From positions 2,880,001-2,912,000 of the forward strand of contig NC_003272.1 in assembly GCF_000009705.1 (NCBI RefSeq): a stretch of 32,000 nucleotides of DNA, in the 5' to 3' direction. This DNA comes from Nostoc sp. PCC 7120 = FACHB-418. GTDB lineage: Bacteria; Cyanobacteriota; Cyanobacteriia; Cyanobacteriales; Nostocaceae. Positions 1 to 32,000 of the stretch are shown piece after piece. The translations under genes were made by a program, and so were the position numbers. Below the pieces are notes generated by a model. The model saw only the letters and a list, made by a program, of their open reading frames with translations. It ran no database searches and had not been told where the DNA came from. Numbering within the stretch: the stretch's first letter is position 1; every line of letters starts with the position of its first letter.

Positions 1-714
1 CAACCTCAGTTGCTTTTGTACCGGATTTTCAGGGTTATATGCTGTCCATTTAATAACTCGGAAGTTACGGTTGATAAAGTTGGGATTTTGTAAGCGAGTG
101 ATGCGATTTTTGGCGATGTCTTCTTTGAGGACTTCAATCATGAAGTCTAGAGTTTTGAGGATATCTTCTGTGGTGACTTTTTGTGTACTGAGTAATCCGG
201 GACGTAAAATATCAGGGTCTTCTGAACCGTGTTCTTGAAAATATTGCCTTGTATTGACGAGGACTGTTAATAAATCTGATTGATTAACATTAACTTTAGC
301 CGTCGGTAATTGTACTGGAGACAAAATTTGATTACCATTGACGCTAAATTTATACTTTCTCCACTCATCAATAATAGGATAAGTAATAGATGTTGTGGCT
401 ACATTGGGAATTGAGTTAGGCGTATTTTGCGGCGTTATATTTTGGGAAGATATTCCCGCCTGATTGATTCCTGTTTTCTGCCCCAAAGGGGTATTTATTG
501 GGGGATTGTGAATAGCAGATTGAGTTACCCTGGGTTGAGATTTATTAGCTATTACCTGTTGATTTAAGTCGAAACTTTTATCATCCAGAGATTTTTGGTC
601 TGGCTGTTTAGCTTGGGAGTAACTATCATATATAGTACTACTCGCTATACCCACCAGTGATAAAGCTGCAACACCTAGCAAGAGTCTCATTTTTGGGCTG
701 AACAGGATACTCAT
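1..714 (-). CDS. Secreted protein, N-terminal part only (the gene runs off the left edge); possibly MltA-like murein transglycosylase
   Basis: Absent from the ORF track because it has no stop inside the window. I translated the minus strand by hand. The frame is open from ATG 714 (alternative ATG 690) down to base 1. It reads MSILFSPKMRLLLGVAALSLVGIASS (signal-like), then a Q/N/P-rich linker, then ...ILKTLDFMIEVLKEDIAKNRITRLQNPNFINRNFRVIKWTAYNP. The MltA guess rests only on memory of that family's N-terminal region. Confidence 0.6.
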   Translation of the reverse strand, partial: MSILFSPKMRLLLGVAALSLVGIASSTIYDSYSQAKQPDQKSLDDKSFDLNQQVIANKSQPRVTQSAIHNPPINTPLGQKTGINQAGISSQNITPQNTPNSIPNVATTSITYPIIDEWRKYKFSVNGNQILSPVQLPTAKVNVNQSDLLTVLVNTRQYFQEHGSEDPDILRPGLLSTQKVTTEDILKTLDFMIEVLKEDIAKNRITRLQNPNFINRNFRVIKWTAYNPENPVQKQLRL

Positions 715-1108
715 AAATTGCCAACAAATTTCCCAATACTAATTTGATAGTGCGCTTTTAAGGCATTTGACAGGGCATCAAAGCTCTCCCACTTCTAGGG
801 AGAAAGTCAGCCTAACGTCACATTATAACCTGCATACTGATGACTAAACTTTCATTCCTATTCTTGAACATTTGACTATAGTCTGTCTACTAGCCAATAT
901 AAACACTCAGTAATTGAGGGAAAATGCAGATTGCTGAGGAATCTCTCTTCAGATTCATGAAAAATTGTTTGTATTTTCTGACGATCGCAATCATATATTC
1001 TTGTCGGTTTGTCAATTACTAAGTTATACACATAGAGAATCACACACTACTGTTAAGAATTACACTTGGCAGTTTAATTATCCGGATACAGAAATACCTG
1101 AAAACAAA

Positions 1109-2404
1109 ATGTTAAGTATCCCTATTAATCAACATTTACCTTATACACCTCGTTTGGTGACATCCTTACCGGGGCCTAGAGCTAAAGCAATTGTAGAACG
1201 CGATCGCGCTGTTACTTCTCCTTCTTATACCCGCGACTATCCCTTGGTGGTGAATCGTGGTGAAGGCTGCATGGTGGAAGATGTAGACGGCAATGTATTT
1301 TTAGACATGACAGCAGGTATCGCCGTTACCTCCACCGGACACGCCCACCCAGAAGTAGTTAGGGCCATTCAAGAACAGTCGGCGCGTCTCATACATATGT
1401 CGGGGACGGATTTCTATTATGAGCCGATGGTGGAACTAGCCGAAAACCTAGCCAGCCAAGCCCCTTTTGTTCACGATACAAAGGTATTCTTCACCAATTC
1501 CGGTGCTGAGTCCAACGAAGGAGCCATTAAACTAGCTCGATATTACACCAAGCGATCGCTCATCATTGCTTTTTTAGGCGCATTCCACGGGCGCACCTAT
1601 GGGGCTATGTCTTTGACTGGTTCTAAAACTGTACAGCGTGCCAATTTCGGGCCGTTAGTACCAGGAGTGACTCACATTCCCTACGGCACTCACGCCAGCC
1701 TAGATTACCTAGAAAATAATTTATTGACTACAATTATCCCTGCCCATGAAGTAGCAGCCATTGTCGTTGAACCAATCCAGGGAGAAGGCGGTTATATCGT
1801 GCCAGAGGATGGATTTTTGCAGAGAATCCGTAATATCTGCGATCGCTATGGCATATTAATGGTAGTTGATGAAGTGCAATCAGGCATGGGGCGCACCGGA
1901 CGCTTATTTGCCATTGAGCATTGGAATGTCACACCTGATATTATTACCACCGCCAAAGGTATCGCTAGCGGTATGCCTTTAGGCGCAATTTTAGCCCGTG
2001 CTGAATTGATGACTTGGCCTCCCGGTTCCCACGCCACCACATTCGGCGGCAATCCAGTAGCTTGTGCGGCTGGTATTGTCACCCTCAAACTACTAGAAAG
2101 TGGCTTGATGGATAACGCCACCCAAATGGGCGAATTATTACAAACTGGTTTAACCCAACTGCATGAACAATTCCCCAGAATGTCCTTACCCAGAGGTAAA
2201 GGATTAATGGTGGCGGTGGATTTATTAGATGAAGACGGTAATTTTGATTCTACATTGCGCGATCGCATTATCCAAGAAGCCTTCTATCACGGACTGTTAT
2301 TACTAGGTTGTGGTAAAGCCGCAATTCGTTTTTGTCCACCGCTAGTTATCAACCGCGAACAAATCCAAACCAGCCTGGATATCCTCGCAGGAATTTTAAG
2401 ATAA
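1109..2404 (+). CDS. Class-III PLP-dependent aminotransferase (GabT / acetylornithine aminotransferase family)
   Basis: ORF 965..2404. The first 48 codons start at TTG and look non-family. The ATG at 1109 gives MLSIPINQHLPYTPRLVTSLPGPRAKAIVERD. Family hallmarks are GIAVTSTGHAHP, FTNSGAESNE, VDEVQSGMGRTG and the PLP-lysine context TTAKGIASGMPLG. Confidence 0.9.
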   Translation: MLSIPINQHLPYTPRLVTSLPGPRAKAIVERDRAVTSPSYTRDYPLVVNRGEGCMVEDVDGNVFLDMTAGIAVTSTGHAHPEVVRAIQEQSARLIHMSGTDFYYEPMVELAENLASQAPFVHDTKVFFTNSGAESNEGAIKLARYYTKRSLIIAFLGAFHGRTYGAMSLTGSKTVQRANFGPLVPGVTHIPYGTHASLDYLENNLLTTIIPAHEVAAIVVEPIQGEGGYIVPEDGFLQRIRNICDRYGILMVVDEVQSGMGRTGRLFAIEHWNVTPDIITTAKGIASGMPLGAILARAELMTWPPGSHATTFGGNPVACAAGIVTLKLLESGLMDNATQMGELLQTGLTQLHEQFPRMSLPRGKGLMVAVDLLDEDGNFDSTLRDRIIQEAFYHGLLLLGCGKAAIRFCPPLVINREQIQTSLDILAGILR

Positions 2405-2453
2405 GTAGATACATCCTATGTAGCTTCTCTACTATTGACGAAAAACTCACATT

Positions 2454-3212
2454 TTAGAGATTATCAGGGTCAATATTCAATTCTCGCAACTTAGCGGCTA
2501 GGCGTTCCGCACGTTGCTTTTCTTGTTCCGCGCGTTGTTTTTCCTGTTCCGCGCGCTGTTTTTCCTGTGCTGCCAATTCTTCTGGTGTTGGCACCAACTC
2601 CCCTTGTGCTGTAAAGTAGCGTAACTGATTGTCCTGCACACCCAAATGTAAATCTAGCTGCTGACTCCATAACCAACCTTGGGGATTCGCTTCTATCGGT
2701 TGGTAATGAGCGTCTACTAAATGAAACCCGGCAAATTCTAAATTATTGGGGTCAAACCAAAAATATTCTGGTGTGCGAAAGATATCTTGATAAATTTGCT
2801 TTTTTAAATCTTTATCCGTGGCTTTTGTCGAAGGTGATAGTAACTCAATAATGATATTGGGATACTTACCGTCTTCTTGCCAAATCACCCAACTTTTGCG
2901 CGGTTTCTTTTCACATCCTTGCACTACAAAAAAATCAGGGCCGCGAAAGTCCTCTGATTTGAGTTGACGTTGGCTATAATATATTGTCAGATTTCCCGCA
3001 GCATAAAAGTCATTGCGGTTTTGCCACCACAATTCTAAGCATTGTAATAACAGAATAATTTGGCGTAGATGTAAATCGCTTTCCAATGGTGGTTCGTGAC
3101 TTTCAATATCTCCTGGCGGAAATATTATATCTTCTATTGGTTGGTCACTTTCAATATCTCCTGGTGGAAATATTATACCTGCTACTGGTTGTAAATCTTG
3201 GGCGATTGACAT
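2454..3212 (-). CDS. Uma2 (DUF820) family PD-(D/E)xK-type endonuclease with repeat-bearing termini
   Basis: The core reads GNLTIYY...PDFFVV...PNIIIELLSPSTKATDKDLKKQIY...PEYFWFDP, typical of cyanobacterial Uma2 proteins. The N-terminus has a duplicated IIFPPGDIES unit. The C-terminus has 3 x EKQRAEQ. Confidence 0.8.
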   Translation of the reverse strand: MSIAQDLQPVAGIIFPPGDIESDQPIEDIIFPPGDIESHEPPLESDLHLRQIILLLQCLELWWQNRNDFYAAGNLTIYYSQRQLKSEDFRGPDFFVVQGCEKKPRKSWVIWQEDGKYPNIIIELLSPSTKATDKDLKKQIYQDIFRTPEYFWFDPNNLEFAGFHLVDAHYQPIEANPQGWLWSQQLDLHLGVQDNQLRYFTAQGELVPTPEELAAQEKQRAEQEKQRAEQEKQRAERLAAKLRELNIDPDNL

Positions 3213-3330
3213 GACTTAATTGGGGCTAAGGGTGATATGCGAGGATTGGATGCACAGGTGTTATTACTATCATAATCTGGCTGATCTCTAGTTCTCAGCT
3301 ATGATCGAATCTACTTACATCACTTCCAAT

Positions 3331-3543
3331 TCATTCTCGACGATGCTGCGAAACCCAATCTTGAGCATCTTCACCAAAAAGCGGATAGGAAGCCATACCT
3401 TTCAAGTCGCTCCACTTGCGTTTTCCTTGGGCTTGGAAGATGTGTTTTTTTACACGCTCTACTAAATGCCCCATCACTGTTAATTGCTCTTCTGGAGTCA
3501 ACTGCTCGATTTCGCTGAAAATTTTTTGAAGTGACGGACTCAT
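3331..3543 (-). CDS. Small antitoxin-like protein with no adjacent toxin
   Basis: 70 aa: MSPSLQKIFSEIEQLTPEEQLTVMGHLVERVKK...KWSDLKGMASYPLFGEDAQDWVSQHRRE. This resembles, from memory, cyanobacterial VapB-type partners of PIN toxins. Only 118 nt lie between it and the next gene, so there is no room for a toxin. Confidence 0.5.
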   Translation of the reverse strand: MSPSLQKIFSEIEQLTPEEQLTVMGHLVERVKKHIFQAQGKRKWSDLKGMASYPLFGEDAQDWVSQHRRE

Positions 3544-3596
3544 TAATCTGACCTGATTAATTGCGGTGTATGATCATAAAAATATAAACACTAGAA

Positions 3597-3893
3597 TTAT
3601 GGCTTTACTGTTACTGCCAAATGTAAACCTAAAGCATCTAACAAAGAATTTAGACTATAAAACTCAATTTCCCCTTTATCTGATAACATTTGGTCAAGTT
3701 TATTGTAGAGTTCCTTGACTGGTGTAGAAAGCTGATCCACTCCACCATGTGCTTCTATGACATTTTGGAGTGCTTTACTTAACATTTTTGGGTCGCCTTC
3801 TTCTAAAATAACTTCGATATAAGCTGCTGCTTCTAGGGGATTTTGAAGGTCTTGTATCAGTTTTTCATGATAGCTGGTACTTCTAGGCATCAT
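3597..3893 (-). CDS. HigA-like addiction-module antidote protein (HTH antitoxin)
   Basis: The track ORF 3597..3968 has an implausible N-terminal extension. The ATG-ATG at 3893/3890 gives MMPRSTSYHEKLIQDLQNPLEAAAYIEVILEEGDPKMLSKALQNVIEAHGG. This start overlaps the upstream toxin stop (TAG at 3883-3885) in an ATGATGCCTAG junction. Confidence 0.75.
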   Translation of the reverse strand: MMPRSTSYHEKLIQDLQNPLEAAAYIEVILEEGDPKMLSKALQNVIEAHGGVDQLSTPVKELYNKLDQMLSDKGEIEFYSLNSLLDALGLHLAVTVKP

Positions 3894-4221
3894 CTCTACT
3901 CCTGTAGTCTTCCCAATATTCTTTAGCTTTAGCAATATCTTTATCTTGAGTGCTTTTATCCCCACCACACAAAAGAATAATAATTGTTAATCCTTCCTGC
4001 CCAAAGTATATGCGGTAGCCAGAACCATAATCTATTCTGAGTTCAAAAACACCATCACCAACTGATTTGCAATCACCTAAATTACCATTTTCTACTCGGT
4101 CTAGTCTTGCTCTGATTTTAGCTTTTGCTTTTCTATCCCGCAGAGAATCAAACCAATCAGAAAAAATATCAATACCATCAAGTCTTAAATAGTTTCTGAT
4201 TTCTTTTGGTTGAACTTCCAT
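3883..4221 (-). CDS. RelE/HigB-type addiction-module killer protein
   Basis: The ATG at 4221 gives MEVQPKEIRNY...RDRKAKAKIRARLDRVENGNLGDCKSVGDGVFELRIDYGSGYRIYFGQEG. This matches the 'putative addiction module killer' family as I remember it. The toxin-first gene order is that of HigBA. The track start at 4236 is a TTG. Confidence 0.8.
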   Translation of the reverse strand: MEVQPKEIRNYLRLDGIDIFSDWFDSLRDRKAKAKIRARLDRVENGNLGDCKSVGDGVFELRIDYGSGYRIYFGQEGLTIIILLCGGDKSTQDKDIAKAKEYWEDYRSRDDA

Positions 4222-4242
4222 GATAAACTTGAGCAAAAACTG

Positions 4243-4536
4243 TCATTGTTGATTTAATCTAGCTTTAATAGCAGGATGAACTAATTCATCAGGGAGATGA
4301 TTGCGTTCAATATATTTATTGATTTCTGATTGATTATCTAAGTAAAAACTCAAAGCATCAAAGACTTGGGCTAAAGTTAAATGAGGTAAATGTAGCGTGA
4401 TTTCCTCTGGTCTAATACCTAAACGCCAATTTTCAACAATCGCTCTCACAGGTGTTCTAGTTCCTTGAATAATCGGTTCACCTGATAAAATTTCCGGTTG
4501 TCTCGCGACATAACGAGAGTTTGTTGTAGCTGTCAT
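4243..4536 (-). CDS. DUF433 domain protein (antitoxin-like)
   Basis: MTATTNSRYVARQPEILSGEPIIQGTRTPVRAIVENWRLGIRPEEITLHLPHLTLAQVFDALSFY is a typical DUF433 core. Its stop at 4243 lies 6-21 nt upstream of the HigB-like start. Confidence 0.75.
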   Translation of the reverse strand: MTATTNSRYVARQPEILSGEPIIQGTRTPVRAIVENWRLGIRPEEITLHLPHLTLAQVFDALSFYLDNQSEINKYIERNHLPDELVHPAIKARLNQQ

Positions 4537-4688
4537 ACTGATAGAATTTTTGGCAGTATTTGATTTTAATGTATCACAGTCTTAATTTAGAGGCGATGTC
4601 TACGCATTTGGATTTACTGCATGGCGTTTAGGTGTAATTTCTCCTGCTGAATGACTAAACTGTGGTTAACCCTCTACAGTTAATTAGT

Positions 4689-5630
4689 ATGACACCGAGA
4701 ACTGCACTTAATCTTTTTTCATTACTGTGGCAAAACTATAGCGCCAGAGTCACTTACGCCCGCACATATCAACAAATGATTACGTCGGCTGGTGGGACTG
4801 TGGCTAATGACCATATTGCCTTTCGATCGCTACGTTTGTCTATTGATCGCCCACAAGGTAAAGTAAATCTGGGAATTGGTTACTTATCCCAAATAGCCGA
4901 AGCTTTGGGTTACGAACCTGCGGGAGAATATATTTTTCCCCAAACTCATCTATACGCGCTTCACTATCGCCATCCCCAACAAGCGGAGTTCGATTTACCG
5001 AAGTTATTCATCAGTGAATTAATTGTCGATGAATTGCCAGATAAGATTGCTCAATTAATTGTCCAAACAGTATCAACAATTCCCGATAACTTTACCTCTC
5101 CTGTTAAATATTTTCATCAAGAAAAAGGCAACGATGAAGTTATCGCCCAACAATTACAAAAAGTTTTCACTCGTCCTTGGTTAACCCCCAGGCGTTCTGT
5201 TGTAGAAGAAGTGAATAACATTACTCAATATGGCGCGTGGGTATTATTACACGGCTATGCTGTTAACCACTTTACAGGCTACGTTAATCGCCATCAAACT
5301 CCAGAATATGCAGATATAGATCATACTGCCCGTGGTTTGGCTAATTTGGGTGTACCTATGAAGGCAGAAATTGAAGGCGATGTTACCTGGGGTTTGCGTC
5401 AAACAGCAACCCAAGCAGTTAAGGAAATGGTAACAGTCATAGATGATATTAGTGGTCAAGAAGTTGAAATTCCTTGGACTTACGCCTATTACGAAGTAGC
5501 CCAACGTTATCCCCTACAAGTGGAACCTGGAAAGGAAGCGCTATTTGATGGCTTTCTGGGAAATAATGCCCAACAGCTATTTGAAATGACTAGACTGGCT
5601 GAGTGTGATACCGCGAGGATAGGGAAATAA
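4689..5630 (+). CDS. DUF1338 family protein (2-oxoadipate dioxygenase/decarboxylase HglS-like)
   Basis: ORF 4662..5630 starts at GTG, and the first ATG is at 4689 (MTPRTALNLFSLLWQNY). Features include VANDHIAFRS, a conserved HGYAVNHFT segment and YYEVAQR. The family assignment is from memory. Confidence 0.7.
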   Translation: MTPRTALNLFSLLWQNYSARVTYARTYQQMITSAGGTVANDHIAFRSLRLSIDRPQGKVNLGIGYLSQIAEALGYEPAGEYIFPQTHLYALHYRHPQQAEFDLPKLFISELIVDELPDKIAQLIVQTVSTIPDNFTSPVKYFHQEKGNDEVIAQQLQKVFTRPWLTPRRSVVEEVNNITQYGAWVLLHGYAVNHFTGYVNRHQTPEYADIDHTARGLANLGVPMKAEIEGDVTWGLRQTATQAVKEMVTVIDDISGQEVEIPWTYAYYEVAQRYPLQVEPGKEALFDGFLGNNAQQLFEMTRLAECDTARIGK

Positions 5631-5709
5631 TAACCTTGAGAAGGATTGTATGCGATCGCCCACTAAAATTCTCACTTTTGTTCATGTGAATTCGATGACC
5701 TCTCCCCAA

Positions 5710-5738
5710 CCCCTCTCCGACGCGGAGAGGGGCTTTTT
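5710..5738 (+). terminator. Rho-independent terminator-like hairpin, also a member of the dispersed GGAGAGG hairpin repeat family
   Basis: CCCCTCTCCG (5710-5719), loop ACG, then CGGAGAGGGG (5723-5732), followed by CTTTTT. It lies about 80 nt downstream of the DUF1338 stop. Confidence 0.55.
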
Positions 5739-5825
5739 AAATTTGTCGCACTCACTTTCGTTACAAAATTTAATAATTATTTAATGCAAAATAGTCTCAA
5801 TAAATCTGATACTATATTTTCAAAG

Positions 5826-5850
5826 CTTATTGAAATAAATATTCAATAAG
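5826..5850. promoter_or_regulatory. Perfect 9-7-9 palindrome upstream of isiB; candidate operator (FurA-type?)
   Basis: CTTATTGAA-ATAAATA-TTCAATAAG lies about 215 nt upstream of the isiB ATG, inside a very AT-rich block (5760-5860). That block also contains TAATAATTATTTAATG. FurA binding to the Anabaena isiB promoter is established knowledge. That this is the exact site is my inference. Confidence 0.3.
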
Positions 5851-6063
5851 TTAACGCCCTTCTCTACGTTTGCGCCTGCACGAAGGCATTTTTATCTACA
5901 CAGACTAAAAAACTTATTTTTCGTAGTAAGTGTAGTATCACACTTCAGGTTTCGGTGAGTTGAGTTTTCCAACTCACTCTAATCTGTGCTGAGGAAAAAT
6001 CCCGGTTCCATTGCCTAGTGCATCACGAATATCACTTTGTTTTTCTAAAGATCAGGTGTCATA

Positions 6064-6576
6064 ATGTCAAAGAAAATTGGTTTATTCTACGGTACTCAAA
6101 CTGGTAAAACTGAATCAGTAGCAGAAATCATTCGAGACGAGTTTGGTAATGATGTGGTGACATTACACGATGTTTCCCAGGCAGAAGTAACTGACTTGAA
6201 TGATTATCAATATTTGATTATTGGCTGTCCTACTTGGAATATTGGCGAACTGCAAAGCGATTGGGAAGGACTCTATTCAGAACTGGATGATGTAGATTTT
6301 AATGGTAAATTGGTTGCCTACTTTGGGACTGGTGACCAAATAGGTTACGCAGATAATTTTCAGGATGCGATCGGTATTTTGGAAGAAAAAATTTCTCAAC
6401 GTGGTGGTAAAACTGTCGGCTATTGGTCAACTGATGGATATGATTTTAATGATTCCAAGGCACTAAGAAATGGCAAGTTTGTAGGACTAGCTCTTGATGA
6501 AGATAATCAATCTGACTTAACAGACGATCGCATCAAAAGTTGGGTTGCTCAATTAAAGTCTGAATTTGGTTTGTAA
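6064..6576 (+). CDS. isiB: Long-chain flavodoxin
   Basis: MSKKIGLFYGTQTGKTESVAEIIRDEFGNDVV...WNIGELQSDWEGLY...DDRIKSWVAQLKSEFGL. I recognise this as the Anabaena/Nostoc PCC 7119/7120 flavodoxin sequence. The FMN-binding T-Q-T-G-K-T loop is present. Confidence 0.97.
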   Translation: MSKKIGLFYGTQTGKTESVAEIIRDEFGNDVVTLHDVSQAEVTDLNDYQYLIIGCPTWNIGELQSDWEGLYSELDDVDFNGKLVAYFGTGDQIGYADNFQDAIGILEEKISQRGGKTVGYWSTDGYDFNDSKALRNGKFVGLALDEDNQSDLTDDRIKSWVAQLKSEFGL

Positions 6577-6631
6577 AAATTTTTCAGTTGACAGATTTAA
6601 GCTTCTGTTCAGGTTCCATCGACTTCTTTAT

Positions 6632-6669
6632 AATCAACAGTTTATAGCTCTTACTATGGACTGTTGATT
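6632..6669 (+). terminator. Hairpin between isiB and the downstream gene (possible terminator or attenuator)
   Basis: AATCAACAGT (6632-6641) pairs perfectly with ACTGTTGATT (6660-6669) across an 18-nt loop. There is no clean T-run afterwards. Confidence 0.3.
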
Positions 6670-6720
6670 ATGAATTATTGACTATTGATCAGTATTAATT
6701 CCTAATAATTTGGTGTCTTT

Positions 6721-7473
6721 ATGTCTGATGATCTCGATGTTCTTTGGATAAGTTCTAGTCCTGTATTGCAACGTTTTGATAAACCACTGCTACAGTACAT
6801 ATCGAAAGACGTGAATGTAGCGCAGTGGGAATATCGCCATCACAGAGATGAAGGCAGTTCTATAGATGAAGCGGTAGACTTACTAGCAGAGTTTATGGGG
6901 CAGTGTCCTTATCCTGTAAATTTAGCAGGTCATGCGGCGGGTGGGGCGATCGCGCTGAGTTTTGCTCGTCGGTATCCCAAAAAAGTGCGATCGCTCAGTC
7001 TCCTGGCTGTGGCTTCCCAACCAGCCAATACTTGGCACGCACACTATTATTTGCAAAGACAACTATTTACCATTAGTCGTGAGCAGATTTTGGCAAATAC
7101 TGTCCGCAATCTCTTTGGTGAACAACCATCTCATACTACTAAAAAATTAGTAGCGGTTTTAGATAGAGATTTAGAACAATCTCCTTTGTTACATTCTCTT
7201 TTCAAGTTAGTTCATTTACCCGAAGGTGGCGTAAATATGCCCCTAATGATATGTGGTAGTAAAAATGATCCTATTGTCTCTTCAACCACATTACAAGACT
7301 GGTCAAATTGCTTGAAACCAGAGGATCATCTTTGGGAGTGTCCTAAAGGGCATCATTTTTTTCACTACTTCTATCCGCAAACAGTAGGCGATCAACTGTT
7401 AAATTTTTGGCAACTCCGTCATCTACAGCCAATGCAGACTTCTTACTTAGTTTCCCATCATTGGCAAAATTAG
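6721..7473 (+). CDS. Alpha/beta-hydrolase-fold protein with Ala at the nucleophile position (IsiC-like position downstream of isiB)
   Basis: The nucleophile-elbow context VNLAGHAAGGAIALSFARRYPKKVRSLSLL reads G-H-A-A-G instead of G-x-S-x-G. Asp-like (GSKNDPIV) and His-like (CPKGHHFF) positions are retained. Confidence 0.75.
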   Translation: MSDDLDVLWISSSPVLQRFDKPLLQYISKDVNVAQWEYRHHRDEGSSIDEAVDLLAEFMGQCPYPVNLAGHAAGGAIALSFARRYPKKVRSLSLLAVASQPANTWHAHYYLQRQLFTISREQILANTVRNLFGEQPSHTTKKLVAVLDRDLEQSPLLHSLFKLVHLPEGGVNMPLMICGSKNDPIVSSTTLQDWSNCLKPEDHLWECPKGHHFFHYFYPQTVGDQLLNFWQLRHLQPMQTSYLVSHHWQN

Positions 7474-7681
7474 TCACACCATGTGCAGCGTTCTCTCAAA
7501 CCTAAATCTTCATAAGGATTTCCAGAATAAGTTGCACATGGCATGAAATACTTCTTATGGGAAGTACAGGCTTATAGCCAAGATAAGATATAGCTGTCGC
7601 CAGTAGTGTTAGGACATCAATAGATGATACAACCTAAACACAAAAAGACTTTTCACCTAGTCCCCAGCTATAATTTAAAAA

Positions 7682-8137
7682 GTGTATATAATAACTCTAA
7701 ATTTAATCAAATTTTTAATAAGAATAAAATTTCCTAAGATTAGTCAAATTACGACAACAGAATTTGCTGAATGGCTATCAGATTCGACAAAGCCACAGCC
7801 ATTGATATTAGATGCAAGAAGCCAAGCAGAGTATACTGTCAGTCATATCAAAACAGCAGTAAATATTGACCCAATTACGCCAGATTTTACGAAATTATTA
7901 TTAGGTGATAAAAACACACCAATAGTTGTCTATTGCTCGGTTGGTTATCGTAGTGGCAAAATAGCCCAGCAATTAAGAAATCAAGAATTTACTCAGATTT
8001 TTAACTTGAGTGGTGGTATTTTTCAATGGGCAAATGAAGGAAGACCAATTTATACAGATGACAAATCACCAACAAAGCTTGTCCATCCCTATGATGTAAT
8101 GTGGGGAAATCTACTAAAAACTAACTATCGTGATTAA
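7682..8137 (+). CDS. Single-domain rhodanese-like sulfurtransferase
   Basis: ILDARSQAEYTVSHIKTAVNI plus the active-site loop VVYCSVGYRSGKIAQQL. The track start is a GTG. No in-frame ATG occurs until near the C-terminus, so the start is uncertain. Confidence 0.75.
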   Translation: MYIITLNLIKFLIRIKFPKISQITTTEFAEWLSDSTKPQPLILDARSQAEYTVSHIKTAVNIDPITPDFTKLLLGDKNTPIVVYCSVGYRSGKIAQQLRNQEFTQIFNLSGGIFQWANEGRPIYTDDKSPTKLVHPYDVMWGNLLKTNYRD

Positions 8138-8193
8138 TTACTAACCCCCACAGATATTATAGGTATTAAAACAGACGAAACTTATGGAAGTGT

Positions 8194-8949
8194 ATGTCTC
8201 AAGTTTCAATTATCATTCCTACCTTGAATGAAGCAGCTAGTTTAGGACGCACACTGCGCCAGCTAACTTTACTTAACCCACCGGCTAAGGAAGTGATAGT
8301 AGTAGATGGTGGCAGTGAAGATGAGACAATAGCGATCGCCAAACAAAACTTTGAGTCATTTCGTCAAGCCACGGGTGTACAAGTTATCTTTTGTGAGCGT
8401 CGTGGACGTTCTGTGCAGATGAACTATGGAGCGTTATCTGCAACGGGAGATATTCTTTGCTTTCTCCATGCAGATACTTGGGTTCCCGATGACTTAGTTG
8501 CTGTCATCGAAAAAACTTTAGCAGAAACAAAAGTTTCCTGTGGGGGATTTATATCTTTAATGACTGGTTCTCAAACAACTCGCTGGGGTATTTCCTTACA
8601 TAATTATCTCAAAACCTATTACGCTCCCCTATTGTTTAAACCTCACTTATTTTTTCAAGGACTGCGCCTTTTGTTTGGGGATCAGGTGATGTTTTGTCGG
8701 CGGAATGATTTTTGGGATTGTGGCGGGTTCAATGAGGAATTACCAATTATGGAAGACGGCGATTTATGTCTCAAATTGGTACAAAAAGGACGTATTGCTT
8801 TAGTGAATCGTATCGTTCAAAGTTCTGATCGTCGGGTGGCGCGTTGGGGTAGTTGGAAAGCTACAGCTATTTACCTCTACATCGGGGTTTTGTGGGGGAT
8901 TGGCGTGGATGCAAATTATCTCAAGCAGTTTTATCAAGATATTCGCTGA
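8194..8949 (+). CDS. Family-2 glycosyltransferase, TIGR04283-like (family annotated as rSAM/selenodomain- or arsenosugar-associated)
   Basis: VSIIIPTLNEA...VIVVDGGSEDET...RGRSVQMNYGALSATGDILCFLHADTWVP...FGDQVMFCRRNDFWDCGGFNEELPIMEDGDL...SSDRRVARWG. The subfamily assignment is from memory of the TIGR04283 consensus. Confidence 0.8.
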   Translation: MSQVSIIIPTLNEAASLGRTLRQLTLLNPPAKEVIVVDGGSEDETIAIAKQNFESFRQATGVQVIFCERRGRSVQMNYGALSATGDILCFLHADTWVPDDLVAVIEKTLAETKVSCGGFISLMTGSQTTRWGISLHNYLKTYYAPLLFKPHLFFQGLRLLFGDQVMFCRRNDFWDCGGFNEELPIMEDGDLCLKLVQKGRIALVNRIVQSSDRRVARWGSWKATAIYLYIGVLWGIGVDANYLKQFYQDIR

Positions 8950-9674
8950 TTTAGACTCCAGTCGTAATCAAGATAGACTATTGGTGTTGAAGCCGTCAAA
9001 GGCGCATCTATTTTCAAGTAGGAGCCGATATATTCTGGAAGCGAGGGCGCAGCCTTGAGAAAATCCTGACGATACCACTTGAAAATTTTACTACAGTAGA
9101 GTGTTTGAGTTGAGAAATCATAGCGGACTTTTTCAGGATTATTAATGAAGCGATCGCTATCTTCATCTAACTGTTGCATCACTTGTTCAGGAAAATAAGC
9201 GCCTGAGCGCAAGACAGGACAACCAACAGAAGCGCAAACAATAGCAAAATGGATGCGTGGCTCCTGCAATTTACCGCGCAAGATTTGATTCTCGATTTGC
9301 GCCAAACTGTAGCGATCGCCAAAAATTTGATAAGCTTTTCTTTGAAAGAACCACAAAAAAGCCAACCAATTGGGAATACCGCGAAATCGGGGCAGAATTG
9401 ACTTAATTGGATATCGTTCTAAAATTGTCGAAATCGTCAAAGCATTGTAGAGGTTAATCCATAGCGCTAATTGCTCGCTAGTACTGGTGTTAGTTTCTAG
9501 ACGCAGATGTTTGTAGTTGTGTAACCAGTTAGCTAGTGCATGGGGTTGTTGTGTTTTCCATGCTAGATAGTCTACACGACCATGTTCATCAACATACTGG
9601 CAAAGTAGTTCATCCCAAGGTTGAAAGTCCATCATTTTCTGTTGTTGTGGAGTTAGGGAGTGATACCAATTCAA
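8934..9674 (-). CDS. DUF547 domain protein
   Basis: QLALWINLYNALTISTILERYPIKSI...HFAIVCASVGCPVLR is a typical DUF547 core. The track start at 9674 is a TTG lying inside a TTCAAAA tandem repeat, so the ATG-ATG at 9635/9632 (MMDFQPWDELL) is at least as likely. Its 3' end overlaps the convergent GT2 gene by 16 nt. Confidence 0.8.
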   Translation of the reverse strand: MNWYHSLTPQQQKMMDFQPWDELLCQYVDEHGRVDYLAWKTQQPHALANWLHNYKHLRLETNTSTSEQLALWINLYNALTISTILERYPIKSILPRFRGIPNWLAFLWFFQRKAYQIFGDRYSLAQIENQILRGKLQEPRIHFAIVCASVGCPVLRSGAYFPEQVMQQLDEDSDRFINNPEKVRYDFSTQTLYCSKIFKWYRQDFLKAAPSLPEYIGSYLKIDAPLTASTPIVYLDYDWSLNQRIS

Positions 9675-9697
9675 AATTCAAAATTCAAAATTCAAAA
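9670..9697. repeat. Heptamer tandem repeat, 4 x TTCAAAA
   Basis: Read directly: ttcaaaa ttcaaaa ttcaaaa ttcaaaa. Isolated copies of AATTCAAAA recur at about 9728, 11379, 11414 and 15477. Confidence 0.9.
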
Positions 9698-9837
9698 TTC
9701 AAAACTTGTACTGAGCTTGTCGCAGTATTCAAAATTAAGAATCAAGAGATGAAAAGCATTTAGGGCTGTATAACTGTCGCATTCTTTTTTCAAATTGGTA
9801 TGATTTATCACGCAGAGGCGCGGAGAGAAGGGAAGAA

Positions 9838-11355
9838 TTATTGGCGTGTATAGCGATGTTTTACGCCGATGGGGAAATATTCGCGATCGCCCATTGGCGC
9901 TAGGGCTATCTGTGGTGTTTGATATTCTGGGGGGACATAGTTGGCAAATTCACCGTTCAGGCGCAATAGTTGGGTGAGAATTGAGGTGGCTATGGCTTGG
10001 CGTTTGTCTTCGCTTTCTTCTACCCCTGGCGCTAATTCTACAACTACGGATAAAAAGCGGTTTTTATCAGCATCTTCTTTTACTTGCAAGACAAATTTAC
10101 CTGTTACCCATGCTTGAATAACTGGTTGTTCTAAACCGACGGAGATGTTTTCGGGGTAGATATTAGCTCCAAAATAGGAGACTGTAAAATTAGAGCGTCC
10201 AAAGACATAGACGAAGGGTAGTTGATTAATTCCTCTGGGGGAGTTGGGAGTAGTAGAAGCAAGCTTTTCCAGGGGATTAAAGCCCCAATTTGTGAGGAAT
10301 TGAAGCATAGCATCATAACTGATGATTCCACCCGTATCTAAGATGTTGTAGCGGATGAGGGGAACGCCATTATTACCAGAGAACAGCAATTGACCGTCTT
10401 GGATTTCAAAAAAGCGGCTAACCGGGTCGTATTGTACCAGCGTAGGTAAACGGGATTCACCAAATAAAGCTTTGGCTGCTTCGGGATTTTGTGCTAAAAA
10501 ACGGCGAATACAAATACTCAATGGTGTTTCGTTACCCAACACCCCTGCATCGGCTGTACCGTAAAGTGATGCTGAGTCATAACAAGGGTTTTGGGAACCC
10601 ACTCTTTCCCCAACTAAACTACGCCATTCCTCACTGAATACTTCCCCCGCCATCACCAGTTTAATTTGATAGCGTTGCCACTCTACACCACGGGCAATTC
10701 CTGTATCAATCACATCTTTCAGAAATGGCGGATATCCCAACAACACCACCTGGTCAAAATTACCGCCGAGTTCCTGCACTACCCGTAAAATATCTTCCTT
10801 ATTATTACCCGGTGTAATGACGGTGATGAGGTAGCCTTTACTGGCAAGATAACGACAGCAATTAGTAGTAAACATACCACCAACCCAAGTTCCTAGTGTG
10901 AAACAAATCACTGCTAAGGTGCGTCTCGTGTCAGCAGCAAAACTATCGTGAAAAATCTGCTCAAAGCGTGTAGCGATTTGCAGCTCATCAGTGAAGAAAC
11001 GAGGCCAGAATGTGGGTTTACCTGTGGAACCAGAAGAAGCAGCTATCATATCGCAACCAGACAAATTGCCGTGGCGACACAAATCAGCCAGAGGATAACG
11101 AGAAATATAATTATCTTTAGCGATCGCAGGTAATCTGCCAAAATCCTCTAAATTTTGAATAGTCCCCGCATCAATACCTCTCTCTGCTAAAAAAGCCTGA
11201 TATGCAGGTACATGAGCGACTACATCACGAAATAAACTTAAAACTGCTGACTCATCAGAGATTCCGAGATGCTTTTTCAGCAAAGATTCCAGGGAAGTAG
11301 AAACAAAATCTCCCCAAGCCTCAATCACGTCCTTTTTTCTAGATTCTTGATTCAT
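9838..11355 (-). CDS. Phenylacetate-CoA ligase / coenzyme F390 synthetase-like adenylate-forming enzyme
   Basis: 505 aa with the AMP-binding signature MIAASSGSTGKPTFWPRF and the overall PaaK-like layout. Confidence 0.75.
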   Translation of the reverse strand: MNQESRKKDVIEAWGDFVSTSLESLLKKHLGISDESAVLSLFRDVVAHVPAYQAFLAERGIDAGTIQNLEDFGRLPAIAKDNYISRYPLADLCRHGNLSGCDMIAASSGSTGKPTFWPRFFTDELQIATRFEQIFHDSFAADTRRTLAVICFTLGTWVGGMFTTNCCRYLASKGYLITVITPGNNKEDILRVVQELGGNFDQVVLLGYPPFLKDVIDTGIARGVEWQRYQIKLVMAGEVFSEEWRSLVGERVGSQNPCYDSASLYGTADAGVLGNETPLSICIRRFLAQNPEAAKALFGESRLPTLVQYDPVSRFFEIQDGQLLFSGNNGVPLIRYNILDTGGIISYDAMLQFLTNWGFNPLEKLASTTPNSPRGINQLPFVYVFGRSNFTVSYFGANIYPENISVGLEQPVIQAWVTGKFVLQVKEDADKNRFLSVVVELAPGVEESEDKRQAIATSILTQLLRLNGEFANYVPPEYQTPQIALAPMGDREYFPIGVKHRYTRQ

Positions 11356-11392
11356 AATGCACCTAACCCCTTCGGGGAATTCAAAATAGCCT

Positions 11393-11411
11393 ACGGCAAG
11401 GCTACGCCAAC
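11393..11411. repeat. Dispersed repeat core ACGGCAAGGCTACGCCAAC, copy 1
   Basis: An inverted, near-identical copy (GTTGGCGTTAGCCTTGCCGT) lies at 15531-15550. Both are flanked by AATTCAAAA motifs. Confidence 0.6.
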
Positions 11412-11594
11412 AAAATTCAAAAAAAGTCAGTGGTCATTAGAAACATTGCAGTACAACTTCCTTACATAATATTTCCCCTCTCTCTTACCTGTTCTGTTCC
11501 TCGACTTCCCACTCCCCATCTTTAGAGAATATTCGTAAATGCGACTACAGTTGTTGTAGTAATTTAGAAAAACCCTTACCTATCCTTCAGCACC

Positions 11595-13286
11595 ATGCAG
11601 GTTTATTGCAGTAAGCAACACGCAAATAATGGCGGTAATCGTTTTTGTACTCACTGCGGTGAGCCTTTACCGCTTGCTGTGAAGCAAGTTGTAGATAATC
11701 GCTATCGCATCATACGTCAATTAGGACAGGGTGGTTTTGGACGCACTTATTTGGCTGAAGATATTAAAAAGTCTAATAAAACTTGTGTGCTGAAGGAATT
11801 TGCACCCCAAGTAGAACAAAAAGAGGATTTACAAAAAGCCAAGGAATTATTTGAGAGAGAAGCAAATGTCCTCAAGAAACTCCAGCATTCTCAGATTCCG
11901 CGTTTTCATGGTTCCCTACAAGCCCAGATTGGTACTAAGGATTTCTTCTTTTTAGTACAAGATTATGTAGAGGGTGATAATTATCTCCAACTTTTAGAAC
12001 AACGTCAAAGTCAGGGGAAAACTTTTACTGAAGAGGAAGTGATTACTCTATTGCGGCAAACTTTACCGATTTTGATTTATATTCACTCTCAAAATACAGT
12101 CCACCGTGATATTTCTCCTGATAACTTGATTTTGCGCCGTTCTGATAATTTACCCGTACTCATTGACTTTGGTGGTGTGAAACAACTACCAGCGTCTCAA
12201 GGTTTCTGGTCTACTAAGTTGGCTGGTAATAACACTTTACTAGGTAAAAAAGGTTACGCTCCAGAGGAACAACTACGACAAGGAAAAGTATTTATAAACA
12301 GCGATTTATACTCCTTGGCGGTGACGGCTCTAGTCTTACTTACAGGTAAAGAACCACAAAAATTATACGACAGCTATCAGGGGGTATGGCGTTGGGGGAA
12401 AGAAATCAACGCCAGTATTCAACTGGAATCTGTGTTAAAAAGGATGCTTGCTTATAAGCCAGGCGATCGCTATCAAAATGCTGCCCAAATCCTCACAGAC
12501 TTACCCTCACCCTCATCACTTACCAAGCCGCCAACTACCCATCTCACCAAGATTAAAACGATGGTAGTGTCCCCCGGACGCAAGGTAACAGTTCTCGCTA
12601 GTAAACTACACAACAAAACTCAAGCAGTGAGCCAAAAGTTACCTTTACCTGTTTGGCTACGTCCTTTCGCTGTGAGTTTTGGGGGAACAGCTTTAGTTGT
12701 CTTAACAGGTGCAGGTACTTGGGCATTAGTAAATTCCGTGGTTCGTGGCGTATCTTCAATTACCATCCCTTCTATTTCCTTACCCGAATTACCATCCTTA
12801 CCCAACCCACTAGCACAACCAGTCACCGACAAAAACAAAACTAGTAACAGTGAAGTTCTCAGTCGTCGTCAACAGCTAGAAATCCCCGAAACATTTTTTA
12901 TTCAGATGGCAGATAGCTTATTTTATGCTCAAAAGCCAGAATTAAAAGGACGTAGCTTAACATCGAAGCCAGAAGATGCGCCCCTAAGAGATGAATGGCA
13001 CGCTGTCGCTGGAGAATTTTTGAATAAAATAGAACAAGCGAACCTCAGTACAGCAGCTCGGCGAAAACTGGGAAGCTATACCCAAAAAGATTATGAAACC
13101 TGGAGAAGACAAGCACGCTCTGGACAACTGGGAAATTACACAGCCAGCCAACTAAATAAAGACACAAATGAGAAATTTGATCGGTTGTTTCCTGGTCAGC
13201 AGCGTGGGAAACTGAATCAACAAACTTTCGGTCAAGTTTGGTATGCGATCGCAGCTGATCAAGTAAGTAAAGCACAATCTAAGTAG
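11595..13286 (+). CDS. Membrane-spanning Ser/Thr protein kinase with an N-terminal zinc ribbon
   Basis: Zinc ribbon YCSKQHANNGGNRFCTHCGEPL. Hanks motifs GQGGFGRTY, VLKEF, HRDISPDNL, DFGGVK and APEEQ. A P-rich linker leads to a TM helix (VSFGGTALVVLTGAGTWALV) and then a ~150-aa extracytoplasmic domain shared with the next gene. Confidence 0.9.
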   Translation: MQVYCSKQHANNGGNRFCTHCGEPLPLAVKQVVDNRYRIIRQLGQGGFGRTYLAEDIKKSNKTCVLKEFAPQVEQKEDLQKAKELFEREANVLKKLQHSQIPRFHGSLQAQIGTKDFFFLVQDYVEGDNYLQLLEQRQSQGKTFTEEEVITLLRQTLPILIYIHSQNTVHRDISPDNLILRRSDNLPVLIDFGGVKQLPASQGFWSTKLAGNNTLLGKKGYAPEEQLRQGKVFINSDLYSLAVTALVLLTGKEPQKLYDSYQGVWRWGKEINASIQLESVLKRMLAYKPGDRYQNAAQILTDLPSPSSLTKPPTTHLTKIKTMVVSPGRKVTVLASKLHNKTQAVSQKLPLPVWLRPFAVSFGGTALVVLTGAGTWALVNSVVRGVSSITIPSISLPELPSLPNPLAQPVTDKNKTSNSEVLSRRQQLEIPETFFIQMADSLFYAQKPELKGRSLTSKPEDAPLRDEWHAVAGEFLNKIEQANLSTAARRKLGSYTQKDYETWRRQARSGQLGNYTASQLNKDTNEKFDRLFPGQQRGKLNQQTFGQVWYAIAADQVSKAQSK

Positions 13287-13287
13287 G

Positions 13288-13360
13288 GTAATTGGTAATT
13301 GGTGACAACTGACAACTGACAACTGACTATGGACTAATGACGAATGACGAATGACGAATG
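13288..13360. repeat. STRR-like heptamer tandem repeats (GTAATTG x2, GACAACT x3, GACGAAT x3)
   Basis: Read directly: gtaattggtaattggtgacaactgacaactgacaactgac...aatgacgaatgacgaatgacgaatgac. The repeats run into the ATG of the second kinase at 13358. Confidence 0.9.
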
Positions 13361-15472
13361 ACTAAATTATATTGTTCAAAAGGACACGAGAATTACCCAG
13401 GGACTCGGTTCTGTCTTACGTGTGGTGAGAAGTTAGTGGATAATTTTATAACTCAGAGTATTCAACCGGGGTTAACTTTAAGCGATCGCTATCTGATTGT
13501 ACGTCAAGTTGGTCAGGGGGGATTTGGGCGCACTTATTTAGCTGAAGATATTAACCGTTTCCGCGAACTTTGTATTTTAAAAGAATTTTCACCCCAAGTT
13601 CAAACAGCCTACGTCTTACAAAAAGCAGAGGAGTTGTTTCAACGAGAAGCTAAGGTTCTCCATCAGCTACAACATCCCCAAATACCCCGCTTTCGAGAAA
13701 TATTTCGTGTCAATCTAGCGGGTAAGGAATATTTATTTTTAGTTCAAGATTATGTAGAAGGGGAAACTTACAGTGGGTTATTAAATCACCGCATACAGCA
13801 AGGGTTAAGATTCACAGAAGCAGAAATCCGCCAACTGTTGCAGCAAATTCTCCCAGTTTTGGACTATATCCATTCTCTGGGTGTGATTCATCGAGATATA
13901 TCGCCAGATAATCTCATTCTTCGCAGTGTTGACAAACTACCAGTATTGATTGATTTTGGTGGTGTCAAACAAGTAGTAGCCGTTGTTGCATCTCAATATT
14001 ATCAACCGGGTGTAGTTGCATCTCCTCCAGCCGCTACCCTACTAGGTAAAGTGGGATTTGCACCACCAGAACAGATGCAAACTGGAAATGTCTCTCCCCA
14101 CAGTGATTTATATGCTTTGGCGGTCACGGCAGTAGTTTTACTGACTGGAAAACAACCCCAGGAATTACTTGATACATATAATTTATCTTGGAATTGGCAA
14201 CGAGAAATTAGCCTTAGTCCCATTTTGGGGCAAGTGTTAGATAAAATGCTGGCGGCTAGACCAGGCGATCGCTATCAGTCAGCCCAGCAAGTCTTACACG
14301 CACTTAACCCAGCACCAACCAATTACCCGCCTACCCAAGCCCCCACTCCTACCTCCGTTCCCATACCACCACCTGTTCCTACACCCGATACAATTGCTAT
14401 TGCCCCATCTCTCCCCACTCCCACCATTTCCCCAGCACCTCAAAGAAAAAACTGGTTGATACCAACCGCCGCACTCTTATTAGTCGGTACGGCTGGCTTA
14501 GTTTGGTTAGGGATGAGTAACAGCGATCGCCACTCTATCTCCGTTGAACCCACTCCCACACCCACAGAGACACAACCCACCAACCCCCTAGATAAATACT
14601 CCCCCACAGAACGACGACGCAAACAAAGATTGAACGATCGCCGTCAACAGTTGGGTATAGATTTTAACTTTTATATTAATGTAGTTAATCAAATTTTCTG
14701 GGACAGAAACCCCAGTGAACGGGGACGCACCCTCAGCGATGGGGCAGAAGATGAAAACTTACGGGCAGAATGGGATGCAGTCGCCGCCGAATTGTTAGAT
14801 AAACTCAAACCCCTGAGTAATAAAGCTAGACGACAACTAGGTACTTATACTGCCGCAGAACGCGATCGCTGGAAAGTAGAAGTTAATCAAATCAACGTTG
14901 GTAGCCGTTCTTTATATGATTTAGGTGATGCAGCCTTCTTCAAAGCATTTCCTGAACAGAAGGGCAAAAACTTTATTGAGCAACCAATTGGACAAGTTTG
15001 GCAAGCCTTTGTTAGTGATAAACTGAGTGCGATCGTTGCGGGTAGCGCCTTTCAAAAAATTGTCTTTGATCCAGGCGCTATAAATAAAACAGTCAGTGGC
15101 ACTCTCCAGCCTGCTGGCGGTAAAGTTTTTATTGCTGACTTAGCTCAAGACCAATCTCTAGAATTGCAGCTAAAAGCCAACCCTAAAGTTTTATTGTCTG
15201 TATATTCCCCCTCAGGAAAAACAATATTTTTAGAAGATTCTGAAAAACGTAGTTTATCAACTGAACTCCCAGAATCTGGATTTTATGAGTTCGTTGTCGT
15301 GTCTACTGCGTCCACATCCGCAGATTATCGACTCACCCTCACAGCAGAAAATCCCACCCCACCACCAGAACCTACGCCTACCCCCAGCGAAACCCCCACA
15401 CCTACCCCTACACCTACCCCAAGTGAAACGCCCACAGAAACACCCACGCCTACACCAACAACTACACCGTAA
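13358..15472 (+). CDS. Membrane-spanning Ser/Thr protein kinase, tandem paralogue, with an extra beta-rich C-terminal domain and a PT-rich tail
   Basis: Same layout as the upstream kinase: YCSKGHENYPGTRFCLTCGEKL, GQGGFGRTY, HRDISPDNL, DFGGVK, TM WLIPTAALLLVGTAGLVWLGM and the shared RRQQLGI...LRAEWDAVAAELL...ARRQLGTYT domain. It adds a ~100-aa domain (possibly PPC-like, by eye) and PEPTPTPSETPTPTPTPTPSETPTETPTPTPTTTP. Confidence 0.9.
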   Translation: MTKLYCSKGHENYPGTRFCLTCGEKLVDNFITQSIQPGLTLSDRYLIVRQVGQGGFGRTYLAEDINRFRELCILKEFSPQVQTAYVLQKAEELFQREAKVLHQLQHPQIPRFREIFRVNLAGKEYLFLVQDYVEGETYSGLLNHRIQQGLRFTEAEIRQLLQQILPVLDYIHSLGVIHRDISPDNLILRSVDKLPVLIDFGGVKQVVAVVASQYYQPGVVASPPAATLLGKVGFAPPEQMQTGNVSPHSDLYALAVTAVVLLTGKQPQELLDTYNLSWNWQREISLSPILGQVLDKMLAARPGDRYQSAQQVLHALNPAPTNYPPTQAPTPTSVPIPPPVPTPDTIAIAPSLPTPTISPAPQRKNWLIPTAALLLVGTAGLVWLGMSNSDRHSISVEPTPTPTETQPTNPLDKYSPTERRRKQRLNDRRQQLGIDFNFYINVVNQIFWDRNPSERGRTLSDGAEDENLRAEWDAVAAELLDKLKPLSNKARRQLGTYTAAERDRWKVEVNQINVGSRSLYDLGDAAFFKAFPEQKGKNFIEQPIGQVWQAFVSDKLSAIVAGSAFQKIVFDPGAINKTVSGTLQPAGGKVFIADLAQDQSLELQLKANPKVLLSVYSPSGKTIFLEDSEKRSLSTELPESGFYEFVVVSTASTSADYRLTLTAENPTPPPEPTPTPSETPTPTPTPTPSETPTETPTPTPTTTP

Positions 15473-15530
15473 TACCAATTCAAAATGTAGGGGTTTAAAT
15501 CACCGTTACAACACCTAAAAAGCGAATTGC

Positions 15531-15550
15531 GTTGGCGTTAGCCTTGCCGT
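15531..15550. repeat. Dispersed repeat core, copy 2 (inverted relative to 11393-11411)
   Basis: GTTGGCGTTAGCCTTGCCGT is the reverse complement of copy 1 with one extra base. It lies in the convergent intergenic region 15473-15590, which is rich in GCGAATTG and GCGT motifs. Confidence 0.6.
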
Positions 15551-15590
15551 TCGCGGTAGCGTTGCGTAGCAAAGGCTATTGCGAATTGGT

Positions 15591-16793
15591 TTAAACTTTC
15601 TCTCTCGGTGGTGTGGCAATGCCTTGTTTCAATAAATTTGCTTCCAGCTCTTTGATGAATTGCAAATCTTCTACCAACAGAGCCTGATTGTCGCTGTCAA
15701 CAGAGTTCTTTTCTAAGAAAGTGAAAGCCTGGCGAAATTGTGCAGGACTGGTGATAAATGGTGAGTCAAAGTGACAGGAAATAATCTGTTGAAAATTCCA
15801 CTGTGCTATTGTATCAGCCCAGTTGAGAACTTTTTTTGGGGCTTGGGGCAGAATCAGCACTTGTAAAATCGGGGCGACAAAAGGCCGTCCATTGGCAGAT
15901 AAGGCAGCAAAGGACTGTTGCCAATTTTCTTGCCAGCGAAAGGGGAAAAAACCAAAGTATGCTTTGGCAGAATGATCGGGTGCTTTGAGTGCATCGCGCC
16001 ACATCTGCCCCCATTCAGTTAATCCCAGGGCGCTGGGGCGAAAGTAAATAGCAAATAGGGAAATACGCTGCCATCCTTGACGACGATTAGCTGGGTTATC
16101 TTCAATGACTTGTCGTGCGTTATCCCTGGCGTGAAATAGTAAGGGGTACGGTTCTAATTCCAAGATGGCGGGTGGTTCTGCTGGCACAGAAAGAACCGCA
16201 TCGGTAACAAGTAGAGTATGCGATCGCCTATGTAAAAATGCTACCTCAACAAAAGAACCTCGTCCCAGATTAATATCCAATACTGCATAATCAAACTCAT
16301 CCGCAAAAGGCGTTTGACTAGAGTCTTCTGGTAGTACTTGAGTCCGGTTTTGAGGAAATCCCAGCCAACTCAGTGGTAAGTTAAATGGGAAACTCCACTG
16401 ATGGGGGGCAACAAATACCTGTGCTTGGGGAAACTTGCGAGCGAAGGGGCCGACAAATATTTTATGTTCTAGACCAGAACTGGTAGGTAGAATTATGTAC
16501 TTAACTTCACCATGTTGGGCAACTAACTCATTAACCAGTCGGACACATTCCTTAGTTGGGGCGACTGGTGCATAAATTAGCAAACCACCTGCATTTAGCT
16601 TGATTACAGTCATCCTAATCGGCACTACGGTGTAGAGAATGCCTTGAACTTGGTCAAATGTCCAAATAGTATCTTTAACTACTTCCCGGCAAAGTGTGCG
16701 CCTTCTACCGTAGGGATAAAGCGGTAAAGTAGGCCAAAACGGCCATGACCAATCTTGGGAATTATTTTTGTGGGACTGTACTTGTGGATTCAT
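15591..16793 (-). CDS. DUF4336 domain protein
   Basis: 400 aa: WSWPFWPTLPLYPYGRRRTLCREVVKDTIWTFDQVQGILYTVVPIRMTVIKL. This matches the cyanobacterial/plant DUF4336 N-terminus as I remember it. Confidence 0.7.
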   Translation of the reverse strand: MNPQVQSHKNNSQDWSWPFWPTLPLYPYGRRRTLCREVVKDTIWTFDQVQGILYTVVPIRMTVIKLNAGGLLIYAPVAPTKECVRLVNELVAQHGEVKYIILPTSSGLEHKIFVGPFARKFPQAQVFVAPHQWSFPFNLPLSWLGFPQNRTQVLPEDSSQTPFADEFDYAVLDINLGRGSFVEVAFLHRRSHTLLVTDAVLSVPAEPPAILELEPYPLLFHARDNARQVIEDNPANRRQGWQRISLFAIYFRPSALGLTEWGQMWRDALKAPDHSAKAYFGFFPFRWQENWQQSFAALSANGRPFVAPILQVLILPQAPKKVLNWADTIAQWNFQQIISCHFDSPFITSPAQFRQAFTFLEKNSVDSDNQALLVEDLQFIKELEANLLKQGIATPPREKV

Positions 16794-16796
16794 CTT

Positions 16797-16836
16797 TTAG
16801 TCAATAGTCAGTAGTCAGTGGTCAATAGTCAGTGGT
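16797..16836. repeat. STRR-like heptamer repeats (TAGTCAG / TGGTCAA variants)
   Basis: ttagtcaatagtcagtagtcagtggtcaatagtcagtgg lies immediately upstream of the DUF4336 start, in the divergent promoter region. Confidence 0.85.
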
Positions 16837-16950
16837 TTTCTTCTCCCCTGCTTCCCCTGCACCCCCTGCGTCTTCTATTCCTCCAGTCTCTCTTATGGAG
16901 CGTTGATCCATATAATGAAGAAAAGTTAATTTGTACTTAAAAAAGTAAAT

Positions 16951-17637
16951 ATGAGTCAGACTGCTTTAAATCTAGTTGCAATCTCTGTTTTTCTCATAAC
17001 TATGTCGGCTTTATTGGGGCCGTTAATTAACTTGTCACCGGCAATCCCCGCGATCGCTACCTTCACAATTTTAGGTATAGCAACTTTTGATAGTTTTAGC
17101 TTGCAAGGCAAAGGCGGGACTATCCTCTTGGATTGGATTGCGGGGTTTTCACCACAACACCGCGATCGCATTATTCACCACGAGGCTGGACACTTTTTGG
17201 TGGCATACCTCTTGGGTGTTCCTGTTACTGGTTACACTCTCAGCGCTTGGGAAGCGTGGAGGCAAGGGCTACCTGGCCAAGGTGGTGTTACTTTTGATGA
17301 TGTTGAATTAATGTCTCAAGTACAACAAGGTAAAATCAGCAATCAGGTATTGGAACGCTACTGCACTATTTGTATGGCAGGAATCGCTGCGGAAACTTTG
17401 GTTTTTGAGCGTGCTGAAGGTGGAATTGATGATAAAAGCAAATTAGCAACTATCTTTAAAGTTTTGGGTTTTTCTGAGTCAGTTTGTCAACAAAAACAAC
17501 GCTTTCATGTCCTCCAAGCCAAAACTTTACTACAGAATAACTGGGCGAGTTACGAAGCTTTAGTCCAAGCCATACGTCAAAAATCAGCGATCGCCGATTG
17601 TCAAACAGCGATCGCTAATGCTCCAGTGGAGACTTGA
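16951..17637 (+). CDS. Membrane protein with an FtsH-type (M41-like) zinc-protease domain and no AAA module
   Basis: Two N-terminal hydrophobic helices are followed by IIHHEAGHFLVAYLLGVP (an HExxH zincin motif in FtsH-like context) and AEGGIDDKSKLATI (compare the FtsH G-x-x-N-D region). Confidence 0.75.
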   Translation: MSQTALNLVAISVFLITMSALLGPLINLSPAIPAIATFTILGIATFDSFSLQGKGGTILLDWIAGFSPQHRDRIIHHEAGHFLVAYLLGVPVTGYTLSAWEAWRQGLPGQGGVTFDDVELMSQVQQGKISNQVLERYCTICMAGIAAETLVFERAEGGIDDKSKLATIFKVLGFSESVCQQKQRFHVLQAKTLLQNNWASYEALVQAIRQKSAIADCQTAIANAPVET

Positions 17638-17706
17638 AGAAAGGCAAATACAAGCAGACAGAACCGAGTGATCAAACCTACTTAATTATCGACAGTAAAA
17701 TTTCTC

Positions 17707-18471
17707 CTACCCATGATCTTTTATAGAAGAAGTAATTTCTTGTATATCTCCTATGTGCATTCTTTCATGCTCAATCCAAATTGAACTCCTTAACTGGTGA
17801 TAACAACAATCCATGAAATAGCTGAACCAAGTTACAATCCCTAAGAATTTTAAGCCTTCTTCAATTGTGTAATGTAAGAACATACTTTCTGGTGTAGCGA
17901 TATCAACGATAGTTGATATTGCAAAGAACAAAAGAGCTAAAAGTAAAATCTTGTAATTAGTTATTTTAAAGATAGACTTAAAACGGTATAAATACATACC
18001 CATTAAAATGGCATAAATAATAAAAAATACTGTCTCAAAGAAATTTTGAACTCTTCTAGGATTTTCCCAAGCCTGCAAATCTACAAAGGGATGAAAATAA
18101 TATTCGTGAATCTGAAATAAGTCATCAAGAAGGATGAACAAAGTCAGAAATCCGGAGAATAAGAGGAAATCTGACCATTTTTTTGACCTCACAAGCTTAT
18201 TTTTACTTAAAAAGCTAGCAGTAAATATAGAAATTGCTGCCGATGCACACCAAAAAAGTATGCCTAACATAGAAATCATGCCGGCGTAGGGAGGTAGCTT
18301 GCCAATTTCGTTGGGATCTGCAACCAATGTATAAAAGGGAATGCCATTTAGCTTAAATACAATCTGCATGAAGAGAAGAAAAACAGTCGCAGGTAAGACT
18401 ACTGTGATTATCAGCGATCGCATATTTTTAAATAATCCTAAATTTACCGTGTCCGATTGTTTTGCCATCAA
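17707..18471 (-). CDS. Polytopic membrane protein of unknown function
   Basis: 254 aa with about 6-7 hydrophobic segments and AT-rich codon usage. I recognise no family motif. Confidence 0.65.
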   Translation of the reverse strand: MMAKQSDTVNLGLFKNMRSLIITVVLPATVFLLFMQIVFKLNGIPFYTLVADPNEIGKLPPYAGMISMLGILFWCASAAISIFTASFLSKNKLVRSKKWSDFLLFSGFLTLFILLDDLFQIHEYYFHPFVDLQAWENPRRVQNFFETVFFIIYAILMGMYLYRFKSIFKITNYKILLLALLFFAISTIVDIATPESMFLHYTIEEGLKFLGIVTWFSYFMDCCYHQLRSSIWIEHERMHIGDIQEITSSIKDHG

Positions 18472-19123
18472 AAAATTACTCCTTTTGATAGATACGAATT
18501 TGATAATTTAGATAGATGAAGTTTGTTTTAGTGGTCAGGTGTTAGTGGTTGGTGAGATGTAAAAACCACGCAAAAGGAAGGTGTCAAAGCAGATCCAAAA
18601 AAAATTGACAGATGAAAGGCGATCGCCTAATAAACTCTTTTTTTTAGATTCGTTTACCTAGAGTATAGAAAAGGTGGACGTACAATATTTAGGTTAACTC
18701 TAGATTAACCAATGAATAACAAAATTTTAAAAAAATGTTCTAAATTTTACTAAATGCTGTTATTTCGTCAGTGGAGTTAATCACATGAGAAAGAATCAGG
18801 GTTTTGCTATATAGATGTGTAAATCTTCAAAACCCTTACAACTAATTCAATTGCAGCGTCTCCTAGCTGAGGAATTATACAAATGAATTGTTAGAGATTT
18901 ACATCCGTTTGAGATGAAGCTTTTAGAGTCTTCTATACGTGAATAATTGCTGCTTTAACAAAAACGGTTACAGACTTATTTATACGCTTACTAATTCATG
19001 TAGTCTTAACAAGATGAAGCGAATAAAAAGTACTACTTGTTGACATTGACAGCCAACTAATTTACGCTACAGCTTCACATATCATCAGTGCGTTTTTTAA
19101 ACGTAGCGGTAGGCAGAACACTA

Positions 19124-20122
19124 TCAAGAAACGGCTTCTAGAGATGAAAATTTAGATAATTGATGCTCCCCGATAACTTGGTTACGTCCAGATGCTTTAG
19201 CTGCTAGTAGGCATTGATCAGCGCGATGTAACAGGCTATTTCCCTGTTCATCATCATCTGTTTCCAGACAGGCTACACCCAAGCTAATAGTGACACTAAT
19301 CATGAGTTTACTATTGATACTAAACTGCTGTTCACCTACTATCCGATTGAGGCGATCCGCCACGATCATTGCCTCTTCACCAGTGGTATTAGCCAGAATA
19401 ACGACAAACTCCTCACCACCATAACGGAACGGCGTATCTTGAGAGCGTAAATTATGGCGTAGCCGAGTACACAACGACTGCAACAGGCGATCGCCAATTA
19501 AGTGTCCATACTGATCATTGACTTTCTTAAAATAATCCACATCTAGAATCACCAAACTCAAAGGAAGATTTTGACTACGAGCTTTGGTAATCTGTCTGGG
19601 TAAATCCCATTCCAACGCGCGGCGATTGTTCAATTCTGTCAAAGAATCAGCTAAGGCGATCGCTGATAAGATATGGTTTTTTTGCAGCAAATCGCGGTAC
19701 TTCTGCGCTTTACGCAAACCAACTGTGAATTGACCTAACATCAGATTGTGAGTTGCCATTACTTCCGTCGGCAGTTGCCAAATATAAGCATCTGCACCTT
19801 GGTGAAGTGCTGTGGCAGTCATCTCAAACTCCCATTCCCAGCCGTTTTGACTTCGCTGTGCTAGTTGTTGAGGACGGTCTTCCACGAGAATACAGTGTAT
19901 ATACGATAGCTGAGTTTGTTCTTTCAACCAGCTGCACAATTCTAAACTACCCTTGAGGCTTGCCTGTACAAATATGACATCGGGTGATGCAGTTTGGATC
20001 TGCGATGCGGCCTGATGAAAATCCGTAATCACTACTAACTTATCAGTAGCTCTTTTATGGATCTGATCGGGAAGTTTTGTGAGAAAGTCATAACTTCCAA
20101 AGACCAGAATTGTCATAGTCAT
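19124..20122 (-). CDS. Diguanylate cyclase (GGDEF) with a degenerate N-terminal receiver-like domain
   Basis: The C-terminal domain has DVDYFKKVNDQYGHLIGD, an I-site RSQD five residues before RYGGEEF, and GRNQV. The N-terminal ~120 aa are REC-like, but read ILVFGSYD and PDVIFVQAS where the acidic pocket and phospho-Asp are expected. Confidence 0.85.
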   Translation of the reverse strand: MTMTILVFGSYDFLTKLPDQIHKRATDKLVVITDFHQAASQIQTASPDVIFVQASLKGSLELCSWLKEQTQLSYIHCILVEDRPQQLAQRSQNGWEWEFEMTATALHQGADAYIWQLPTEVMATHNLMLGQFTVGLRKAQKYRDLLQKNHILSAIALADSLTELNNRRALEWDLPRQITKARSQNLPLSLVILDVDYFKKVNDQYGHLIGDRLLQSLCTRLRHNLRSQDTPFRYGGEEFVVILANTTGEEAMIVADRLNRIVGEQQFSINSKLMISVTISLGVACLETDDDEQGNSLLHRADQCLLAAKASGRNQVIGEHQLSKFSSLEAVS

Positions 20123-20911
20123 GGCTGTATTTTTTGCCTTTTTTCTAGCTAATAATTACTGATATTCTGCCGATTCATGAATATATTGTCTCTGGAAACA
20201 AGAGACCCTTACATATACTGATATAGTCTTAACTCTAAATATAATATTACCCAGTAATTTTAATGTCATCTTAATACATTACTTAAGATAGATGAAAACC
20301 ATATAAAGATGGACTATTGTTACCTATCTCTAGTTTTTATATTTTATTCTTTAAACAGTAAAAATACTGAAAATTTTATATTATAGCCACACAATCACTG
20401 TATTTACTCAGGTATTTAGAGCCTAAGAATATTAATTGAATTTTTGATTTTCAATTTATTTCTTGTGATTTAAGATTTTTTTATAATTTATTAATTAATA
20501 ATTATAAATATTTTATATTTCGAGGAATTAAGTATAGATAACTACTCAAAATGACTATATTTTATGCTAGCTACCCAATATTTCCATGTAATATTACTTA
20601 GCAAATAGGTCTTTATGAGGTATTTACTCAAATATATGTTACTTACATCTTTAGGTATATATACGCTGCACAAAAGGATTTTTTGAGAAAAATGTGTGAG
20701 ATATCCTTTTTTAAAAGACTATTTTGTGTAGAATTTAGCAGTTATTGATAATATCATTTGCAAAAGGAACAAAAAGTATTAGATATTAATTTCACTTAAG
20801 CTCAATATCAAGTGTTATTTGCTATTGCAATCCATAGATATAAAGATGAAAGTAAACATTACCTAAATGCAGTGATATCAACTTTATATCTTGGTAAAAA
20901 TATGAGAATTA

Positions 20912-21112
20912 TTAATAGCCTTCTATCGTATAACCGGTAGCCACAATTACCTGTTTAATAGACTCCTCAGAAGCTTTAGAGTCTACAGTGACTGTTTTCT
21001 CTTTAACATCTACCCTCACTAGAGCATCTGGCTCCATCACATGAATAGACTCAGTAATTTTTACTGCACAGCCATCACAGGCAATACCAGGAACATTAAG
21101 TTTTAGAGACAT
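20912..21112 (-). CDS. Small heavy-metal-associated (HMA) domain protein / metallochaperone-like
   Basis: The ATG at 21112, preceded by a GAGGT Shine-Dalgarno-like sequence, gives MSLKLNVPGIACDGCAVKITESI...VTVDS...IKQVIVATGYTIEGY (66 aa). This fits a ferredoxin-like HMA fold with a CxxC motif. The track start at 21163 is a TTG. Confidence 0.75.
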   Translation of the reverse strand: MSLKLNVPGIACDGCAVKITESIHVMEPDALVRVDVKEKTVTVDSKASEESIKQVIVATGYTIEGY

Positions 21113-21471
21113 GACTGACCTCGGTATGTACTTTGAATTCAACTTATCTAAGCAAATGGTCAATACTCATCTGACTAAAGATAGGTAGTTGAGAAAATAC
21201 ATACATAGAAATACAGAAAAAATGCGGAGGTAAGTCTACCTACAAAGGACACTGGCAGCAAAAGCTAACAAAATGCAAAAATATATAAAGCTACTTATGA
21301 AAATACACTTAGTAGACCCAAGTCCCAAGGCTGCTGACTCTTAGCATAGTCATCCTACCTTGAGGCATACTTTTTATGTATTGGGAACTGGGGAATGGGA
21401 TAAAAGAAATAGTACTAATCCCTAATCCCCATTCCCTAGTCCCCCATTAAACTACTTTTTCCTTTCCTCCC

Positions 21472-24114
21472 ATGTCTTCAAACCCGCAGCACCTGAGTGG
21501 TAACGAAATTCGCACCCGATTCCTTGACTTCTATGCCCAAAGGGGACACCAAATTTTGGCTAGTGCTTCCCTTGTGCCGGAAGATCCAACCGTGCTGCTG
21601 ACGATCGCGGGGATGCTACCATTTAAGCCAATATTCCTGGGGCAGCGCACACCAGAATTTAAACGGGCGACGACTTCGCAAAAGTGCATCCGTACTAACG
21701 ATATCGAGAATGTAGGACGCACCAAACGACATCAAACCTTCTTTGAAATGCTGGGTAACTTCAGCTTTGGTGACTATTTTAAAGAACAAGCGATCGCCTG
21801 GGGCTGGGAAATCTCCACAGAAGTTTTTGGCTTACCCAAGGAACGCTTAGTAGTCAGCGTCTTTGAGGAAGATGATGAAGCCTACGCAATTTGGCGCGAT
21901 CAAATTGGTGTCACGGAAGCCAGAATCAAGCGCATGGGTGCAGATGATAATTTCTGGGTATCTGGCCCCACTGGCCCTTGTGGCCCTTGTTCGGAGATTT
22001 ATTACGACTTCCACCCAGAAAGGGGCGACGACAATATAGATTTAGAAGACGATACCCGGTTTATCGAGTTTTATAACTTGGTATTCATGCAATACAACCG
22101 GGATGCGTCGGGTAATTTAACACCATTGCAAAACAAAAATATTGATACCGGGATGGGTTTGGAGAGAATCACCCAAATCCTGCAACGAGTACCGAATAAT
22201 TACGAAACTGACTTAATTTTCCCGATTATCGAGACAGCAGCCAAAATTGCTGGCATTGACTACCATAGCAGCGATGAGAGTACTAAAGTTTCCCTCAAGG
22301 TAATTGGTGATCATGTCCGTTCCGTTGTCCACATGATTGCTGATGAAATCCGCGCCTCCAATGTGGGACGGGGTTATGTGTTGCGGCGTTTAATTCGGCG
22401 GGTGGTGCGTCATGGACGATTGATTGGGATTAGCGGGGAGTTTATCAACCAAGTAGCCGAAACTGCGATCGCTCTTTCCGAATCAGCATACCCCAACGTC
22501 CGCCAACGGGAAACCGTCATTAAAGCAGAACTGGAACGGGAAGAAGCTAATTTCCTTAAAACCCTTGATAGAGGGGAGAAACTCCTAGCGGAAATCATCG
22601 CTGAGGTGAAAAAACAAGGTAAAACCGTGATTAGTGGTAAAGATGCTTTCACTCTCTACGATACCCACGGTTTCCCCCTCGAACTCACCCAAGAAATTGC
22701 TGAAGAAAATAACCTGACAGTTGATGTTGAGGGATTCCAAAAACAAATGGAAATCCAACAACAAGGAGGCCGAGGCGCCCACGAAACCATCGATTTAACG
22801 GTGCAAGGTTCCCTCGACAAATTAGCAGAACACATCCACGCTACCGAGTTCATCGGTTATAGCCAAGCTACAGCAACGGCGAAAGTGGAAGTTTTGTTAG
22901 TCGATGGTGTTGTTCAAGAAGAAGCAGAAGCGGGAACAGAAGTACAGATTGTCCTTGACGAAACCCCATTTTATGCAGAATCCGGGGGACAAATCGGCGA
23001 TCGCGGTTATATCTCCGGTGATGGTATCGTTGTTCAGGTGGAAGATGTCAAAAAAGAATCTGATTTCTTCGTGCATTTCGGACGCATCGAACGCGGAACC
23101 CTGCGCGTAGGCGATAACGTCACCGCCCAAATAGACCGCGCTGGTCGTCGTCGCGCCCAAGCTAACCATACTGCAACCCATCTATTACAAGCAGCCTTAA
23201 AGACCATCGTTGATGGTGGCATATCGCAAGCCGGTTCTCTCGTCTCTTTCGACAGATTGCGCTTTGACTTCAACTCTCCCCGTGGCTTGACAGTAGAGGA
23301 AATCCAACAAGTTGAAGAACAAATCAACACCTGGATTGCTGAAGCCCACTCAGCCAAAATCGAACTATTACCTTTAGCTGAGGCGAAAGCTAGAGGGGCG
23401 GTAGCGATGTTTGGGGAAAAATACGGTGATGAAGTCCGAGTCATAGATTTCCCTGGTGTATCTATGGAATTATGCGGTGGTACGCACGTAAGTAATACTG
23501 CGGAGATTGGCGTATTTAAGATTATTTCTGAAGCGGGTGTTGCGTCTGGTGTGCGGCGGATTGAAGCCGTTTCCGGCCTGGCTGTGCTGGATTACTTAAA
23601 TGTGCGAGATAAAGTAGTTAAAGATTTAAGCGATCGCTTTAAAGTCAAACCCGAAGAACTACCAGAGAGAATCACCACTCTGCAAAATGAACTGAGAACT
23701 ACAGAGAAGCAACTAGAAACCCTGAAGGGACAATTGGCGATCGCCAAATCCGACAGCCTACTACAAACAGCAGACACTTGCGGGGACTATAAAATCATAG
23801 TTGCCCAATTGGAAGGCGTAGACCCCGAATCCTTGAAAAGTGCAGCCGAACGCCTACTACAAAAAATCGGTAACGGTGCAGTGGTCTTGGGTTCCGTTCC
23901 CGAAGCCGACAAAGTTAGCTTAGTTGCAGCCTTCAGCCCAGAAGTTAACAAAAAAGGCTTACAGGCGGGTAAATTCATTGGGGCGATCGCCAAAATTTGC
24001 GGCGGCGGCGGCGGCGGTAGACCAAACCTCGCCCAAGCCGGCGGACGCGATGCGAGTAAACTACCAGCAGCCCTGGAACAAGCCCAGAGTGAGTTAAAAT
24101 CGGCCTTAGGTTAG
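21472..24114 (+). CDS. alaS: Alanine--tRNA ligase
   Basis: 880 aa. Features: [56 protein letters not shown], the editing-domain [17 protein letters not shown] and the C-terminal [14 protein letters not shown]. Confidence 0.98.
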
Positions 24115-24129
24115 GGCGTGAGAAATTAA

Positions 24130-24166
24130 GTTATGAGGGGTGTACTTGCAAAACCACCCTCATAAC
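24130..24166 (+). terminator. Hairpin just after the alaS stop (possible terminator)
   Basis: GTTATGAGGG(G)TG ... CACCCTCATAAC forms a 12-bp stem with one bulge, starting 16 nt after the stop. No T-run follows, so confidence is modest. Confidence 0.35.
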
Positions 24167-24253
24167 CCACGGAGAAAAACTACAGGCTTTTTTAGTTGTG
24201 AAAGACACTCAATTGTCTTGTTGCAATTTTGTACTTGAGCATCATTTCTCATG

Positions 24254-24420
24254 ACTTAACTTGAGTTCGACGGAACCTAACCCCAACCCCTTCCCTACAA
24301 GGGAAGGCTGCTCAAAATCTATAACTGAGTACCAAATAATGAAGGTTTTAAGCCTCTCCCCGCGTCGGGGAGAGGTTTGGAGAGGGGTTCTTCCCAATTT
24401 ATCGAACTCACGTTAACTTA
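24254..24420. mobile_element. MITE-like element: two GC-rich hairpins between imperfect terminal inverted repeats
   Basis: The ends ACTTAACTTGAGTTCGA (24254-24270) and TCGAACTCACGTTAACTT (24402-24419) are inverted repeats with 2-3 mismatches. Inside are CCTAACCCCAACCCCTTCCCTACAAGGGAAGG and AGCCTCTCCCCGCGTCGGGGAGAGGTTTGGAGAGGGG. The same two-hairpin core recurs at 29238-29325. Confidence 0.6.
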
Positions 24421-24431
24421 ATATTGAATGC

Positions 24432-24881
24432 TTAACTTATTTCTTCGATTGGATCTTCTGGCGGAGGATAGCGGTTAACTACTTTGTCAGCCGCACGAAT
24501 ATTCACAATTCTTTCTCGGTTTAAATTTAGCGCCGCTATTGTTGCTTTGCCAGTCGGTGTTAACCCATTAATTTTTAGTTTATCGGCAGACCAAATAAAA
24601 TGCTCACTCCAGAGGCTTTGTCTTGGATTAAATAATGGAACTTCTAAACCAGATTCAGGATCTAAAGCTGTGGTTTTGGCTGACTTTCTACGGTTGCAAT
24701 GAAAACAAGCTAAAGCCAAATTCTCTATAGTATCTTCACCGTTTTGACTTAAGGGAATAATATGATCCACCGTAAATAATACATACTGCCATTTTTCAGA
24801 GGCGTGGCAATATTCACATAATTCAGAGGCTCGTTGACGTATTTGTTGCTGAATTGCATCGGAAATTTTACGACTAGCCAC
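24432..24881 (-). CDS. HNH endonuclease
   Basis: CEYCHASEKWQYVLFTVDHIIPLSQNGEDTIENLALACFHCNRRKS has HNH/zinc-finger spacing. The start is a GTG at 24881. Confidence 0.85.
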   Translation of the reverse strand: MASRKISDAIQQQIRQRASELCEYCHASEKWQYVLFTVDHIIPLSQNGEDTIENLALACFHCNRRKSAKTTALDPESGLEVPLFNPRQSLWSEHFIWSADKLKINGLTPTGKATIAALNLNRERIVNIRAADKVVNRYPPPEDPIEEIS

Positions 24882-24897
24882 ATTTATATAATGCTGG

Positions 24898-25164
24898 TTA
24901 TTGGGGGTTTTGTAAAAGATTGCGAGCTATGCGATTGAGAAAACTCAGGTAGTCGTCAATTTCTTCGTAGCTATCTAGTTCTTGTTCTTCTTCGGATGTG
25001 AGTGGAGAAATTAGTTGTTTGGCTAGTAAAACTTCAATGCGGTTTTGGACAATATTAGAAGCTCTAAATATAGGTATTCCCGCTTGTAACTCAATGCTGA
25101 TTACACCCTCTAAAGGTAAGTTAGCTGGTAGATTGTGAAGCTTTGGCAGCAATGGAGTTGTCAT
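24898..25164 (-). CDS. Small protein with an acidic C-terminus, encoded immediately upstream of the HNH nuclease (candidate partner or immunity protein)
   Basis: The ATG at 25164 gives MTTPLLPKLHNLPANLPLEGVISIELQAGIPIFRASNIVQNRIEVLLAKQLISPLTSEEEQELDSYEEIDDYLSFLNRIARNLL. Its stop lies 16 nt from the HNH start. The track start at 25203 is a TTG. Confidence 0.6.
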   Translation of the reverse strand: MTTPLLPKLHNLPANLPLEGVISIELQAGIPIFRASNIVQNRIEVLLAKQLISPLTSEEEQELDSYEEIDDYLSFLNRIARNLLQNPQ

Positions 25165-25225
25165 AGTTAATTCTATGAAATGTTGTGATTGATTATAGCT
25201 CAATACGGTTTAGTTAAGAGAATAG

Positions 25226-25298
25226 TAGGTTGGGTGTAGCGATAGCGTAACCCAACAAAGTCTTGAGAATGTTGGGTTCCGTTCCTCCACCCAACCTA
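25226..25298. repeat. Nested palindromic AACCCAAC-type hairpin repeat
   Basis: The outer arms TAGGTTGGGTG (25226-25236) and CACCCAACCTA (25288-25298) are perfect complements. The inner arms are AACCCAACA (25249-25257) and TGTTGGGTT (25270-25278). Confidence 0.8.
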
Positions 25299-25420
25299 CA
25301 CAATTCTAAATTGTTAGTAAATCTTGAATCTGGTTCATTTGTTTACTACAAAACACAAAGGTTGACTAAACTCAACAATCACAATGTAAAATGAAACCTA
25401 ACATTTTCGTAGCTTCATTT

Positions 25421-25837
25421 TTATAATTTCAATAATAGTTGTTGGTAGGTAACAATTTCAGTATTTTCAAATCTTTCAATCATTAATAAATCTTGATCAC
25501 CAGTAACTAAAAAATTAGCATTACTATCTTTTGCTAATGCTAAGAGATAATTATCTTTCGGATCTCGACAAATAGATACTTCTGTTGTAATTATTATAAA
25601 TAAACCAATAGCCTGCAAAATTTGAATTAATTCATCAACTTTGTTGCGCGGAAAATATTTTTGTAACTTAGGACGTTGAGTTACTATGATAATTTCCTGT
25701 AATATTTCCTCAGAAATCACTACTTGGACTGTTTCTTCAACTAAAAGATTCTTTAATTCTTTCAATCCCTTACCAATCAGAAAGCTAATCCAAAGATTAG
25801 TATCAATAATTATCTTGATTGCTTTGTTTTCTGGCAT
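25421..25837 (-). CDS. PIN-domain toxin (TIGR00305-like putative toxin component)
   Basis: MPENKAIKIIIDTNLWISFLIGKG...LALAKDSNANFLVTGDQDLL carries the PIN acidic residues in the usual contexts (DTN and TGD-D). Confidence 0.8.
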   Translation of the reverse strand: MPENKAIKIIIDTNLWISFLIGKGLKELKNLLVEETVQVVISEEILQEIIIVTQRPKLQKYFPRNKVDELIQILQAIGLFIIITTEVSICRDPKDNYLLALAKDSNANFLVTGDQDLLMIERFENTEIVTYQQLLLKL

Positions 25838-26051
25838 AAATTTGAGAACGGACGTTTTCTACTTCCTCTGTAATTTCCTCTAAAGATAATTCATCAGTTT
25901 GAAATGTTTCTAGTAACTGGCTTAACTTCTTATTCAATGTTTCTTTTTCTAGCTCTTTGCTGAGTAAAAGCTTTTCTGAATCAGACAGTTGTTTAACTAG
26001 AGTAAGAATTTGCTCAAATGTCAAGGGTAGTTGATAGGTATTTTGTAACAT
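25803..26051 (-). CDS. Antitoxin-like helical protein paired with the PIN toxin
   Basis: The ATG at 26051 gives MLQNTYQLPLTFEQILTLVKQLSDSEKLLLSKELEKETLNKKLSQLLETFQTDELSLEEITEEVENVRSQIYARKQ. Its 3' end overlaps the PIN start by 35 nt. The track ORF extends to a TTG at 26213, which adds a GC-rich hydrophobic segment of uncertain reality (see findings). Confidence 0.65.
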   Translation of the reverse strand: MLQNTYQLPLTFEQILTLVKQLSDSEKLLLSKELEKETLNKKLSQLLETFQTDELSLEEITEEVENVRSQIYARKQSNQDNY

Positions 26052-26229
26052 AGTGTCAAAGATTCTTTTATTTCTAATTATATGTTTATAGCTTTCTTTT
26101 TTGTCTTTATATTTACAATATCGCACTCCATTCGCTGCATGAAACAAAATCACCGCCGAAACCAAGAGCGAACCCAACGCCACAAGCGACGCAACCATGC
26201 CCAAAAACCACAAACAGAAGATATCAGTT

Positions 26230-28653
26230 TTATCTTCTAAATTGGGAACTGATTGAAGGCCATAAAAATAGCAGAATCAACCATACAAGGGCAAAGGGAA
26301 AGGCTATCAGCCCAAAAATGAAACACAAAATAAACTGAAACCAACCACGTTGAGCGAATTTTATTAATGATTTTAGCCACTGAGGATAAGGCATAGCTTC
26401 AAAAGGAAGCTGAAGTTCTTGGAAAATCGACTCGGCTTGATGCCAGACTGCAAATGCTTCTCGAATTTTGCCACACCGATAATAAGCATTGCTCAAATTC
26501 ATTAAGGATGTACCTACGCCATTGCGATCGCCTATGTCCCTTTTAATTTCCAAAGACTGCTGGAACAACTCAATCGCCCGTTGGTACTTTCCCAGGGAGG
26601 AGTAAGCAGTACCTAAATTGTTTAAGGATGTACCTACGCCATTGCGATCGCCTATGTCCCTTTTGATTTCCAAAGACTGCTGGTGGAACTCAATCGCCTG
26701 TTGGTACTTTCCCAGAGAGTAGTAAGCATTGCCTAAATTGTTTAAAGATCTACCTACACCATTGCAATCACCTATATCCCTTGATATTTCCAAAGACTGC
26801 TGGTGGAACTCAATCGCCCGTTGGTACTCTCCCAGGAAGTAGTAAGTATTGCCTAAATTGTTTAAGGATATACTTACGCCATTGCGATCACCCATGTCCC
26901 TAAAGATTTCCAAAGACTGCTGGCGGAACTCAATTGCCCGTTGGTACTCTCCCAAGGAATGGTAAGCATTGCCTAAACCAATTAAGGAATTACCTACGCC
27001 ATTGCGATCGCCTATATCTCTCGATATTTCCAAAGACTGCTGGAACAACTCAATCGCCCGTTGGTACTCTCCCACGGAGTTGTAAGCATTGCCTAAACCC
27101 ATTAAGGAACCACCTACGCCATTGCGATCGCCTATATCTCTTGATATTTCCAAAGACTGCTGGAACAACTCAATCGCCCGTTGGTACTCTCCCACGGAGT
27201 TGTAAGTATTGCCTAAACCGATTAAGGAATTACTTACGCCGTTGCGATCGCCTATATCCCTAAATATTTCCAAAGACTGCTGGAACAACTCAATCGCCCG
27301 TTGGTACTCTCCCAGGTAACGGTAAGCATTGCCTAATGCAGTGAGAGAAGCCCCATAATTCCAATTTTCTCGCTCACCAATTTCTTTCCATTTACTGATT
27401 AACTGACCATATAATTCTACTTTGTCTACGAAAAAACCGCACAGGCCTAAAAACTTACTACAGACTCGAATGTTATCAAAGGCAGAGTCATAATCTTGCA
27501 ACTGATAAAAGTGATCAAATATTTCCAAATATTCTCTAACATCGTCTTTTGTTGTCCAAGGTGGTTGTTTAGCAACTGAGCGATAATAATCAATGGCTCG
27601 TTGATGCGCCTCACTCTGATCGCCGGCTTTATACCGCACATACTCCAACACCACAGGCTGAAACTCAAATCGCCGCTTACCATTGAGTTTTTCTACCAAC
27701 AAAGAACGCTTAACAATATTCCTTAATTCTTTCTCAATCTCTGCTGCTGAATTTCCTGGCAACATAGCCACGGCTGCTGCACTGTCAACCGCACCACGAT
27801 ACACACTAATATTCAGCAATAACGCCTTTTGTAACTCACTCAATCTATGAAAACTGGCATCCAACACCAACACCATCCCCACATTTTCCCGGCGATGCAC
27901 ACCTACCACTTGAGAATCTGTCAACAACTGCTGCAAATTCCCTAAGCCTAAATCTGCTAATCTACTTAAATCCGGGTCTTGGGGGTATTCTTCCTTTAAT
28001 AAATCTGCTACTAATCTCAACAATAGGGGATGTCCATCGACTAATTCCACAAACTCCCCTAAATTTCCTTTAATGCCCAATGCGGTTAACAGTGCTACCC
28101 CTTCATCTACTTGTAAACCTTTCAGGGTTAACCACTCAAAGCCTTTTAATTCTGGTCTTTCCCTGGTGGTGACTAGCACCTTACTATTACCACCAGATTC
28201 GATCCATGCTTGGAAAAAGTCGCCGTAAAATAAACTTCCCCACTGTCTATCAGGTTGTAATACACTTTCCAGGTTGTCAATAATCAGTAAAAATTGCCCA
28301 GAACGTAAACACCTAACCAACGCCTCCACTAACTGCGTTTCTTGTTCTGGTACATAAAAGCCAAATTCTGTTAATACTTGTCTGGCTAAATCGCTAAAAC
28401 TTGCACCATTACTGACATCAGCCCAAAACCGCTTGGGAAAATCTGCTATTTCGTCATAAATCTTCGTCGCCAGCGTTGATTTACCTGTACCACCGATGCC
28501 TTCTATACCGATTAAAAAGGTATTATCATCAGTTAACCATTGCTGTATTTGAGCGTATTCTTTTGTTCGTCCTTGCCAGTAAGCCAAACTTTTACCGGGA
28601 TTCCCCGCTTTGAGAACCCCCGGCGATTCCGTCTTGGTACTGCTTTCTATCAA
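26230..28653 (-). CDS. STAND NTPase: NB-ARC (AP-ATPase) domain, helical linker, about 8 TPR units and a hydrophobic C-terminal tail (NLR-like)
   Basis: P-loop GIEGIGGTGKSTLA (28474-28500). RNBS-A-like RFWADVS. Walker B LLIIDNLE. RNBS-B-like SKVLVTTR. GLPL-like DGHPLLL. Then 40-aa TPR units GEYQRAIELFQQSLEIxRDIGDRNGVxxSLxxLGNxY. The tail reads WFQFILCFIFGLIAFPFALVWLILLFLWP. The only start codon before the P-loop is TTG (28653); there is no ATG or GTG. Confidence 0.9.
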   Translation of the reverse strand: MIESSTKTESPGVLKAGNPGKSLAYWQGRTKEYAQIQQWLTDDNTFLIGIEGIGGTGKSTLATKIYDEIADFPKRFWADVSNGASFSDLARQVLTEFGFYVPEQETQLVEALVRCLRSGQFLLIIDNLESVLQPDRQWGSLFYGDFFQAWIESGGNSKVLVTTRERPELKGFEWLTLKGLQVDEGVALLTALGIKGNLGEFVELVDGHPLLLRLVADLLKEEYPQDPDLSRLADLGLGNLQQLLTDSQVVGVHRRENVGMVLVLDASFHRLSELQKALLLNISVYRGAVDSAAAVAMLPGNSAAEIEKELRNIVKRSLLVEKLNGKRRFEFQPVVLEYVRYKAGDQSEAHQRAIDYYRSVAKQPPWTTKDDVREYLEIFDHFYQLQDYDSAFDNIRVCSKFLGLCGFFVDKVELYGQLISKWKEIGERENWNYGASLTALGNAYRYLGEYQRAIELFQQSLEIFRDIGDRNGVSNSLIGLGNTYNSVGEYQRAIELFQQSLEISRDIGDRNGVGGSLMGLGNAYNSVGEYQRAIELFQQSLEISRDIGDRNGVGNSLIGLGNAYHSLGEYQRAIEFRQQSLEIFRDMGDRNGVSISLNNLGNTYYFLGEYQRAIEFHQQSLEISRDIGDCNGVGRSLNNLGNAYYSLGKYQQAIEFHQQSLEIKRDIGDRNGVGTSLNNLGTAYSSLGKYQRAIELFQQSLEIKRDIGDRNGVGTSLMNLSNAYYRCGKIREAFAVWHQAESIFQELQLPFEAMPYPQWLKSLIKFAQRGWFQFILCFIFGLIAFPFALVWLILLFLWPSISSQFRR
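26400..27365. repeat. Tandem 120-bp coding repeats (TPR units) inside the STAND gene
   Basis: The string (A/G)TTGC(G/A)ATC(G/A)CC(T/C)AT recurs at 26521, 26641, 26761, 26881, 27001, 27121 and 27241, an exact 120-bp period. Units 27001-27120 and 27121-27240 differ at about 6 of 120 positions. Five of the seven units contain an intact HIP1 site GCGATCGC; the units at 26761 and 26881 carry degenerate versions. Confidence 0.95.
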
Positions 28654-28700
28654 CTCGACTATTTTTTGCTGTGCAGTACCATAAACAGCAATATAGTTAG

Positions 28701-29135
28701 TTACTTTGGGCTGTTGATATTCTTGGTAAAGTCATATTTTGGCTGATTAACATCACCTGCTGTATTTATCTGTATAGCGTCATTGTAAGCTTGAGCATTG
28801 AGATTAACTGAGCTATTATCAGATTTTGTTACTTGCAAAATCTTGGCTATTTCCTCAGCCAGTGTTGTATCAGCATCCAAAATCTTCTTGAGTTGCACTT
28901 GCAAAACAGTTTGGAAACTTTTGTCCTCTGGATTCTCTGCTAAATCTCCAGCCGCTTCTTTGGCGGCTTCCTTCGCCTCTACTTTAGGATGTAACTTACC
29001 CCAAATAGCCTTGGCTTTATCCCAACCATCTGCACCAGCTTGTTGATATGCACCTTCGGCAACTTTACTACCCACATTCAGCAGAGATGGCAGATAGGGT
29101 GCAAGAAATGTAACGATTGAGGCGATATCTATCAT
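28701..29135 (-). CDS. 144-aa helical protein with a hydrophobic N-terminal helix and a Q/N-rich C-terminal tail; a detached (or frameshifted-off) N-terminal module of the STAND NTPase
   Basis: MIDIASIVTFLAPYLPSLLNVGSKVAEGAYQQAG...KVEAKEAAKEAAGDLAENPEDKSFQTVLQVQLKKILDADTTLAEEIAKILQ...SSVNLNAQAYNDAIQINTAGDVNQPKYDF. Its stop lies 47 nt upstream of the NTPase TTG, and the NTPase frame is already open from 28731. Confidence 0.7.
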   Translation of the reverse strand: MIDIASIVTFLAPYLPSLLNVGSKVAEGAYQQAGADGWDKAKAIWGKLHPKVEAKEAAKEAAGDLAENPEDKSFQTVLQVQLKKILDADTTLAEEIAKILQVTKSDNSSVNLNAQAYNDAIQINTAGDVNQPKYDFTKNINSPK

Positions 29136-29237
29136 TGTGAGAACTTATACAATACGTTTGTAACTGTTAGGTAGGATCTTAGCGTATTTACTTAGGTGTG
29201 AAAAGTAATGTAGCAGTTTGTAGTTGAGTCAAATACA

Positions 29238-29325
29238 GACCTAACCCCCAGCCCCTTCCCTACAAGGGAAGGGGAGTAATACTCAAAGCCTCTCTCCTTG
29301 TAGGAGAGAGGTTTGGAGAGAGGTC
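29238..29325. mobile_element. Second copy of the two-hairpin MITE-like core, in the same orientation as 24276-24391
   Basis: CCTAACCCCCAGCCCCTTCCCTACAAGGGAAGGGG...AGCCTCTCTCCTTGTAGGAGAGAGGTTTGGAGAGAGG. It is flanked by direct repeats ATGTAGCAGTTT (29209-29220) and ATGTAGCAGCTT (29358-29369). A related single hairpin AACCCCTTTCC...GGGAAGGGGTT lies at 29443-29469. Confidence 0.6.
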
Positions 29326-29542
29326 AGAGTGCATTGCATACAAACGATAGGCGCTATATGTAGCAGCTTATTGTTGTACTTACAAAGTAAAAATATTAGT
29401 CTAATCTATTACTAGTATTAGGGCATAAGGTGCGATATTTTTAACCCCTTTCCAACACGGGAAGGGGTTATGTTTTATGTATCTCACCTTTACTTAGTGC
29501 GATCGCACCTACTTAGAGGCTATCCTTTGACAATGGAACTGA

Positions 29543-30310
29543 TTAAGGATAATCAAAAACCACACGACCGCCTGGCCGCCAGTCGCAATGGATGAAACCT
29601 CGGTGCATTCCTCTACCTAGTCCTGTACAGTCAGAAGCACGGCAAATTTGTAAGAGTTTGCCAAAATTACCATCTACAGGAGCAATATCCAAAGCTAGAC
29701 CGTTAATATGCTGCGAAAAACGAGCGCCACCTATGCGACGATTCACAGCAGATGTACGATAGGCGGAATTAATGGAAATTGGGCTATCGTATTTATCTCG
29801 AATTTTGCCAAAGCCTCTGGCTGCTTTGATAATGTTGTTAATAATTGTTTTCGATTCGGGATTTCTTTGGGGGTCACATCCCTTAGTGATTTCTCCCCAA
29901 GTTAAGGGAATACCCGCCACCACCAATTCATTTTCGTAAACTGTTTCTCCAGTCACCAACCTTAAGGAACGTCCAGTTTTAGTTCCTAATGTTGATGCAG
30001 GTAAAGGTGTGAGTATTCGAGTTTGTTCTTCATTAGTTTGATGGTCTTCGGCAATCTCTAGTAATGTAGCCGCAGTAGTCGGCCCCAATAAATCAGGGGA
30101 ATCTAGCCAAACGCTCTCTTTAAATTCTGCAAATGCTTTTTGGGTGAGATTACCAGCAATGCCGTCAACACTACCTTTATAAAGTCCCTTCTTATTCAGT
30201 AGGGTTTGAATTTCTTTGATAATATCAGTATCAGCTTCGCTAATCTTAACAGTACTATTACTGGCTTGAAATTTCTCTAAGCTAGAAAATTCTACGGTAG
30301 ATTCTGCCAT
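29543..30310 (-). CDS. Peptidoglycan-binding domain + M15-family zinc D,D-peptidase (cell-wall hydrolase)
   Basis: The ATG at 30310, preceded by AAGGAG, gives MAESTVEFSS... A PG_binding_1-like segment reads IKEIQTLLNKKGLYKGSVDGIAGNLTQKAF. The M15 zinc motifs are SAYRTSAVNRRIGGARFSQHINGLALD (H-x6-D) and GFIHCDWR. The track start at 30409 is a TTG. Confidence 0.85.
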   Translation of the reverse strand: MAESTVEFSSLEKFQASNSTVKISEADTDIIKEIQTLLNKKGLYKGSVDGIAGNLTQKAFAEFKESVWLDSPDLLGPTTAATLLEIAEDHQTNEEQTRILTPLPASTLGTKTGRSLRLVTGETVYENELVVAGIPLTWGEITKGCDPQRNPESKTIINNIIKAARGFGKIRDKYDSPISINSAYRTSAVNRRIGGARFSQHINGLALDIAPVDGNFGKLLQICRASDCTGLGRGMHRGFIHCDWRPGGRVVFDYP

Positions 30311-30871
30311 GAATACATCTCCTTGGGTAATGAATCGAAGTATTACTGCTTCAGAGTTTTTCTCTTGCTGTTTAATGTGGTGATAAAGAACTACAATTCC
30401 CTCGGTCAAATTTCCAATAAGACAAGATTACTCATTGGAAAAAGTCATACAAAGCCATGTAGGCGGGTATAGCTGCGCTTAGGGTAGTAGTAGGAGTTGA
30501 GCAGCGTATTGAATAAATAAGCCTTAGTCCCTTTATATACTAGTAGTTTTGACTAGTCATCTAGTATAACTCTGTAAAATAAAATCGCAAATAATTAGTA
30601 AAAATGATACCAGGTTTAATTATTTTATTGATATATGAATGAACATCAGAACTTAGGAAAATAACTGATTTTCCAGGCATCTGTCACCTTATTTCTACAA
30701 ATGGGTATTATCTAATTCAGTTATATTTAGAATAATGATATTGTGATAAATAGTACATTAGTAGCTAAAACACATAATTATTTCCTGATTTTGTATTAAA
30801 ATTTATTAATAGAAATTGTCGATATCAACTCAAAAGCTGTGACTAGTACACACGTCATCAAGGACATCTGC

Positions 30872-31360
30872 ATGAAAAGAATTATCTGGTATCCCCTGAT
30901 GAGTGCTTTACTAATAGGAGTACATGGACAAGGAATGTCTCCAGCAAGTGCAGGGAACACTCAAAGTACTGCCAAGCAAATTCACAAGGAACTAGTTCAA
31001 CCACAATTGCTAGCTAGACTTCATAAAACTAATACTGTCAATGTCAGTCAGACTGCTAAAGAAATTGATGAAAAAACAGCTCGTAGCTTAGTCTGGAATC
31101 TTCCACAGGTACAACGCAAAGCTAGAACAATTCAGAGACTATCAAGAGGTGCTATCAAGGTAGATGCGATCGTTGATGGTTTACCTACCCCTGATGATCC
31201 TCACTACAAAGTTCGCATCTATGAAGACCAGCCAGACCATAATACAACCATTTATTGGTTTCGTGTGTCTAAAACTGGTGTAATAGAAGCTCTAGATGTT
31301 ATAGAAAATCAGTATATCTCTTTAGAAGCATGGACAGAGCAATTAAGACGAAGACGCTAA
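30872..31360 (+). CDS. Secreted protein of unknown function
   Basis: The ATG at 30872 gives MKRIIWYPLMSALLIGVHGQGMSPASA (signal peptide-like). I recognise no family. The track start at 30839 is a GTG. Confidence 0.6.
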   Translation: MKRIIWYPLMSALLIGVHGQGMSPASAGNTQSTAKQIHKELVQPQLLARLHKTNTVNVSQTAKEIDEKTARSLVWNLPQVQRKARTIQRLSRGAIKVDAIVDGLPTPDDPHYKVRIYEDQPDHNTTIYWFRVSKTGVIEALDVIENQYISLEAWTEQLRRRR

Positions 31361-31398
31361 TATTAATTGAAAATTCAAACTAGAACAAAATATAACTT

Positions 31399-31635
31399 AT
31401 GTCTGAGCAAAAAACCCTCAATCCCTGGAATTATAAACCTTGGTGGTGTCAACCTTGGTCAATTTTACTCACAGGTTTAAGTTTAATTGGTGGTAGCTGG
31501 TTACTGTTAAAAATTATCTGGGTAACTGTAATTGTTGCTATCCCTGTATTAGTTTGGATGGGATTTTTTTTGTTGATTTGGCCGCCACTAATGATTCGCA
31601 GTGGAGTTTTAGAATCTGATGAGTTGGATTCTTAA
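31399..31635 (+). CDS. Small two-helix membrane protein (NPWNYKPWWCQPW motif), conserved-cyanobacterial type
   Basis: MSEQKTLNPWNYKPWWCQPWSILLTGLSLIGGSWLLL...AIPVLVWMGFFLLIWPPLM. I recall the motif from small cyanobacterial hypothetical proteins. Confidence 0.6.
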   Translation: MSEQKTLNPWNYKPWWCQPWSILLTGLSLIGGSWLLLKIIWVTVIVAIPVLVWMGFFLLIWPPLMIRSGVLESDELDS

Positions 31636-31826
31636 TACAACAGTATTGCCAAATCGACTTTTTGCGATTTGCTACTGAATAATTTATTCCTAAAGATTGA
31701 TAAATATTTATATTAGTTAATTAAACTTAATCTTTATAAGAGTTATGAACTAAGATAGTTTTAAGTACAAGAATTTTATTAATTTGGGTTTAAAGGATTT
31801 CCAAGTAAAAAAATATTTTATTGGGA

Positions 31827-31878
31827 TTGTTGACCGTTGACGGTTCACAGTTCACAGTTAACAGTCAACGGTCAACAA
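31827..31878. repeat. Strong hairpin built from STRR-like heptamers
   Basis: TTGTTGACCGTTGAC (31827-31841) is the perfect complement of GTCAACGGTCAACAA (31864-31878). The loop is GGTTCACAGTTCACAGTTAACA. Confidence 0.85.
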
Positions 31879-31980
31879 CTTTCAACGGAATAATTTCTTT
31901 TTTGGAGTTCCCTAATCCAGAAGATTTCTTTCCTAATCTATTAAGTCTATTCAATAATTAACGTTAGTAAACTTAATAAT

Positions 31981-32000
31981 ATGAAAATTTTAATTGTCGA
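31981..32000 (+). CDS. Start of an ORF running off the right edge (MKILIV...; a typical response-regulator beginning)
   Basis: Only ATGAAAATTTTAATTGTCGA is visible, so the call is very weak. Confidence 0.2.

Follow-up and report, generated by a model that had tools for sequence, protein, structure and literature searches.

A derived Bell-domain/BASS10 NLR pair in Nostoc sp. PCC 7120, its receptor probably made by -1 frameshifting, beside putatively independent toxin-antitoxin cassettes

Do the four closely packed genes around an NLR-type NTPase in Nostoc sp. PCC 7120 make up one conflict system? We examined a window of 32,000 nt (Nostoc sp. PCC 7120 = FACHB-418, assembly GCF_000009705.1, contig NC_003272.1, positions 2,880,001-2,912,000 of the forward strand), to which all coordinates below refer. 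The ORF list with translations bore out four packed minus-strand ORFs, corresponding to all2424 to all2421 of Anabaena/Nostoc PCC 7120: a 144-aa protein (all2424, 28701-29135), an NB-ARC + TPR STAND NTPase, or NLR, of 807 aa counted from a TTG (all2423, 26230-28653), a long antitoxin ORF of 136 aa with a TTG start (all2422, 25803-26213) and a PIN ORF of 138 aa (all2421, 25421-25837). The exact all2424 (144 aa), NTPase and PIN proteins were located on an Anabaena/Nostoc sp. PCC 7120-type chromosome. From the all2424 stop to the NTPase TTG there are 47 nt; the NTPase stop is 16 nt from the long antitoxin ORF and 178 nt from an ATG within it at 26051, and the PIN ORF shares 35 nt with the antitoxin ORF. 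The original prediction took these genes for a single NLR-like conflict operon. Its link between the helical protein and the NTPase stands, its inclusion of the PIN pair does not, and the four ORFs are not one four-gene system.

The predicted NB-ARC, TPR and PIN domains were all recovered by profile searches. In all2423, the NB-ARC match (PF00931, E = 2.6e-13) spans residues 31-220 (nt 27994-28563), TPR_12 scores a Pfam E-value of 9.5e-70, and the canonical AP-ATPase motifs are all readable in the translation as had been claimed: the P-loop GIGGTGKST (residues 52-60, nt 28474-28500), LLIIDNLE, SKVLVTTR and GHPLLL. PADLOC gave no Avs or bNACHT match at the locus. Near-identical 40-aa TPR units fill 26483..27336 on the minus strand (Tandem Repeats Finder: 120-nt period, 7.1 copies, 88% identity), and orthologous NLRs step in length by 40 aa, through 704, 744 and 784 up to 984 aa; the array thus reads as a variable sensor array. 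The protein ends in a hydrophobic, transmembrane-like tail (WFQFILCFIFGLIAFPFALVWLILLFLW, 26260..26343, minus strand; Kyte-Doolittle 19-residue maximum 2.76), found in 7 of the 52 NLR C-termini examined, the window's included. Most others carry a W/R-rich amphipathic tail.

For synteny, we compared 80 related genome loci anchored on the small protein encoded by all2424. Its adjacency to the NTPase is kept in approximately 68 of them, where the NLR N-domain is 68-90% identical. The pair is conserved across Nostocales. The proposal of a functional, conflict-type link between the helical protein and the NB-ARC/TPR NTPase is supported.

Searches of all2424 against Pfam, NCBIfam and PADLOC returned no match. 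Its AlphaFold2 model contains five helices (residues 4-19, 24-54, 56-67, 72-88 and 90-101) followed by an N/Q-rich tail of low confidence (residues 104-144), in line with the helical protein and Q/N-rich tail first described. A five-helix bundle of about 100 aa, a hydrophobic N-terminal helix 1 and an Asp at position 3 are features of Bell domains, and we assign residues 1-103 (28827..29135, minus strand) to this type from the model and from orthologues in Dyrka et al. 2020. A homologue search yielded 207 proteins, the more distant of which lie beside NB-ARC, NACHT or nSTAND1 NTPases or are joined to CHAT and FGE-sulfatase domains. The suggestion that the small protein is a membrane-active effector remains plausible. 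Within the tail, residues 110-136 (28728..28808, minus strand) form an N/Q/G-rich, BASS10-like motif, VNLNAQAYNDAIQINTAGDVNQPKYDF, that aligns with the Bell-side BASS10 motif NIQVNANAYNDSTVKQVGKIDANQV of orthologues. This segment is modeled with low confidence and contains a proline, which counts against an amyloid reading.

The orthologous loci come in two forms. In type 2, found at the same chromosomal locus in other strains, a separate ATG-initiated NLR carries at its N-terminus a copy of the BASS10 motif seen at the Bell C-terminus; M[AVI]EE or MEE opens every one of the 39 type-2 NLR ORFs, in keeping with an ATG start that is conserved. In type 1, the form seen in the window, there is neither a motif on the NLR side nor a conserved start codon. 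The two types share flanks and interleave in the NB-ARC tree; one locus (L011) has the window's own flanks, an M15 peptidase upstream and alaS downstream, yet is type 2. Table S2 of Dyrka et al. 2020 (bioRxiv 10.1101/2020.01.06.895854) lists orthologues as Bell-domain/BASS10 NLR pairs, among them BAY96875.1/BAY96876.1 of Tolypothrix tenuis PCC 7101 as bass_10. At that locus (L050), the motifs are exactly as in the bass_10 listing, and its Bell protein is 64% identical to all2424. Because this orthologous pair is so listed, all2424/all2423 is, as judged by sequence, a derived form of a described type, the Bell-domain/BASS10 amyloid-signalling NLR pair, and not the undescribed system that had been proposed. 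It shares with the listed pairs the orthologous family, a 135-144-aa Bell protein with a BASS10-type tail, and, in Nostocales, a Bell gene directly 5' of an NB-ARC/TPR NLR gene and collinear with it. Those pairs bear a motif on each protein and have an NLR initiated at an ATG; the window's pair has the motif on the Bell protein only, with a slippery heptamer plus open -1 frame joining its genes. The published version of the Dyrka et al. survey is said to be in J Mol Biol. The screen in that study (bioRxiv 10.1101/2020.01.06.895854) required paired motifs; "PCC 7120" is absent from its supplementary tables, and frameshifting is not mentioned in its text.

How, then, is a type-1 NLR translated? 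Public annotations of the all2423 start differ, giving 699, 807 or 810 aa. We aligned 26 distinct genome junctions of type 1 and 8 metagenome junctions. The Bell gene ends in C_CCA_AAG-TAA in 25 of the 26 genome junctions, with the heptamer, our proposed -1 frameshift site, at 28704..28710 (minus strand) and the stop directly 3' of it at 28701-28703. In the remaining junction (L021), four bases have changed together to give A_AAA_AAG-TAA. Both heptamers are reported to be highly shift-prone in E. coli (PMC5009743). Codon choice elsewhere in the Bell gene is looser: 11 of 38 invariant-residue columns use a single codon, and all four invariant proline columns use two or three codons each. The heptamer also occurs in metagenome contigs L085 and L087-L092. 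Five of the eight metagenome junctions match exactly and three vary in heptamer or stop position, and all eight retain A_AAG with the -1 frame open. In the divergent contig L085, A_AAA_AAG-TAA is followed by 73 open -1-frame codons into an NB-ARC domain (E = 4.5e-20); in L087 the heptamer is retained and the stop lies two codons further on. The variant C_GTA_AAG in L084, which keeps only A_AAG, counts against frameshifting.

Read in the -1 frame, the stop codon and the 47 nt annotated as intergenic (28654..28703, minus strand) give VTNYIAVYGTAQQKIVE and run stop-free into the NTPase ORF. All 26 junctions keep this frame open, whereas of the other two frames one is closed in 26 and the other in 18; in shuffled sequences the -1 frame is open with a probability of 0.14-0.25 each. 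The -1 frame has a stop 0-21 nt 5' of the heptamer, and therefore the two frames overlap only there. Spacer indels are of -3, -6 and -9 nt, all multiples of three. By eye, VTNYIAVYGTAQQKIVE resembles the type-2b NLR linker TAEQVQFLVHLESSTK, and the predicted trans-frame product, which includes the peptide VTNYIAVYGTAQQK, gives a colinear BLASTP alignment with type-2 NLR N-termini across the junction, BASS10 region included. Before the conserved ESPGVLKAGNP segment, ATG, GTG and TTG are all absent in 5 of 25 loci, and only one locus has an ATG. From the open -1 frame, the indels in threes and the five loci lacking a start codon, we infer programmed -1 frameshifting that would yield a 968-aa Bell-BASS10-NLR fusion along with free effector. 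The view that the NTPase has no fused effector domain is thus probably wrong at the protein level, since the conserved signal would fuse the entire all2424 protein to its N-terminus. Overall, we think it fairly probable that all2424/all2423 is a derived BASS10 Bell/NLR cell-death pair whose receptor arises by -1 frameshifting, with the downstream cassettes independent of it. We found no orthologue with an in-frame Bell-NLR fusion, and the frameshift-joined form is undescribed in the literature we searched.

The same junctions can be read, with a rather low probability, as two ordinary genes that involve no recoding. The NLR would then start at a TTG or GTG by termination-reinitiation or coupling, would have lost its N-terminal BASS10 motif and would contact Bell in some other way or not at all; heptamer and spacer would be conserved for the ...SPK-stop residues and for an element, RNA or regulatory, acting in translation of the gene downstream. 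A GTG or TTG that could serve for independent initiation does lie 45-57 nt after the heptamer in 20 of 25 loci, the window's among them (TTG at 28653), but the five loci without a canonical start do not fit. Codon-position statistics favor the reading without recoding: positional entropy in the spacer is 0.53, 0.41 and 0.45 in the -1 frame, compared to 0.34, 0.21 and 0.84 in undisputed coding sequence. Because no third-position excess of variation was seen, the openness of the spacer could partly reflect nucleotide-level conservation instead of translation. The spacer also holds a conserved potential stem-loop (GGTACTGC / 29-nt loop / GCAGTACC; 28633..28683, minus strand). Taking it and a second helix together, 92% of cells are paired, versus 36-57% in slid controls, and one pair only of this stem covaries (AU 11, GU 8, GC 5). 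Such a stem would suit an RNA element, and as the sole conserved downstream stem it is also a possible frameshift stimulator, atypically spaced: its start, 20-23 nt 3' of the heptamer, is more distant than in classical stimulators, and we identified neither a close 3' stimulator nor a 5' Shine-Dalgarno-like element at the shift site. At 28717-28690 in the window, the junction coincides in part with a promoter-like match (TCAACA, 16 nt, TATATT); however, such matches are near chance level (17 found, 12.5 expected), and inspection of the junction alignment showed that the hexamers are not conserved. Two ordinary genes leave unexplained the concerted replacement of C_CCA by A_AAA in L021 and L085, the indels in multiples of three and the 73-codon open frame of L085.

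An NLR lacking its own motif and ATG might instead be the non-functional remnant, in PCC 7120, of a fused or paired NLR broken by an indel, and some assemblies do have fragmented NLR ORFs (L034, L036 and L051, for example). We strongly disfavor such decay, to the point of giving it hardly any weight. Twenty-six distinct genome sequences from several genera (Anabaena, Nostoc, Aulosira, Nodularia, Calothrix, Aphanizomenon and Dolichospermum) retain this junction together with unbroken, full-length ORFs, and the NB-ARC domain is 68-90% identical with a normal coding signature.

If frameshifting does join the two genes, most ribosomes would terminate at the Bell TAA and release the free 144-aa Bell-BASS10 protein, while a fraction would slip -1 on C_CCA_AAG to make the 968-aa chain of Bell, BASS10, linker, NB-ARC, TPR and hydrophobic tail. 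By analogy, the TPR array would sense phage or another non-self cue. NB-ARC oligomerization would then cluster the N-terminal BASS10 segments, which would take on an amyloid fold and act as a template for the free Bell-BASS10 pool, and release of the hydrophobic N-terminal Bell helix would permeabilize the membrane and kill the cell. Frameshifting would substitute for the duplicated trans motif of type-2 loci and would set a low receptor-to-effector ratio.

This killing mechanism is drawn by analogy with BASS prions and fibrils and with a proven bacterial example. The fungal HET-S/NWD2 system combines a HeLo pore-former with an NLR bearing a matching prion motif. As proposed here, NLR oligomerization templates an amyloid motif and frees an N-terminal membrane-inserting helix; unlike the window's pair, that system belongs to eukaryotes, relies on an HRAM motif and a NACHT-WD NLR, and has separately transcribed genes. 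BASS motifs are reported to form prions and fibrils (Dyrka et al. 2020, bioRxiv 10.1101/2020.01.06.895854). In E. coli, Bab/Agp is an experimentally proven abortive-infection system in which amyloid templating of a Bell-like domain leads to membrane damage and death (Ibarlosa et al. 2024, bioRxiv 10.1101/2024.11.07.622273). It likewise has a TPR-containing sensor that activates a killer protein encoded alongside, which is small, helical and Bell-like and bears an amyloid motif at its C-terminus, but it has a BASS11 motif, resides in a prophage defence island and consists of two separate proteins made without recoding. All-in-one bacterial NLRs (Avs, bNACHT and rare Bell-NLR fusions) resemble the predicted trans-frame protein in combining effector, NOD and repeats; here the fusion would arise by recoding, not in frame, with the amyloid motif between effector and NOD.

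Bacterial -1 frameshifting on X_XXA_AAG is familiar from dnaX (A_AAA_AAG) and from phage tail-chaperone genes G/GT, and the shift site of E. coli copA is C_CCA_AAG. Programmed -1 frameshifting in copA is covered in a review (PMC5009743). These cases share the heptamers and the predicted output, a short and a long product with a common N-terminus in a fixed ratio. In contrast to them, the window's shift site abuts the 0-frame stop, and its long product would join an immune-type receptor to that receptor's own effector.

This leaves the genes 3' of the NLR. The all2422 product is a VapB15-family antitoxin (25803..26051, minus strand; NF047401, E = 5.7e-29). Because this match, above the curated cut-off, covers only residues 61-126 of the long ORF, the true start is probably the ATG at 26051, giving 82 aa. 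The all2421 product matches PIN toxin models (TIGR00305, E = 3.4e-32; PIN_3, E = 6.7e-18). A single operon in which the STAND NTPase controls neighboring effectors including the PIN RNase, as a new conflict system, would account for the tight, co-directional spacing; nearly all cassettes 3' of the NLR share its direction, and VapB15/PIN comes first after the NLR in L028, L057, L063 and L065. We nevertheless regard such an operon as very improbable. Of 58 loci, 12 have VapB15 and 9 have PIN, at variable positions; elsewhere RHH+PIN, DUF433+DUF5615, DUF4288 or 101-aa+HNH cassettes take their place in varying order, and L011, the nearest of the loci sharing the window's flanks, carries no cassette. 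As a self-contained module, VapB15 and PIN pass the curated cut-offs of toxin-antitoxin families, and the Bell/NLR pair is a described system by itself. In addition, a 9-bp hairpin, with a U-rich tract after it, covers the NTPase stop codon (26215..26239, minus strand; RNA fold -14 kcal/mol, z = -1.97). This terminator-like element, unflagged by a consensus terminator scan, lies between the NLR and the cassettes and sets them apart. Judged by their distribution, all2422/all2421 and a second pair, 101-aa/HNH, occupy a variable hotspot 3' of the NLR as independent cassettes of a toxin-antitoxin-like kind.

With their VapB15 and PIN-toxin NCBIfam matches and 35-nt overlap, all2422/all2421 show no differences from type II VapBC: they are ordinary modules, of interest only for their hotspot position beside the NLR. 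The second accessory cassette (24432..25203, minus strand) encodes a 101-aa protein (24898-25203) and an HNH endonuclease (24432-24881; PF01844, E = 2.3e-17) with PtuB-like PADLOC matches; after the NLR, the 101-aa protein recurs in 9 loci and the HNH endonuclease in 4.

Four minus-strand ORFs lie at the locus, exactly where the original prediction placed them: all2424 (144 aa; 28701-29135), all2423 (an NB-ARC/TPR NTPase of 807 aa with a TTG start, hereafter the NLR; 26230-28653), the antitoxin-like all2422 (25803-26213) and the PIN protein all2421 (25421-25837). Profile searches bore out both domains proposed for the NTPase, with Pfam matches to NB-ARC (E = 2.6e-13, residues 31-220) and, very strongly, to TPR_12 (E = 9.5e-70), and residues 52-60 indeed read GIGGTGKST, the P-loop. 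A 120-nt unit, repeated in tandem 7.1 times with 88% identity, makes up the TPR array. The exact proteins all2424, all2423 and all2421 were found on the Anabaena/Nostoc sp. PCC 7120-type chromosome, and the length of all2423 differs between public records (699, 807 or 810 aa). PADLOC gave only generic TPR matches for the NTPase, with no Avs, bNACHT or other system-specific match. The 144-aa protein had no match in Pfam, NCBIfam or PADLOC, and neither Rfam nor tRNA scans returned a match anywhere in the window.

The two distal genes form a recognizable toxin-antitoxin module. all2422 belongs to the VapB15 family (NF047401, E = 5.7e-29, 100.1 bits against a cut-off of 80) and all2421 is a PIN toxin (TIGR00305, E = 3.4e-32, 111.1 bits against a cut-off of 29.15); their ORFs overlap by 35 nt, as befits a type II VapBC pair. 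Because the VapB15 match is limited to residues 61-126 of the long antitoxin ORF, the likely antitoxin start is the ATG at 26051. Of the two NLR-antitoxin gaps put forward originally, the 178-nt spacing therefore applies and the 16-nt spacing does not.

This module had been counted with the two upstream genes as a four-gene conflict operon. The pairing of all2424 with the NLR holds in about 68 of 80 loci from related genomes, but the membership of the PIN pair does not. Of the 58 loci whose NLR is intact, 12 carry VapB15 and 9 carry the PIN toxin that goes with it. Other loci carry an RHH+PIN pair (13/58), DUF433+DUF5615 (10-11/58), a DUF4288 protein that comes with a 149-aa partner (24/58) or the 101-aa protein also present in the window (9/58, with an HNH partner in 4/58). 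These cassettes are almost always co-directional with the NLR, vary in order between loci and are bounded by the NLR on one side and on the other by housekeeping genes, for example that for Mg-protoporphyrin methyltransferase; another bounding gene encodes a 693-aa protein that looks like a putative cation/H+ antiporter. In Nostoc parmelioides (locus L011), which has an M15 peptidase gene upstream and a 96%-identical alaS downstream as in the window, there are no cassettes at all. Additionally, the NLR stop codon of the window lies within a 9-bp hairpin followed by a U-tract (26215-26239, minus strand). Given the mosaic 3' region, the cassette-free L011 and this hairpin, we take the core of the system to be a two-gene pair. 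The VapBC genes are very likely an ordinary toxin-antitoxin module that stands by itself in a cassette hotspot (24432-26213, minus strand, in the window) and is independent of the pair. A second cassette in the window (24432-25203, minus strand), consisting of the 101-aa protein and an HNH endonuclease, is found again as a unit at other Nostoc loci. Its endonuclease matches the PtuB (Septu/retron) models of PADLOC, with PtuA absent, and the 101-aa partner has no family match in Pfam, PADLOC or NCBIfam.

Bell proteins are defined by a length of about 120-140 aa, a helical domain of about 100 aa, a hydrophobic helix 1 and an acidic residue at position 2-3 (Dyrka et al. 2020, bioRxiv 10.1101/2020.01.06.895854). 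all2424 agrees on each count: its N-terminus reads MIDIASIVTFLAPYLPSLL, with Asp at position 3, the first helix is hydrophobic, and the AlphaFold2 model places five helices within residues 4-101, so that a domain of about 100 aa is followed by a disordered, N/Q/G-rich tail. A Foldseek search of the model against the PDB gave a best E of 2.9 and nothing below E = 1, which is uninformative for a small helical bundle. The membership of all2424 in the Bell group rests on orthology to proteins listed by Dyrka et al. (2020). Its family has 207 or more members, almost all of them from Nostocales. In about 68 of the 80 genome loci retrieved with this family as anchor, an NB-ARC orthologue (68-90% identical) lies directly downstream on the same strand; in the window, this collinear neighbor is the NB-ARC + TPR gene, 47 nt 3' of the Bell gene. 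Distant homologues of the small protein precede other STAND NTPases (NB-ARC, NACHT or nSTAND1). At another locus, L074, a 1148-aa ORF (711-4157, plus strand) joins a homologue of the Bell-like domain to DUF7363, CHAT protease and FGE-sulfatase domains, which is a different, all-in-one effector architecture.

One orthologous pair has already been classified. BAY96875.1/BAY96876.1 from Tolypothrix tenuis PCC 7101 is entered as bass_10 in Table S2 of Dyrka et al. (2020), and its BASS10 motifs are exactly those that we read in locus L050. A working relative is also known: Bab/Agp of E. coli provides abortive-infection defence, as shown experimentally, in which amyloid templating activates a Bell-like membrane-targeting domain (Ibarlosa et al. 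2024, bioRxiv 10.1101/2024.11.07.622273). The suggestion that this was an undescribed system must therefore be dropped, since the listed Bell/BASS pairs and the Bab/Agp precedent make it a known kind. From sequence comparison, we are highly confident that all2424 and all2423 belong to the Bell/BASS10 family of NLR pairs. Amyloid transmission has been demonstrated for BASS11 in E. coli (Ibarlosa et al. 2024), and Dyrka et al. (2020) showed amyloid or prion formation and fold transmission only for BASS1 and BASS3.

The locus exists in two forms. In type 2 (39 loci), the Bell protein has 135 aa and ends in ...GDNIQVSANAYDQSTVKQVGKIDANQVSF, and the NLR has an N-terminal extension that opens with MAEEP and fits an ATG start (for example, MAEEPSPSNSNNIEMNLTAYGDSKVTQVGQINAAEVKIIV...). 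A motif of about 25 aa is shared by the Bell C-terminus and the NLR N-terminus in all 39 orthologues, and the presence of the same motif at both termini matches the Bell/BASS architecture of Dyrka et al. (2020). In type 1, represented by 26 distinct genome junctions including that of the window, the Bell protein ends in a divergent BASS10 (...NLNAQAYNDAIQINTAGDVNQPKYDFTKNINSPK) that contains proline, and the NLR N-terminus, M(E)LLERSTKxESPGVLKAGNP, lacks the motif. The type-1 NLR ORF starts 17-47 nt past the Bell stop codon, or 104-113 nt past it in loci with a more distant first candidate start. As annotated, the NLR of the window begins with MIESSTKTESPGVL and carries no BASS motif. Thus, the window resembles the pairs of Dyrka et al. 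(2020) in its small Bell protein and adjoining NLR but differs from them in the missing motif. The paired motif would be present in the window only via a predicted -1 trans-frame product.

We asked how the two forms are related. The same flanking genes surround both types, and the window (type 1) and L011 (type 2) have their flanks in common. A neighbor-joining tree of the NB-ARC domain interleaves the two types, and the idea that type 1 forms one clean clade is therefore rejected in favor of recombination or allelic exchange at one locus, which explains the pattern better. Common flanks and an interleaved tree indicate that the types behave as recombining alternative forms of one locus and not as separate families. 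The sequence similarities would be compatible with type 1 having arisen when the Bell-side and NLR-side motifs recombined and 47 nt were then inserted.

The type-1 junction itself has an unusual structure. The Bell gene ends in C_CCA_AAG TAA in 25 of the 26 genome junctions (28704-28710 on the minus strand for the heptamer in the window). The exception, L021, reads A_AAA_AAG TAA, with four bases changed and the X_XXY_YYZ pattern kept, and the TAA directly after the heptamer is invariant across all 26. C_CCA_AAG and A_AAA_AAG reportedly rank with the heptamers on which E. coli ribosomes slip most readily (PMC5009743). The heptamer lies in the 0 frame at the sole overlap of the two ORFs: the -1 frame has a stop 0-21 nt upstream, so the Bell and -1 frames overlap only at this site. 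The -1 frame has no stop codon between the heptamer and the NLR ORF in 26/26 junctions, whereas the Bell frame is closed in 26/26 and the +1 frame in 18/26. Shuffled spacers are open with a probability of 0.14-0.25. Indels in the spacer (28654-28703, minus strand, in the window) are multiples of three throughout (-3, -6 and -9 nt).

Conservation of the heptamer could simply reflect the residues that it encodes. However, only 11 of 38 codon columns for invariant residues across the Bell gene use a single codon, and the codon varies in all four invariant proline columns. Because codons vary at other invariant residues, the encoded amino acids do not explain the invariance of the heptamer. Conservation beyond amino-acid need thus coincides with an open, length-constrained -1 frame, with one metagenome contig (L084) excepted. 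This partial exception reads C_GTA_AAG, keeping only A_AAG, and its -1 frame is still open. Further examples come from other metagenome contigs: five (L088-L092) have the identical form, L087 has the heptamer but terminates two codons further downstream, and L085, a divergent pair, has A_AAA_AAG TAA followed by 73 open -1-frame codons into NB-ARC (E = 4.5e-20). A promoter-like match over the junction (28717-28690) was rejected as a conserved promoter by inspection of the junction alignment, in which its hexamers vary.

The alternative to frameshifting is that the type-1 NLR is initiated independently. Most type-1 loci, the window included, offer a GTG or TTG that could serve as a start, which counts against frameshifting. 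Yet an ATG precedes the conserved ESPGVLKAGNP segment in only 1/25 type-1 loci, 5/25 have no ATG, GTG or TTG ahead of it, and no Shine-Dalgarno-like sequence precedes any candidate NLR start at the type-1 junctions. The three annotated N-termini of all2423 (699, 807 and 810 aa) fit the lack of an obvious start codon. Two further observations weaken the case for frameshifting. The usual stimulators are either a structure on the 3' side, at a distance of 5-9 nt, or a Shine-Dalgarno-like sequence on the 5' side, but the conserved stem that we found (28633-28683 in the window) lies 20-23 nt downstream of the heptamer, with weak covariation (one pair, by RNAalifold and pair counting), and no closer stimulator was identified. 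In addition, variation in the -1 frame of the spacer is not concentrated at third codon positions, as judged by codon-position entropy, so the expected coding signature is missing and the openness of the spacer may partly reflect constraint at the nucleotide level. Weighing these points, we conclude that programmed -1 frameshifting probably joins the Bell gene to the NLR in type 1.

The predicted trans-frame protein has 968 aa; in alignments that cross the junction, it is collinear with the N-termini of type-2 NLRs, BASS10 segment included. The linkers are also similar by eye (TAQQKIVELIESSTK in this product, TAEQVQFLVHLESSTK in type 2b). Translation of the spacer would be marked by the predicted tryptic peptide VTNYIAVYGTAQQK. 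With the predicted junction protein as query, we found no in-frame Bell-NLR fusion orthologue: no match covers more than 66%, and the matches with 65-66% coverage are type-2 NLRs aligned from the motif onward.

We propose a mechanism that starts from four observed features, namely the heptamer, the open frame, the lack of a conserved start codon and the lack of an NLR-side motif. The majority of ribosomes would stop at the end of the Bell gene and release free Bell-BASS10, while some would slip by -1 and make a protein comprising Bell, BASS10, linker, NB-ARC, TPR and a hydrophobic tail. Sensing by the variable TPR array would lead NB-ARC to oligomerize and bring the BASS10 segments together. 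The clustered segments could then nucleate an amyloid fold and template the free effector, setting Bell helix 1 free to permeabilize the membrane. Frameshifting would thereby substitute for the duplicated motif of type 2 and set a low receptor-to-effector ratio. Taken together, the evidence leads us to favor, if with some reserve, a reading in which type 1 is a widespread allelic form whose receptor, in PCC 7120 and at least 25 other Nostocales genome sequences, has no start of its own and exists solely as a -1 extension of its own effector. Recoding would make it a cis amyloid nucleator at a low receptor:effector ratio, and the two forms would be interchangeable, recombining at one locus.

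Bacterial NLR/amyloid pairs are regarded as the prokaryotic equivalents of fungal HET-S/NWD2 and of necroptosis-type signaling, and to our knowledge those of cyanobacteria have so far been predictions only. The key papers, including Dyrka et al. (2020), do not mention a frameshift-coupled Bell/NLR form. The literature searched held nothing relevant that combines frameshifting with Bell, BASS, NLR or NB-ARC, and no mention of the locus tags all2423 or all2424. Within that literature, the pair belongs to a described class and its frameshift-coupled form is new. If the proposal is correct, it would be the first programmed recoding in the searched literature to couple an NLR to its executioner, and it would explain why searches for paired motifs missed many Nostocales Bell/NLR pairs. 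It also corrects the annotation of all2423, and the VapBC and HNH cassettes beside the NLR are not to be read as parts of the system. Frameshifting is directly testable in this model cyanobacterium. The junction would offer a simple genetic handle in the tractable, multicellular Anabaena PCC 7120, where the ratio of receptor to effector could be tuned by silent mutation of the heptamer or by fusing the genes in frame, as a way to probe amyloid signaling and its trigger.

Several minor features accompany these loci. The NLR C-terminus in the window is hydrophobic and transmembrane-like (26260-26343, minus strand), as it is in 7 of the 52 NLR C-termini examined (window, L004, L020, L028, L033, L062 and L066); the majority of the 52 have a W/R-rich amphipathic tail (for example, RRGFWAWLRRLWRWVRSWFRR). 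Judged from sequence, both kinds of tail suggest that the receptor is membrane-associated. The Bell-NLR intergenic region is stretched to 300-1000 nt in a number of type-2 loci (L022, L030, L033, L024, L034, L036, L038, L039, L042, L046, L051, L052, L056, L057 and L066), where it contains short tandem repeats (VLNRNGR or SSEHELP in spurious ORFs) or a DUF433+DUF5615 cassette. Metagenome contigs L102 and L108 carry another Bell-type pair that looks like a further BASS-like family; in L102, GDNANVVGQ[MI]ND[TA]GS[VI]D occurs on both proteins and the downstream ORF begins just past the Bell stop codon. Several G+C-rich palindromes (29240-29480) lie in the 407 nt that precede the Bell gene in the window, including TAACCCCTTTCCAACACGGGAAGGGGTTA at 29442-29470 and the arms CTCTCTCC...GGAGAGAG and CCCCTTCCC...GGGAAGGGG; these palindromes may be repeat elements or a terminator of the M15 peptidase gene. 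Finally, the G+C content between the GGDEF-protein gene and alaS (20001-21000) is unusually low, at 0.275 compared to about 0.41 across the window.

What the first reader, a model, noticed from the sequence alone, without database searches (positions are those of the whole stretch)
28700..28750. The 144-aa ORF and the STAND ORF are one base out of frame; a 32-nt segment flanked by CAGCCNAAA direct repeats breaks a potential single gene
The NTPase frame is already open from 28731, while the upstream ORF only stops at 28701-28703. Both frames are therefore open across 28704-28731 and differ by one nucleotide.

Between the in-frame stop at 28732-28734 and the P-loop, the NTPase frame contains no ATG or GTG. 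The only candidates are TTG at 28653 and a later TTG, and neither has an obvious Shine-Dalgarno sequence.

On the minus strand, CAGCCAAAA (28737-28745, read Q-P-K in the small-ORF frame) recurs as CAGCCCAAA (28705-28713, read Q-P-K in the NTPase frame) exactly 32 nt later. Removing that 32-nt segment would join the ORFs in frame: ...INTAGDVNQPK|VTNYIAVYGTAQQKIVELIESS...GIGGTGKST. The result would be a classic N-terminal-module + NB-ARC + TPR protein of about 950 aa.

The split could thus be a short duplication or frameshift (a recent pseudogenisation or an on/off switch), an assembly error, or a genuine two-gene arrangement.
Basis: seen in the sequence. Interest (0 to 1): 0.65.

Follow-up and report, generated by a model that had tools for sequence, protein, structure and literature searches.

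The report
Frameshift joins death effector to sensor
The one-base break between a small helical protein gene and a large NLR-type sensor gene is probably not damage: the same slippery sequence plus stop codon sits at this junction in 30 related cyanobacterial loci, so ribosomes most likely slip back one base and make both a short cell-death effector and a long effector-sensor fusion from one message.

Summary
A 144-aa ORF (29135-28701, minus strand) and an NB-ARC/TPR ORF (to 26230) overlap in frames 0 and -1, and the second has no ATG or GTG before its P-loop.

All 120 listed best homologues of the small protein are free-standing and at most 164 aa long.

In 30 "class A" loci from many Nostocales genera the small ORF ends in A_AAG and the NLR ORF always lies in the -1 frame:
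- C_CCA_AAG in 27 loci, A_AAA_AAG in 2, GTA_AAG in 1.
- A stop codon follows directly in 29.
- The -1 frame opens only 0-21 nt before the heptamer.
- No start codon is conserved.

Both ORFs are under purifying selection (dN/dS about 0.2-0.35, dS up to about 1).

Sister "class B" loci are published Bell/BASS10-NLR amyloid-signalling pairs. There the NLR has its own ATG and its own amyloid motif. Class A NLRs lack both, and the predicted trans-frame product restores a colinear motif-linker-NB-ARC N-terminus.

Best explanation: a conserved programmed -1 ribosomal frameshift gives a 144-aa effector and a 968-aa effector-NLR fusion. I found no published description. It is inferred from comparative sequence only; confidence is about 0.78.

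The parts
28701..29135 (-). ORF1 (frame 0), 144 aa: the short product. A Bell-like helical domain plus an amyloid-motif-like tail, ending ...NINSPK-stop.
   Evidence: 207 homologues at E <= 0.001; all 120 listed are at most 164 aa and free-standing. dN/dS 0.20-0.37 against orthologues.
28833..29135 (-). Bell-like all-helical domain (aa 1-101), with a hydrophobic first helix.
   Evidence: The AlphaFold2 model has five helices over aa 4-101, mostly pLDDT 73-91 with a dip to 57 over aa 21-30. Close relatives (class B, e.g. L048 = BAY96875.1) are listed as Bell-domain proteins in Dyrka et al. Table S2. No Pfam, NCBIfam, PADLOC or PDB match.
28728..28811 (-). BASS10-like motif in the ORF1 tail (aa 109-136, SVNLNAQAYNDAIQINTAGDVNQPKYDF).
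   Evidence: Aligns with the class B tails ...NIQMSANAYDQSTVKQVGKIDANQVSF and with the N-terminal motif of class B NLRs. Disordered in the AF2 model (pLDDT < 50 over aa 104-135). Amyloid formation was not tested.
28704..28710 (-). Slippery heptamer C_CCA_AAG (frame-0 codons CCA 28709-07 and AAG 28706-04): the proposed -1 shift site.
   Evidence: CCCAAAG in 27 of 30 class A loci, AAAAAAG in L017 and L081, CGTAAAG in L083; A_AAG in 30 of 30. C_CCA_AAG is described as highly shift-prone in E. coli (PMC5009743).
28701..28703 (-). Frame-0 stop TAA directly 3' of the heptamer (a possible 'shifty stop' stimulator).
   Evidence: A stop follows the heptamer directly in 29 of 30 loci. In L084 it lies 6 nt later and the heptamer is kept.
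28732..28734 (-). TGA that closes the -1 frame upstream; only 21 nt of -1 frame are open before the heptamer.
   Evidence: In other loci this stop lies 0-21 nt before the heptamer, and directly before it in 6 loci.
26230..28704 (-). ORF2 as decoded after the shift (first codon GTA 28704-28702): 824 aa plus stop, linker + NB-ARC + TPR + hydrophobic C-terminus. The trans-frame product ORF1-ORF2 is 968 aa.
   Evidence: dN/dS 0.17-0.24 over the first 420 codons. Normal coding pattern in codons 15-39 after the shift, upstream of the conserved TTG-41 and, in at least 6 loci, of any ATG, GTG or TTG.
27994..28563 (-). NB-ARC domain; the P-loop GIGGTGKS is at 28500-28477.
   Evidence: Pfam PF00931, E 2.8e-13, aa 57-246 of the 833-aa open frame.
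26398..27501 (-). TPR sensor region, including 7.1 near-identical 120-nt repeats (26483-27336).
   Evidence: Pfam TPR_12, E 4.4e-79. Tandem Repeats Finder: period 120, 88% matches.
28636..28691 (-). Tentative downstream RNA element: stem GGUACUGC (28680-28673) with GCAGUACC (28643-28636), and a possible pseudoknot arm UUGCUG (28691-28686) with CAGCAA (28671-28666).
   Evidence: 94% of cells paired and one compensatory pair (A-U to G-C, with G-U intermediates) in 22 loci. The support is weak: consensus energy -5.4 kcal/mol, window z-score -1.2, and the element starts 12-23 nt after the heptamer. Third codon positions are unusually conserved in the first 9 codons after the shift.
28651..28653 (-). 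TTG that a mechanical ORF call uses as the NLR start: the rival initiation site.
   Evidence: No SD-like sequence. The codon is TGG, TTA or ATT in other class A loci, and TTG in only about half.

Best explanation
ORF1 and ORF2 form one recoded expression unit. Ribosomes start at ATG 29135 and translate the Bell-like domain and its amyloid-motif tail. Most terminate at TAA 28703-28701 and release a 144-aa protein. At C_CCA_AAG (28710-28704) a fraction slips one base back, tRNA-Pro from CCA to CCC and tRNA-Lys from AAG to AAA. Alternatively, tRNA-Lys alone slips in the P site while the stop codon waits in the A site. These ribosomes then read GTA ACT AAC... and continue through NB-ARC and TPR, giving a 968-aa protein: Bell, amyloid motif, linker, NB-ARC, TPR.

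Shown by sequence comparison: the frame relationship, the conserved shift site, the absence of a conserved start, purifying selection on both ORFs, and homology to published Bell/BASS10-NLR pairs.

Inferred: that the shift happens, its efficiency, and the biology. My functional inference is this. In the sister two-gene systems the NLR carries its own N-terminal copy of the amyloid motif, which templates the effector. Here that copy and the start codon have been lost, and the frameshift supplies both. The rare long form would then act as sensor and nucleator with a motif identical to that of the abundant short effector, and the frameshift rate would fix the sensor:effector ratio.
For: 1. All 120 listed best homologues of ORF1 are at most 164 aa; none is fused.
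2. In 30 class A loci (window, 23 genomes, 6 metagenome or Logan contigs; Nostoc, Anabaena, Aliinostoc, Nodularia, Aulosira, Calothrix, Aphanizomenon and others) the NLR ORF is in the -1 frame in 30 of 30. ORF1 ends in A_AAG in 30 of 30, as a full X_XXY_YYZ heptamer in 29 of 30, with a stop directly after it in 29 of 30.
3. The heptamer changes only between slippery forms: CCCAAAG to AAAAAAG in two unrelated tails (L017, L081). When the stop moves (L084) the heptamer stays.
4. The -1 frame is closed by a stop 0-21 nt before the heptamer, and directly before it in 6 loci.
5. No start is conserved. At least 6 loci have no ATG, GTG or TTG between the shift site and the conserved ESPGVLKAGNP motif. 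In L081 the first start lies inside the P-loop.
6. Indels just after the stop are all multiples of 3, and codons 15-39 show a coding pattern in the NLR frame.
7. dN/dS is 0.17-0.24 (NLR) and 0.20-0.37 (ORF1) with dS 0.37-1.1. Yet the three synonymous positions of the heptamer never vary, although AGC/AAC, CCA and AAG account for only about 26%, 52% and 39% of their synonymous codon sets in these ORFs.
8. Class B NLRs start with ATG plus a motif matching the Bell tail and then run into the same linker. The window's trans-frame junction peptide aligns with such an NLR in one BLASTP alignment across the junction (E 1e-40).
9. In-frame Bell-like + NACHT/NB-ARC + TPR proteins exist (P0165, P0176, P0271), so the fused architecture is viable.
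10. C_CCA_AAG is highly shift-prone in E. coli, and Z_ZZN tetramers are accepted -1 motifs (PMC5009743; PMC4066793).
11. A strong SD-like AGGAG(G) lies 8-11 nt upstream of the heptamer in the YDNPK and EKK subclades.
Against: - There is no experimental evidence of any kind: no peptide, ribosome footprint or reporter.
- The window's own site has no SD-like stimulator (-0.5 kcal/mol).
- The downstream RNA structure is weak and lies unusually far from the heptamer.
- The loci share ancestry, so 30 of 30 is not 30 independent trials. 28% of conserved-residue codons in ORF1 are also invariant at the codon level.
- A conserved TTG (Leu in KSLAYW, codon 41 after the shift) precedes the Pfam NB-ARC match and could in principle start a shorter NLR.
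- Whether Nostocales have only one tRNA-Lys (UUU), which is what makes A_AAG slippery in E. coli, was not tested.
Confidence: 0.78

Rival explanations
1. Two ordinary genes. The NLR is initiated independently, or by termination-reinitiation coupling, at a weak or non-canonical start: TTG 28653, the conserved TTG 41 codons after the junction, or AUU/AUA just after the stop. The C-terminal ...PK-stop of ORF1 is conserved for protein reasons.
For: A TTG exists at 28653. A TTG in KSLAYW is present in most class A loci and precedes the NB-ARC Pfam match. Many cyanobacterial genes lack SD sequences (general knowledge). A weak promoter-like match spans 28717-28690. Dyrka et al. report that 42% of Bell/NLR pairs overlap.
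Against: TTG 28653 is not conserved; it is TGG, TTA or ATT elsewhere. At least 6 loci have no ATG, GTG or TTG upstream of the conserved linker, yet codons 15-39 show coding constraint and are internal protein sequence in class B NLRs. Indels directly after the stop are in-frame. Ordinary overlap would not demand the -1 frame, A_AAG and an adjacent stop in 29-30 of 30 loci, nor swaps only between slippery heptamers. Promoter-like hits are no more frequent than in shuffles (6 against 7.9).
Confidence: 0.13
2. One reading: a once-single gene broken by a recent 32-nt duplication or a 1-nt indel (a pseudogene or phase-variable switch), or a sequencing or assembly error.
For: CAGCCAAAA and CAGCCCAAA lie 32 nt apart, and deleting 32 nt restores one frame. 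In-frame all-in-one relatives of the Bell-like domain exist.
Against: The same split occurs in 30 loci from independent assemblies and genera. The exact ORF1 protein was seen on 75 contigs. The upstream repeat copy is not conserved, and the 9-mer is a common word in the window. Both ORFs stay intact under purifying selection at dS up to about 1. No in-frame fused version was found among close relatives.
Confidence: 0.02
3. The frame change is made at the RNA level: RNA polymerase slips at the A run and adds one A to a fraction of transcripts.
For: L017 and L081 have seven As in a row. Some bacteria use transcriptional slippage where others use ribosomal frameshifting, for example Thermus dnaX (PMC5009743).
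Against: 27 of 30 loci, including the window, have only AAA within CCCAAAG. That is far shorter than the runs known to cause productive polymerase slippage (general knowledge; about 7-9 or more).
Confidence: 0.03

Closest known systems
Bell-domain / BASS10 / NLR amyloid-signalling gene pairs of filamentous cyanobacteria (Dyrka, Saupe et al., bioRxiv 10.1101/2020.01.06.895854)
   Same: The Bell-like domain is homologous (50-70% identity to class B proteins such as L048 = BAY96875.1, which that paper lists as BASS10). The tail motif is homologous, the NB-ARC/TPR NLR is orthologous with the same linker ESPGVLKAGNP...KSLAYWQGR, and gene order and taxa are the same.
   Different: In published pairs the NLR has its own ATG and its own N-terminal copy of the motif, and the genes are separate or overlap trivially. 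Here the NLR ORF has neither. It sits in the -1 frame behind a slippery heptamer plus stop. The class A tails (QINTAG, NINSPK, YDNPK) do not occur in that paper's supplementary files held as text, which include the pair table, and the paper never mentions frameshifting.
E. coli copA -1 programmed frameshift (Meydan et al. 2017; site recalled from memory, event described in PMC5009743 and PMC9548414)
   Same: A cellular, non-mobile gene. A -1 shift on C_CCA_AAG, the same heptamer as I recall it, gives a short protein and a long protein that share an N-terminus.
   Different: In copA the long pump is the frame-0 product and the shift gives the short chaperone. Here frame 0 gives the short protein and the shift is needed for the long one. 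copA has a downstream pseudoknot; none is convincingly present here.
Phage tail assembly chaperones G/GT and dnaX tau/gamma (-1 PRF at G_GGA_AAG and A_AAA_AAG)
   Same: A short and a long form share their N-terminus at a ratio fixed by frameshift efficiency. The heptamers are of the X_XXA_AAG type, with an upstream SD-like stimulator as in dnaX. L017 and L081 use the dnaX heptamer itself.
   Different: The proteins and biology are unrelated. Here the stop codon abuts the heptamer.
All-in-one Bell-NLR proteins (effector, NOD and repeats in one polypeptide)
   Same: The predicted 968-aa trans-frame product has this architecture. Relatives P0165, P0176 and P0271 have it in a single frame.
   Different: Those are single ORFs and cannot also release a free effector from the same message.
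Fungal HET-S / NWD2 and E. coli Bab/Agp amyloid signalling (bioRxiv 10.1101/2024.11.07.622273)
   Same: The logic is the same: a sensor nucleates an amyloid fold that activates a helical membrane-targeting executioner encoded next door.
   Different: Those are two separate genes with related but non-identical motifs. Here the motif on the sensor would be the very same translated sequence.

Membership tests
Programmed -1 ribosomal frameshift site | Slippery X_XXY_YYZ heptamer (or Z_ZZN tetramer) positioned in frame 0 | tested here: met
   C_CCA_AAG at 28710-28704 in the correct phase. A heptamer in 29 of 30 loci and A_AAG in 30 of 30.
Programmed -1 ribosomal frameshift site | The downstream ORF is in the -1 frame, overlaps the site, and has no initiation signal of its own | tested here: met
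   -1 frame in 30 of 30 loci. The frame opens 0-21 nt before the heptamer. No start is conserved, and at least 6 loci have none before the conserved linker.
Programmed -1 ribosomal frameshift site | The site is conserved across diverged relatives, including at synonymous positions, with both ORFs under purifying selection | tested here: met
   The heptamer is invariant or swapped for another slippery one at dS 0.37-1.1; dN/dS is 0.17-0.37.
Programmed -1 ribosomal frameshift site | Stimulatory element: a downstream hairpin or pseudoknot 5-9 nt away, and/or an upstream SD-like sequence | tested here: inconclusive
   An SD-like AGGAG(G) lies 8-11 nt upstream in some subclades but not in the window. 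The downstream stem has one covarying pair and weak energy and starts 12-23 nt away. An adjacent stop is present in 29 of 30 loci.
Programmed -1 ribosomal frameshift site | The trans-frame protein is demonstrated experimentally | not testable with these tools
   I found no proteomic or ribosome-profiling data for this locus.
Bell/BASS-NLR amyloid signalling pair (Dyrka et al.) | A helical Bell domain of about 100 aa with a hydrophobic N-terminal helix | tested here: met
   The AF2 model has 5 helices over aa 4-101. The domain is 50-70% identical to proteins that paper lists as Bell/BASS10. There is no Pfam model to test against.
Bell/BASS-NLR amyloid signalling pair (Dyrka et al.) | A C-terminal motif of 20-30 aa on the Bell protein | tested here: met
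   Residues 109-136 align with BASS10 tails. Amyloid formation itself was not tested.
Bell/BASS-NLR amyloid signalling pair (Dyrka et al.) | A matching motif at the N-terminus of the adjacent NLR, encoded in the NLR gene | tested here: not met
   The NLR ORF begins directly with the linker (VTNYIAVYGTAQQ...ESPGVLKAGNP). The roughly 40-aa motif-bearing N-terminus of class B NLRs is missing. The motif is present only in the predicted trans-frame product.
Bell/BASS-NLR amyloid signalling pair (Dyrka et al.) | An adjacent, collinear NB-ARC or NACHT gene with repeats | tested here: met
   NB-ARC E 2.8e-13 and TPR_12 E 4.4e-79, same strand, overlapping.
Pseudogene or recent frameshift mutation | The break is lineage-specific, relatives are intact, and constraint is relaxed after the break | tested here: not met
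   The break is shared by 30 loci, and dN/dS of the downstream ORF is about 0.2.

The most novel reading that the evidence does not exclude
One mRNA encodes a complete two-component amyloid-signalling immune module by recoding. Frame 0 yields many copies of the executioner (Bell domain plus prion-like tail). A -1 slip at C_CCA_AAG-stop yields a few sensor molecules carrying the identical executioner and tail in front of NB-ARC/TPR. Ligand-driven oligomerisation of the long form would nucleate homotypic amyloid that recruits and activates the free short form. The frameshift would thus have replaced both the NLR-side motif and the NLR start codon of the ancestral two-gene system, and would hard-wire the sensor:effector ratio. 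That ratio could respond to tRNA-Lys status or to termination efficiency during phage attack.
Probability: 0.4. Interest if true: 0.85.

Novelty: new variant of a known kind. Interest (0 to 1): 0.75.

Why it matters
Conserved programmed frameshifts in cellular, non-mobile bacterial genes are few: dnaX, copA, cdd, csoS2 and a handful more. This would add one, in a bacterial NLR-type immune or cell-death system.

It would also be a third architecture between the two known ones, namely separate effector and sensor genes sharing an amyloid motif, and all-in-one fusions. It makes one question testable: how are sensor:effector ratio and motif identity controlled in amyloid-based signalling?

In practice, annotation pipelines give these NLRs arbitrary downstream starts, in one case inside the P-loop. 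This subfamily also does not occur in the supplementary files, including the motif-pair table, of the survey that defined these systems.

Tried and rejected
- Pfam, NCBIfam and PADLOC on ORF1: no hits.
- PDB sequence-profile search and Foldseek of the AF2 model against the PDB: nothing significant, best E 0.054 and 2.1. The Bell assignment therefore rests on homology to proteins listed by Dyrka et al., not on structure.
- Rfam on 28300-29400: only sub-threshold chance hits.
- RNAalifold and single-sequence folding of the junction: weak, -5.4 kcal/mol and z -1.2. My hand-drawn stem and pseudoknot gained only modest support.
- Promoter and terminator scan: no terminator between the ORFs; promoter-like hits no more frequent than in shuffles.
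- Search for an in-frame fused protein with the junction peptide: none. The high-coverage hits are class B NLR N-termini.
- Literature searches for frameshifting together with Bell, NB-ARC, NLR, Nostoc or Anabaena, and the GeneTack survey: no prior description.
- Ribosome profiling for PCC 7120: nothing usable found.
- ARAGORN on the window and on all fetched loci, to look for tRNA-Lys genes: none present, so uninformative.
- The 32-nt direct-repeat idea: rejected, because the word is common and the upstream copy is not conserved.
Full report
**1. The observation.**
On the minus strand a 144-aa ORF runs from ATG 29135 to TAA 28703-28701. A second frame, closed by TGA at 28734-28732, is open from 28731 to 26230 and encodes an NB-ARC + TPR protein. 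The second frame lies one base behind the first, that is, in the -1 frame.

It has no ATG or GTG before the P-loop (28500-28477). Only TTG 28653 and a later TTG are available, and neither has an SD-like sequence. CAGCCAAAA (28745-28737) and CAGCCCAAA (28713-28705) are there, 32 nt apart.

The 9-mer is nonetheless a common word in this window: 8 copies against 1.6 expected. Its upstream copy is not conserved in orthologous junctions.

**2. What relatives show.**
The small protein has 207 homologues at E <= 0.001. All 120 listed are free-standing proteins of at most 164 aa, all from filamentous cyanobacteria. The identical protein was seen on 75 contigs, the longest of 6,413,771 bp. From memory, that is the chromosome length of Nostoc/Anabaena sp. 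PCC 7120.

The N-terminal 100 residues are well conserved. The tails fall into two main classes, plus a few other motif types. I fetched 80 genomic loci, 35 metagenomic loci and three loci for unusual tails, and analysed the junctions by script.

**3. Class B: the known system.**
Here the tail reads ...NIQMSANAYDQSTVKQVGKIDANQVSF-stop. The NLR lies about 30-300 nt downstream, in any frame, with its own ATG. Its N-terminus is MAEEPNP..NIEMNLTAYGNSKVTQVGQINAAEV, which mirrors the tail of the small protein. It then continues ...LESSTKxESPGVLKAGNPxKSLAYWQGR... into NB-ARC.

These are the Bell-domain/BASS/NLR amyloid-signalling pairs of Dyrka, Saupe and colleagues. One of my loci (L048, Tolypothrix tenuis PCC 7101, BAY96875.1/BAY96876.1) is listed in their Table S2 as BASS10.

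**4. Class A: the window's class.**
Here the tail reads ...SVNLNAQSYDESIQINTAGDVNQPTYDLSRNINSPK-stop, or ...YDNPK, ...NEKK, ...GEKK. I found 30 loci: the window, 23 genomes and 6 metagenome or Logan contigs. They include Nostoc, Anabaena, Aliinostoc, Nodularia, Aulosira, Calothrix and Aphanizomenon.
- The NLR ORF is in the -1 frame in 30 of 30.
- ORF1 ends in CCCAAAG-TAA in 26 loci. L084 has CCCAAAG with the stop 6 nt later. L017 and L081, which have unrelated tails, have AAAAAAG-TAA. L083 has CGTAAAG-TAG.
- So A_AAG is invariant, a canonical X_XXY_YYZ heptamer is present in 29 of 30, and a stop abuts it in 29 of 30.
- The -1 frame is closed by a stop only 0-21 nt before the heptamer, and in six loci directly before it.
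- No start codon is conserved. TTG 28653 of the window is TGG, TTA or ATT elsewhere.
- At least six loci have no ATG, GTG or TTG at all between the junction and the conserved ESPGVLKAGNP motif. In L081 the first possible start, which is the one the gene caller used, lies inside the P-loop.

**5. Is the downstream frame translated from the junction onward?**
- Indels in the stretch directly after the stop are 3, 6 and 9 nt.
- Codons 15-39 after the junction show the normal coding pattern in the NLR frame, with entropy at codon positions 1/2/3 of 0.41/0.25/0.71. These codons lie upstream of the conserved TTG-41 and, in at least six loci, of any ATG, GTG or TTG. They correspond to internal protein sequence in class B NLRs.
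- Over the first 420 codons dN/dS is 0.17-0.24. ORF1 has dN/dS 0.20-0.37. dS between the window and other class A loci is 0.37-1.1.

So both ORFs are functional genes and synonymous sites have had time to change. The three synonymous positions of the heptamer nevertheless never change, although the codons used there are not the preferred ones. AGC/AAC, CCA and AAG make up about 26%, 52% and 39% of their synonymous sets in these ORFs. For comparison, only 28% of conserved-residue columns in ORF1 are invariant at the codon level.

**6. The trans-frame product makes sense.**
Class A NLR ORFs lack the first roughly 40 residues of class B NLRs, which hold the start codon and the amyloid motif. They begin in the linker instead. 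A -1 shift at the heptamer would give a 968-aa protein in the window.

The junction region of that protein (...SSVNLNAQAYNDAIQINTAGDVNQPKYDFTKNINSPK|VTNYIAVYGTAQQKIVELIESSTKTESPGVLKAGNP...) aligns with the N-terminus of a class B NLR (P0123). It does so in one BLASTP alignment that spans the junction, motif to motif, linker to linker and P-loop to P-loop (E 1e-40).

No in-frame fused protein exists among close relatives. More distant relatives of the Bell-like domain are fused in frame to NACHT or NB-ARC + TPR (P0165 953 aa, P0176, P0271). The architecture Bell-(motif)-NOD-TPR is therefore a viable one.

**7. Mechanism.**
C_CCA_AAG is described as highly shift-prone in E. coli, alongside A_AAA_AAG and G_GGA_AAG (Atkins et al. 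2016, PMC5009743). Z_ZZN tetramers such as A_AAG are accepted -1 motifs (Sharma et al. 2014, PMC4066793). From memory, C_CCA_AAG is also the copA site.

Two routes give the same product:
- tandem slippage of tRNA-Pro and tRNA-Lys on the heptamer;
- P-site slippage of tRNA-Lys from AAG to AAA while the adjacent stop codon waits for a release factor. This second route would explain why the stop is adjacent in 29 of 30 loci, and why L083 manages with GTA_AAG-TAG.

Stimulators are the weak point.
- A good SD-like AGGAG(G) sits 8-11 nt upstream in the YDNPK and EKK subclades (-7 to -11 kcal/mol), but the window has none (-0.5 kcal/mol).
- Downstream, a stem GGUACUGC/GCAGUACC (28680-28673 with 28643-28636) is 94% paired in 22 loci, with one compensatory pair. 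A pseudoknot arm is possible.
- Against this, the consensus energy is only -5.4 kcal/mol, the window z-score is -1.2, and the structure starts 12-23 nt from the heptamer.
- One oddity is compatible with an RNA-level constraint. In the first nine codons after the shift, third positions vary less than first and second positions (0.36 against 0.55).

I therefore expect modest efficiency, which would suit a rare sensor and an abundant effector. That expectation is inference.

**8. Rivals.**
- Independent initiation at a weak start cannot be excluded for individual loci. It does not explain the family-wide pattern (about 0.13).
- A pseudogene, a 32-nt duplication or an assembly error is contradicted by conservation and purifying selection (about 0.02).
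- Transcriptional slippage is implausible with only three As in 27 loci (about 0.03).

**9. Comparison with what is known, and novelty.**
The locus belongs by homology to the Bell/BASS10-NLR family. It fails one defining feature of those pairs: the NLR gene does not encode the matching motif. It appears to replace that motif, and the start codon, by recoding.

The Dyrka et al. paper never mentions frameshifting, and class A tail strings do not occur in its supplementary files held as text. Searches of the held literature, the GeneTack survey and a 2026 survey of bacterial STANDs gave no prior description.

I rate it a new variant of a known kind: a candidate new cellular -1 programmed frameshift, in a bacterial NLR-type cell-death system. 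Confidence in the frameshift is about 0.78. Confidence in the specific signalling model (long form nucleates short form through an identical motif) is about 0.4.

**10. Limits.**
Everything here is comparative sequence analysis.
- The loci are related by descent.
- The Bell label rests on homology to published members, not on a curated model or a structural match.
- Amyloid formation, membrane activity, a defence role and the tRNA-Lys complement were not tested.

Noticed in passing
window 26483-27336 (minus-strand NLR): The TPR sensor region holds 7.1 tandem copies of a 120-nt (40-aa) unit at 88% identity. This is the kind of near-identical internal repeat that allows rapid repeat shuffling in fungal NLRs.
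   Followed up: partly
window 26233-26346 (minus): The NLR ends in a stretch of about 38 hydrophobic residues (GWFQFILCFIFGLIAFPFALVWLILLFLWPS...). It looks like a membrane anchor, which is unusual for a STAND NTPase.
   Followed up: no
L020, L032, L036, L044, L050, L053, L089-L093 (about 20-300 nt after the Bell gene stop): In class B loci the spacer between the Bell gene and the NLR is filled with short tandem repeats, which read as SSSEHQV or PSSKQER in one frame. Class A loci have no spacer at all.
   Followed up: no
L081 (Bell gene 991-1416; junction at about 1407-1416): The same Bell-like gene with A_AAA_AAG-TAA and a -1 NLR, but the NLR linker is unrelated to the ESPGVLKAGNP type. TGA closes the -1 frame directly before the heptamer, and the gene caller's start falls inside the P-loop.
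   Followed up: partly
L011 (downstream of 5430): The class A NLR ORF is interrupted after 141 codons although the junction is intact. It is probably a decayed copy.
   Followed up: no
window 24432-26213 (minus) and 29543-30409 (minus): The neighbours are a PIN_3-domain ORF (25421-25837) overlapping an unannotated 136-aa ORF (25803-26213, possibly a toxin-antitoxin pair), an HNH endonuclease ORF (24432-24881), and a peptidase M15 + peptidoglycan-binding ORF upstream. alaS lies at 21472-24114 (+).
   Followed up: partly
window 29238-29325 and 29442-29470: There are G+C-rich palindromic hairpins upstream of ORF1. They give sub-threshold Rfam miRNA-like hits and a 12-bp terminator-like stem. They may be a repeat element or the terminator of the upstream gene.
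   Followed up: no
window 28677-28703 (first 9 codons after the shift) and the same stretch in 17 class A loci: Third codon positions vary less than first and second positions (0.36 against 0.55), the reverse of the normal coding pattern seen from codon 15 onward. This suggests an RNA-level constraint just 3' of the shift site.
   Followed up: partly
P0065 / P0115 (L065): Some class B Bell proteins have lost the usual stop after ...EVSF and carry unrelated C-terminal extensions of 17-30 aa.
   Followed up: no
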